A DNA stretch of 64,000 nt, taken from the human T2T-CHM13v2.0 reference genome, Homo sapiens. The position numbers were made by a program, and so were the translations under genes. Where the stretch lies: assembly GCF_009914755.1 (NCBI RefSeq), contig NC_060945.1. One strand, written 5' to 3'. Numbering within the stretch: the first letter of the stretch is position 1; each line of letters starts with the position of its first letter. This document shows, piece by piece, positions 1 through 64,000 of this stretch. Below the pieces are notes generated by a model that searched no databases, had not been told where the DNA came from, and worked only from the letters and a program-made list of their open reading frames with translations.

Positions 1-370
1 CAGGACTTGATTCTTGGATGACACTTATGGACCTGCCCTAGGCCAGAAGGGAGTCCACTGCCATCTAGGGTGAGTCCCAGGCCTCGCAGCATTCACCACA
101 AGCTGATTTTTAAAACCTTGATCCTTAAGGGAACATAGGTGGTAGTCTGTCAGTACTCTCTGTGGCCTGGGGTGGTGGGGTCTATGGGGTGAGGTTCCTC
201 TGTCTTTGAAAAGGGGAAGGAAGAGTGGGAAGGGCTGTGTCTTGTGGTGTGAGTGCCAGCTCAGCCACAAGGTAAACTTCTAAGGTTTTTTACTCTAGTC
301 CCTGACTTCTAGACTGGACTTCTAGACCCACCCAGAGCCTGGGAGACCTTGCCGCCCTGAAGGGAAGAAC
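1..370 (+). mobile_element. Old primate/eutherian L1 5'UTR fragment (L1PB/L1MA-type)
   Basis: GC-richer block with motifs GGACCTGCCCTAGGCCAGAAGGGAG..CACTGCC and GCCCTGAAGGGAAG resembling L1PB-type 5'UTR subrepeats; truncated by the window start. Confidence 0.55.
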
Positions 371-1207
371 ATAAAATAGCATAAAATCTGAATACTGTAT
401 TTGTTTCCAGAAATGTACTTCTATTATTCCTAGATGTGTGTCAGCCAAGAACTTATCTCAGAAACTGCTTATCCTTGCAATAACAAAGGGGAAGTTTCCT
501 CTTTAAAAAGGAACATTGGGCTAAGATGATATACTCTGAAGACGTAAAAATGGCCTGGTGTCTATTACAAATAAATGAAACACCAGAGTATTGAATGTAA
601 TATCTTCTGGTGTTTAGGTCTTAATTTCTAATATGAGGTGCTTTTAAAATTTTCAAGCTATGTTTGATGCAGAAAATTAAACTTGACACATTAAAGAATA
701 CCAACTCACTTCGGACCTCTTAAGAAACATGTATTCTTCTGTAAGAAGCAACATGTGAATCAAGTTTAAAAGATTATGAACATTTTGGACACTTGCCACT
801 ATGTTTGAACAACTTTGAAAGTCAAAAATGACCATACTCAACTAACTACAGTAGTATGCACGTAGGAATTAGATTGTTTTAGTCATTAATTAACCAATAA
901 GTAAAATAATATATTATTTACTTTTACCTTTTATAACATTGTCAGTCACCTTTTTCAAATATCAAGTACTTTATATTTCAAAGTATGTCTTACTTTCTAA
1001 ATTTATTTTCCTATATATTTAGCAATGCTTAAGGTTGTTTGCGTAATTAAGAACCACATTACATCTCTGTGTGTGAGAGAGACAGTGATATAGCTCAAAT
1101 TATTCAAAGGTCAAACTTGGACAGAACCAATATTAATGACTTTATCTATCTTATTTATTTTTTACCAAGTATTGAATTTTCTGTTTTATGTTAGCCCTCA
1201 CTCTGTG

Positions 1208-1420
1208 GTGAGACATTGTAGCACAGTCATTAAAAACATCAACGCTGGTACTAAACAACCTGGGTTGGAACTGCTGCTCTATAGCTCATTAATTGTGCAA
1301 TTTGAGAAGTTGACATAATCTTTCTGTGCCTCAAATACTCAATAGTAAAGTGTAGATAACAATGATGCCTATTGTCATATGGTTGTTGTGAAGATTAAAC
1401 AAATTAGTATAAGTAAAATT
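1208..1420 (+). mobile_element. MIR SINE
   Basis: Core-like CCTGGGTT...TCTGTGCCTCA...GGTTGTTGTGAAGATTAAA. Confidence 0.7.
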
Positions 1421-1701
1421 GACTCAAAAAAATCTAGTAAGTAGTAGATTTTTAAGTAAGTAGTACATACATATAAAACATAGTAAGTTTTATATGTTGT
1501 TAGTTATTATTTTTCCTATTTGTACATTTAAAGTCATATTTAGACATATTAACTATTATTTATAAAATTTAATATTTCAATATCAAAAATTTTAAGATAC
1601 GAAAAAAATTTCTCTGTCTAGATTATAGATATAGATAATCAGGATGGTTTCATGCAAGAAATAGCATTCTTCCAATGTTGGATTGATTGCTATAGAAAAT
1701 G

Positions 1702-2054
<353 letters not shown>

Positions 2055-2757
2055 TTAATTATAGTATGTGAAATATGTAAAATGTATGAACACAACATAC
2101 ATGATTATCCAATCACTCTTTAACAGCGGTACTACTTTTCAGTTATCATAAATTCCACACTTATGTAATATTTGTGGTTGTTTTAAAAGTTGACCCTTAA
2201 AAATAAATGCCCAAATGATCGCTGACGGAGCCAGACTCCAGCACATACCCAATTAAGTGAAGTGTTTCCCTAGGTGCTGGGGTAGGAGCAAACATATTTC
2301 TCTAGCCCCTGAGAGAGACAAAGGTTTATAGAGTAGGTCCAGATGCTGAACATAAATGAACGCTCAATGCACCATGGCATGATTAGGACAATTCATAGAC
2401 CAAACCAGCAGCCAGGAGTGGGGCAAAAGCTCAAGTTTGCACAGATAACAAATAATTGACAAAAATCTCATTAAACATTATTGCTTGAAAGACAAAAAAA
2501 AAACAACCCATATTGTATTACATAACTTATCCAAAGGCCTGCCAGACATCCTTCAAAGTCCTTGCTTCATTCTTGGAACTGTGACACTGAGAGGACTGAG
2601 GCTGAATATTCCAGAAGTCACTGAAGCACATCCAGATGCTCTTCATTGCCACCAGCCGTCCAACTCAGCCAGAAGGCAGCAACATGGGAGTCAGAGAGAG
2701 TAGCTCTCCTTATACTGTTCTCTTGCTTTAATGTAGAGCACGTACAAAGAGGTTATA

Positions 2758-2758
<1 letters not shown>

Positions 2759-2788
<30 letters not shown>
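2759..2788. repeat. (CA)15 microsatellite
   Basis: Direct reading. Confidence 0.97.
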
Positions 2789-2791
<3 letters not shown>

Positions 2792-5349
2792 ATCTCTACT
2801 AGTCTGTCTGTTGAAAGCATTTATAAAGCTGATATTGAATTCACAAATTCCACACTGGCAGCAAATGGGCAGAACTGTGAGTCAATACTCTAGTGGTCCC
2901 AGAAGAAATACTGAAATGTCATTTCTTAGGTCTCTTTTCTTCACCAATCATGGCTATTATATTAAATTCCTATTAGTAGCATTGAAACTACTCATACTCC
3001 ATTATATTACAGCACTGTTAAAGATACTGAAATATATTGAAGTTTTACCTTGACATTGCTGTAGTGTCCAGATGTTAAAAGAATTTTAAATAGAAATGTG
3101 TTAATTTGCTGTTATATGTAACTCTCCTACATGTACTTCTAAAAATCACTTTTGTGTCAGCTAATGTGTATGGTTATTTAATGTTGGTTATTTGAGGTTT
3201 CATTAAACTGATAATATGTCATAATATTTTTAATTAGAAAAGTAGATCTAAAGCTTGAAATTTTAATCAGAAAAAGAATACAATTCACAGATTTTATTTA
3301 ATATTTAATATAATTTGGGAGGTTATAATTTTGCATATTAGTGGAATATACAAGTATTCTTAGACAACACTTTATGGATAGAGAATTAATCCTCTACCAA
3401 CATTATGTTGCTCATATATTAGATGAGGATGTTCTAAATGGTTATATAGTGACTTTTCCCAGGGTACAACTTATGATCAAATATTTTTGGACAAAACTCT
3501 TATTTTTACTTTTTTAAAAAGAATAAATACTTCAACTTCTTCCAGAAAAAAAAAATCCAGATCAAGTGGCATGCATGGTACAAAGTGAAAAGGAATGGCT
3601 GAAGAGAGCCTCCTAAAAAGAAGCTAACGTCACATTGGCTCTGTCTTTAAAATCACTAAAGGAAACAAACAGCAGACTTTACAAGGAAAAGGAAAACATA
3701 AACTGCTTACATAGAATATCTACATTTGGAAGGTGCTGAATGGACAACTGGCTTAGAAAAACATTATATTTCATGAGTATTACCCCTGATGTTCATAATT
3801 TCATAGTTAAGCTGTTCCCTCTTTTGATTTTATGCAGACATTTCAAAGTGAAGTGCATTAACTATGTATGCAAATATGTGAATTCTTGTCTGTGTATGTG
3901 TGAGAGAGAGAGGCAGAGTGTGTGTATGTATGTGTGTGTAAATATGTACACAAATGCTGTATATTAAAATGTTTTGAACTCTGTTAATTCAGGCACTAGA
4001 ATGTCAGGCAGAAGAAAAGAAAACTCAATCCACAACTGTTACTCTAGGGTCATGTTTACAGTTTTTCCTTATAGATTAAAACATGCTCTGTGTCTGTACA
4101 AAATATATTTTCACATGTAAGACATTACAACAGGAAAAAAGGAGCAGTTATGTAGGCATATTTTGCCAACAGTGGTGTTAGAAAAAAATAAAAACTAAAT
4201 AATATGGCAGTTGCTAAAAACATTTCTGCAACCTTGCCAAATAAAGTTTAGGAATATGTCATGTCTGCACTTGAACTGTTTGTTCTCAAGCTCTCTTGGA
4301 GAATGTAAGCATGGCCAAATGTCACAGCCTCAGGCCCTGGGGACTCTGCTCACACTCTTGTAATGAAAACATGAAAAAACTATGAACAGTCTTCACATGT
4401 CCCTCCAAAAATGACACGTTTTAGTTTTGTCTTCAGTGATCCAAAGTATTTGACATAGAAGATAGATAGTAGTTCGTGGAAGTTTTGAAACAATATAATG
4501 GAATTCTTCGAAACTTCATAAAGTGCTTTGAGTAAATTGTTGTGTTCATCTTTGCCATATATTGCGATTTTATAAATAGAAGCCAGGAAGCATCACTCAA
4601 CTTAGTAATGCATTAATCAAAGCTGACATTCAAAATAGGTAAGTCATATTGAGTAGGTTCAATATGCCAGAGATAAATGTAAATTCTAAGAACTTCAAGT
4701 ACCTTTTTAATATTAACTGCTTAGTTATTTTTCACATAGTCAATAACATTCTAGTCACAAAAGCATTTTGGCTTTGCTTTTTAAAATCTTACATGAAATA
4801 AAAATTTAAAATCATGGTAAAAAATGAATTACATTAAACATTCCTAATATATAAATGCCCTCATAATTTCATAGCAATACTTACATTCTTAGAGACTTTG
4901 ACAAAGAAATCTAGAAACAGATTCAAACTCTCATACCATCTTCCAGATTTTCTCTGCCTCAAATCTTTTAGGTATTCTACATGTTATTTTAGATTGATGC
5001 TATTATTAACAAATAATAACCCAGTCTAATATTAGGTAATTTCATATTTGCTATATATTTGAAATATTTGTAATCAATTTGAAAAACAATGCAATAACTT
5101 TTATCAGCGATTAATATAACAGACAAATTTATGTTTTTAAGAATATAATATGATTGAGCTTTTAGCAAATCAAATGACTCACCTAATAATTTTTAGGGGC
5201 CTTACAACACAAATTATTTTCAACAACAGGTCCCTGAGTATAAAGATAATAACCACTGCAAGATCTAGAATGTTATTTTCATTATAACATGTAATGAGAG
5301 GGAAGATATATACCTGGCTTTTCTGATTGTCATAGATACTGATTTTAAG

Positions 5350-5870
5350 AACATTCAGATCCCAGTCATTTGTACATAATAGTGAAGGAAAGAACAAGGA
5401 CAATTTATATGAGCCTCCTGCCTCCTCCCTCCTCCACAGCCTGTTCTCCTTACTTTTTTCTTTCTCTCATTATCTATGTTGGTCATACTGAACTGCTGGC
5501 CTAAATATTTCATATCTCCCTTGACTCCAGTTGCTTTTATCTTGGCTTGTAATTTTTTTCTCCCTTTATTGTTTATATAATACATTTTTTCCCCAATAGT
5601 CAAATATTATATACAACTTGTCCTGAACTCACCACATGACCTTTCTCCCTTCCCATCCCAGCACGTTGAGCTAACTTTTCCCTCTTTGGTCATACAACAA
5701 CTTGAGCAAAGGAATAAACACTTCGTTTCATGTATGTTGGTTTGCATGTCTGTTTACCTACCAGACTGTTGGCTCCTTGAGGACAAGGGCATTTCATTCC
5801 TGTATACCAGGAGCATTGGGCAGTATATGGCACATGATAGGTACTCAGTTGACTGAATGGAAGTTCTTTC
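5350..5870 (+). mobile_element. L2 LINE 3' fragment
   Basis: CCAGACTG..GCTCCTTGAGGACAAGGGC...GGCACATGATAGGTACTCAG..TGAATG is a typical L2 3' end; 5' boundary approximate. Confidence 0.65.
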
Positions 5871-6289
5871 AATAATTGAAGGAAATTTCTTGGACTACTG
5901 TCTTGGATAACAACAATTTGACAGAACTACTTTTAGGGCAACGACCATATTGCTCTCATGTTACTATCATGTTTTCTTAGAAGTTCAGGAGAGTTGATCT
6001 ATTATTATTTTTTTCCATTAACATTTGCTTCTTAACTGGAACCCATATTGTCTTTTTTTCTCATTGTTAAAAAAAAAGTCAAAAGAATTTTGTCTTACTG
6101 CTAACCTATCTGCTCTTTCCCCTAACAAAATGGCATTTTCTAATCAACCTTAATCCAATATATTTCTTCCTCCTCTTCTTCCTCCTTGTTTTTCTTTCTC
6201 TTTCCAACCAGTAAAGTTTCCTTGTGTGCTAGAATACGTTCCATTTTCCCTTACACACGCACTCTCTACTTTGCTCTGCTCTGTCCCCA

Positions 6290-7350
6290 AAAGGGTCTCC
6301 ATTATGAAGTTTGTCCATCACCAACTCAAATAACATCCCCAAAAAGGAGACTTATTCTAAAGTGAAGGAAACAACAATGGGTTCATAGCCATAAATATTA
6401 CTGGTCTTACCACATGCTCCAAAACCCAAAAGGTGCTGGCTTGATATAACAATGTTATGGCCAACTAAGAACTAAATTAACTCATGAAATGGAGAGCAGT
6501 CTGGTTGAAATTTTGTCCTACAGGATGTTATATGACTTAAACTAGCTCTTATTATATGGAGCCATCACTCCCATTACCAGAATTTATAGGAAAAGCCACC
6601 AAAATATGAGTCTGAGGGCCATTCTACTATCACCAAAATAACTCACTAAAAAAAAATATTTACTTCCAGTCCCCAAAACCTTTGGTTAAATGGGTTTGGA
6701 GTCATAGTCCTTAAGAAAGAAATACTTCCACCAGAGAACACAGTCATAGTCTGTTTATTTTCAAGCTGAGACTTCGTCTTGGCTAGTCAGGGCTCCCCAT
6801 ATGATTGAACCCACAAAAAGAGAAGGAGGTTACTCATTGACTGAAGTGACTGATTCCAATTCCCAAGATGAACCTGGGTTTCTGCTACACAATTGGGACA
6901 AAAAGGCCTATGCATGGAGCCCAGGGGATGTACTGGGGTACTTCTCAGTACCTTCTTGCCTAAGGGTCTTGGTCAGCTATAGAAATACAGTAAAGATAGG
7001 GACCACCATGGACCCAGATCATTCAGGATCACTCCAGCAAGTAAAGAGTTCCATTCATCTGAGCTGCTGGCAGAAGTAAAATAACACAGACTGAGTAGTG
7101 GAGAAAGGAAGCTATAATTATCAAATTTAGGCCTCATAACTAGCATCAGAAATAGGACCACAGTGGGAAAATGTTATTGTAATTATTTTTCACTTTCCCT
7201 TTTCCTCACTTTCCGACCTTATCTGAGAACACTGGTGCTGCCTTCTGTTTTAAGCTTCAGATGAACAGATCATTGCATTGCTAGCAACACAGCTGCTGGG
7301 AATGTATGTTTGGCACATAACACTCCATCTGGACAAAATACAAGAGTACA
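6290..7350 (+). pseudogene. ERVL internal region: degenerate integrase C-terminus plus dUTPase
   Basis: ORF 6801-7079 LTEVTDSNSQDEPGFLLHNWDKKAYAWSPGDVLG resembles ERVL dUTPase (GVIDPDYQ.EI.LLLHNGGKEEY.W..GDPLG); 6410-6480 resembles the integrase HPEAAGLIE.WNG.LK segment; followed by an LTR. Confidence 0.75.
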
Positions 7351-7354
7351 GAAG

Positions 7355-7848
7355 GTGAGTTCTGCTTGATACTTCCCATTTGACCCTCCTGATCTGCTCT
7401 CCATCTTCCTCTACCCTGCCCTGTGTTCCTACAGGATAACCAGTGTAAAAGACATCAGTGAGCTCTCTTGCCCTTTGACTCCCAGTGGGGTTCAGTTAAT
7501 GGGAGTCATCAGAAGGTCAGAGGAAGGGAAAAGAGTGGGATGAATATTTATTTCCCCTTTTCCTTCCTGTGGGTTGATTTCATGCACCTACCAAAGGCCA
7601 CAGCTCCTACAAGACAAACTTTTCATCCATTATCTGTTGGTTTCTAATAACCATTCTTTTTTCTTATCACTTTAATGCCTTTTAAGGCCTTGGGGTATAA
7701 TACTTCCCCATTTTTACCAGGCCCAATGGGATTACTCTATCTTACATTGATTTCCCTGTACTTGGTCCAAACGTTTGGAAGTAATCACTATTTATTAAAC
7801 TTTCTTCAGTTACCATCTCTTTCTGCCAAAAAAAAACCTGTCTGATAC
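7355..7848 (+). mobile_element. LTR33-like ERVL 3' LTR
   Basis: CTTCCCATTTGACCCTCCTGATCTGCTCTCC...CCCTGCCCTGTG start, ATTAAA signal, ends CTGATACA. Confidence 0.7.
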
Positions 7849-8699
7849 ACAGACGTCAACATCTGCAAATTGTGTCCATAACTAAATGATAATTATCAAA
7901 TATTACTTTTCCTTTTATAATATATCATACAAAACAATCATTTTTCAATATACTATTAAAATGAGTACAAAGGCATATTACCAAAAAAAGTAAATAGATC
8001 CATGAAAGTGCTAAAAGTTGAAAAGAGTTTCTGCCATGAGAAGGTAAGAAATGTTGACTTTAGAAAATATTAAGGGTGTAGGGTTGTACGGAAGGATAAC
8101 CTAGATCAAAGGAACCACATCTTAATATATGCATGGATGAGGGTTGCAGGTGATTGAAACTTTTCTCAGTGATAAAAATAAAATAAAATAAAATAATGGC
8201 TTTAAATGTGGAGTTTTTAGTTACAGAGATCAGGAAAGAGCTTGAGATGACCGTGATAGAACTTAAGTAAAGATTCATTTACAAAGCTTCTAAGTCATTC
8301 AGCCTCTACCCCCTCCTCAGCATGTGCAGGGCAGCTGAGCATAGATGCTTCTCCAGCTGAAGAGCTCACCTTTAATCTGAGCAGAAGATTTTTCTGAATG
8401 TCTTACAGTGGCAGCTGTAGTCAGTGAGAGGAGTAGAAAACAGAAGAGGATGGCTCTGAATCTCCTCAATGGAGCTAGTTATTGAGGACAGAAAAGGAAA
8501 AGCAGCTCTACCTGAAACAAAATTAATCAAAGTACACCACCCCTGAACTAAGTCCTCCACCCTATGGTATTTCTAGCCTGCAAGTTCTATAGCCTCATAA
8601 TCTAAAGGTAAACTTGCCTGACAACTGGAATGGCTCACAATCAGGCCTCTGATCACCCAGGAGGGAGCCTTTAGGGCAACAGACCTACAAAACTGCAAA

Positions 8700-9480
8700 G
8701 CAAACCCTGCTAGCAAAGGGATCAATCAGCATAGAAGCTAATTCACAGATATGAGTGATACATTAGCTTCAACAGTTATAAAATGTCAACAGAGATAATG
8801 AAAAAATTGGAATAATGTGTTTAATCCATGGTAGTAAACTCAGATTTAGCACATATTGCATCTCTAACATAAAAACAGGCTGACATATAAAAGAACAATA
8901 AAAGAACATAAAATAATTATTGGAAATGAAAAGTATGAGTGCTAACATTAATTTTAAAAGAATCAAAAGGAATACTTAATAAAGTGGGTAGTCCTTGATT
9001 AATAATTTGGATGATAAAGACAAGGAAATATTCCAGAATAGAAAATTTAAAACACTAAGATATTGAAAATGTTAGGAAATTAAATGCCATTGATAAGAAA
9101 GTATAACATATACCTACTGGAGAACCAGAAGAAAGAAAAGAGACAAATGGTGAGTATAAATAATTACAGAAATAATAGAAAACAAGTCTATAAGAAGAAT
9201 ATTTAAATTGAAGGACACCATGGATTATCGGAAAAATGAAAGCCAGAGAGATAATTCTGAAGTTTCAGAATTCAAAACACCAAAAGAAAATAATAAAATA
9301 CGTTGCAAGAGAAAAAAAACACAGAGAAAAGAGAATCAGATTGGCATCAGACTTTTCATTAGTACCACTGCATGTCAGGAAGAACAAAAAACAGATTTAA
9401 TCTAGAATTCTAGATTAAATTTTTAAAGATTTAAAAAGAAAATATTTTAGGCTGCAAAGCTCTAGTGTCCACAAGTATCT
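8700..9480 (+). mobile_element. Ancient L1M/HAL1 ORF1-region fragment
   Basis: A-rich, with AACATATACCTACTGGAGAACCAGAAGAA and AATCAGATTGGCATCAGACTTTTCA ORF1 motifs. Confidence 0.6.
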
Positions 9481-9807
9481 TTTGAATATATATATATATA
9501 CACACACACAAACATACATACACATACATATAATCTAGGTAAACAAGAAGTTGGACAATGAGAGAATGATCCAAGTGAAGAGTAATGTGAAAAGAAATCA
9601 CAAGGTGATTTGAACAGTAGGTAATATAGCACCAAAAATTCTTCAGGAAGAAAATAGGTCTCATTCCCTAAATTGTTTGATTAAGTCACCTCTTAATGAT
9701 AATTTAAAGATACATATATATAACTTCTTAAACAATAAAGGCAAACAAAAGATCCAAGTAAAAAAACCAATTGTTCAAGAATGACAGAGTCCAAATATAA
9801 AGAAACT

Positions 9808-11165
9808 TTACTTAAATTATTCTGAAAAATAGAGGAGGAAGGAATACTTCCAAACACATTATATGAAGCCAGGATTATCCTGACACCAATACCAGAAAAG
9901 ACACATCAAAAAAAGAAAATTACAGGCCAATATCTCTGGTGAATATTGATGCAAATATCCTCAACAAAATACTAGCAAGGCAAATTCAACAACACACTAA
10001 AAAGGTCATTCATCATGACCAAGTGGGATAAATCCCTGGGATGCACAGATGGTTGAATATACACAAATCAATCTGTGTGATACATCATACTGACAGAATG
10101 AAGGACAAAAGCCATATGATCATTCAACTGATGCTGAAAAAGTATTTGATAAAATTCTACATATTTTTATGATAAAAACTCTCAAAAAAGTGGGTATGGA
10201 AGAAATATATCTCACATAATAAATGCCATACACAACAGACTCATAACTCGTATCATATAGAATGAGGGAAAAACTGAAAGCTTTAGCTAAGATCTGGAAC
10301 AAGACAAGGATGCCCAATGTCACTATTGTTACTCAACATAGTACTGCAAGTTCTAGCTAGAGTACTCAGACAAGAGAAAGAAACAAAGGGCATCCAAATA
10401 GAAAAGGAACAAGTCAAATTTTCCCTGTTTGCAGATGATGCGATCTTATATTTGAAAAAACCTAAACACTCCACCAAAAACCTATCCCACTGCTAGGTGT
10501 GTACCCAAAAGAAAGAAAATCAATATATCCAAGAGACATATGCACTCATGTTTATTGCAACATCATTCACAAGAGCCAAGATTTGGAAGCAACCTAAGTG
10601 TCCATCAACAGATGAATGGTTAAAGAAAATGTGGTACATATACACAGTTGAGTACTATTCAGCCATAAAGAGAATGAGATCCCATCATTTGCAACAACAT
10701 GGATAGAATTGAAGGTCATTATGTTAAGTGAAATAAGCCAGGTACAGAAAAACAAACTTCACATGTTCTCACTTATTTACAGAAGCTAAAATTAAAACAA
10801 TTGAACTCATGGAGATAGGGAGTAGAAGGATGGTTACCAAAGGCTGGGAAGGTTAGCAGGAGGGTAGGGAGAAGCAGAGATGGTTAATGTGCACACACAC
10901 AAAAAATAGGAAAAATGAATAAGGCCTAGTATTTGCTAGCACAACAGAGTGACTATAGTAAAAAATAATGTAATTATACATTTATAAATAACTAAAATAG
11001 CATAATTGGATTGTTTGAAACACAAAGGATGAATGCCTGAAGTGATAGAGACCTAATTTACCCTGATGTAATTATTACGTATTACATGACTGTACCAAAA
11101 CTTCTAACATACCCCATAAATAGATATGCCTATTATGTGCCCACAAAAATTAAAAATTAAAAAAG
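9808..11165 (+). mobile_element. 5'-truncated L1MA1/2-like LINE with a large internal ORF2 deletion
   Basis: RT motifs ([23 protein letters not shown]) join directly to the IPLLG.YP C-terminal region; L1MA-type 3'UTR and A tail; TSD AAATATAAAGAAACT (9793-9807) / AAATATGAAGACACT (11166-11180). Confidence 0.9.
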
Positions 11166-11477
11166 AAATATGAAGACACTGTTTTGAGCAACTGAATTAA
11201 AAAGAAAAAATAATTCATTTGCCATTGAATGAACTTAGCACAAATTGTGAGCCCAAAACAATACTAGAATGTTTTATATATGTTAAATAATTTAATTCTC
11301 ATAATAGTCTTGAAGTAAATATTTATGATGTGATAGTAAATGTACAGACAATGAAACTGATGCTCTAGACATTTAAATTTCCTTCCCAAGGCCTTCCAGA
11401 TAATAGTGAAGGGAATGGGGTCCAGTGCCCAAAGACAAAATGGGCTCATTGTTTAATGTTAAGATTCCCAACACTAA

Positions 11478-11690
11478 TTTTTTTTCTACATTTTCAACTT
11501 TTGTTTTAGATACAGTGGCCACATGTGCATATTTGTTACATGGGAGCATTGTGTAATGCTGAAGTTTGGAATATGGAATCCATCACCATGATAGTAAGCA
11601 TAGTACCTGATAGATAATTTCTTAACCCACACCCCCTCCCTACACCCTCTAGTAGTCCACAGTGTCTATTGGTCCCAGATTTATGTCCAT
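11478..11690 (-). mobile_element. L1PA16/L1PB-type 3' end
   Basis: T-run, CAACTTTTGTTTTAGATACAG..ACATGTGCA...TTGTTACATGGG. Confidence 0.8.
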
Positions 11691-13179
11691 TCTGATACTA
11701 AATTTAAATTTAATTTGAATAACCATTTGTCAGGATATTTAAAGCATTCCTTATCAAGGGAAAAGTTAGATTCAAACATTAATTTTTACTCATTTAATTA
11801 TTCAACAAGTATTAATTGTGTTGATATCATGGGCCAGACAATATATTCATAACACAAAGAAAAATAAAACATCTCAGCCTTCAAGAAGCACATAAATTAG
11901 TAGATTATTAATCCAAGATAGATGCATGCTTAAAATAAAGTTCTTTATCATTAGGCTCTTATCCCTGCTCATTACTGCCTTAGAGATTTTTGAGCCTTTG
12001 ATCATGGTATCCCCACATTAGCCTTCCAGATAATTCCATGAGAATACCTACAGCCCAAAGATGTTTTACACAAAGGAAAAAATAGTTTGAATCCTTCAAC
12101 ATGAATCATTATGGTTTAGATTATTGAAGTTTTCAATGCTTTATAATACCACTTCCAGATCTTTCTTATTCCATATAACACTTGTGAATAGGTACACTAA
12201 GAAGAGGCAACGGGCTCACAGGACTGAAGAAAGTCAGAAGAACGTGAAGATGGGAAAAGAAAGATGTTCTTGTAAGTTACATGCTCAGCTATGATCTAAT
12301 AGAAGAAGAAGAAATTAAAATAATTGTTTGTTGTGATATTTGAAAACTCAGCCGGTAACCCACCATGGGGATTTCACCACATTGTCTTCGGGAATACCTG
12401 AAGTTCCTGGTTCTGTAATACATTATTGAGGCATTTAAAAATTAAGGGAAATTGCATGACTCAATCTTTTCCAATAATGTTAGTTGGTGTAAAAAATAAC
12501 ATAGATTTTATTGTGGACACAAAAATTCCCAGAAGTGACATGCTTGCAAATAGTTACACTTTCAGTCAATTGATTTCTTTGAATTGTAGGATTTAAAGGA
12601 CTCAGTAAGCATGAACAGGAAAAACAGGTAAGTCAGTAAAATATTAACCACTGTGTTAGACTGGGAATGACAATTTTCAACAATGTTTTATGCTTCGTTA
12701 GTCAGTTAAATTCTCTATCAACATAGGCTTAGCAACCAGTTGAAAACCATGATCACATTCTGGAAATTCAGATTATGAATACTAAAGATACAGTCTCTTT
12801 TGTCATAATAGGCGACAGGTATTCCTTAAAAAGAGTAAATATAACATAGAAAAATACAAGTCCACATAAATAATAGAGAATTTATGGTTTAATTTTCTAA
12901 AGAAACCATTTCTTAATTGAGTTGGTTGTTATTTTTGTTTTTGTTTACTGTAAAGTTTATTCTTTCATGATTTAGTTGCTTTATATAAATGACTAGAAAA
13001 AAATGGAATGATCAGTCTTTTGAGAATTAGTGTATCATCATGTACATATTTGCCCTCTAACTTATAAAGAATTTTATGTGAAAAGGCAAGTATTTGTGTA
13101 CCTAAAGCATGTGATAATCTTGGCTCACTAAGTTGCCATTAAAAAGAGCAATTTAATATTTCCTAAACCAAATATTTCT

Positions 13180-13360
13180 TATGCATCATCTCATTGAAAT
13201 CTATAAGCTAGGTATTATTATTATTCTTCTTTTATTCTTACATTGGCAAATAAGAATCTGAGGGTTCAAAGACCCTTTACCTTGTCAAGTCCACACAACT
13301 AGCAAAAGATGAATCAGCACTCCATCTCAGGCAGTCAGAATTCAGAACTGAAGCTTTAAA
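13180..13360 (-). mobile_element. MIR
   Basis: AGGTATTATTA...GAATCTGAGG...CACACAACTAG...CAGGCAGTCAGAATTCAGA. Confidence 0.6.
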
Positions 13361-13529
13361 ATATCATGTATTATTGAGATATGTTCTCAAGCCACACAAA
13401 ACAGTGGTAACTGTGATGTAAAAAACCATCTGCATAGAAGTATGTTCTACTAAAAAATTCAGATGCACACACATGCATAAACAGAGTTATATATATCCAT
13501 ATATACACATGCATGCATACATACATATA

Positions 13530-13680
13530 CATATAGGAAAAAAGGCTAAGACCAAAATAGTAATCACTGTTATAACTAGATGGTGGGATTATAGGTAACC
13601 CCTTCTATTTTGTTTTCTATGCTTTTCTATAGGTTTTCAACTTTCTACAAAAAAATACTTAGTTTTATTAACTAGCTCAG
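13530..13680 (+). mobile_element. L1ME 3'UTR fragment
   Basis: CCAAAATAGTAA..CTGTTAT...GGTGGGATTATAGGT motif. Confidence 0.5.
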
Positions 13681-14139
13681 ATTAATTGAAATCATTATCA
13701 ATTTTTTCTTATAATGCTAATAAACTTTGGATATAATCTATGACATCAATATATGATTATAATAATACATGAAAAGGTTTTATCTTCAATCTAGTAACTC
13801 TAAGTTTAATAACTTTGTTTTGAAGTTATGGGGGTTATTAAGAAATATTCTGGTCTGAAAACATTGCCGCCACCTATAACTTGAGTACTCATTCTAGGGA
13901 ATAAATATTATTCAACTACAACTTTTGCTAATATTTTATTCGATTTCAAACAGGCATTCTTGAATTGTATTCTGTTTTCTTGAGATTTAGATAAGATAAA
14001 ATATTTCACCACCACTTCACAGGATAAACACAATAAATATCAGCTAAGTATAGCCCATATACATCTGAAAAGGAATATCAAAAGTATCCAGTATTTATTT
14101 TTGAAAAATTACATTTTTATTTTTCCCTTCACATTTTTT

Positions 14140-14580
14140 CAGTTGAATAGGAACTCTCTTAATGGAATTCTGTTTAACCATTTGCTCACTCCTCTCTATT
14201 CCCCCATCACACTTCCTGTGCTGGTTTGCTTGCAGACTGCTCCCCTCCTCATTTTAGTGGTAGCTCCCAAGTCAATTGTTTTTCCTACATTTGTCATTCT
14301 CTTCAAAGCTGTTATCATAATCATATACATTAATTTACATATGAACAGATTAAATATAATTGTGAAAATTTGTCATTTCAATGGAAAAAAGATTAAATAA
14401 TTTGGGAAAACAAATATAAAACAAAATAAAAATGAATTTCTAAAAGAATTGATTTTAATTTTAGATGTGGAAAGAAGACAAGTGCAAAAGTTAGAGAAAA
14501 AATTAAAACCTAGAAAAAAATCTGTGCTTAAATTTCTGGGCAATATACCTAAATTCTTATTCTACTTTTAAAAAATGTCA
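14140..14580 (+). mobile_element. Ancient TcMar-Tigger-like fragment
   Basis: 14445-14575 resembles the transposase N-terminal HTH-coding segment of old Tigger elements; highly diverged. Confidence 0.4.
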
Positions 14581-14678
14581 ATCAATGTCTTCTATAGACA
14601 TAACATTACTATAATGAAGATAACATATTTTAAATATACTTTAAATATGTGACCTAAAATAACCAGTATTGTATTCAA

Positions 14679-14779
14679 ATACTTGGTATTCTATATGTGG
14701 AATCAGCTCCCTTAAACTTATTTTTTTTATACTTGGTATTCTATATGTGTGTAATCAGCTCCCTTAAACCTATTTTTTT
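14679..14779. repeat. ~50-bp imperfect tandem duplication
   Basis: ATACTTGGTATTCTATATGTG..AATCAGCTCCCTTAAAC.TATTTTTTT occurs twice (14679, 14729). Confidence 0.95.
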
Positions 14780-17631
14780 CTGGAAGCATGCTTATTTTAA
14801 AGCACTAATTTTTGTTTATATCACAAAAATAAATGTATCATATGACATGTATGTAATTACAGTAAAATGGATATGAAATTAATATGATGTGATGAAATTC
14901 AACTCAATTAAAATAACAAATTTAAATATACCAAACATGACTGAATTATTTATACAATGCTAATTACATCTGTTTTACAAATTTGATTTTACATTTTACT
15001 TCCAAATCCATCATAAGTTTTACAACTTAATAAACACTAAAAAGAATTCCTACACAGGTAATTTTGAGAAATCACAAAATATCATGAAAGAAGTCTTGTA
15101 AATTTATACATCAATGAGCATTTCAAAATGTATTAAATTTAAATGAACACTTGCCCATTTGGATTTAAAAGAGATATCCAATCCACATGAGTTCAACATA
15201 TCAGTGACAGTTTTAAGGAAAATTAACTCGAATTCAGTATGATTTTCAACAATTTAAGAACAGTTAAAACTTTCAAAAAACATGTAAATACATCCATTAT
15301 CAAACTAATTGACTTGCCACCATTCACGGCATTTTAACAACTAAACTGTTCGATAAAGATTGCCATGCACTATGATTGGTTGTCACATCAAATTCTAAAC
15401 ACTCGATTCAGAAAGAATCTCTGGGTTTTGTTTTTGAGAATATCTTTGAAACGAAACAGTCACCACACATATTAGTGATTCTCAGAAAGTTATTTGTACT
15501 ATGCGATTCAATTTTATACTTCTTTAAGTGGTATTTCCCAAAGTGAAAGTCACTCTGCAGTACATGTTGTCTAGATCAACATTGAGAAAAAATGAATATA
15601 CCTCTTTTTTTTCATATCCCCAATCCACTCTCCCTGAAAATAAACTTAAGAGTAAGCAGATATATTCAGTGCTATGGGGGAAAATATTGTAGGTAGGTTA
15701 GTTACACGTAAGAACTACTGCTACAAATAGTGAGATGGACATAAATGCCTTTCCTGTTTTATTTCAGATGGATATTGGAAGATTAGAATGAGAAAAAAAT
15801 AGATAAAAGACTGTTGAAAAAAATACGTAGTCTACGTATAGTTAAGAAAGAAGAGATCAAAACAAAAGAGCATGTCTCAACAGATGCTGGAAGAAAGTGC
15901 TAAACAGGAAAGAGCTGTGGCCCATATGGTAGGCTACATTCGCACTGTAAAACGAAAAGTTCTTCACATGGAGTATGTGTGCTTTGAGATGCCAAAGAGT
16001 GCATTAAGATATCTTGGCTCTAATTGGGGCCTCTGTAAATGTCAGTACATTTATCATGTTGTTTAGGCACCACACTATTTAAAACCACAGCAAAGGATTA
16101 TCTCCTTTTGGGTTGGTGTTTGGGGTCAAAAGCTCCTCAAAATTGTTTCAAGATTCAGGTTACTCTTTATTTTACTCAGTCTTAATCAGCATATGAGACT
16201 CTCTGGTCTCTTTCACAAAAGAATAATTTAAAGTACTTAATTAATGATTTATTAAATGTAAAGTCACTAAGTTTATTGATGATCCTATCATTAAAGAATA
16301 ATGTGGGTAAAAGGGCAATGCATATAATGAAATTAGGCTTCAAGAAAGAATAAAAAATGAACTACCTTTTAAAGAAAATCCAATAGTTTATGAGAAGCAT
16401 GACAAAATAAATAAGTAAAGGTACGGTGATAAGAACCAAATGGAAAAGAGAAGTCCATGTGCATTTGCCAATTTTATAGGAAAGTCGCCAACTGTAAATG
16501 CAACAAGGGATCTGAATGAAAGGCTTCCACACTACTTATTCCAGTTGCAGTACGTTATGGCTGTGGTTATTAGACAACTCTTCATGTTGGTACAATTGAA
16601 GTTTCCATTGGGCATTTAAGTCATTGCTGAAGTCATAAAAATTAAAAACAATCAAAATGAGTTATCATTATATATCAATGACAATTCCTATTTAATGAAT
16701 GAAATGTAATTTTCGTCTGCTTTCTAGGTTCCAGGCTGGTCTACAAGGCCAACTATAAGGAAGGTGTGTGATTTCATCTGAATACAAAAATTAAAGTAAT
16801 AACATGAGGAAAATCTCTCTTGGCTATCCGTGATTACATTTTCTCTTCTAAAAATAAAGCCGATGTTAACTGACTTGTCAATTATCCTGAACATTTCTGA
16901 GTAAAATTTCAAGCAAATTAAAATGTTTCTCAAAGTTTATTCTACATTCAGTAAAGCAGATACCACAAGTTACTAAAGTAATTAAGAAAATTGTAATTTA
17001 TTTGTGTGGCAAGACCTTACACATACAACCATCTGATCAAAATCATCTAAGATATATGATAAAAAATGAAATTCCGATAGTGAAAATAACCATGGTGAAA
17101 TATGGAAGTATTATCACGTCATCCATTTTCATGCAGATGGGAAGCTAAATCATAGGGTAACGAGCAAATCAAAATCAGAAATAAATAAAGAGGAAAGAAG
17201 GCAAAGTGTTTAGTTACGAAGAGATATGTGTGAACATCGCCACATTGTCAGTTTATGGTGACGTGAACACATCTCAATTCTAAATTTGTATTTTTTTTTC
17301 TTTTTTTCATAAGAAACTCCACAGACTGCTTTTAGAAGATTTGGCAAAAGTAGACACTCAATAAATATTTGTTGAATGAAATGAATTTTTACTAGCAAAC
17401 AATATATACTCATTGGGGAATGTTGCATGCAGACTTTCACTGTAGCAAATGATACATACTGAGCTAAGTAAGCCTTTTCTGGAAAACTTAGCTTTGTCTC
17501 AATTAATTTGCCATAGTACTGGCCCAATCATACATCAAAGCCTCTCACATGTGGCATTTTGCTTCCTCTTCCAGAGGGTCATTCTGATCAATATTGCTGA
17601 AAATAGCTTATTTCGTTGTGTATTTCAGTTC

Positions 17632-17835
17632 TAGAGTTGTCAGATAAAATACAAAAAAAAACTAGTTAAATTTGTATATGAGTTAAACAACAATACTTTT
17701 TCAGTATGTCTCATGCAATACTCAGGATACCAGTCAGTAGTTGGAACTTTTTACTGAAAAATTATTCATTATTAATCTTAAATCCCAATTTAACTAGGTG
17801 TCCTGTGTTTTTATTTGTTAAGTCTGGTAACCTTA
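17632..17835. mobile_element. MER53 palindromic hAT MITE
   Basis: TAGAGTTGTCAGATAAAATACA...AGTTAAATTTG at left and CAATTTAACTAGGTGTCCTGT...TCTGGTAACCTTA at right; near-palindromic. Confidence 0.85.
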
Positions 17836-19212
17836 TTCAAGTCAGTATGCAGGCTGTGCCTATAAACTTCACTGAAACTGACAGCATCATGAAACATTTA
17901 CTGGCTCTGTCTTCTGGGGAAGAAAGTCTAGTCAGTGGAGTATTGTGACTGGTTCCACTCTTCTCACGCACTGTAAACATGTTTAAAATGCATTCCTTTT
18001 TTTAAATAATATTAATGTAAAGCTAAAGATGTTTAGAAAAAAACAACGGGTTTCATAGTGTCTGTCTTTTGCTGTCAAATCATCTCAGTGTGTGGCAAAT
18101 GGATGACCTTTCAAATGTCTTAGAGAGACATAAACCATGTTTTTCATCTCAAGATCAGACTGAGAAAAAGGGGGAAAATGTGTTAACTCCATGTGTGAAA
18201 AAGAAGAGAGATGGGAGTGGAACTTAATTACATAAACTTGTCATAGAATTAATTCATCATACTCAGTACATAGAGATATTTTTCACAATTTCAGAACATT
18301 CTGGAGTGTAACTAATTGAAACATGACTCATTGATGAGCAGTAATTCCAGTCATTCCGGCCACTGCATGAGATATTGTTGAAAGCAAGTGTACAGCCAGA
18401 AAATGATTATTCATATACTATCAATGGAGTTGTAGCTCACTTAGCAATTAAGAGTCATTTTTACTTCCCAATCTATAAGCGTTTCTAACGCATCTTTGAA
18501 GGTTTTCTGTAAAACTTCCCATAGAAATATATGAGGAGGAGGTATTTTTCTGTTTCGAATTTTATTTTTGTAGCATACACTGTTCTCAATCCATTGCCTC
18601 CACATTAAAAACACAATTCAAATGCTTGAAACAATACTCTGCACTTATTATGCATACATTTTTACCATATAGTGGCTCCTTATTATGATTTTGACTTTGC
18701 CTATAATGGACTGAACTTATTTTCCCAGAGGAGAAGATAGCAAGGAAAAGAAATTTTTTTTAAATTAAAAACTCCAAATTATCCCCCTCGTCTTGCATGT
18801 TTGTTCCATCCTTATTATGGATATGGGACAGAATTATCACTTTCTGGAATGTTTTCACTTAGTGGAGTATTGTGCTGTGGACACCCTGACATATTTCAGG
18901 GCGTGTTTTGAGCCTCTTTTGCCTCCTCCTTTCAGCACGCTATGCAGATGTGCCGCTGATGGCATTTCGTGACTAACTTTCAAGTCTACATTTGGTCTTA
19001 CACTGTGAAAAAAAATACATTGTTTTATTAGCTTTGATTTTTAAATAGCAATAATGAAGTTATAATTTCACCTATGCATTTAAGGTATATTTCATCCAGA
19101 GCATATAATCACTTAGTAGTGTTAACCAAAATGAATGTTAAAGTGCTTTAGAAATCTATGCAATTCAAATAAATGCTAAATCTACCTTCAATGGGGCTAA
19201 ACTCACAGGCCC

Positions 19213-19609
19213 ATAACAACTACTTATATAGCACTTACGTTGTATTAGTTATTACAAGTAATCTAGGGATGATTGAAAGCATATGAGAAAATATACATAG
19301 GTTATATGTAAATACTATGCCTTTTTAAATTATTTATTTGTTTGTTTGTTTGTTTGTTTATTTTTTGAGACAGAGTCTTGCTCTATTGCCCAGGCTGGAG
19401 TGCAGTGGCATGGTCTTAGTTCACCCCAACATCTGCCTCCTGGGTTCAAGTGATTCTCCCGCCTCACCCTCCTGAGTAGTTGGGATTATAGGTGTGCGCC
19501 ACCACACCCATACTATGCCATTTTATATAAAGGACTTGAGCATTCACAGATTTTGGTATCTGTGGGGGTCCTGGATCAATCCCCCATGAATGCCAAAGAA
19601 CAACTATAT
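19213..19609 (-). mobile_element. MER2 (Tigger family) interrupted by an Alu
   Basis: Ends GATTTTGGTATCTGTGGGGGTCCTGGATCAATCCCCCATG..ACAACTA. Confidence 0.8.
19322..19509 (-). mobile_element. Alu right arm (5'-truncated)
   Basis: TSD ATACTATGCC at 19312-19321 and 19510-19519. Confidence 0.9.
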
Positions 19610-19947
19610 ATACTATGTTCGAGGGCCATTTGTAGATATTCAAGATGCATAAGCAAATAAAGACAGGAATTTCTATTTTCATAAAGCTTCAGGTCTAAAA
19701 GCCACATATGTGAAATCAAACCAAAGGAACACAGTTAACTTCCCCACTAGAAAGTCAACCTTTGGAAGATGATTTTTTTCCTCTACCTCCAAGAATAGGG
19801 TATAAAACAAAGGAAGGACTCTATGTACACTTGTTGAATTAATCTGCATATCAAGACAGAATGTAATGCAAATACAAATCTCTATTCTGTCTGGGTCTTA
19901 TACATCATACCTATAAAAAGTTGATCACTAAAATGCCTTCTGCCAAA

Positions 19948-20015
19948 CACTCTGAAATACTATTGTCATATTTCTGATTACCACTCTGAAATACTATTGT
20001 CATATTTCTGATTAC
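19948..20015. repeat. Perfect 34-bp tandem duplication
   Basis: CACTCTGAAATACTATTGTCATATTTCTGATTAC x2. Confidence 0.97.
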
Positions 20016-20038
20016 CCCTTATTCTTGAATATATATAA

Positions 20039-20060
20039 ACACACACACACACACACACAC
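20039..20060. repeat. (AC)11 microsatellite
   Basis: Direct reading. Confidence 0.95.
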
Positions 20061-20862
20061 AAAAGTAGTTTCATTCTGCAAGAATATTAGACAACACAAA
20101 ATGTATGTGTCAAGGTGAGACAAATAGAGGCAAGGTATCAGGGCTGCTTAACACCTAACATGACACTTAGATTGTTTCTTTAATGTAAGATATAAGCAGA
20201 CCTTTCACATAATGTGGTAACAGCAGAATTAGCTTAGTAGTAATCACCATTCCTGGAAAGATAACTCAGAACAAATAACTGAAAAATTCATCATCTTTTA
20301 TGAGAGAGGACATCATTTTAGAGCTAGGATAAATATGGATATTGACTAGAGAAAAGATAAAACAAGTGTGGTAACTTTGTGCAGAACCTATTCATATCAG
20401 GAAGAGAGTGGATATTTTTGTGAGCCTAAACATATTTTTGGACCCAAAAGCAGAATTCATCTAAACAAAAACCATTGTCATGGCTGGTTCCATATAACAA
20501 GTGTAATATGTCCTGGAAAGTAGCCTATGGTAAGAGTGGTTGCCTGATCCAGTTACTGTGAACATTATTCGGTGAAAAGTTCTGCCTAACAAATGCATTC
20601 ACCAGTCCTGCTATGGAGGAACAGGTCTCTAAAACAAAGACATTGTTTCATATTATCATTCTTGGATTGGTGTATCTGAATATAATATAAGCTATTCTTA
20701 AACAGGCTTTTAAAAAATATTGAGTTGAGATTTGGGGAGTTGAGGTTTGAAGAGAATGAAGGTCTAAGGCACTCATAACAGTGGAAATAACTTCCTTTAG
20801 GGACTAAAAGTCTAATGTTTGTAACAAAAAAGATATTTGGTGGTAAAACTAGAATAATAAAG

Positions 20863-20917
20863 ATATAATATAATATAATATAATATAATATAATATAATA
20901 TAATATAATATAATATA
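20863..20917. repeat. (ATATA)11 pentanucleotide repeat
   Basis: Direct reading; source of the LYYII repeat in ORF 20586-20966. Confidence 0.95.
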
Positions 20918-22863
20918 AAACTGAAACTGCACATTTTAGCAATCCTAAACAAATTTTTAAAACCATATGGGTCTATATGAAATGTTTAATGTAGGTCCTT
21001 ACTAAAATTATATTTATATGTGAGGAAGTAATTTTGATGCTTTCATCAAATTCGAAGCTGCCCGTATACACAGAGCTCTTATTAGCAATGCAAAGAGTAT
21101 GAAGACATGTAAAGAAACATGCACTTTCAGTAATACAGGATGGAAACCGAGAAGCACTGTTAATAATGAGTATGAGGGAGGAAGTTGATCCAAATTTCAG
21201 AGGCTTTGGAACTGCATAGGAATGAGTTTTCAGGTTATTAGTTTCATTGCTCACTAACTAGACAGCCTTGAGAGCTTAATAATTAACCAGAGTCTATTTA
21301 TAGTATTTTTAAAACATGGTCATTCCTAGGAGTTCTGGGCTGTTTATCATACTGCTCTGAGTTGACAAGGTCATGCAGAATTTTCGTGTGAAGAGAGACT
21401 GTAACCTCAAGGTCCAAATTCCCTAGGCTGTGTTGGAGGTACACTGGTATGAGAAAGTGATAACAGAGCAGGCTGGGCTTTTTATCTTCCCCAGATCCTC
21501 TGGAACATCTCTTTGAAGGCCTTTTTACCTAGGTGCAATTTTGTCCCCCTTCCATTAAAGATTACTCAATTATCTCAATAGCTTCTACTAGGGATAAGTG
21601 AATTTACCTCAGCCTTCTAAAAGGAAACCAGACTCCTACAAGTTGCTAAAATACACTTGCTAACCCATGACCAGGTCACAAATAAACTTGCTTATAAAAT
21701 TTATGTGGATTCTTCGCTTCACGTGTCGCTCCTCTACTCCACTTTGAGCCTTCTTCTACTAACGTGTTTTCTTTTTTTAATAATGAACATCTGTGACAGC
21801 ATCTTTGCCAAAATAAATAAAATTAAGAAGATGATTCTGTGGGTTATGCTAAACAATTTTTTAAACAGGTTCAGATTTCTTCTGAACGGAGTACGAAATA
21901 AATGTCTCCATATGCTGGTTCCTGTTTATTATTGTGTGTGAGAGAGAGAAAGGCAAAGCTAAGAGAGAGAGTTAGAAAGACAGACCATAATTATAGAGTC
22001 ATTAAAAGTTACTTAACACAGTTTTATAAGTGACTTCTTAATTAAGAAATGTTTTCAATACAAAGCAGTCCTGCTTTCTCATTCAATAAGTTTTGATGTA
22101 TATTTTCCAAAATGTTTTTATTTCTGTCATTAAGAGGAAAGCCAGTCCATTTTGGTGTTGGACTTGCTGGAAGTGTTGTGGCCATCAATGTTATCAGTTT
22201 TGCTCCTGGCTAAAGTAAAATCCTGTTCTTCCTCTGCTGTGCTTCTTTTCTGGCTTTACATGCACAAAACAGACTGTACAAACACGTCAGGAAAGGACAA
22301 CAAAGGCTAACTCTTTCCATTGCATCACAGATTTGAGACAATGAAGACAAATGTTGATTAATCCACGATGCTTCAGAACTATTTTGTCTGATAATAATAT
22401 TTACACCAGCCTTCTTCGCTTCCTTTTTTTCAAGATGTATCTTTTCTTTCTTTCTTTACCTTCAAACTATCTACTTCCTTTGGTTTTAGATTTGTTTGTC
22501 ATTAGCAGGACAAAGTTACAGTTTTATTCTATTTGCTAGCCTAATCTGCAAATCTTTGTCTCTAACAGGAGCATTTATTAAATTTTCCTTTAATGTTAAT
22601 ACTCCTTTATCTAGGCCTGAGTCCCTGCTCCTAATTGGTGACTTCTCTATCTTTGGCTGGTCCTGTTTATCTTTCTCTCCTTTTTTCCTTTCCCTTGGTT
22701 AATTTTTATTTTATTTTTTATCCTCTTCTACTGGATCTCTTTCCTGCTTCTGATTTCTATATTACTGTTGTAAATTTTAATTCAATCTTTTTTAACTATA
22801 TGACATTTTATTATTGTTTTATAAATGAATATCTGTTTTGATTAGTGATTCTTACATTTAGAT

Positions 22864-23436
22864 AAGGAATTCTCAAAACTGACCCCAAGGAATATTTGGC
22901 AAAACACAGTGACATTACTGACTGCCACAATTGGGAGCTAAGGGTAAAAGGTGATACTGGAATCTAGCGGGAGAGGAAAAGAATACTGCTAAATGACTTG
23001 CAATAAACAGGACAGCTCCTGTATTAGTCTGTTTTCACACTGCTAAAAAGAACTGCTGGAGACTGCGTAATTTATAAAGAAAAGAGGTTTAACTGACTCA
23101 CAGTTCCTTATGCATGGGGATGCCTCAGGAAACTAACAATCATGATGGAAGAGGAAGCAGGCATATCTTACACAGCAGCAGGAGAGAAAGAGAGTGAGCA
23201 GGAGAAATTACCATTTATAAAATCATCAGCCCTCATGAGAACTCACTATCACAAGAACAGCATGGGGGAAACTGTCATCAAGATCCATTCACCTCCCACG
23301 AGGTATCTTGTTAGATACATGGGGATTACAGTTCGAGATGAGATTTGGGTGGGGACACAGAGCCGAACTATATCACCTCCCTACAGCAGAGAGTTCCTGG
23401 CTCAAAATGTCAATCACACTGATCTTGAGAAACTCT
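22864..23436 (+). mobile_element. MER20 hAT element split by a MaLR LTR
   Basis: ..ATACTGGAATCTAG..TGCTAAA..CAGGACAGCTCC | CCTACAGCAGAGAG..CAAAATGTCAAT..TTGAGAAACTCTG. Confidence 0.8.
23020..23375 (-). mobile_element. MSTA/THE1D-like MaLR solo LTR
   Basis: TGTATTAGTC...ACTATATCA; near-TSD GCTCC/CCTCC. Confidence 0.9.
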
Positions 23437-24142
23437 GGTTTCAGTTTAGCCATATTTGCCACTTTCTTTGCATTTCATTTTTCTTGCTTCCCATACTTTA
23501 CGTCTGAGCTCACTGTCCCTCTACATGAATCAAGGGTATATTCTCAACAAACTCAGTTTTTGTTGTTGTTCTCTCTCTCTCTCTTTCCTTCAGCTTCTTT
23601 TAACTTTATCTTTATCCTTGAAATTTATTTTGCAAAGTATGAAATTATAGAACGGAAGTTTTCTTTGGGTTACACATCAACTGTGGACAAATAAGCTGGC
23701 AACTTAGTACTCACTCATTTGAAAGAAACCTTCCCTTTTATCTCTGACTGTTATGCAGCTCTTCCTTCAGGTATTTGATGTACTGATGTGCACTATGGTG
23801 TATCACAGTGTAGATTTCTTATTATTTTTCCTGCTCGGAGTTCACTGGGCTTTTTGAATCTGCGAACAAGTATATTTAATCACTTCTGGAAAATTCTTAA
23901 CTATTACTTCTTCTTCACATTTTGCCACTGTTTCTCCCCTCTCTACTCTTCTTAAAGACCAATTAAACATGTTGGAGCATATTCAGAACCTCCATGTCTC
24001 ATAACCACTTTTTCATGTTTTCCATCTTTTTTGGCCCCTTGTGCACCATTCTGGATATAGATCCTAGATTACTAATTATCTCTTTAATTGTAGTATTCTG
24101 ATGTTCAACCAAACCATTGAGATTTTTCTGTTAGTTATTTGA

Positions 24143-24461
<319 letters not shown>

Positions 24462-25569
24462 CCCAATTTGATTTTTTCCCCAAATCTGCTATGCTTCATT
24501 TCATATTTCCCATTTCTTCCAGATTTTAAAGCTAGTGTTTTATTTCTTTAAAAGAGTAAGAATAGTGAATTTTTATTATCTGTAATCACTACATTTAAAA
24601 TACATGCAGATCTATTTCTTCTGTTTCTTTTTTTTTCCTGCTGTTTCTTGCTCATGATATTTTGTTTTATTGTGTACTCAGTTGTCTTAGAAGGATATGC
24701 CCATTTTACAAAAAGAATATTTACAGGACTCTTTAAGGACTAGATGAGGTTGCCCTCCTCAAGATGATTTGGCTTTGCTTCTAGGTACACTAAGAGTCTG
24801 AGAATTCTTCAATTCAAGTTCATAGTTTGAGGACACTGAAAACACTAATCTCAGGATGTGAATGCAAAACTTCAGGGACTGTTTTCTACCTTTCTTTGTC
24901 TCCTAAGCTCATATATGCCCTAAGCGTGTAACTCTTTAATGACCCAGCTTAATGATGGGAGGGTCTTTACTACATTTCCCACCTTGATGGGTTCAAGACC
25001 TTGATTCTTCAAGGCCACAAATATGAAGCCCAAATCTACTTAGATCGTTCAATGCCTTTGGGACAAAAGTGGGTTTATTTCTACGTGCCTGCTCACATAT
25101 CTGGACACCTGCTTCCCCTACAATTTTGTCCCAGTTGCTCCTCATTGGCTAATCTAATCTTCAATACTTTTAGAGACATTTAAAAAAAATACATGTTCTG
25201 TACTATTAATGGCTTTTACAAAAGGATGTGCTCAATAACTAGCCAATATTAAAGTAACTTGTTAAAACATGGTGTCTTATATGTAATGCTCAGTGAATAT
25301 CTACAGCTTGTCGGTGATTAAAATTTCTAATATTCTTGACATAAAGTCATTGTATGATGCACTAGGATGTTAGGAGTCTAATGGATAACATTTATTATGA
25401 CTTAGAGTTATTATGAAGGTTAAATAAAAATTAAATAAATTGCTATCCACATGAATATATTATGCTTATGTTGGCAAAGCTAAAAATTTGGTATCTCACC
25501 TAATGAAAATATTAACAATTTCAGTTAGCTTTTGATGTAATAATAACAGATATCATAGAGTTGAGGTTT

Positions 25570-25760
25570 GTCATACTCCAGGTACCTGTATTATCTCATT
25601 TAATCATCAAATCTATCTCTAAGAAATAGATCATTTTACAGAAGAAAAACAATGGAACACAAGGAAGTTAAAGTACCTAAAGTCACACAGCTGGTAAGTG
25701 ACGAAGACAGAATTAGGCCTCAAGACTATAACTCTTGAACCCATGATCTTAACTATATGA
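25570..25760 (-). mobile_element. MIR
   Basis: ATCTCATTTAATC...CATTTTACAGAAGAA...AAAGTCACACAGCTGGTAAGTG. Confidence 0.7.
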
Positions 25761-27081
25761 AATTACTTTATTTCCACATGTTGGCTTCTATAGAATCAAT
25801 TTTATTTATAGGAAGCTGGTAAACAATTAAGTCAATGACAAAAACTTTTAACATTCCTAAAATCCCTAATAAATATAAATCCATATTTTCACTTTGTCCT
25901 GGAGGACTTACTTGCAAAAGAAATGGATCATTCTTTTAAAAATTTAAGTTTCATTCCTAAGAGACCTTATTTAATTTTATATCTCTGATCACCAAAATAT
26001 ACTAAGATCATTAAAGTTGAATAAAATTAAATCATCATTTCAATAGTCTATTGATAATCTAGATTTCTGTTTTATGATTGATCAGCAGAGTTTTTTTAAG
26101 ATTATGATTTATAGGAGAACATTCAAACCTTCAAAGGAATCTTTGTAAAGGAACTAATCAAGCAGAATTAAACCTCACCACATAAAGAGAAAACTTTCTG
26201 AGTCATTAGTTCAATAAAATGACAGTTACATAAGAGAAGCCTGAGTGAATTGTTATTAATTGTAGCCAAGAAACAAAAAGTTACACATCATGGAAAAGAA
26301 GAGTGAGCTGCAATGATGGTTTCATTTTTATTTATAAACATAGCAATCCCTAAAGGGCTCAAGTTGATTAGAAATCGTGTGCATGTGTAATAAAAAGTGA
26401 ATTTTTCCCCAAGAATTTGGCATCTAACAAAAATTTTCAGTGCTTTAAAGAATAAGAAAAGGGTAAAGGAAATACAAAGTTCAATAAAATTTTCCAAACC
26501 TTTTCTCAAATCCTCAAATACCAGGGTACTTGAATTAGTTCCTGTCAGTTGGCTGATGAGTGAATTGGGATTGTTTTGAAATCAATTGTTGTCAACAGAC
26601 TCATTAATTTCCCAAGAATTGGTCAACGATTTACTTTTTTTTTGAAACGCATTAATAAAGTTGACTAAAAGAAATTGGATTTGAGTCATGTTGATTTAAA
26701 TAACAGCTATTTTTTTCTATGAAACTTTTTAGTAGTAAGTAATCTAGAAGCATAGGCAGTCACTCTTTTCTCAGTTGAAATAAACCTAAATATATATTAT
26801 AAACTTTTTCCTATAGCAATATCATAATATCTGATGAATATATTTGATTTGCCTTTAGTCATTAAACTTTTTCTTTTGACTCCATCAACTTCCAGATGGT
26901 GTATTTATTTAAAAATCAAAATAAGCACTGAAGTATGACTAGGAACACAAAATCCAGTTTTTTTCATTTTAGAAAACATAATGCCCCAAATTACTGCTTT
27001 TTCAGAGAAATAAGAATCCACTAAGCCGATACATTTACTTTGAAAAACCAACAACCTCAGTCAATAATTTAAATAATTTCA

Positions 27082-27350
27082 GGCCGGGCTCGGTGGCTCA
27101 CACCTGTAATCCCAGCATTTTGGGAGGAGCAGGCGATCGGATCACGAGGTCGGGAGATCGAGACCATCCTGGCTAACAAGGTGAAAAAAAAAATAGCCAG
27201 GCGCATTGGCGGGCGCCTGTAGTCCCAGCTACTCGGGAGGCTGAGCTTGCAGTGAGCCGAGATCGCGCCACTGCACTCCAGCCTGGGCGACAGAGCAAGA
27301 CTCTGTCTCAAAAAAAATTAATAAATAAAAATAAATTTAAAAAAATAATA
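27082..27350 (+). mobile_element. AluY with two internal deletions
   Basis: GAGATCGAGACCATCCTGGCTAAC and GAGCTTGCAGTGAGCCGAGATCGCGCC; CpG-rich; AATAATTTCA flanks. Confidence 0.92.
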
Positions 27351-27455
27351 ATAATTTCAATAATTTCAAAAGATGATTTAATTATATCAACAGCTTTGGG
27401 AATGTTAAGAACATCTACATTTGTTGCTGTTATTTATTATTATTTGGTTTTGTTG

Positions 27456-27885
27456 TGTTAAAGCAAACTAATATGCCCTGAGAAAGAGTCTGTATTTCTA
27501 TATTTGAGTCCTTGTGGACAAACTGTAACCTAGCTTAACAGGCAGAAAAGATTGAAAACCTAACTTAGGAGTATGCGCCTATAACAATAGCTGAGTCTTA
27601 GCCCATCCCAGCAGCCATACTTCAACCACTCATAGACTGCTGAGTGTTCAAACTGTGTTCGAATAAGGCAAACGCCAACCTGTAACCAATCCCGCTGTTT
27701 CTGTACCTTACTGCCAATTTCTGTCCATCACCTCCCTTTTCTTGTCTACAAATTTGCTCCGATCACGAGCATCCCTGGAGTCTCTCTGAATCTGCTGTGA
27801 TTCGGGGGGTTGCGCCATTCGCAAATCATTCATTGCTCAATTCAACTCCTTTAAATTTAATTCAGCTGAAGTTTTTCTTTTAACA
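27456..27885 (+). mobile_element. MER57-type ERV1 solo LTR
   Basis: TGTTAAAG...CTTTTAACA termini, CCAAT motif, 4-bp TSD GTTG (27452-27455 / 27886-27889). Confidence 0.88.
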
Positions 27886-28513
27886 GTTGTTTGATGTTTT
27901 TTAAATAAAGAGGTGACCAGATGATCAGGTTCATTTCCAGTGGATATTTCCTTTTCTGTGTGTGGCAATTGGAAGATGGATAACTAGTGAGTTCCTGTGA
28001 GAACTGTCAAAATGGCATTGCTGTAGTTTTATGAAAGCAAAAAGGTGACATTTAAGATCACATTAAATTCAAGAAGAATTGTCTATGAGTCCAATTTTTG
28101 ATTTCTTGCAAGTAACTAAATAAGGTATATTTTTTATTTTTGGTTTTAGTCATGTCTCTGGTAGAAGACATTCGTGGTATAGCCACAAATCTCCAATTCA
28201 ACACCCATCATTGCTGAAGCTTTCCAAGACAGATGTAGAAGGACATTCAGACAAATTCACGTGGCTCATACCAATATGGTTTGGTCCTAAAACCCCATGA
28301 AACAGGTGAGTTGTGCCACCAATGACTTCCAAGACTCTTGTTTTGCTCCTCTAGATTTATTGTTATCCTATAAACATCTTTGGTGTTTTGTCCTTATAGC
28401 CACAACCTCATATTTACATACATATAATATATGGAGACTCCAAAATATGAACTCTAGGAAAATCACCCATAGAAACATGGAAAGAAATTCTTCACTTCAG
28501 CTACAGCAGCTGA

Positions 28514-29240
<727 letters not shown>

Positions 29241-29458
29241 ATATGTTTTTGAAAAAGTGTCATAAACACTCAATAAATGCTTTCTAATAAATATTTAAAA
29301 TATATAATTCTAACATTACTCTTTAATATATTTAGCAAATAAAATCCAGATACAATGCACTAGCTTTTTTCCTATACAAATAAAATTTAAAAAAAAACTT
29401 TGGTTACAACTATTTAAAAACAGTTTATGTAACTAAGCCATTAAAAAAATAGTTTTAC

Positions 29459-29630
29459 AGCCAGCCATGGTGGCAGGTGCCTTTAATCCCAGCTACCTGT
29501 GAGGCTGTGGCAGGAGAATCGCTTCAACTAGGAGGGAGAGGTTGCAGTGAGCAGAGATTAGGCCACTGCACTCCAGCCTGGACAACAAAGCAAGACCCTA
29601 TGTCAGAAAAAAAAAAAAGATAAAAAAAAC
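29459..29630 (+). mobile_element. Alu right arm
   Basis: Right monomer plus A tail. Confidence 0.88.
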
Positions 29631-29759
29631 AAGAAACAGACATAGTTATAGGTTAATACTTGAAGTGTTTGTTATTCAGCAATAAAACTTTCCCTTGAGA
29701 CTTGGAAGAAACTTAGGCAGGTCCTTTTCAGTTAAAAAAAAAAAAAAAAGCAAACAAAA

Positions 29760-30065
29760 ACTGCTTTGGGAGGCTTAGATGGGAGGATCACTTAGGGCCA
29801 GGAGTTCAGAACCAATCTGGGCAACATAGAAAGACCACATCTCTACAAAAAAACAAAAACAAAAACAAACTTTTTTTTTCATTAGCCGGATCTGGCAGTG
29901 CATATCTGTAGTCTTAGACAGCAAGATTGCTTGAGCTCAGTTGTTCCAGGTCACAGTGAGCTATAGTAGTGCCACTGCACTCCAGCCTTGGTGCCAGAGC
30001 AAGGCCCTGTCTCTAAAATATAATAATAAAATAAATATATATAAATAAAAATTATATAATAAAAA
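29760..30065 (+). mobile_element. AluJ lacking its 5' end
   Basis: CTTTGGGAGGC..GGAGGATCACTT..AGTGAGCTATAG; AT-rich tail. Confidence 0.85.
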
Positions 30066-30739
30066 CAAATATTGCATGTAAGTCAGGGAAGGGAAAAATA
30101 AAAAATAGAAACCTACCTCACAATCACACATCTTTAACATGGTATCAGGCTTTTAGAAATAGAAAAAAAAAGTTTTATGCCAATTTTAAATATGTGATTT
30201 ATAATTTTCAAAAGATACATTGATTCTTAGTCCTGCAGCAACACTACTGATGAGTTTACAACTGACTAGAGATAGTCTTGCTATAATTATAGGTAGAGCA
30301 CATATTTTTGTAGACATTAAGAGGTTTAGGAGATAAAGAAATTATTATATGGACATTATAACTTTTACTAGTATAGCTATTTTGAATTGAAAAATGCTGA
30401 TGACTTTCAAAAAATCAACTGTTGTTTAAATTAGGTGAATCCACATTAAAGAGGCTTAAGGTTATTTAACACACAAAACAAATCAAAATAGTCTATCTGA
30501 ACAACAAATTTCATGGATCCAAAAAAGCAGATATTTAATCCCTCAACATTCTTGTTCTTTGCCCAGCTAAAATTCCACAATATTTACTGTCTGATACGAG
30601 GGAACTAAGTCATTTTTCTATGCTATATGAATAATAGTTTATTTTTACAAATAGAATGATGTGAAAAATGTATCCATCAAGGTACAAAACCTATTTGCAA
30701 AAATCACCTAGTAATCAATGACATGAGTCCTTTGTGTAA

Positions 30740-30860
30740 GATATATCCAGGTTCAAATTCACAGTTTTGCCACTTATTAGCTGTGTTATCCTAGACAACC
30801 TTAACTTTCTCATTCCTTAGGTTAATTGTTGGCAATAGTGATATTTATTCTATATTTGAT
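30740..30860 (+). mobile_element. MIR
   Basis: GGTTCAAATTC..GCCACTTATTAGCTGTG. Confidence 0.6.
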
Positions 30861-30959
30861 ACTTACTCCAGTTTAAATTGGATGTTAAAAAAATACTCAA
30901 AGATTAGAAAATATAATAAAGTAACATGCCCTGGACTGTTCTTTAGCAAGTACTGCTGC

Positions 30960-31710
<751 letters not shown>

Positions 31711-31739
31711 AGATATTACTGTATTTTTAAAGACATCCA

Positions 31740-32910
<1,171 letters not shown>

Positions 32911-33459
32911 AGCAAACAACTCTTGGAAGATACTGCAGATCATCTGGGAGTGTCATCCGGGAAGGCATTTTGAGACAGAATGTAATCATTTTGATCAGAT
33001 ATAAGTTCAGCTCCACAGTTTGAATTCACTAGTATCTTCAGTTAAAGGCCACAGGTGGTAATGATGTCTCCTGTTGCTATATTTAGCGATATAGTAGTTT
33101 TAAGATAGCTCAACTTTAAATATGAAGTTGCGATAAGATTCAGTTTACTCACTCTTCATAAGAAATGTACTGAAGAAAGTTCATATTTACAATATATTAT
33201 TGTTAAAAATAAAATTATAAACGCACTTTTTAATGAATTAATAGCTCTATAAATACCCACTGACTTGGTAACATATGTAAACATATATAAAGCTTAATGT
33301 AACTATTAAACAATGGATTTCAGGTTTATTTTAGAATTTGATATGATAAAAGCACTGCAAAAAGGGCAGTTAAAATGTAGCCTACATATTCTCACTCCGG
33401 ATACTATAAGAAATGAAAAATACCTTGTAAATTACAAGGTAACCCTTGATATATTTGTT

Positions 33460-33680
33460 TAGTATGCATTTATTTATAATAATTGTATAAACACCTATTT
33501 TTTAATTAAAACGCTTATTGAAGACACTATGAACCATGGCATGCAAAAGGCATCAGGATACAACGAGACAGAGATTAAACTCTCAAGCGTTCATAGTGAG
33601 AGGGCAGACAGACAAATATCATTATAATTCAATGTTGAAATTGGGTCAGAGCTATGTGCTCATGGAGAGTTCTATGCCAA
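33460..33680 (-). mobile_element. L2 3' fragment
   Basis: CTTATTGAAGACACTATG...CTCTCAAGCGTTCATAGTGAGAGGG. Confidence 0.6.
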
Positions 33681-34639
33681 AGTCTATAAAACACAGTTCC
33701 AGTCCAAAGAACTTAAAAATGTAACGACAAAGTGAAATCCATATGAACTTTAAAAACAAAATTCCACATTAATTTCTATAAAACTTGTAATTCATGGTAA
33801 CTAAAGTTTAAATGTCCTATATTTTAAATTTGGTATAATCAATTCATTGCAGTCTCTGTATTGTTATCTCAGTGTGTATGTGTGTGTGTATATTAAATGC
33901 AAAACAATCCAAATGAAAGGCACGAGAAAGATAATATTTTTGTCATATATTTTCTACTCTCAAACTTCCCAAATAAATGCCTGTTAATGATTTCAGGTTT
34001 AAAGGGCCTCTTTTCCAAATGCCAGTGAGCATGACAAGTGGCCCACACTTCAAGACTTTATAGCCCTCTGATATACTTGCTCTCAGACACAAACCAGATA
34101 CTTCACCATCTGCTTTTCTTCTTGCTGATCACTCATGTTTTAGGTTAGATAACATCCACAGAAAACCATAAACACATCATATATTACATGATAATTATCC
34201 TTCCTTAAAGATAACAGAAAAGGAAACCCATTTTCTGATGTCACTTACTCCAAAAAGCTTTAAATCCAAAAGATGAGCAATATCTGTTCCACTGAGAAAT
34301 AAATTAGAACATAAATGTTGAACACTCAAGAAACCAGAGATAAATTCACATACAATAACTCTCCTGAAATTGTCTTTGTTTGTAGCACAATATTAAATGA
34401 GCCCAAAGTGAAGGAAGATAAATAACATTTTTAATTTGTTAGACTATCCCACAGATGCACTGGAGAATGCCGGAATATATAGCACATTAGAAGTGCTTTG
34501 TCTGCATCATGATATTGATTCCTCTGATCATAACGGGATATTTTAGCTCAAAATGTGATTTTTATGGTGAGAATAAGGAGAAAACACTTATTGATGAGCC
34601 CACTATTTGCCAAAAATAGTATATTAAGAAGGAAGATGT

Positions 34640-35003
34640 TATATTAGTCCGTTTTCAGCCTGCTTATATAAAGACATACCCAAAACTGGGTAATATATAA
34701 AGAAATTAGGTTTAATGAACTCACAGTTTCACGTGGCTGTGGAGGCCTCACAATCATGGCAGAAGGCAAAAGGCACGTCTTACATGGCAGCAGGCAAGAG
34801 AGAGAATGAGAACCAAGTGAAAGGGGTTTCCCCTTATACAACCATCAGATCTCGTGAGACTTACTCACTACCACGAGAACAGTATGGGGGAAATTGCCCT
34901 CATGATTCAATTATCTCCCACTAGTTTCCTCCTACAACACGTGGGAATTATGGGAGCTGCAATTCAAATGAGATTTGGGTCGGCACACAGCCAAACCATA
35001 TCA
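34640..35003 (-). mobile_element. THE1B solo LTR
   Basis: TATTAGTCCGTTTTCA...AAGTGAAAGGGGTTTCCCC...CCAAACCATATCA. Confidence 0.92.
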
Positions 35004-36348
35004 GATACCCTGAACTATATAAGTCTAAAAGCGAAAAATTCAGGTTTTGCAGTCTGTCCATTCAGTGACCATTTTTAGATAACTAGAGTGATTTGCTGCC
35101 TTTATGCTACTTCCCCCACTCATTCTCTAATTTCAAAGGTGTCTTAGACTTTATCATGAATCACACTATAAATTGTTTTATAAAACTATATTGTTCTTCA
35201 CTTTTTAAAGATGTCTTCAACCTTTACTCCCCCATAGTCATACAGATATGGTAACAAGATCCTACAACAAAAATTACCAGATGTCAAGCTCTGCATTTGA
35301 CTCTGCGCATTTTGAGATCATCAAGTATGTCTTATTCAGCTTCAGTTTCCCAGCCTGACAGAGAACCGAGGACTCAAAAATCTATTGGTTGAATGAAGGA
35401 AACCAAAGTTAGGAGTGCATTAGTCCCCTGGAAGAAACTCATTCATAATTGTATGGTACAGTGTGCTCCCACATGAAAAGGATTAAGAAAAACAATGCCT
35501 ACATATTCGCCTCATTTCTCTCCAGTTACAGTTTTACAGCTTTAACTTTCCCTTTACATCAAATTTCTGGAAAGCTTTGTCTAATTTCTGTATGAATTAT
35601 GATGTCTTGGATTTCACCCTAGCTGGCTATTTTTTCTGTCTCTTTTAAAAGCATCTACTCTTCCTGTCACTAAACTCATGGCCCCAATCTAAGCCCTCTT
35701 TCCTTTCCACTCTACACTTTCAAAAGAGTTAATTTCACCCATGTCCAAATCTTCAATAATAACGTTCACAGATAACTTATGTGTGAAATAATTTATCTAT
35801 ACAACAATTACTTAATATCTCACAAACACATAAACAAACTTGATCTTGTTATTTTATCTTCCAATGTTCCAATGCTAGCTAATTCATCATCACCCATCCA
35901 ATAATGAAAAACAGAGAATTAAGAGTTACCCTGTTCAATACAAGAAAGAGCTACTACATAGTGTGGGGGTTCTGAGAAGGTAGCAGGGGTTAGGACCTCA
36001 AGCACAGGGTACAAGTGGCCTCAAACACAAGGTATATGGGAAATCTTTTTATTATAGTAACAGAGTCAGGTTTGATATCAGAAAAATGAGAAATTCTCTA
36101 CTGAATGGCTTTTGTTTTCAGTGTAAATTACAACATGAATTCATCTACCAAAAATGAATAGGAAAAGTTGGTTGAATTTTTATGAGACACAAGAGAAACT
36201 TGATAGAAATGCCAGGTGGTTTCAAGGTCTCCTTTGAGCATCATGATTATTGACATATAATCAAACCATTTGCCCTGTGGTTGCAGCTTTCTCCATCAGC
36301 ACTCAGTTTCTTATGAAAATAAGTGAGGGAAGAAAAATGGGACAGAAG

Positions 36349-36632
36349 TAGGTTTACAATTCCTTATCCATGATTCCAAACTCCAAAATGTCCTGAAAAC
36401 CATTTTTTTCCAAATTATTTTGGCTGCAAACCAATTTTCTGATAAGAACTCATGTATAGTCTATATTTATTTAAATTAGAGTACATGTAATACATTTTGC
36501 TAAATATGTCTATTGTTTTATATTATGGGGTACTGTCTCAGACTGTTAGAGGTGTTACGTAATGTTTTAAAAATTTGAATTCTGAATCATGTTTAGTTTT
36601 AAGGGCTTTTTGACAAAGGTTTGTAGATTCAG
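36349..36632 (+). mobile_element. MER46C (Tigger family)
   Basis: AGGTTTACAATTCCTTATCC..TTCCAAACTCCAAAA and GGGGTACTGTCTCAGAC..GGTGTTACGTAAT; degenerate TIRs. Confidence 0.7.
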
Positions 36633-36984
36633 CATAAGCATCCATTCAGATTTGACATTTTGCCAGAGGGCTTAATTTTTCCATAACTTTTTGACAACCT
36701 TACCTCAGGAATAATGCCATGTGTGTGCTGAAAATTAAAAGGTAAATTATTAAGTTATGCATTTATATTTGATCTACTATTAATTTTATGAGAAAATAAA
36801 GCACTTTTCTGAAGTTTCCCAGAATGCAATGTGACCAAAACCTTTATGGGAAAAGTTTTTAAAGTGATAATTTGGCTCTGAAATTCCCTTTTGTGTTCTT
36901 ATGGAGAATGGATTTATATAATGGCAATGTAATTTTTCATTTAACATATTTTTCAGTATGTTACATGAGAACTGCTTACCTCAT

Positions 36985-37400
36985 GTTTTGATTACTATTC
37001 CTGTATGAAATACTTTAATGGCTTAAAACATAACACTTATTTTATTAATATCAGCTCTCAAGGATTTTGTGGGTCAGGAGAAAGGTTGCAGCTGAGCGCT
37101 TCTGGCTTGGAGTCTCTCATGATGTTCACTCAGATGGTAGCTGGGCCTGGTGCAGTAGGCCTAGAAATATCTTTCTTTCTATGTTTTCTCAAGCCATCTT
37201 CATATGGTCTCTCTATGTGAGCTATTTGGGCTTCCTCACAGCATAACAGCTCAAGGCTCTTGCACAAGGGTTCCAGCAACTAAAGTGAAACTAATCTTTT
37301 TTGAACTAACCACAAAAGTCACACAGCATCCCTTCTACCACTTTTATTTGTTATAAGCAAGTCATAAGCCTGACATTACAAGAAGGGAATAATAATCAGA
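36985..37400 (-). mobile_element. Old MLT1 (H-K group) LTR
   Basis: TGGCTTAAAACA...TTTGTGGGTCAGGA...TTGGGCTTCCTCACAGCAT. Confidence 0.65.
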
Positions 37401-37499
37401 GAGGTACTTTGCTACACCTTAATTTCTGTTAAACTCTCCTGTCTTATACCTAGAGGAGCTTTAATATGATCCATATAGCTAAACTTGTGAATCACTACT

Positions 37500-39240
37500 T
37501 AGAGCCCCATTACTTCATAGTTCGGCAGCTTTTGATACAGCTGCCAACTTTCTCCTTTCTGAAGCGTTTCCTTCCCTTGGCTTCCATGACACCACACTTC
37601 TCCTTCTTCTCTGTTTATATCTTGTTTCTTCATCAATTCAACCTCCCATAGAGGGCTTGATATGTTGAAGTTTCTCAAGAACCCAGGCCCTCTTGCCTTC
37701 TCACCTTGAAATTTCATCCTAGACATTTGTGTTGATTTCCTGAAGTTGCTATAACAAATCAGCACAAATTTGCTAGCTTAAAACACGAAATGAATTCTCT
37801 CACAGCTCTGGAGGACGGAAGCCTGGAATACTTCCTCCAGAGGATCAAAGGGAGCTTCTGTTTCTTGTTTGTTCCAGCCTTTGGTGGCTCCAGATATTCC
37901 TGGGCTTTTGGCTGCATTACTCCAATCTCTGCTTCCATCTTCATATGGCCTTCTTCTCTGGGTCTAGGTATTTTATAAAGTTACTTGGCATTAGTTTTAG
38001 GGCCCACCTGGATAATCCTAGATGATCTTATTTTGAGATCCTTCACTTAGTTATACCTAAAAAACCAATTTTCCAAATAAGTTAACATTCACAAGTCCTA
38101 GGGATAAGGACACAGACATATTTGGTTTGGGGTGGTGACCATAAACACCATTCAGTCCACTTCAGCATACTTAGCCTATTCTGTGGATTTAATTGCCATC
38201 TACTTAGAAATTCATATCTCCAGCTTTCTGGGTGTCTCTTCTGAGTTCTACATCTATATATTTATAAACATGAAAACCTGTTTCACATCTCCTTTAGATA
38301 TCAGAAAGATTCCTAACACAGTTGTTCAAAATGAATCTCCCTGTAGATGCTCCTGAATCTGCTCCTCCAGTTCTTATCTCAAAAATGGCATCATAATTCA
38401 CCTTGTTTTGCATGTGTTTACAGATGTTAATTATTTTATTCACAATCTGCATATACAAAGATATCCTGTATTTAATACTTCTTAAATATTTCACCAGTTT
38501 CCCCACTTCTAACCATTCTCAATGCTATCACTCTACTAGAACACGAAATCACCCACTAAGAGTAAAGGAGAACATTGCAACTTTAAGGATGAAGTGTCCA
38601 TTATCAGAAGTCTGGACCCCATCACCGCCATCCACTCTGAAAAATAAGGCTGGCCTTCACTACCTTCAATGACCTCTCAAGTCTTTCCACTTCCATTAGT
38701 TTCCACTGTCACTGTTCTAGTGCAGTCACCATTATTTTTCCCCTGAATGATTGTAGAAGCGCCTAAGTGAATCCCAGCCTCACCATCATTCACCCCTCAA
38801 GCTACCCTCCACCTTGCAAAAACAGTGAACTTACAAAACACAAAACTAGTTTGATCACACAAGTGCCTAAAGCCTTTATGGCTTTTCAATGATTTCACAA
38901 TAAAGTCCAAAATACATAACATGGCCTTTCAGCAAGCGACCACTCTCTCCCTCTCTAGGCTCATTGCCCAACACAGCCCTACTTGCTCTAGACCATGACA
39001 CCTTCTTTCATATGGGCCTCTACACAGAATGCTTCTCTGGCTTGCAATGACCACCCGCTCTACTTCATCAGTAAGTGAAACCCTGATTATCTGTAAAGTT
39101 TTGTCTATAACGCTACTTAATTTTATCTTAATGCCACTTCTTCTGGATAGCTCTCTCTAAATTATAGGCCTAAATTTATCTCTCCATTTTTTACTTTCAT
39201 TCCATTTCATACTTCTTTATATCGCAAATGCAATTGTGCT
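37500..39240 (+). mobile_element. L2 fragments split by an MLT1 LTR
   Basis: CTTCCCTTGGCTTCCATGACACC, AATAAAGTCCAAA..CATGGCC motifs. Confidence 0.6.
37728..38164 (-). mobile_element. MLT1B/C LTR
   Basis: GCTATAACAAAT..CACAAA..GCTTAAAAC; TAGGGCCCACCTGGATAATCC; TTTCCAAATAAG. Confidence 0.8.
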
Positions 39241-39248
39241 AATTATCA

Positions 39249-39785
39249 CTACACTTCATCAAATCTAAGTCTACGTTATTTAATAAAACTATTGCCAATC
39301 AAACTGTGACATTCACATTCTTATTAGTTAGAATTTTTGTTTTATCTTAAAGAATGAGCTGTTTAGCCCTATCTACTTGTATTTTATAATATTACATTCT
39401 TTTGTACTTTGCATTCTTTGTTCAAAAAACAAAAATGTTGATTAAAGTATGTATAAAATATCTTCATTATCCCTCAGAGCCCAAATAATCTGCACTACTT
39501 TTCCAGTCAGAATGGTTGATGCCTGTGCTTGCTCATACAATAATATCTGCTGTGTCATCAGGAGTATTGATAGTGTAGTACTTCTTAAAAGTGTTTTCCA
39601 CTTTTGTCTCTGGGAAATTGCTGTCATCCATTCTGAAAATTTTCATGCTTATGCATAGGCAATTAATCGCAACTACCATGGCACAACTACTGGCAAGCCG
39701 TCAATAATTGAGATGCAATACTATTACAGAGATGTTAAAAGAGAAGAAAGAATAATGTAAATTTTAGAATCTAGCAATTTGATAC
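39249..39785 (-). mobile_element. Kanga1/MER104-like TcMar-Tc2 element with a transposase C-terminal relic
   Basis: Termini TTCATCAAATCTAAG / TTAGAATCTAG; minus-strand peptide VENTFKKYYTINTPDDTADIIV resembles pogo-type SFKKCCITNALDGTEDDIV. Confidence 0.65.
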
Positions 39786-40719
39786 ATATTTATATAATTA
39801 TTTGATTAATTCCTATCCCTACTGATAAATTTTCACATCTGCCCAAGCAGATTTTGTATGTTTATGGGGCATTCCATTTCATTGCGTCAATCTTCACCAA
39901 GAATATTACAAAAAATCTGTATCTAGCAGACCTTCCTCTAGAACTCTCTCCTGTTGGGGAGTTTCTGATTACATGCCTGCTTGGAGGACAGGTATAAGAA
40001 ATCAGCTAACACCTCCAAGGACTTACTGTGAGTCAGAGAAGAGCAAAGAAAAACTCCTTTCAATTGTGCCCTTCTGAGCAGGTGAAGGTGCTGCCTGAGT
40101 CCACCACCACACACAGTGCATGAAATTGCTCATGAAATTGCACAAGCCTGTTGTTTTCACCTCACCCAGTTCATGGCATCAAATGGAATACCTGTATCTC
40201 CCTCAGCACACCACTGTGTTCCCTCTTTGGGCTCCTTCATTCGTTGCTGCCTATGTGGACACCTCTTCCTCCCTAATATTTCTTTCCAATGTTTTCAGCT
40301 CTTAGACTGCATTACTAAATCACCAGTGTTTTTAATTGTTGGCCTATCTCTTTGCATATATCAAAACAAGACTCCAGCCCCCAACAATGAGGGATGAGGC
40401 AGGACCTCCTGATGAGTGCTGAGCTGGTAATGCTAGGGGAGCGCTCCAGCATCCTGCTATCCAAATTAAGCCTGAAGCCACTCTTAGTCAAAGAGCCATC
40501 TGAGGCATGGGAAATGCTTACATTCCTCCAGACCAAGCAAGGTACACGGATGAAAGCAGTGAGGAACCAAACTCTGGAAAAGAGAGTTTTGAAAATGGGA
40601 GACCAGTGAAGGACATGATAAATCTCAAGAAGAAAGGTGCAATCTGAAATAACTCGGCTTTGGAAAACTTAGGGACCCAGCATAGGGCACTAGCTTCTAA
40701 TCCAGCACTGGTACTAACT

Positions 40720-41083
40720 GGATACCTGAGCTCAGACTTTGTTGTAACAAAAGATCACCATAGACTGGGTGGCCTGTGAACAATATAAATTTATTTATTA
40801 TAGTCCTGGAGGCTGAAAGCCTGAGATCAGAATGTCTGCTTGGTTGAGTTCTGATAAGGGCCCTCTTTCAGGTTGCAGATCACCAACTTCTCATTGCATC
40901 CTCCTATGACAGAAAGAGAGCTAGCTCTCTGCACTACATATAATGGCACTAACCCATTCATGAGAGCTGCACCCTCAAGACCTAATTACTTCTCAAAGGC
41001 CCCACCTCTAAATATCATCACATTGGGATTAGGGTTTCAATATATGAATTTGGAGTAGGAGGGAAATACAAACATTCAATCAT
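40720..41083 (-). mobile_element. MLT1A/A0 LTR
   Basis: ACCATAGACTGGGTGGC...AAAGGCCCCACCTCTAAATATCATCACATTGGG. Confidence 0.85.
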
Positions 41084-41234
41084 TTGATTTTGTCAATAAT
41101 TGTTTGTTGAATAAATAAAAGCCTGAAATATGATGATTCAACATAGTGAGACATATAAGAAGAAAGCAAGAAATAAAATATTCTGAGACAATGCGAAACA
41201 AATAAGGCATCACCGCACAGACTCATAAAATAAT

Positions 41235-41935
41235 TATGTGGAATTGAATACCCTCTATATGCCAGGTTGTATGTTAAGAGCTTATTTCAATGCTAGACTG
41301 AGGCACTAATTATGACTCCCATTTTATACATGATGAAAATGAGACTTAGAGTGTATAGTACACAGAATAATGTTCTCTCAAAGACATGCCTGTCCTGATC
41401 AGCAGAATTTGTGAATATATTACTTTACATGGCAAAATGGATATTGCAGGCATGATTTAAGTTAAGGGTCTTGAGATAGAAAAGTTATTTTGAATTATCC
41501 AGGTGTGCCAATGTTATCACAAAATCCCTTATAAGGTAATGAGAGGAGGAAGAAGATGTGAAGAGAGGAGCAGAGTTCAGAGAGAAAGAGTAAGAGAGAG
41601 TTAAAGTTGCTATGCTGCTGATCTTGAAGACAGAGAGTGGGGCTGTGAGCCAAGGAATGTAGGTGGCCTCCAGAAGCTGGAAAAGGCAAGGGAACAGATG
41701 TTGCCCTGGTGCCTTCAAAAGCAATGCAGCCCTGACAATATCTGGATTTTAGGGCTCTGACCTCCACAAACATAATACAATGAATTTGTATTGTTTTATA
41801 TTTCAAAGTTTATAGTAATTTGTTACAGCAACAATAGGAAATTAATTCCTTAATACAGAAGGATTAAGGAATTTTCTCAATGATCTCATTTTCTCAGTGA
41901 GGGTCAGCTGAAACCCAGGCATCTCTGACACTGAG
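41235..41935 (-). mobile_element. MIR split by MLT1D
   Basis: CCCATTTTATACATGATGAAAATGAGACTTAGAG | ..GATTAAGGAATT..GAAACCCAGGCA. Confidence 0.6.
41353..41857 (+). mobile_element. MLT1D LTR
   Basis: CAGAATAATG..TTACTTTACATGGCAAAA..GAAGCTGGAAAAGGCAAGG..TTTGTTACAGCAACAATAGGAAA. Confidence 0.85.
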
Positions 41936-42461
41936 TTTTGTCATTTCTCCCATCTTAGTAGCAGGAAAGTCACTCAGAAAATAGATAAATCCACACTTGT
42001 AAAATGGAAGTGTCTCAACCTACTTAACAGGAATTAGGCATTTTTAACATGCTGCCAATAATGGTGAAAAAAATGAACCAGATAAATCTATATGACTGAA
42101 AAACTGCTACCTGTTTCTAAGTACCGAGAGAAAAACTGTTCATCCAATTTTGTTAAGCTTAAATTCTCACCAGACATATATCCTTTTACTGTGGACTCAA
42201 ATTTGATCACTATTCAAGTCTTTTTCAATGTCTTCTCTATGGTTGGCTTACCTCCTAAGCAGATAAAAATTGATTTTCTAATTCTGTATGACTTGTTGCA
42301 CAATATATCTTTTTGTATGTACACAAAACTCTGAAAGCTTACTTAAACTCTGTTAGCTCATGGTTAGCCTCAAATTTACACCAACTTAAGAATTATTTTT
42401 TCTACTAAATGTTGTTTAATAATCATTGTTTTATTTTTATTGCCAAATTCTAGTTTTAAAA

Positions 42462-43066
42462 ATGGTTGGTAGGAATGTAAATTAGTTCAACCCCTATGAA
42501 ACACAGTATAGAGAAATCGCAAAGCACTAAAAATAGAACTACCATTCCACCAGCAATTACATTACTTGGCATCTCCCCAAAGAAAAAGAAAGCATTATAT
42601 AAAAAAAGACACCTGCATTTGGATGTTTATTGCAGCACTATTCACAATAGAGAAGTCATGGAACCACCCTAAGTGCCCATCAATGGTTGCTTGGATAATG
42701 GAGTATCATACAGCCATAATAAACAATAAGATCATATCCTTTGCAGCAGCATGAATGGAGCTAGAGGTCATTATCCTGAGTAAACTAACTCAGAAGCAGA
42801 AGATCAAATATCATGTATTCTCCCTAATAAGTAGAAGCTTAGCAATGGGCAGACATGAACATCAAGATGGAGATAATAGACACTGGGAACTCCAAAAGCG
42901 TAGACAATAAGAGGTGAGTGAGGATTGAAAAATTGCCTATTTGGTACAATGTTTAATACTTGGGTGATGGGCACACTAGAATTGCGTTCCCCACAATTAC
43001 CCATGTAATACCCATGTAAGAAACAAGCACATGTAGCCCCTGAGCCTAAAATAAAATAAAATTTTT
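42462..43066 (+). mobile_element. L1PB1-like 3' end
   Basis: ORF2 C-terminus (CIWMFIAALFTIEKSWN.PKCPS) plus L1PB-type 3'UTR and tail. Confidence 0.85.
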
Positions 43067-43759
43067 AAGTCCTCAATATAATCTATTTATTTCTGAGTTA
43101 AATAAAATATTTTAAGAGAGATAAATGTTTCAACAAAAATATATTTGTACATATCAGCATTTTTATTAATAAAAATATTTGCCTTATTTTGACTTAATAA
43201 TGTATATAATATCAGAGATATTAAAATGTACAATATACAATTAAGATATACAATATCTGAGATACTTTCTCAGATTTTACTGGGGCTTGGAGTGAGTGAA
43301 GAATCCAATCCATAGCCCTTGTTTTCAAGGAGTTTGGTTAGGAAATCAGAATATATTGTCGAAATACAATTCATAAACAAATCCCTGAATCCAAAATATC
43401 CTAAAGGTACTATACCCTCTCTTTAAACCATTCTCCAAACTGCAATCATAACAAGTCAGATTCCAGTTTTGTTTTACTTCCGTATCTTTTTTGGAAGAGT
43501 CAGCTTAAGGTTTCATTGCACAACTGGGAGCTGAAATGTTGAAGAAAAGGATGTTGAGTCCCTGAATATGGAATACGGGCAATGGTATAAGGCACACGAC
43601 TTGGTCAGTGGGTGACAGACTTTAGTAAATGCAGTGTATAAGGGGAAAGGGACCTGTGATTGGACAGGGGGGTCGAGATCACAGAAAAGCCTGAACACTG
43701 CACTCTGTGATTAGTATTTGATTCTTCTATGTTTAAGACATTATTTTCTCAAAAATGTT

Positions 43760-43965
43760 TAGCACGATATAGAACTTAAGAGTACAGGGAGGAAAGCCAG
43801 CTTGCTTGGTTCTTTGCCTTAATTTCCTCATCTTGAAAATGGGATTATATATAGATCTTATCCTAATACAGTGACTGTGAAGATAAAATGTGTTAATATA
43901 GAAAAGTGTCTAGAAGAATGACTGGCACATAAAAAGTGCTAAAGAAGTGTTTTTTACTATTCCAC
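43760..43965 (+). mobile_element. MIR
   Basis: TTTCCTCATCTTGAAAATGGG...TGTGAAGATAAAATG...CTGGCACATA. Confidence 0.7.
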
Positions 43966-44069
43966 ACAACACAGATGTTGAAAAGAGTTCAGGCAAAGCT
44001 ACATGTGATTTCCCTTTACAGATTATTATTTCAACAGCTTTGAGAAATTTAGTAGGGAAAATTTGTTTT

Positions 44070-44715
44070 CCATGTTTATTTTAGTACTATTCACAATAGC
44101 TGAGATATGGAATCAAACTAGGTGCTCAACAGCAGATGAATGGATAAAGAAAATGCATAAAAAAGTACTACTGAGCCATAAAAAAGAATAAAATACTGTC
44201 ATAAATAAAAGAATAAAATACTGTGGCAACATGAATGGAACTGGAGGATGTTATATTAGGTGAATTAAGCCAGGAACAGAAAGTGAAATACCACACGCTC
44301 TGTCATACGTGGAAGTTAAAAAAAAAAAAAAAAGTTGATTTCATAGAAGTAAAAAGTAGAACAGAGGATACCAGAGGCTGGGAAAGATAGAAGGAAAGGA
44401 AGAGATTTGTTAAAGGGTACAAAATTACAGTTAGATAGGAGGAATACATTCTAATATTCTATACCATTGTAAGATGACTATAATTGACAATAATATATTA
44501 CTATATATTATATAGAGTCAAATGGCTAAAACGAGGAATGCATTGAACATTCCCAACATAAAGAAATGACAAATGTTTGATATAATAGGTATGCTAATTA
44601 CCCTAATCTGATTACTATACATTATATGTATTGAAACAATGTTAGGTACCTTCCATGAATAAGCACAATTATTATTATTTGTCAATTTAAAAATTAAAGG
44701 AAAAAAAAGAAAGAA
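44070..44715 (+). mobile_element. L1MA3/4-like 3' end
   Basis: TTACAGTTAGATAGGAGGAATA 3'UTR motif; A tail. Confidence 0.85.
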
Positions 44716-44717
44716 TA

Positions 44718-45025
44718 GGTAAGTGTGGTGGCTCATGTCTGTAATCCCCACGCTTTGAGAGGCCACAGGAGAGGATAGCTTGAGGCTAGCAGTTTAAGAC
44801 CAGTCTGCAACATAGTGAGACCCCATCTCTACAGGAAAATAAATATATTAGCTTGGTGTGATGTTGCATGCCTGTAGTCCCAGTTACTCTGGAGGTTGAG
44901 ATAGGAAGATCGCTTGAGCCCAGGAGTTGAGGCTGGAGTGAACTATGATCGCACCACTGCACTCCAGCTGGGATGGCAGCAAAACCCTGTTTCTAAAAAT
45001 AAAAATCCAGAAGAAAGAAAGAAAA
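44718..45025 (+). mobile_element. AluJ inserted in the L1 tail
   Basis: GATCGCTTGAGCCCAGGAG, AACTATGATCGCACC. Confidence 0.9.
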
Positions 45026-45214
45026 AGTAATTTAATTTTACTTTAGCCAGCGTTTTACAAAATTATGGGATTTCAGATTTTTGTTATTATTTATTTCTTT
45101 ATTATTTGATTGAAGAACTAAGAATTTTAATAGCACTTATTAATATTCTGTGATACAGTTTGGGAAATCTGTTTTGGAGAATAGAGAGTATTTCTTTCAT
45201 ATCTAAGACAAATA

Positions 45215-46598
45215 CAGTCAATTCTTACTATTTGCTGTAATGGGTTCTATAAAGCCACCATGAACACTGAATTAGAAAATACTAAACTACTGCTCCTAGG
45301 GTAATCCAGAGTTATTTTCCCACAAGCCTCTGCCCAAGACATTTTCCTCAACCTAAACACCATTTGTAGTATAAATATTTGTTTGTCAACATCCTCCTAA
45401 AACTAGTCAGTCTCATAAGAATAGAAAACCTGCTCTCCCACCTAATCCTATTTCTGTATCCCACTTAGCAGGTATTCTTAAAATTCTTCCACAGCATCCT
45501 AAGCTGCAGAACCTTTCTCACCTGAAAATTTAACATATTCATGACACATTGCCTTTCAAAATATGTAAACTTCTCAGCATGAGCCACAAAGAGCTTAACA
45601 TTGTCCTGACCCTGGGTTACATGACCATAGTTTTTTGACTTTCAGCCTCACAACAAAGCTGTCCCCTACACATTTTTACTGGTTGTCATCTCATGAGCCC
45701 ACAAATTTAGCCAGTTTTCCATCTTTTCTATAGTTTCATTATGAACTATAAATGTTAACTTTAGCTCTTTCCAGAGTAACCTCTTATCGAGATAAGAAAA
45801 TTTTCTCTTCCTTTTTCTGGATGTACTATGCTGTTGATTCATTAACATTGAACTGACAGCCAAGAGTACTATAACACATGCCTGAATGAAGCCTTTTTAA
45901 CACACATATATTCTCCAGAAGGCACACCTTTTGCACTTAGAAACACTAGATAGCAGTTCAGCATTACATTTGAGGGGCCAATTTAAACAGAGAAATTATC
46001 GACAAAAAGCACAAAAATGTGAAAAACATGACGCTAAAAAAGATCGGGAAAAAGACACTCATTTACTAAAAGCAGGGCTGCAAAGAGGTGGCAGAGCATC
46101 ACCTTTTTCAACATCAGCTGGGAACCTGTGAAACCTGTGGAGTGACTTAATTTTTCTCTCTGTGTGTGTCCACAAATGCCTATGAAAGCACTGCAAGTAT
46201 TGATTTTGGGGTTGCAAATACATTTTAACAAGTAGGCTTCCAGCTTCATCCATGTCCCTACAAAGGACATGAACTCATCCTTTTTCATGGCTGCATAGTA
46301 TTCCATGGTGTATATGTGCCACATTTTCTTAACCCAGTCTATCATTGATCGACATTTGGGTTGGTTCCAAGTCTTTGCTATCGTGGGGTGGGGGGAGTGG
46401 GGAGGGAAAGCATTAGGAGATATACCTAATGTAAATGATGAGTTAATGGGTGCAGTACATGAACATGGCACATGTATACATATGTAACAAACCTGCACGT
46501 TGTGCACATGTACCCTAGAACTTAAAGTATAATAAAATCAATCAATAAATAAAATAAAGTAACAAGTAGGCAAATTCAGGAATAATGAAGATTAACTG
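45215..46598 (-). mobile_element. MER82/Tigger6-like DNA transposon with a transposase N-terminal relic, split by an L1PA
   Basis: TIRs CAGTCAATTCTTACTATT / AATAATGAAGATTAACTG with TA flanks; ORF 45666-45863 (..IEKMENWLNLWAHEM) resembles a Tigger/CENP-B HTH. Confidence 0.8.
46238..46560 (+). mobile_element. L1PA (PA3-5-like) short insertion with a 5' inversion
   Basis: Antisense 46238-46383, then sense 3'UTR and tail; TSD AACAAGTAGGC (46227-46237 / 46561-46571). Confidence 0.93.
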
Positions 46599-47554
46599 TA
46601 TATCGACGACACTGTGTGCAAGAGACTTTTTGAATGGAGGAAGAAGATACTGCCAGTAAGAATATAGACGAAGAGATTGTGACCTCTTTACATGTCTCTG
46701 ATTTCTGTAAAGACTACAAGATCAATATTACACAAGACTAATCTCAGTAGCCTGTATTTGCATGTGTTACAATTGTATGGTCACTTTATAAGGGAATGAC
46801 TTATTAAAGTCCTTGGTTCCTTCAGGGGAGATCTAATAAAGAGAAATAGCTGATGGCTGGACTAATACAATAGCATTATCTGTGATGCTGGTCACTTTCG
46901 TAAAGGGCTGTGTTCATTAAGAGTGGTATCATCAAGACACATCAGGTGGTGTGTAGCCTAATCTAACATTCAGTTTGTCTAAAGCAGAAATCCAGTCACA
47001 GTATAGTTTGGTCATAAAATCTATATATGTACAGAACAATTCAATATTTATTATAAAATCATATAGTTTAAATATGAATGGAAGCTATTTATGAAAAACA
47101 AACTTATGAGTCATATGAATATAAATCATTGGAAATTATACCTGTCAATCTCATATCATCCATCCATAAGATATTTCCCAAAAAGGAATAGATGATGGAT
47201 ACTTACTTTTTGATAAGTCTCAAATATTGTTTCTAAAACATTTTTCAAATCAGTCTCTCATTTTAATCCTGCTACCACTTCCCTGGTATAGACTTTCTTT
47301 AGCCCTATTCTGATCCTATTCAATAGCTTATCACAAGTTGGTAAAAAACCTCCAAGATCGAGCAACACCGGCAGACGGAGCTGGCAGCTGAAGGGCCAGA
47401 GAAAGCCAGCTCTCGCTTGGACAGACACCAACCTGCAAAGACACTTACATGCCTCCGCTTTACATACGGAGAAAGGGGTTTCTGATGGTTAAGGGTCTCT
47501 GAATTTATCTTCTTTATTAAACAAGTTATGATCATATTCCCTAAAATCTAAAAC

Positions 47555-47700
47555 ATTTAATGTTTGGACTTGGGCAACATAGTTAACCTCATTAAGTCTG
47601 GGCTTTTCTCATCTGTAAAGCAAGTATAGTAATATGGACCCAGCCTGCTCTCTGTCCTTTTCTGTGCTTAAAATGGGGAAAGTAAATGTAAAAATCAAGT
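47555..47700 (+). mobile_element. MIR
   Basis: CTTGGGCAA..TTAACCTC..TTCTCATCTGTAAA. Confidence 0.6.
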
Positions 47701-48623
47701 TAATCAGATGAGTTATGGCATGGGATTCACTTGTAGGATTTACATTGGCTTTCAAGTCAGGGCTTTGCAATGTTAATTTTGGCTATTCAAATACTTTTCG
47801 CTCCTCGATTTCAAGCTCCTGGCAGTGCTACATAGAGATTTTTAGATCTCTGTGCCTCAAATATGTGGGATATTAATTATGCTCTGGTCATGCCTGCATG
47901 GAAAGGCAGTTACACTTCAGTGTGCGGCAGTCAAGACCTCTACTTGATAATCAGCGTCAAAAATCAATTCGCATTTGAGATAAATATTTCATGTTTTAAA
48001 TATTTAGAAGAGGTACGTTTATTTATCTTTTTTAAAATAATACCATAAGTGGTAAAGTTTTTTAGTAAACACCTTTGGTTTGTACACTTCTGAACAAAAA
48101 TCATTTTAAACATAATGGAAATTGGATCAGTTTAACTGCAACAAAAGCTTCCTCCTTGTTTGATTTTAAAGGGAATGCATCTCCTTATGCGTTCTGTCCA
48201 ATGCAAGTTTCTTCTCACTCCACCAAGTTTTTGTAACCTTTCATCTCTAATGTTTTCTTCAAAGCAGGAAATTTCTTTAACAAAAGGAGGAACTATTTAG
48301 ATATCGGACAAATTGACCCAGTAGCTGAGAAGTTGCAAAATAGCTTTTGGATGTGATTTTTCATGATTGGCTAGAGAGTGTGTGCCCCTTAAGTGCTTTC
48401 ATATCTGTCTTTCTGAGGAAAGATAAACTGTTCTTTGGCCCAAAGATGAGATAACACTCCTGGTTGTGAACAATAGGCGAGGAGCTCTGGCAGGATTGCT
48501 AAATAATTCTTCAGTAACTTCGAACAGACTCCACAGGCTTGCTTTGATTAGCAGGAAGGATCATGAAGCAGAGTGGAACTATGTGATGATGTGATGTTAG
48601 AACTGGGGAGGCAGAATCTACTC

Positions 48624-48637
48624 TGACCTTTTGACCT
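48624..48637 (-). promoter_or_regulatory. Perfect DR2 nuclear-receptor motif AGGTCAaaAGGTCA
   Basis: Plus strand reads TGACCT TT TGACCT in apparently unique sequence; function untested. Confidence 0.4.
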
Positions 48638-49459
48638 TACACACAGGCAGTCTGGGAGACGGGAAAGAAAAAGCTCTTGGCAAATTTCCTATAATAACTT
48701 ATTTAAAGGCATATCTAATTTTGGCTGTGTTTTTTACTATATTTATTTACTTGGCAAGGCATTGAATTCCATAAAGGCAGAAGTCAGCCAGTCTGCCAGC
48801 ACATTTGACATGATGGATTGTCTGTCTACTGTACAATACTCTGAACATCAGCATTTTGGGGGAGGTTGGGCAGAAGATAAAAAGATCTAGATTTAGTAGT
48901 TATTGTTGCATTGTTACAAGAAAAAGTGGTGCCAGCTCCTAAAGATATAAATAGTAAAGGAATTGAGGCCTGAGGGCCAGGGGTGAAGGGTTGTCTAAGC
49001 TGAAGCCCTGTCAGTGTTGTATTGTAGCTATTTATATGATGAAATTAATCACTTGAAAACAGGTCAAGGTGAAGTCAGAGTGCTTGAAGCAATTGTTTGT
49101 ACTTTATCAAAGACAGGTTTTTCTTCTTCCATCAGTCAACATCCACATGAAAGCCATTGAGATTTGAAAGAAATCTCACCTGTGCCACTAGCTGCTGCTA
49201 GCTAAGTCTCAGGTTTTCCTAGTAGTCTGTAATTCTAGAAATATCAAATAGAAAACAGTGTTACTTAGATAATGATATTTTGGCAGGGTATAAATTTGGA
49301 TCTTCCAAGTATTTCTCTTTCCTTTTTGTGTACCTATTTAGACTGCAGATTTTCAGTGAAAATGCCATATTTGTGTTGATATTGTTGAAATCCTTTTTTA
49401 CCTAAACATAATTGTAATCAACTTTGAATTCTGAAAGGGTTTGTACTATAAATAGGAAA

Positions 49460-50540
49460 AACCTAGATTTCTACATAACATGATACACACCTACACACAC
49501 ACACACACACACACACGTACACTACGTCAATTAAAAACCATAAAATTTCTAGAGAAAATGTAATAGAATATCTTTGTAGCAGGATCTTAGAATGGTATCT
49601 TAAACAAAAATACCAAAAACACAAATGTAAGACAAAAAAGATAATTTTCAATATGCCAAAATGCAGATTTATAGTCTATGAATCATAACATAGACAAAAG
49701 TTAAGAAACAGATGGAAAAATGGAAGAAGATATTTAATTCAGAAAAGAAACGAAAAGAAAGATTATATAAGTCTATAAATCAACAAGAATAAAGATGCTC
49801 CTGAAGAAAAAAAGCAAAAATCATGAAAAAGAAATTAACAGCACATAAAGACACACTCAAAATCACTAGATCATTAGTAATGAGAGAAATGTCAATTAAA
49901 ACAAGGTGTTACTTTGCACCTTTTAAACAAAGATTAGGAAGCTAGAATGTCATGTATTGGTGGAAATTCAAGGACATAGGAGCCCTCAAGCACTGTTAGT
50001 GAAAAATGCTATTTTGGAGAGCAAATCTACTTCTCTCTAGATATGCAGGATAGAAAGGATATAGCCCGCACAGCTCTGCAATTCTCCTGCTGGATACGTG
50101 ACTCAAAGATAGTCTCACACAGGTTCACAGGGTATACTTGTAAGGTGTTCATCGCAGTGTTAGAATTGGGAGGCAACCTGGGAGTCTAACCCTGGGAGAA
50201 TGACCAGGTAAAACGTGATGAATGGACACCATGCAATGTCAATCAGTAGTTATGAACAATGGATTCATTACTCAAAACACTATGATTGAATTTTAAAATA
50301 TAGTTTTTAGTGAAAAAAGCATGAAAATAATAGTATATATGAACACAATACATTTATATAAATTAAAATTTCATGTACACAAAGCATGCATATTTTGCAA
50401 AAGCACTTATACAAAACATGGTGCACATTAAACACGTTACAAAGGAAGTTTATGGAAATTGGAGCCAGGATTGAAGAAAAAAAGGTGAAAGGGACAAAAC
50501 AAATCAATGAATTAATTTTTAAGATATATGAGCAGGAGAA
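49460..50540 (+). mobile_element. L1ME/MD ORF2 3' region and 3'UTR, containing a (CA)n tract
   Basis: TAGAGAAAATGTAATAGAATATCTTTGT, CATTAGTAATGAGAGAAATG, GGAGCCCTCAAGCACTGTTAGTG. Confidence 0.6.
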
Positions 50541-50804
50541 AATGGGGGATGAGCATGAATTCTGGAAGGTTGAATAGAAAATATTCATCTTCCTTTTTGG
50601 TTTGTCATGTTGGCACATTCTTGTACATTGTGGGGCACACAAGACTCCAGCGCAGTTATTACATAAACCAAAAACTCGGCAGGAATTTGTCCTTTGGAAC
50701 ATAGGTACTCTCTTTTCATTTGGTCTTTATGTGTGTCTTTTATTCACATATCCAAACTCAGGGATCAGCCACAGAAGTAAGATGAGATGGATGAATTGTT
50801 GCTA

Positions 50805-51555
50805 TTGTGGAAGAAAGCCACACTGTATTAAATATCTGTAAATTAGTACAACCACTATGAAAAACAGTATGGTTTCCAAAAATATTTAAAACATAACTAC
50901 CACATCATTCAGCAATCCCACTACTGAGTATATATACAAAGGAAAATAAGTCAGTATGTCAAAAAAAATCTGTACACCCGTGCTTATTACAGCACTATTC
51001 ACAATAGCCAAGATATGCAATCAACCTATCCATCAGTGGATAAATGAATAAAGAAAATGTGGTATGTTTATACAATAGAATACTACTCAGCCATAAAAAG
51101 TAGGAAATTCTGTCATTTGTGGCAACATGGATGGAACTAGAAGACCTTACGTTAAGTAAATCAGACACATAAACATGAATACTGCATGTTCTCCCTCATT
51201 TGTTGGAATTACAAATGTTGATCTCAAAGAAGAAAAGAATAGAATAGTGGTTACCAGTGATTACAAAAGGTAAAGGAAGGCTAGGAAGAAGTTGGCTTAC
51301 AGATAAAAAAAATACAGCAAGATAGGAGGAATAAGTTCTAGTGACTAACAGCATTATATGGTGACTATAGTTAACAACAATTTTTTGTATAATTTCAAAT
51401 AAAGGAGAGGATTTTGAGTGTTTCTGGCATGAAGAAATAATACATATTTGAGGTGATGGATATGCTATTACCCCAATTTTATCATTACACATAGTATATA
51501 TGTATTGAAATATCACACCTTACCCCAAAAATATGAACAATTACAGTGTCCATAT
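50805..51555 (+). mobile_element. L1MA4/5-like 3' end
   Basis: CAGCAATCCCACTACTGAGTATATA...GATAGGAGGAATAAGTTCTAGTG. Confidence 0.85.
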
Positions 51556-52090
51556 TTGGACACAATGCAATATTCTTTTCCTGTTGGAAGTGCATCTTCT
51601 TACATGTATGGTTCCTCAGTAATTTTCAAATGCTCCATTAACCAGAGGGCAGTATGTGGCATTTTTCACTTACCAAATATAATTCAGATATCTGAATATC
51701 CTCAATCTTTAAGTGTTCTTGTCCAAAAAGCATCTCACATGTTTTATGCCCTCTGAGTTAAGACAATGTCCAGGTAGATGGAGATCAATGGGGTGTTGGG
51801 GAATTTTGGAAAGCTGTTAGCTCGAGATTGTAGTACCAAGTGGGAGCCTGCAGGTCAGCTACCCTGAACATCCTTGGGGTTCACTCTATTCTCTCATTAA
51901 ACCTAAGCCTGTAATCAAGAGGAAGGAGGGCCACTGTCACATCCTGCATAAAAAATGTAGCTACTAATTTTAGTCCACTTCTGCCTGTTGGAACCTTAAG
52001 ATCAAAGTCCCATAATTGAGAGAAGCAAGATTGTAAATAGATTGTTGTTTTGCTTGCCCAAGGACTGTGAGAACAGTTAAAGAAAGAGAG

Positions 52091-52189
52091 AGAAAAGTAA
52101 GAGAGAATGCTTTCTTTTTTTCTTTTGGAAAAAAGAGGGAGAAAAGAAAGAGAGAATGCTTTCTTTTTTTCCTCTTGGAAAAAAGAGAG
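52091..52189. repeat. ~49-bp imperfect tandem duplication of purine/pyrimidine blocks
   Basis: AGAAAAG.AAGAGAGAATGCTTTCTTTTTT..TTGGAAAAAAGAG.G at 52091 and 52140. Confidence 0.9.
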
Positions 52190-53438
52190 GCTGTTTTTGC
52201 TCTCTTTGAGAATCCTCACGGACTCATTCAAACTAGAATCCTCAAACTCACACTGACTGTGATGAGTTTTCCGGAATGAAAATTATAATACCAGCACGCG
52301 TTCCATATCTTCTTTCTCTTTCCTGCCTCCACCTGCAGCAAGCCCTCAAGTATCTATCAAGCTCCCCTTTCTAACAGATGAACCCGCTGGGCTAACTCTC
52401 CTCTTCTGGTTCCAGGATGGAATCAGTCTTGTCTAACTTCATGCCTGGAATGGCAATAGGTTTCCATTATCTATGTCCCCCTTTTGCTCACCTTTGGCTG
52501 TTATCTAGTCTGGTGTCTGAATTCCTTTTGTCCACATCTTCTTCCCTAGTGACTGCATAGCTTGTCCAGGTTGTTTCTCCCTCACATCAGTTCTTGCAAT
52601 CTTCTGACTTTTATGCAGGTTTTTTTGATCGTCTGTGTTTTTTTTTCTAGGACCTATATGCATCTGCCTGTTACAGAATTTTTCTATGCTCTAGTTTTTC
52701 ACTTGCCAGTGTAGTTTAACCCAATAATTTGTTCAATAGGCACTGAATGCAATTACTCGTGGATTTTCTTCCTCCAACTTCAGCATTTAGAAAAAGATAT
52801 TATTTCAAACCTAGCTCATTATCATGAGGCTTTTCTGCCTTCTTTCTTAAACATTTAATTCTCCCTCCCATGTCCACTCTGGTTTCTAGGTTAACACAGA
52901 CAATGCAATTTCCCACAAAGCCTCTGCTGCAACCTCTTCATTTCTTTCTAGGAATTATTCGTGCCATACTGAGTCCCAACTCTGTTAATTCTGATACCTA
53001 ATCCAGGAAGACATATCCTGGAATAAGTAGTAGATAAACTATGCTTCCGATTTCTCCTTAATCTAGATGATTAAGCGTAGAACTTAATCATTTATAGGAA
53101 TAAAATCCCCCATTTATTTTCCATAAAATAAGAATACAGATGAAAATGAAGAAGAAAAAATAAAGTAAAATTACAATCAGGTCACCAGCTGTTAGAAGTT
53201 AAATTGTGCCCTTCCATTCACCACTGGCAAAAAAAAAAAAAAAAAAAAAAAAATACACACACAAATACACACATATGTATATATTTAATGTGTGTATATA
53301 TAATATATATTTTATATATATATTAAAGATTATATATATTAGAAACCAAATTCCTAGTACCTCAGAATGCAGAGTGTGACCTTATTTGGAAATAGGGTCG
53401 TTGCAAAGGTTATTAGTTAAGATAAAGTCATAACTTGA

Positions 53439-53786
<348 letters not shown>

Positions 53787-53854
53787 TAATACAATATAAC
53801 TGATGTCCTTATACAAAGACAACAATGTGAAGACACACAAACACAGAGAGAACT

Positions 53855-54216
53855 TATGTTAGTTCATTTTCACCCTGCTAATAAAGATACAATCAAGACT
53901 GGGTAATTCATAAGGAAAAAGAAGTTTAATGGATTCACAGTTTCACATGGCTGGGGAGGCTTCACAATCATGGTAGAAGGCAAAGGAGGAAAAAGGCACA
54001 TCTTACATGGTGGCAGGCAAGAGACAGCATGTGCAGGGGAAGTGTCCCTTATAAAACCAGCAGATTTTGTGAGACTTATTCACTGTCACAAGAACAGCAT
54101 GAGAAAAACTCACCCCCATGATTCAGTTACCTCCCACCTGGTCCCTCCCATAACACAAGGGAATTATTACAATTCAAAGTGAGATTTGGGTAGGGACACA
54201 GAGCAAAACCGTATCA
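53855..54216 (-). mobile_element. THE1C-like LTR (3' LTR of the chimeric provirus)
   Basis: TATGTTAGTTCATTTTCAC..ATAAAGA..GGGACACAGAGCAAAACCGTATCA. Confidence 0.92.
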
Positions 54217-55844
54217 TTTCACCTGTGGCTCCTCCAACTCCCAAATCTTATGTCCTCACATTTCAAAACAAATTATGCCTTCCTAGCAGTCCCCCAAAGT
54301 CTTAACTCATTTCAGCATTAACTCAAAAGTCTACAGTCCAAAGTCTCATCTGAGGCAAGGCAAGTCCCTTCTGCCTATGAGCCTGTAAAATCTAAAGCAC
54401 GTTTGTTACTTCTTAGATACAATGGAGGTATGGTAATTGGGTAAATATACACATTGCAAATGGAATAAATAGGCCAAAACGCATGGGCTATAGGCCCCTT
54501 GCAAGACTGAAATCCAGAGAAGCAGTCAAATCTTGAAGCTTCAAAATGATCTCCTTTGACTCCATGTCTCACATCCAGGTCACACTGATGCAAGAAGTGG
54601 GCTCCCACAGCCTTGGGTAGCTCGGGCCCTGTGGCTTTGGAGGTCACAGTCTCCCTCCCACCCAGCTGCTTTCATGGGCTGTCATTGAGTGTCTGTGGCT
54701 TTTCCAAGCACACGGTGGAAGCTGTTGGTGGATCTACCATTCTGGGGTCAGAAGGATGATGGCCCTCATCTCACAGCTCCACTAGGCAGTGCCCTAGTGG
54801 GGACTCTGTGTGTGCGCTTAGACCCCACATTTCCCTTCCACACTGCCCTAACAGAGGCTCTCCATGAGGGTCCTTTCCCGGCAGCAAACTTCTGCTGGAC
54901 ATCCAAGCATTTCTATACATCCTCTGAAATCTAGGCAGAGGTTTCCAAACCTCAATTCGTGACTTCTGTGCACACACAGGCTCAACATCACATGGAAGCT
55001 GCCAAGGCTTGGGGCTTGCACCTTCTGAAGCCATGGGCCAAGTGAACCTTCACTCCTTTTAGCCACAGCTGTAGTGGCTGGGACGCAGGGCACCAAGTCC
55101 CTAGGCTGCACACAGCAGGGGGACCCTGGGCCTGGCCTATGAAACTGTTTTTTCTTCCTAGGCCTCCAGGCCTATGATGGGAGTGGCTGCAGTGAAGCTC
55201 TCTGACATGCCCTGGAGATATTTTCCTGATTGTCTTGGCAATTAACATTTGACTCCTAGTTACTTATGCAAATTTCTGCAGCCAGCTTGAATTTCTCCTC
55301 AGAAAATAAATTTTTCATTTGTCTTGTATCTTCAGGCTGCAAATTTTCCAAAGTTTTATGCTCTGCTTCCCTTTTAAATGTAAGTTCCAACTCCAAACAA
55401 TATCTTTGTAAATACATAAAACCGAATGCTTTTAACAGCACCCAAGTCACCTCTTGAATGCTTTGTTGCTTAGAAATTTCTTCTCCCAGATACCCTAAAT
55501 CATCTTTCTCAGGTTCAAAATTCCACAGATCTCTAGGGCAGGGACAACATAACACCAGTCTCTCTGCTAAAACATAGCAAGAGTCACCTTTATTCCAGTT
55601 CTCAACAAGTTCCTCATCTCCATCTAAAACCACCTCAACCTGGACTTCATTGTTCATGTCACTATCAGCATTTTGGTCAAAGCCATTCAACAAGTCCCTG
55701 GGAAGTTTCAAACTTTCTGACATCTTCCTGTCTTCTTCTGAGCCCTCCAAACTGTTCCAACCTCTGCCTGTTACCCAGTTCCAAAGTTGCTTCCACATTT
55801 CTAGGTATCTTCACAGCAGCACCCCGCTACCCAGTAACAATATC
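54217..55844 (-). mobile_element. THE1-int MaLR internal region, about 1.6 kb
   Basis: PBS-like start at 55844 (minus), MaLR ORF relic, degenerate polypurine tract next to the THE1 LTR. Confidence 0.92.
55256..55798 (-). pseudogene. MaLR (THE1) gag-like ORF remnant, 180 aa
   Basis: GRGWNSLEGSEEDRKM.ESL.LPRDLLNGFDQNADSDM..EVQ.EVV.DGDEELV.NW.KG.SCY is the MaLR internal ORF signature. Confidence 0.85.
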
Positions 55845-56389
55845 TGTATTAGTCAGGGTTCTCTAAAGGGACAGAACTAATAGGATAGAAGAATATATGA
55901 AGAGGAGTTTATTAGGGTGATTGACTCACATGATCACAAGGTGAAGTCCCACAATAGGCCACAAGCTGAGGAGCCAGGAAGCCAGTCCAAGCCTCAAAAC
56001 CTCAAAAGTAGGGAAGCTGATGGTGGAGCCTTCAGTCTGTGGCTGAAGGCCTGAGAGCCCCTGGCAAATCACTGGTGTATGCCCAAGAGTCCAAAAGCTG
56101 AAGAACATGGAGTCTGATGTTCGAGGGCAGGAAGCACCCAGCATGGGACAAAGATGGAGGCCAGAAGACTTAGCTAGTCTAGTCCTTCCACATTCTTCTG
56201 CCAGCTTTTGTTCTGGCCCTCCTGGCAGCCGATTGGATTATGCCCACCCAAATTGAGGGTGGGTCTGCCTCTCCCAGTCCACTAACTCAAGTGTTAATCT
56301 CCTTTGGCAACCCCCTCACAGACACACTCGGGAACAATACCTTGCATTCTTCAGTCCAATTAAGTTGACATTCAATATTAGCCATCACG
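55845..56389 (-). mobile_element. MLT2A2-like HERV-L LTR (5' LTR of the chimeric provirus)
   Basis: TGTATTAGTCAGGGTTCTCTAAAGGGACAGAACTAATAGG...AAGTTGACATTCAATATTAGCCATCAC; 545 bp. Confidence 0.92.
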
Positions 56390-57105
56390 GAACTCCATGT
56401 GAAGATGAGGAAAGGATTGGAGTGATACATATACAAGCCAAGAAATGCCAAGGATTCCTGGTCATTGCCAGAAGCTAGGAAAGAGGCAAGAAATAGATTC
56501 TCCTTAAGCACCCTCAGGAGTCAACCCTGCCAACACCTTGATCTTGGACTTCTGACTTTCAGAACTATGAGACAGTAAATATCTATTGTTTAAGTCACCC
56601 AGTTTGTGCTACTTTGTTGCAGTAGCCCTAGGAAACGAATACTCCAGCTCTGATTGATTCAAGAAACAAAATATTTAGGGGTACTAATATTGAATTAATA
56701 GGTTGCTCAATTATTAAAATGAAGAATAAGACTGTTACCAACATGAAAATTAAGTTCCAATTTGCATAGAAATAAGTGCTGTCCCTTGTAGTCCTGTTCC
56801 AACTGAATGTCATGATTTAGGAAGAACAAAACTGTTTCTTCTCTATAAAATATATTTTTCCACATCATAAAACTTACATATTCTATTATTAAGGAATAAA
56901 CATTCCCAGCAACTTATTTGATTTCATGTAATAGTGAAACACCCAGTAGAGGAAAGAATGCATTTTATCATAGCTACATGATCCACTTTTTAAATTGAAT
57001 TCATAGTATAACCAGTCTGTTACTAGGAAAAAAAAAGTGAAAACATGCTGATCAATTATCAGATCTCCCTGCTGCTTCAGTCTCTTCAGTGTACTCAAGC
57101 ATGCG

Positions 57106-57108
<3 letters not shown>

Positions 57109-57136
<28 letters not shown>
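57109..57136. repeat. (GA)14 microsatellite
   Basis: Direct reading. Confidence 0.95.
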
Positions 57137-57139
<3 letters not shown>

Positions 57140-58178
57140 AACTCACATTCCTAACTGTAAGATATATATGATAGAATATAATTTGATTTTTTAAAATTGT
57201 AGAAATGTGGATGATACAGATTCTCCAATTTATTCTGAACTACTTCTCACAACCTGCTTTTTTACTATGAACTTACAGCAAGATTATAAAAAGATGTCTG
57301 TGGATTCTCTAAAGGCTGCAGAATTGTGTGATAATTGCTCATTTCTCTTTCTCTACAGGCTCTCTGAGACTGGGTCCTTAGTCATAGTAGTGCAATAACT
57401 ACCATTCCTTGAAGACTTACTATGTGCCAGTCACAGTGCTAAGATTTCAATCATTGGTGCATTAAACAGCAAATACAACAGGTTTGATTGGCATAGGCGC
57501 CCATTGTTCCAGGTGTTTATGTACTGGAAGCCACTTTAAACTACAGGATTGACACCAGATTAAATTTTTCTGACATCCCAATGTGTTTTCAAAATGGTGA
57601 AGAATACCAGACAGTTTATTATTCCAAGGTAGTGTTTGTTTTGCTTTACAGACATATCCTGACTTTTAGTACAACTTTGAGGCTTGGAGTCCTCCTTTTC
57701 ACCACTGAACTCATTTTGCAACATGCAATTGCCAATAGCTGGCAGTCATATAATTTTGAATTGATATTCAAAATTATTTGTCAGTTTGGTCCAAGAACTG
57801 TTAAATATAAGAAAAATGTTTACTCATTTTTCCTTTCTCCAGAAGAATTTGAAGAATTTCTAATACAGTGACTTAAGAGGAAATTAAATAAAGTCCAAAT
57901 CACATTTTTGTTTTCTATTTTTTAATATTTGGGAATGCTCACTTATGTTATTCTTCAGATTCATTTCTTTACTCTGAAATTGACACAAATTCTAAGAAAC
58001 AATGTATCTTACACTTCACTTCCTAAATCCAAACAAATATACTGCAATAAAAACATTCACCTCTGTTAATTTGGTCATGAGCAAATTATATCTATTGGAA
58101 CTACATAAATATTGATGACCAGATTTGGGTATAAGTTTGGCTTAAATTATATGTAGTTATAAAATCTGTTTTAGTAAT

Positions 58179-58216
58179 TTCTTTCTATATGACTTGATTC
58201 TTTCTATATGACTTGA
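58179..58216. repeat. Perfect 19-bp tandem duplication
   Basis: TTCTTTCTATATGACTTGA x2. Confidence 0.95.
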
Positions 58217-59439
58217 TGACTGAGTTTAATTGCCTTCCACTGCCTGTTTCATCTGTATTAATATTGTTCTTACAATTGGACTAATGGCTTCACAGGTAAG
58301 TTATCAGAAGTACTAATGGAATTCAGACATTTGTAGAATGTTTTCTACTTCAAAAAATGACTGTATATAATTGTATTTAGGTCTCAAAGAACACTGTCTT
58401 TACTTGACCAGGGAAAAAAATGAGAAAAGTTGAATTATTGCAATGGTCACAAAATCAACAACTGATAGAATTGGAACAAGATCTATATTCTATGCTCTTT
58501 GTAACACCTTCTACTTCTGCTGTATTCTCTGTTACTCACACCCAGGATAACCATAAAATCTAACACATTGCTTTTCATAGCATTTATTTTTAAAAAAGTC
58601 TTGGGAGAGAAATAGACCTTAATATCACCCCTTTCTTCTAGCAGGTAAGATGTTCTTTCCTATTTTACAAACAGAGAAGACAGAGGCCCATAGAAATTAT
58701 GATTTGTCTTAAATTAATGTGTGATGAAATGTAAATTATATTAAAGTTTTCCTTCTTCTGGCTATACTATGCACTATCATTTTAGCCAAAATTTATTTTT
58801 GTTTAATGTTTATCAGTGAAAGACTAAAATGCTGTTCATATTTGAGGAAAATAAAATTTCCCCCAAAAAAGACATTTCAAAAGTAAAAATTATACATGGC
58901 ATTTTATGTTCTTTTCACTGGCAGGCAATCTACAGGAAATTATTTAACCATGAGCCAAACTGAAGTGTCAACTTCCTGTTATCAGGACAACAAAAACATT
59001 ATGGAAACAAATTCTTGGTTTTGAAATTTTTATGGCATGAGTACTCATGACTATAAACCAAACTTTTAAGATAAGAAGACTAACTTGTTTCTCAACATCA
59101 AATAAAATCACCTTATTACATGTATTTATCTTCTCTCAGTTTTTTCTGTGCTTTGTGAAGCCTCCTCGAGCCATGGTCACCTTAAAAATGGATCACAGTT
59201 ATATAGGGAAAAAATTAAAAGTCAAATTGTCATTTATCTTAAATATTGAATGATAATTGATATCTTGGTTTGTCCCATATGATGAGTTGTATGACTCTTG
59301 GAATATAATAGGCTTTCTGAATGACTGTAAATAAATTTGGAACAAAAGTCAGTAAAGAAAAAAGTGGGAGTCATACTTTTTGTCATTATCATATCAAACA
59401 AACACAAACGCTTTTAACCATACCTAAAAAAGTTGAGTT

Positions 59440-59702
59440 TCCCAGATTTAGGGAAACTGCACAATCTGAAAACACAGTCACAAGACTATCCTCACTTCAG
59501 GTACCAGCTGTCTTTGAATGTCCCCAGGACCGCCCTTATTTCAGACCAGTTGGTAACAAATTCAGAGGTTACCACAGCCACCTTGGGTTCAAAATTTCAC
59601 TAGAAAGACTTACAGAACTCACTGAAAATAATTGTACTCACAATTGCATTAATCAGAGGTCTAGGATACAAATTAAGACCAGCCAAAGGAAGAAGCACAT
59701 AG
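59440..59702 (-). mobile_element. MER21-like LTR fragment
   Basis: CACAAGACTATCCTCACTTCAG..CTAGAAAGACTTACAGAACTCACTGAAA..CAGCCAAAGGAAGAAGCACATAG. Confidence 0.7.
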
Positions 59703-60174
59703 ACCAACTCCACAGCAACCCCATGGGATTGGGGAATGGGCAGCAAGAAAAAAACAATATAAACCTGGACTTAATTCTGCCTACTGGCTAGTGACTAGTA
59801 ACTAAAGTCTAGTAAAGACTAGTAAACTCTGCCTTCTTCCAGCATCCAGGCAACTGTGGCAAGCTAACTTATGATTGGTTAAAATTTCAAATCCTTCATA
59901 GCTCCTGACACTAGTTACTGCCAGTAAAGTGGTAAGCTCATGAACTGATAACTCTAAATATTTTGTACATATATTTGTTTATATGCATATGTATTTTATG
60001 CACTTTTATTTTCTCACTTCTAATTCATTTCTTATCAGATTTTCTGCTCACCACCACTCTAATAAAATAACTCTTTCAAAGGTCTCCAATGGCTTCCAAA
60101 TTGCCAAATCTAGCAATCTATGTTCAGTCTCATCCTGCTTGACCTTGCCAAGTTATTAGTATGTTCTCCATTTC

Positions 60175-60439
60175 TGTAAGACCAACCCTTACTCTTCTCC
60201 TTCTTCTCAGCCTACTCAATATGAAGGCAAAGAGGACAAAGATCTTTGGGATAATCACTTCCAATTAATGAATAGTAAATATATGTAACATACAAAATAT
60301 GTGGTAATTGCCTATGTTATTGGTAAGGCTTCCAGTCAACAGGAGGCTATTAGTTAAGTTTTAGGGGAGTCGAAAGTTATGTGTGGGTTTTTGACTGTGA
60401 GGAGGTGCTGCTAACCTCACCTTACTCAAGGATCAACTG
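60175..60439 (+). mobile_element. Tigger2-family 3' end
   Basis: CTCAGCCTACTCAA..GGTAAGGCTTCCAGTCAACAG..AAGGATCAACTG. Confidence 0.8.
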
Positions 60440-60444
60440 AATTT

Positions 60445-60940
60445 ATCCCAGAATCCCCTTCCATACGTGGTCTGGATTTGAGTTAGATAAAAGAGAAGCT
60501 TTCTTGAGTGAAGAGGGCATTTATTTTGGAAGACTGTGGTGGGAGGCCAGGGTGAGAGGAAGTCCCAGGGTGTTCACTGGGCTCTAGTTTCAGCTCATCT
60601 TTCTACTGTTTTCATCAACCAACAGCAGCCCCAAGCCAACCACCAAGCTCTAGCAAGGTGACAGCTTCAACAGACCTCTCTTCAAGCACTGCCTTATTTA
60701 AGTCCCAATTCAGCGGCCAAGGATGCACATCTTCTGGAACTTTTCTGCAATCTCTGACCTGGCCATCCAGAACAGGCTGTCACGGTTAGTGACTTTTGCT
60801 GAATATCACTTTCCTGTTCCCGATCTTCACATGCCCAGTTCTTTCCACATGATTGTAATCTTTAATTTCCATAAAAAATTTCTTCTACTTATAATATTTC
60901 TTGTGCTTTTTTTTTAGACTGAATGCTAAGGGATAGATGT
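60445..60940 (+). mobile_element. Old ERVL LTR (LTR40/41-like)
   Basis: CCAGAATCCCCTTCC..TGGTCTGG..GAGTT start motif; family uncertain. Confidence 0.45.
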
Positions 60941-61168
60941 GTGAAATTTCAATTATTGTTTTTAGCAAATAAACCAAAACTTCATATTCTATGGCTAAAA
61001 GTGTGGTGTTCCTCTTACACGTGATGAAAGGCAGGGACTGACTCAAAATATGTATGCCTTTCAAAACTCTAAAAATAAAGCATGTCATCAGGCTGTGACA
61101 GGGATAAACATATAATGAGCACATATAGAATCCCAAGAGTTACCTTCACTGGTCACATATGTAGCCTT

Positions 61169-61390
61169 CTGCTATCGACTGAATTGTGCCCCACTCTAAT
61201 TAATGTGTTGAAGCCCAAACCCAGTATGACTGTACAAAGAGACACTGTCTTTAGAAGGCAATGGAAGTTTATTTAGGTCATAAGTGTGGGGTCCTAATCT
61301 AATAGGACTGCGGAGATTTATAAGAAGGAAAAGATCTCTCTCTCTCTTTATCTCTCTCTCTCTCTTCCTCTCTCTCTCAAGCAGTATCCT
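61169..61390 (+). mobile_element. MLT1A-like LTR 5' part
   Basis: TGCTATCGACTGAATTGTGCCCC..TGTTGAAGCCC..AGGTCATAAG.GTGGGG.CCTAATC. Confidence 0.75.
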
Positions 61391-61759
61391 CATGTATAAA
61401 ATAATTCTTACAGAGGACTAGGTTTCTTTCTGGGAACCCCTTCAACTCTTTTCTGCCCCAATCGCTCATAACATCCCACTTTATACACTTCATAGTCCTC
61501 ACACTCATCTGAGCCTCCAACCCAATCACCTCCCAGAGTCTATTCTACCTTGTGCAGCTATAACATCCTAATTTTCAACTTCCACTCTTTTTTTACTGAT
61601 TTAATACTGCGGAATAAATCCTATATGAAAATATGTACTTACCACTGATCTTCCATGTAAAACTCTGAAACCCTAGTAGTTGACAATTTAGAAATTCTGA
61701 ATACTTGTGCTCAATTTATATCATAAATTCTAGATTATTATTGACATTAAATAAGCAGA

Positions 61760-62845
61760 CAATATCACAGGACACTTCATCATCTGACCTTGCTTGTCTT
61801 TCTCTAACTACATTTCTCCCAGCTCCACTTCTCTGGTCAAAAAGAATCATGCTTTCCTTTCTTTCAAACATGCTTTACATACGCTATTTTCACTGTCTGG
61901 AATTCACTCCTGCTGCATTTCCCATGTCTTACTTATCCTTGAGGTCTAAAGTTAACTAAAGCATTTTCCAAAGGATTCCTTGACCTTGAAAGATTGAGTC
62001 TTGTTCTTCCTTTACTTTCTGACTTACTATGGATAACCTCTCTAAGTAGACTCTCTACTTTTTAACAGCACATTATTTTCTTGTTTACTAGTGCCCTTTC
62101 CAATTTATTTGTTTATTATTTATAGCATATTAGAGAAATAGCCTATAAACATTAAGAGAGTAGGGGCCATATATGTCTTATTCACTCTTTTTTGGAATTC
62201 AGTTTCTGACACAATGAAGGTACATCTTAAGTTGACTAAATGAATGACAAAATACAGTATGAATGAAGAATTGATTAAATCATTAATAACTATGGTATCA
62301 ATTTCCCTCCACATTACCTTGAAATCAGCCTTTATTAGTCAATCTTGCACACTGGAAAGCTGGAAGGCAGATGCTGTATCTAGCCAATTATTTTATCACC
62401 AATTCCAACAGGAACTCATACTCATAGATACTGTGCTGCTGTTAGAATAGCTGTCCATTATCTCTCAAATCATTTATTTTCTCAACTCTTTGTCTTGCCC
62501 TCTTTGTTCTCATTTTTTCTTCCACAATTGACTAGTTTTCATTCATCATGGATTAGTCAACCGCATCTTTCCCATAAAACCTACACTCAAAGTAGAGTGA
62601 CTTTTCCCTAAATTCCTATTTTTCCCAGCTTTGACACTTGACAATACTCTGTCTTTCAACCTTTTGGGAAGCTATTGTCTTGCATTGTCATCAACTTTTA
62701 AACACGTGCATAACTTGTTATCTCAATTAAATTGTAATTTTTAAAGGAAAGGCATATAGCATATGACTACCTCTTTTATATTCTTAACAATGTTGAGAAT
62801 AGTGCAATAAATGTAATAAACATCTTCACTGAATGAATGAATAAA
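61760..62845 (+). mobile_element. L2 3' fragments (two)
   Basis: TAGGGGCCATATATGTCTTATTCAC...TGAATGA and TGAATGAATGAATAAA ends. Confidence 0.55.
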
Positions 62846-64000
62846 CATATCACTTATGGAATCACATTTTTATATTTAATCTTCCAGGAAAATAATTACT
62901 TTATTTGACCTTGCCAAAACTTCTTGAAAACAACATATGTAACTTTAAGCCATATTTTTCAATAAATAACATCTTCATTACTCTGAGTGAATTGTAAGAA
63001 TTGACTCAATTACCAAGATGACCAAGCCAGCTTCAAGGATGTGACCAATACACTGTGAGAATTTGACTCATTGTATACTGGGCTTTTCACTTGGCTGTTT
63101 AACAGGAGAAAACAGGAAAGAAGCACACAGTCAAGTGTGCTTGCAGTGGAGAAATTGGTGTTCAGTGTTCTGGACAGGCTTTAAGTCCTCTGGGTTATAT
63201 CCAAGCAACACAGCCTCAGAGCTAGATCACAGAATCAAGACACCAGAATTCTACTTCTGTGTCCAACATTTAGTGCAATCAGATGGAATGCAACATTGAA
63301 ATATGAAATGTAATGTTTTAGTTAAATCAGTGTTCAAGCTGGCAATTTATTATATGCAGCCTGTTCAGAATTGAAAAATTTGCTATTGTCTAGACTGTGC
63401 TTCAGACAATCAGCCACAAATCCCAATGTAGAGGTTATTCTGTGGTTGCATAACTTAAATAAATTTCCTACCTCAAAGTCATTGACAAAAAAATACTGGA
63501 ATAACGAATCCCTAGTAAAGTCAGATCTCGTCAAATAGAAGTTATTTATAGTCATATACTGTGATAGATGGCCATATTCAAAGCATTTGATATTAAAAGT
63601 CTAAAATCAATCTTACTATGTATACATAGGAAGTTGTCAAGCTAATTTGACACTATTACACAGCATTTAAGTATGCACCAAGTCTAGAATGTTCAATTAG
63701 ACAAACTTACAATACCTAAGTAAAGTTATGTTAGTCTAGATAAATCATACTTATTTATTGAAGAATTCTAATTTGAAGAATTCCAGACAGCAAGTTTTAT
63801 TCTAAAAATAATTTATAATGTTAGCTGCAAATGTCATATATCAATAAGATTGTGTAAAAAGCCCTAAATTTTTCATCCTTAGAAAGCAGTTAATCATTGA
63901 GACATGATAACACCACCAAAAAAGATTACCCTATGCAGTTCTTGAAGTACATTTTGCTTCTAATAAATTTAAAAAGATAATTTCCACATAAAGGATATAT

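What the first reader, a model, noticed from the sequence alone, without database searches (positions are those of the whole stretch)
53850..56394. Chimeric provirus with unrelated LTRs: HERV-L (MLT2A) 5' LTR + THE1 internal + THE1 3' LTR inside one TSD
Seen: on the minus strand a complete MLT2A-type LTR (55845-56389) directly abuts the PBS end of a full THE1 internal region (54217-55844), which ends in a complete THE1C-type LTR (53855-54216). The unit is flanked by an identical 5-bp duplication GAACT (53850-53854, 56390-56394), and the host MLT1C LTR reads through when it is removed, so this is a single integration. Established: reverse transcription normally yields identical LTRs; MaLRs encode no pol and are thought to be mobilised by ERV-L; the plus-strand strong-stop DNA (U3-R-U5+PBS) becomes the 5' LTR after a PBS-guided transfer. 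Inference: a HERV-L strong-stop DNA jumped onto a co-packaged THE1 minus strand. This explains why the foreign LTR is whole and sits on the 5'/PBS side. It would be a molecular fossil of a helper/parasite relationship, showing THE1C and MLT2A2 RNAs in the same particle. I cannot check whether this class of chimera is already described.
Basis: partly seen in the sequence, partly recalled or inferred. Interest (0 to 1): 0.82.

Follow-up and report, generated by a model that had tools for sequence, protein, structure and literature searches.

The report
Recurrent ERV-L/MaLR hybrid retroelements
This old retroelement really does carry a helper-virus (ERV-L) repeat at its front and its own (THE1) repeat at its back, and it is one of about two dozen such hybrids in the human genome whose join sits at the primer-binding site, as expected if parasite and helper were copied inside the same virus-like particle.

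Summary
On the minus strand, a complete 545-nt ERV-L-type (MLT2A-like) LTR abuts a THE1-type internal region and a complete 362-nt THE1-type LTR. The unit lies between identical 5-bp duplications inside an older LTR that is continuous once it is removed.

It is not unique. I found 24 independent hybrids of this build (25 with one probable). Ten of 11 full-length copies have a 5-bp duplication matching at 4/5 or better, against 1 of 264 shifted controls.

The join is mapped. The short spacer between LTR end and primer-binding site (PBS) is ERV-L-type in 17 of 18 hybrids, against 1 of 31 canonical MaLRs. The PBS carries MaLR-only variants in 8 of 18 hybrids, against 0 of 43 ERV-Ls. So the switch sits at the spacer/PBS boundary, where a helper's plus-strand strong-stop DNA would land on a MaLR minus strand.

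The two halves of the hybrids do not co-vary, so they arose repeatedly, at roughly 1 per 100 MaLR junctions.

Not shown:
- 5' bias was not tested.
- No clear reciprocal product was found.
- No orthologues could be checked.
- The subfamily names remain unverified.

Ten full-text searches found no description of this class. The classic MaLR/ERV-L papers I tried to open were not held.

The parts
56390..56394 (-). Target-site duplication, upstream copy (AGTTC on the element strand; GAACT on +)
   Evidence: read directly; 5/5 match with the downstream copy; shifted controls reach at most 3/5 at this locus
55845..56389 (-). 5' LTR of ERV-L type (MLT2A-like), complete, 545 nt
   Evidence: aligns q2-545 with LTRs of other loci at 71-87% by BLAST (78-88% in the MAFFT comparison); the same LTR type heads a pol-bearing provirus (L008/L120); an MLT2-type LTR end lies upstream of 39 of 39 ERV-L leaders.
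55840..55844 (-). Spacer GATAT between LTR end and PBS; ERV-L type
   Evidence: ERV-L proviruses L121-L124 and L126/L127 carry the same GATAT. Canonical MaLRs have a 6-nt spacer in 30 of 31.
55822..55839 (-). Primer-binding site, MaLR variant (TGTTACTGGGTAGCGGGG); the inferred crossover lies at or just inside its 5' edge
   Evidence: the 'TAG-type' PBS variant occurs in 0 of 43 ERV-L, 15 of 31 canonical MaLR and 8 of 18 hybrid junctions
54217..55821 (-). THE1-type (MaLR) internal region; no pol. Its longest open frame is 184 aa (55810..55256) and has no Pfam match
   Evidence: first 250 nt 88-90% identical to 16 canonical THE1 loci; middle 900 nt 78-84% identical to 39 other loci; 5 of 5 minus-strand frames of 90 aa or more have no Pfam family at E<=0.1
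53855..54216 (-). 3' LTR of THE1 (MaLR) type, complete, 362 nt
   Evidence: aligns q1-358/362 with MaLR LTRs; 72-82% to the 15 other copies compared; best partial matches 85-89%
53850..53854 (-). Target-site duplication, downstream copy (AGTTC on the element strand)
56395..56650 (-). Upstream part of the older host LTR (MLT1-like) that was split by the insertion
   Evidence: 39 other copies at 74-79%; continuity with the downstream part
53782..53849 (-). Downstream continuation of the host LTR, itself interrupted further on by a later Alu (about 53445-53774) and resuming at about 53330-53446

Best explanation
The element is a one-step integration of a hybrid cDNA. A non-autonomous MaLR (THE1-type) RNA and an ERV-L RNA were reverse-transcribed in the same particle. 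The ERV-L plus-strand strong-stop DNA (U3-R-U5, spacer, and a copy of the tRNA's 3' end) annealed through the shared PBS to the completed MaLR minus strand, in place of the MaLR's own strong-stop DNA. Extension of both strands gave an ERV-L 5' LTR, a MaLR internal region and a MaLR 3' LTR. The ERV-L-type integrase inserted this product, making a 5-bp duplication.

Such a hybrid cannot reproduce its own asymmetry, so each copy records a separate event. About 1 in 100 MaLR 5' junctions is of this kind.

Shown: the architecture, single integration, recurrence, independence of the copies, and the position of the switch at the spacer/PBS boundary. Inferred: co-packaging and the strand-transfer step itself.
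For: (1) Single integration. The TSD is AGTTC/AGTTC and the host LTR is continuous.

(2) Recurrence. Twenty other places span the junction. Eleven of the 20 have the full architecture. L004 and L005, L125, L132 and L133, and L138, L146 and L167 with probable L147 are further hybrids. Six loci are segmental duplicates of one event, and no other pair of the 21 flanks compared shares flanks. That gives 24-25 independent events.

(3) Each is a unit. Ten of 11 full-length copies have a TSD matching at 4/5 or better, 3 of them perfectly, against 1 of 264 shifted controls.

(4) Switch point. The spacer is ERV-L-type in 17 of 18 hybrids against 1 of 31 canonical MaLRs (Fisher 5e-11). The MaLR-only PBS variant occurs in 8 of 18 hybrids, 0 of 43 ERV-Ls (1.5e-5) and 15 of 31 MaLRs (p=1).

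(5) Compatible donors. ERV-L and MaLR share the last 8-10 nt of the LTR and 15 nt of the PBS.

(6) Not a lineage. Hybrid MLT2A LTRs are 75-88% alike among themselves and 77-86% like canonical ones. The MaLR LTRs fall into at least two groups. The two halves do not co-vary (r=0.18, Mantel p=0.26, 8 hybrids). The window's halves are closer to canonical copies (88-90%) than to other hybrids (74-86%).

(7) The textbook second strand transfer works by PBS pairing (PMC6088434, passages seen). HIV data argue that it can be intermolecular (PMC5651808, abstract).
Against: Two hybrids carry a MaLR-type spacer: L023 GTAAAT and L132 GAAAAG. That is 2 of the 20 found without reference to their spacer. The simple model does not predict them.

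No clear reciprocal product (MaLR 5' LTR on an ERV-L interior) was seen. None of 39 ERV-L junctions read was one. Of the 8 matches in the 6-nt-spacer/ERV-L-leader cell, 0-2 could be, against 446 ordinary ERV-L junctions. If formation were symmetric, about 4-5 would be expected at that stringency.

The 5' bias is untested, because ascertainment was through the 5' junction.

Older MaLRs with a different LTR end natively carry GATTT. The spacer therefore discriminates only against MST/THE1-era MaLRs. That suffices for the window's element, whose 16 nearest relatives all have 6-nt spacers.

One full-length hybrid (L012) has no convincing TSD (2/5). Two others (L022, L028) reach 4/5 only if a 1-2-nt terminal indel is assumed.

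No orthologous empty or filled sites could be examined.
Confidence: 0.68

Rival explanations
1. Homology-driven recombination between unintegrated ERV-L and MaLR cDNAs before integration (single-strand annealing or copy choice). It would use the roughly 30 nt they share (LTR terminus, spacer, PBS) and would not involve strong-stop transfer as such.
For: The shared homology exists. The two hybrids with a MaLR-type spacer (L023, L132) need a crossover in the shared LTR terminus, which this model allows. L111, a MaLR LTR end followed by GATTT, could be the converse product.
Against: Going by tract length (10 nt of LTR end against 15 nt of PBS), 40% of crossovers should lie upstream of the spacer. 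Observed: 2 of 21 (P=0.0024; one of the 21, L125, was found through its spacer, so the unbiased figure is 2 of 20). In 8 of the 18 tabulated hybrids (and also in L125) the PBS is a MaLR variant, leaving about 6 nt of identity next to the spacer, yet the switch is there. This model would still require both cDNAs in one place, so it does not remove the helper/parasite inference.
Confidence: 0.15
2. A self-propagating hybrid family: one ancestral chimera amplified while keeping two different LTRs.
For: There are many copies with the same architecture. Five of the 18 tabulated hybrids, and also L125, share the spacer GATAT.
Against: By the standard reverse-transcription scheme, progeny LTRs are U3 (from the 3' LTR), R, and U5 (from the 5' LTR) at both ends, so the asymmetry cannot be inherited (established mechanism; inference). 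Hybrids are no closer to each other than to canonical copies in either half, and the halves do not co-vary. GATAT is also found in ordinary ERV-L proviruses. The flanks are unrelated except for one segmental-duplication group.
Confidence: 0.05
3. Post-integration origin: two separate insertions followed by an exact deletion, or gene conversion or ectopic exchange replacing the THE1 5' LTR with an MLT2A LTR.
For: Old repeats are often rearranged. Nine of the 20 fetched loci are truncated or deleted downstream.
Against: It would have to recreate an exact LTR-end/spacer/PBS junction and a matching 5-bp duplication around the whole unit, at 10 of 11 independent loci. Conversion has no homology on the flank side. 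No residual THE1 LTR lies upstream. The 5 nt on either side of the MLT2A part alone differ (AGTTC against GATAT).
Confidence: 0.03

Closest known systems
Canonical THE1/MST MaLR elements (non-autonomous class III LTR retrotransposons)
   Same: The internal region, PPT side, 3' LTR, 5-bp TSD and PBS variants are the same. There is no pol. Zuo 2023 (PMC10735291, Introduction read) states that MaLRs have only a putative gag frame and cannot replicate independently.
   Different: The 5' LTR and the spacer before the PBS are ERV-L-type, not MaLR-type.
HERV-L proviruses with MLT2A LTRs
   Same: The 5' LTR, its terminal CTAATACA, the GATTT/GATAT spacer and the PBS core TGGTACCAGGAGTGG are the same. 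Repbase pairs HERVL with MLT2A1/MLT2A2 (PMC5753468, table passage seen).
   Different: There is no ERV-L leader, gag or pol, and the 3' LTR is of another family.
Intermolecular second (plus-strand) strand transfer in retroviruses
   Same: The proposed step is the same: strong-stop DNA from one template pairs through the PBS with a minus strand copied from the other. Cappy et al. 2017 (PMC5651808, abstract) say the second transfer is 'generally intramolecular' and argue from HIV-1 recombinants that it can be intermolecular.
   Different: Here the two templates belong to different families (a helper and its parasite), so the two LTRs are unrelated over almost their whole length. The evidence is fossil copies, not single-cycle assays.
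Template-switch complexes and 'LTR swapping' between autonomous and non-autonomous plant LTR retrotransposons
   Same: The logic is the same: TSD-flanked abnormal elements are explained by co-packaged different RNAs (Sabot & Schulman 2007, PMC1950507, Results read). Du et al. 2010 (Plant Cell) is known to me only from its title in a reference list; the paper is not held.
   Different: Sabot & Schulman describe LTR-internal-LTR-internal-LTR complexes whose outer LTRs are alike, formed at the first (R-mediated) transfer. They do not describe two unlike LTRs joined at the PBS.
Mosaic or recombinant HERVs (Vargiu et al. 2016; HARLEQUIN)
   Same: They are ERVs built from parts of different families (PMC4724089 and PMC5753468, passages seen).
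   Different: Those have internal mosaicism, or secondary insertions, with matching LTRs. Vargiu et al. state that a thorough analysis of MaLR was outside their scope.

Membership tests
Single-integration LTR retroelement of class III (ERV-L/MaLR) type | 5-bp target-site duplication directly flanking the two LTR termini | tested here: met
   AGTTC/AGTTC. The host repeat is continuous with one copy of the 5-mer.
Single-integration LTR retroelement of class III (ERV-L/MaLR) type | LTR termini TG...CA | tested here: inconclusive
   In the window the termini read CG...TA, consistent with one or two substitutions per terminus. Seven of the other 10 full-length hybrids start TG, and 8 of 10 end CA.
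Canonical MaLR (THE1) element | Internal region of THE1 type without pol | tested here: met
Canonical MaLR (THE1) element | Both LTRs of the same MaLR family | tested here: not met
   The 5' LTR is ERV-L-type. There is no THE1 LTR upstream.
HERV-L provirus | ERV-L leader, gag and pol between two MLT2 LTRs | tested here: not met
   The sequence after the PBS is MaLR, not ERV-L leader. The 3' LTR is MaLR.
Product of intermolecular plus-strand strong-stop transfer | The whole 5' LTR, plus every base up to the PBS, comes from donor A; everything from the PBS on comes from donor B | tested here: met
   ERV-L-type spacer with a MaLR-variant PBS in the window's element and in 7 other tabulated hybrids. 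Spacer ERV-L-type in 17 of 18. Exceptions: L023 and L132.
Product of intermolecular plus-strand strong-stop transfer | Both donors use the same primer-binding site | tested here: met
   The core TGGTACCAGGAGTGG is present in ERV-L and in MaLR junctions. That the primer is tRNA-Leu is recalled, not tested.
Product of intermolecular plus-strand strong-stop transfer | The two RNAs are in one particle, and the transfer happens during reverse transcription | not testable with these tools
   Inference only
Product of intermolecular plus-strand strong-stop transfer | The foreign LTR is always on the 5' side; a reciprocal product may exist | tested here: inconclusive
   The 5' bias was not tested, because ascertainment was through the 5' junction. 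Reciprocal product: 0 of 39 and 0-2 of 8.

The most novel reading that the evidence does not exclude
These hybrids are a countable fossil record showing that MaLR RNAs were reverse-transcribed inside the same particles as ERV-L RNAs from the MST era into the THE1 era. About 1 in 100 MaLR integrations took its whole 5' LTR from the helper by intermolecular second-strand transfer. The lack of reciprocal products suggests that the helper's own cDNA usually did not finish in such mixed particles. This would be the first physical evidence, as opposed to evidence from similarity, that ERV-L was the MaLR helper. It would also give a natural rate for a step that laboratory work treats as almost always intramolecular.
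Probability: 0.5. Interest if true: 0.75.

Novelty: new variant of a known kind. Interest (0 to 1): 0.62.

Why it matters
MaLRs make up about 4% of the human genome and cannot replicate on their own (PMC10735291, Introduction). That ERV-L was their helper rests on similarity. Hybrids whose join sits at the PBS are hard to make unless both templates shared one reverse-transcription complex, so they turn the helper hypothesis into something that can be counted and dated. Each hybrid pairs a datable MaLR subfamily with the ERV-L LTR active at that time.

They also give an in-vivo estimate, of the order of 1%, for intermolecular second-strand transfer.

There is a practical consequence. Pipelines that join LTRs and internal parts by family name (for example the pairing rules in PMC1794541, passage seen) would, I infer, split these units into a 'solo MLT2A' and a '5'-truncated THE1'. 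That would distort solo-LTR counts and any dating by LTR divergence.

Tried and rejected
- **Faulty parser.** My first junction parser latched onto false upstream positions. Its table is discarded and one search replaces it. The 'downstream' label column is unreliable for the short ERV-L strings and is not used.
- **'GTGGGGTG' as a mark of MaLR interior.** This proved too short. Of the 34 candidates read from the 5-nt-spacer cell, only 3-4 were hybrids. The others were 8 ordinary ERV-L junctions, 5 copies of a deleted ERV-L form, 3 units of a tandem array, 6 older-type MaLR-like loci and 8-9 truncated, unrelated or unclassified loci.
- **Spacer length as the discriminator.** This was dropped after canonical MaLRs with a 5-nt GAAAT were found. 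The discriminator is GAT.T against G.AA(A)T.
- **GATAT as a hybrid-lineage marker.** Rejected, because ordinary ERV-L proviruses carry it.
- **Whole-element fetches of the 30 best internal-region relatives.** No tree of hybrids among many canonical full-length copies was built.
- **5'-bias test.** Not done.
- **Papers.** PMC309426 (the id I recalled for Smit 1993), PMC104094 (Benit 1999) and PMC2828711 (Du 2010) are not held. Cordonnier 1995 and Smit 1999 were not tried. Any of these could mention such hybrids. No supplementary files were opened.
Full report
**What is there.** Read on the minus strand, the region is:
- AGTTC (56394..56390);
- a 545-nt LTR (56389..55845) that starts CGTGATGG and ends CTAATACA;
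- a 5-nt spacer GATAT (55844..55840);
- an 18-nt primer-binding site (PBS) TGTTACTGGGTAGCGGGG (55839..55822);
- about 1.6 kb of internal sequence, down to 54217;
- a 362-nt LTR (54216..53855) that starts TGATACGG and ends CTAACATA;
- AGTTC again (53854..53850).

The two LTRs are unrelated at BLAST level. Within the window the second LTR matches only two other places (34640-35003 and 23024-23375). The first LTR and the internal part match nothing else in the window.

**Family assignment.** No repeat library was at hand, so I assigned families by context.
- The first LTR aligns end to end (q2-545) with LTRs elsewhere. One of these, L008, is followed by a leader and by decayed RT, RNase H and integrase frames in that order (RT_RNaseH_2 is above Pfam's cut-off, RVT_1 and rve are below it). 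The terminal part of this LTR type lies upstream of 39 of 39 sampled copies of that leader. It is therefore the LTR of a pol-bearing ERV. The name MLT2A/HERV-L is my recollection; Repbase does pair HERVL with MLT2A1/2 (PMC5753468, table passage).
- The first 250 nt of the internal region match 16 loci at 88-90%. All 16 have upstream the end of an LTR of the second type. So the internal part and the second LTR belong together, as a THE1-type MaLR.
- The five minus-strand frames of 90 aa or more in the internal region have no Pfam match.
- The subfamily labels MLT2A2, THE1C and MLT1C remain unverified.

**One integration.** The flanks belong to one older LTR: 39 other copies match the upstream flank at 74-79%. 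I compared both flanks with 11 of these copies.
- In L042 the upstream flank (to q256) and the downstream flank, beginning with its 5-bp copy, abut directly.
- In L034, L035, L037, L038, L040 and L041 the distance between the end of the upstream flank and the piece beyond the later Alu is 59-69 nt, against 68 nt expected.
- There is no leftover THE1 LTR upstream.
- The 5 nt either side of the first LTR alone do not match.

**It is not unique.**
- A 501-nt query centred on the LTR/internal junction found 20 other places spanning both halves at 74-86% (40 candidates scored of 5505; the rest were 16 internal-only and 3 LTR-only matches at 88-90%).
- All 20 were fetched and mapped against the three parts. 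Eleven have ERV-L-type LTR, MaLR internal region and MaLR LTR. Nine are truncated or deleted downstream.
- Further hybrids came from the loci (L004, L005), from a second hybrid used as query (L132 and L133 read), and from motif searches (L125; L138, L146, L167 and probable L147).
- L016, L017, L020, L021, L024 and L025 share flanks that are 94-99.9% identical and count as one event. No other pair of the 21 compared shares flanks. C22:17132024 was not read and is not counted.
- The total is 24 independent events, or 25 with L147.

**Each is a unit.** I compared the 5 nt outside the two termini for the window's element and the 10 other full-length copies with an intact 5' end. L013 was dropped because its first LTR is 5'-truncated.
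- Three match 5/5 (window, L026, L030), seven match 4/5, and one matches 2/5 (L012).
- Shifting the downstream 5-mer by 1-12 nt either way gives 4/5 or better in 1 of 264 comparisons.
- L022 and L028 reach 4/5 only with a terminal indel that I assumed.

**Where the two families are joined.** ERV-L and MaLR share the last 8-10 nt of the LTR (…CTAATACA) and the PBS core TGGTACCAGGAGTGG. They differ in the spacer between these, and in what follows the PBS. One search gives the table (one search was a faulty first attempt):

| Class | Spacer | 'TAG-type' PBS variant |
|---|---|---|
| ERV-L junctions (43) | 5 nt in 42 (GATTT 41, GGTTT 1); one 4-nt GATT | 0 of 43 |
| Canonical MaLR junctions (31) | 6 nt in 30 (GTAAAT 16, the rest one- or two-base variants); GATTT in 1 (L111) | 15 of 31 |
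| Independent hybrids (18) | GATTT 8, GATAT 5, GACGT, GATTC, GATGT, GATTTTT (L004), GTAAAT (L023) | 8 of 18, including the window's |

- GATAT is a genuine ERV-L variant. L121-L124 and L126/L127 are ERV-L proviruses with GATAT followed by ERV-L leader.
- So in the hybrids the spacer comes from ERV-L (17 of 18 against 1 of 31; Fisher 5e-11). The PBS behaves like a MaLR PBS (against ERV-L 1.5e-5; against MaLR p=1).
- The switch therefore lies at the spacer/PBS boundary, in several cases within about 6 nt.
- Caveat: some canonical MaLRs have a 5-nt GAAAT (L128, L129, L131).
- Caveat: older MaLR-like elements with another LTR end carry GATTT natively (L134, L144, L145, L149, L152, L165). GATTT looks ancestral and the 6-nt spacer looks like a derived MST/THE1 state. 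The window's 16 nearest relatives all have the 6-nt form.

**Mechanism.** In the standard scheme (PMC6088434, passages seen), the minus strand ends at the 5' edge of the PBS. The plus-strand strong-stop DNA carries U3-R-U5, the spacer and a copy of the tRNA's 3' end. The two pair through the PBS and are then extended. If the strong-stop DNA comes from a co-resident ERV-L template and the minus strand from a MaLR template, the product is what is seen:
- an ERV-L LTR and ERV-L spacer;
- a PBS that can resolve to the MaLR version;
- a MaLR interior and a MaLR 3' LTR.

Both strong-stop DNAs end in the same tRNA copy, so they are equally able to pair. The ERV-L and MaLR LTR ends are alike, so one integrase can use both.

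**Why the copies are separate events.** Such a hybrid cannot copy its own asymmetry, because progeny LTRs would be U3 (from the 3' LTR), R, and U5 (from the 5' LTR) at both ends. The data agree with repeated origin:
- Hybrid ERV-L LTRs are 75-88% alike among themselves and 77-86% like four canonical ones.
- The MaLR LTRs fall into at least two groups: {window, L013, L023, L026 and canonical copies} and {L022, L027, L029}.
- Identity in one half does not predict identity in the other (r=0.18, Mantel p=0.26; 8 hybrids, 28 pairs).

**Frequency.** I ran four motif searches at equal stringency (26 fixed bases, up to 2 mismatches):

| Spacer length and downstream type | Matches |
|---|---|
| 5-nt spacer + ERV-L leader | 446 |
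| 6-nt spacer + MaLR start | 543 |
| 5-nt spacer + MaLR start | 48 |
| 6-nt spacer + ERV-L leader | 8 |

- Of the 48 in the third row, I read 34 in context, and one more (L019) was already known. Four or five are true hybrids: L019, L138, L146, L167 and probably L147. The 13 not read had MaLR-like spacers.
- That puts hybrids at roughly 1% of MaLR junctions with a well-kept standard PBS.
- Of the 8 in the last row, one is an ERV-L with an extra T, five are canonical MaLRs that reach the pattern through mismatches, and two are ambiguous and unread.
- The reciprocal product is therefore at most rare: 0-2 there, and 0 of 39. If real, this asymmetry could mean that the long helper minus strand seldom finishes in mixed particles. 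That is speculation.

**What does not fit, or is open.**
- L023 and L132 have an ERV-L LTR but a MaLR-type spacer. L111 is the converse. These need a crossover in the shared LTR terminus, or an unsampled parental variant.
- A homology-driven model predicts 40% of such cases by tract length. Observed: 2 of 21 (P=0.0024).
- No orthologues could be examined.
- Ages are only roughly comparable. Best outside matches are 89% for the ERV-L LTR's last 250 nt, 85-89% for the THE1 LTR's last 146 nt, 88-90% for the internal start and up to 84% for the internal middle.

**Literature.** Ten full-text searches found no description of ERV-L/MaLR elements with unlike LTRs.
- Zuo 2023, the dedicated study of primate MaLR evolution (outline, Introduction and term search read), has no occurrence of 'MLT2', 'hybrid' or 'chimer'. 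It says its model ignores recombination.
- Vargiu 2016 (passages) left MaLR outside its scope.
- Related concepts exist: intermolecular second-strand transfer in HIV-1 (Cappy 2017, abstract), template-switch complexes in grasses (Sabot & Schulman 2007, Results), and 'LTR swapping' in soybean (Du 2010, title only).
- PMC309426 (recalled id for Smit 1993) and Benit 1999 were not held. Cordonnier 1995 and Smit 1999 were not tried. No supplements were opened. Prior mention there cannot be excluded.

**Verdict.** The finding is broader than reported: it is a recurrent class, not a single fossil. It is a new variant of a known kind of event.

Noticed in passing
L135, L136, L137, L155, L160 (G000 C2:230.60 Mb, C3:35.14 Mb, C6:9.42 Mb, C7:68.13 Mb, C21:15.70 Mb): Five loci share an MLT2-type LTR end, GATTT (CATTT in one) and the PBS, followed by the same non-leader sequence (cagaacaggagaaggctctg...). 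This looks like an internally deleted, amplified ERV-L derivative, that is, another non-autonomous form.
   Followed up: no
L157-L159 (G000 C19:15838161-15838276 and C19:16035621-16035811): A unit of about 75 nt, made of the MLT2-type LTR end, GATTT and the PBS, is repeated head to tail. It is a small tandem array derived from an ERV-L 5' junction.
   Followed up: no
L134, L144, L145, L149, L152, L165: Loci with a different LTR end (...gcaaac/ggaaac TAATACA); in four or five of them (L134, L144, L145, L149, L165) an internal region of the 'acaaatacctaaaaatgtggaagtggctttgg' type is recognisable. All six carry the spacer GATTT (or GACTT / AATAT variants) natively. The 6-nt G[T/A]AAAT spacer therefore seems to be a derived trait of the MST/THE1 lineage.
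   Followed up: partly
L111 (G000 C5:136257698-136257798): A MaLR-type LTR end is followed by the ERV-L-type spacer GATTT and a MaLR-variant PBS. This is the converse of L023 and L132, and suggests occasional crossovers within the shared LTR terminus.
   Followed up: no
L079 (G000 C23:62644218-62644293): This place matched the ERV-L leader over its full 500 nt, yet it reads GGGGTG rather than TTCT directly after the PBS core. Only 19 nt were seen.
   Followed up: no
L016 (C4:106.24 Mb), L017/L020/L021 (C2:89.5-92.1 Mb), L024 (C10:38.7 Mb), L025 (C24:11.6 Mb); probably also C22:17.13 Mb: One truncated hybrid, with at least 3.7 kb of flank, was copied by segmental duplication to at least six places (flanks 94-99.9% identical).
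   Followed up: partly
window 53445-53774 (minus strand): An Alu with a poly-A tail of about 20 nt was inserted into the same host LTR 76 nt downstream of the hybrid. Beyond it lie a long T/A run and a (TA)n/(TG)n microsatellite at about 53229-53340.
   Followed up: no
window 55256-55810 (minus strand): A 184-aa stop-free frame lies at the 5' end of the THE1-type internal region and has no Pfam match. It may be the remnant of the putative MaLR gag frame mentioned by Zuo 2023.
   Followed up: partly
L015 438-2073 (+), L028 8425-8783, L029 7837-9001: Several hybrid loci have other MaLR copies within a few kb. L029 has a canonical LTR-internal element 1.4 kb downstream.
   Followed up: no
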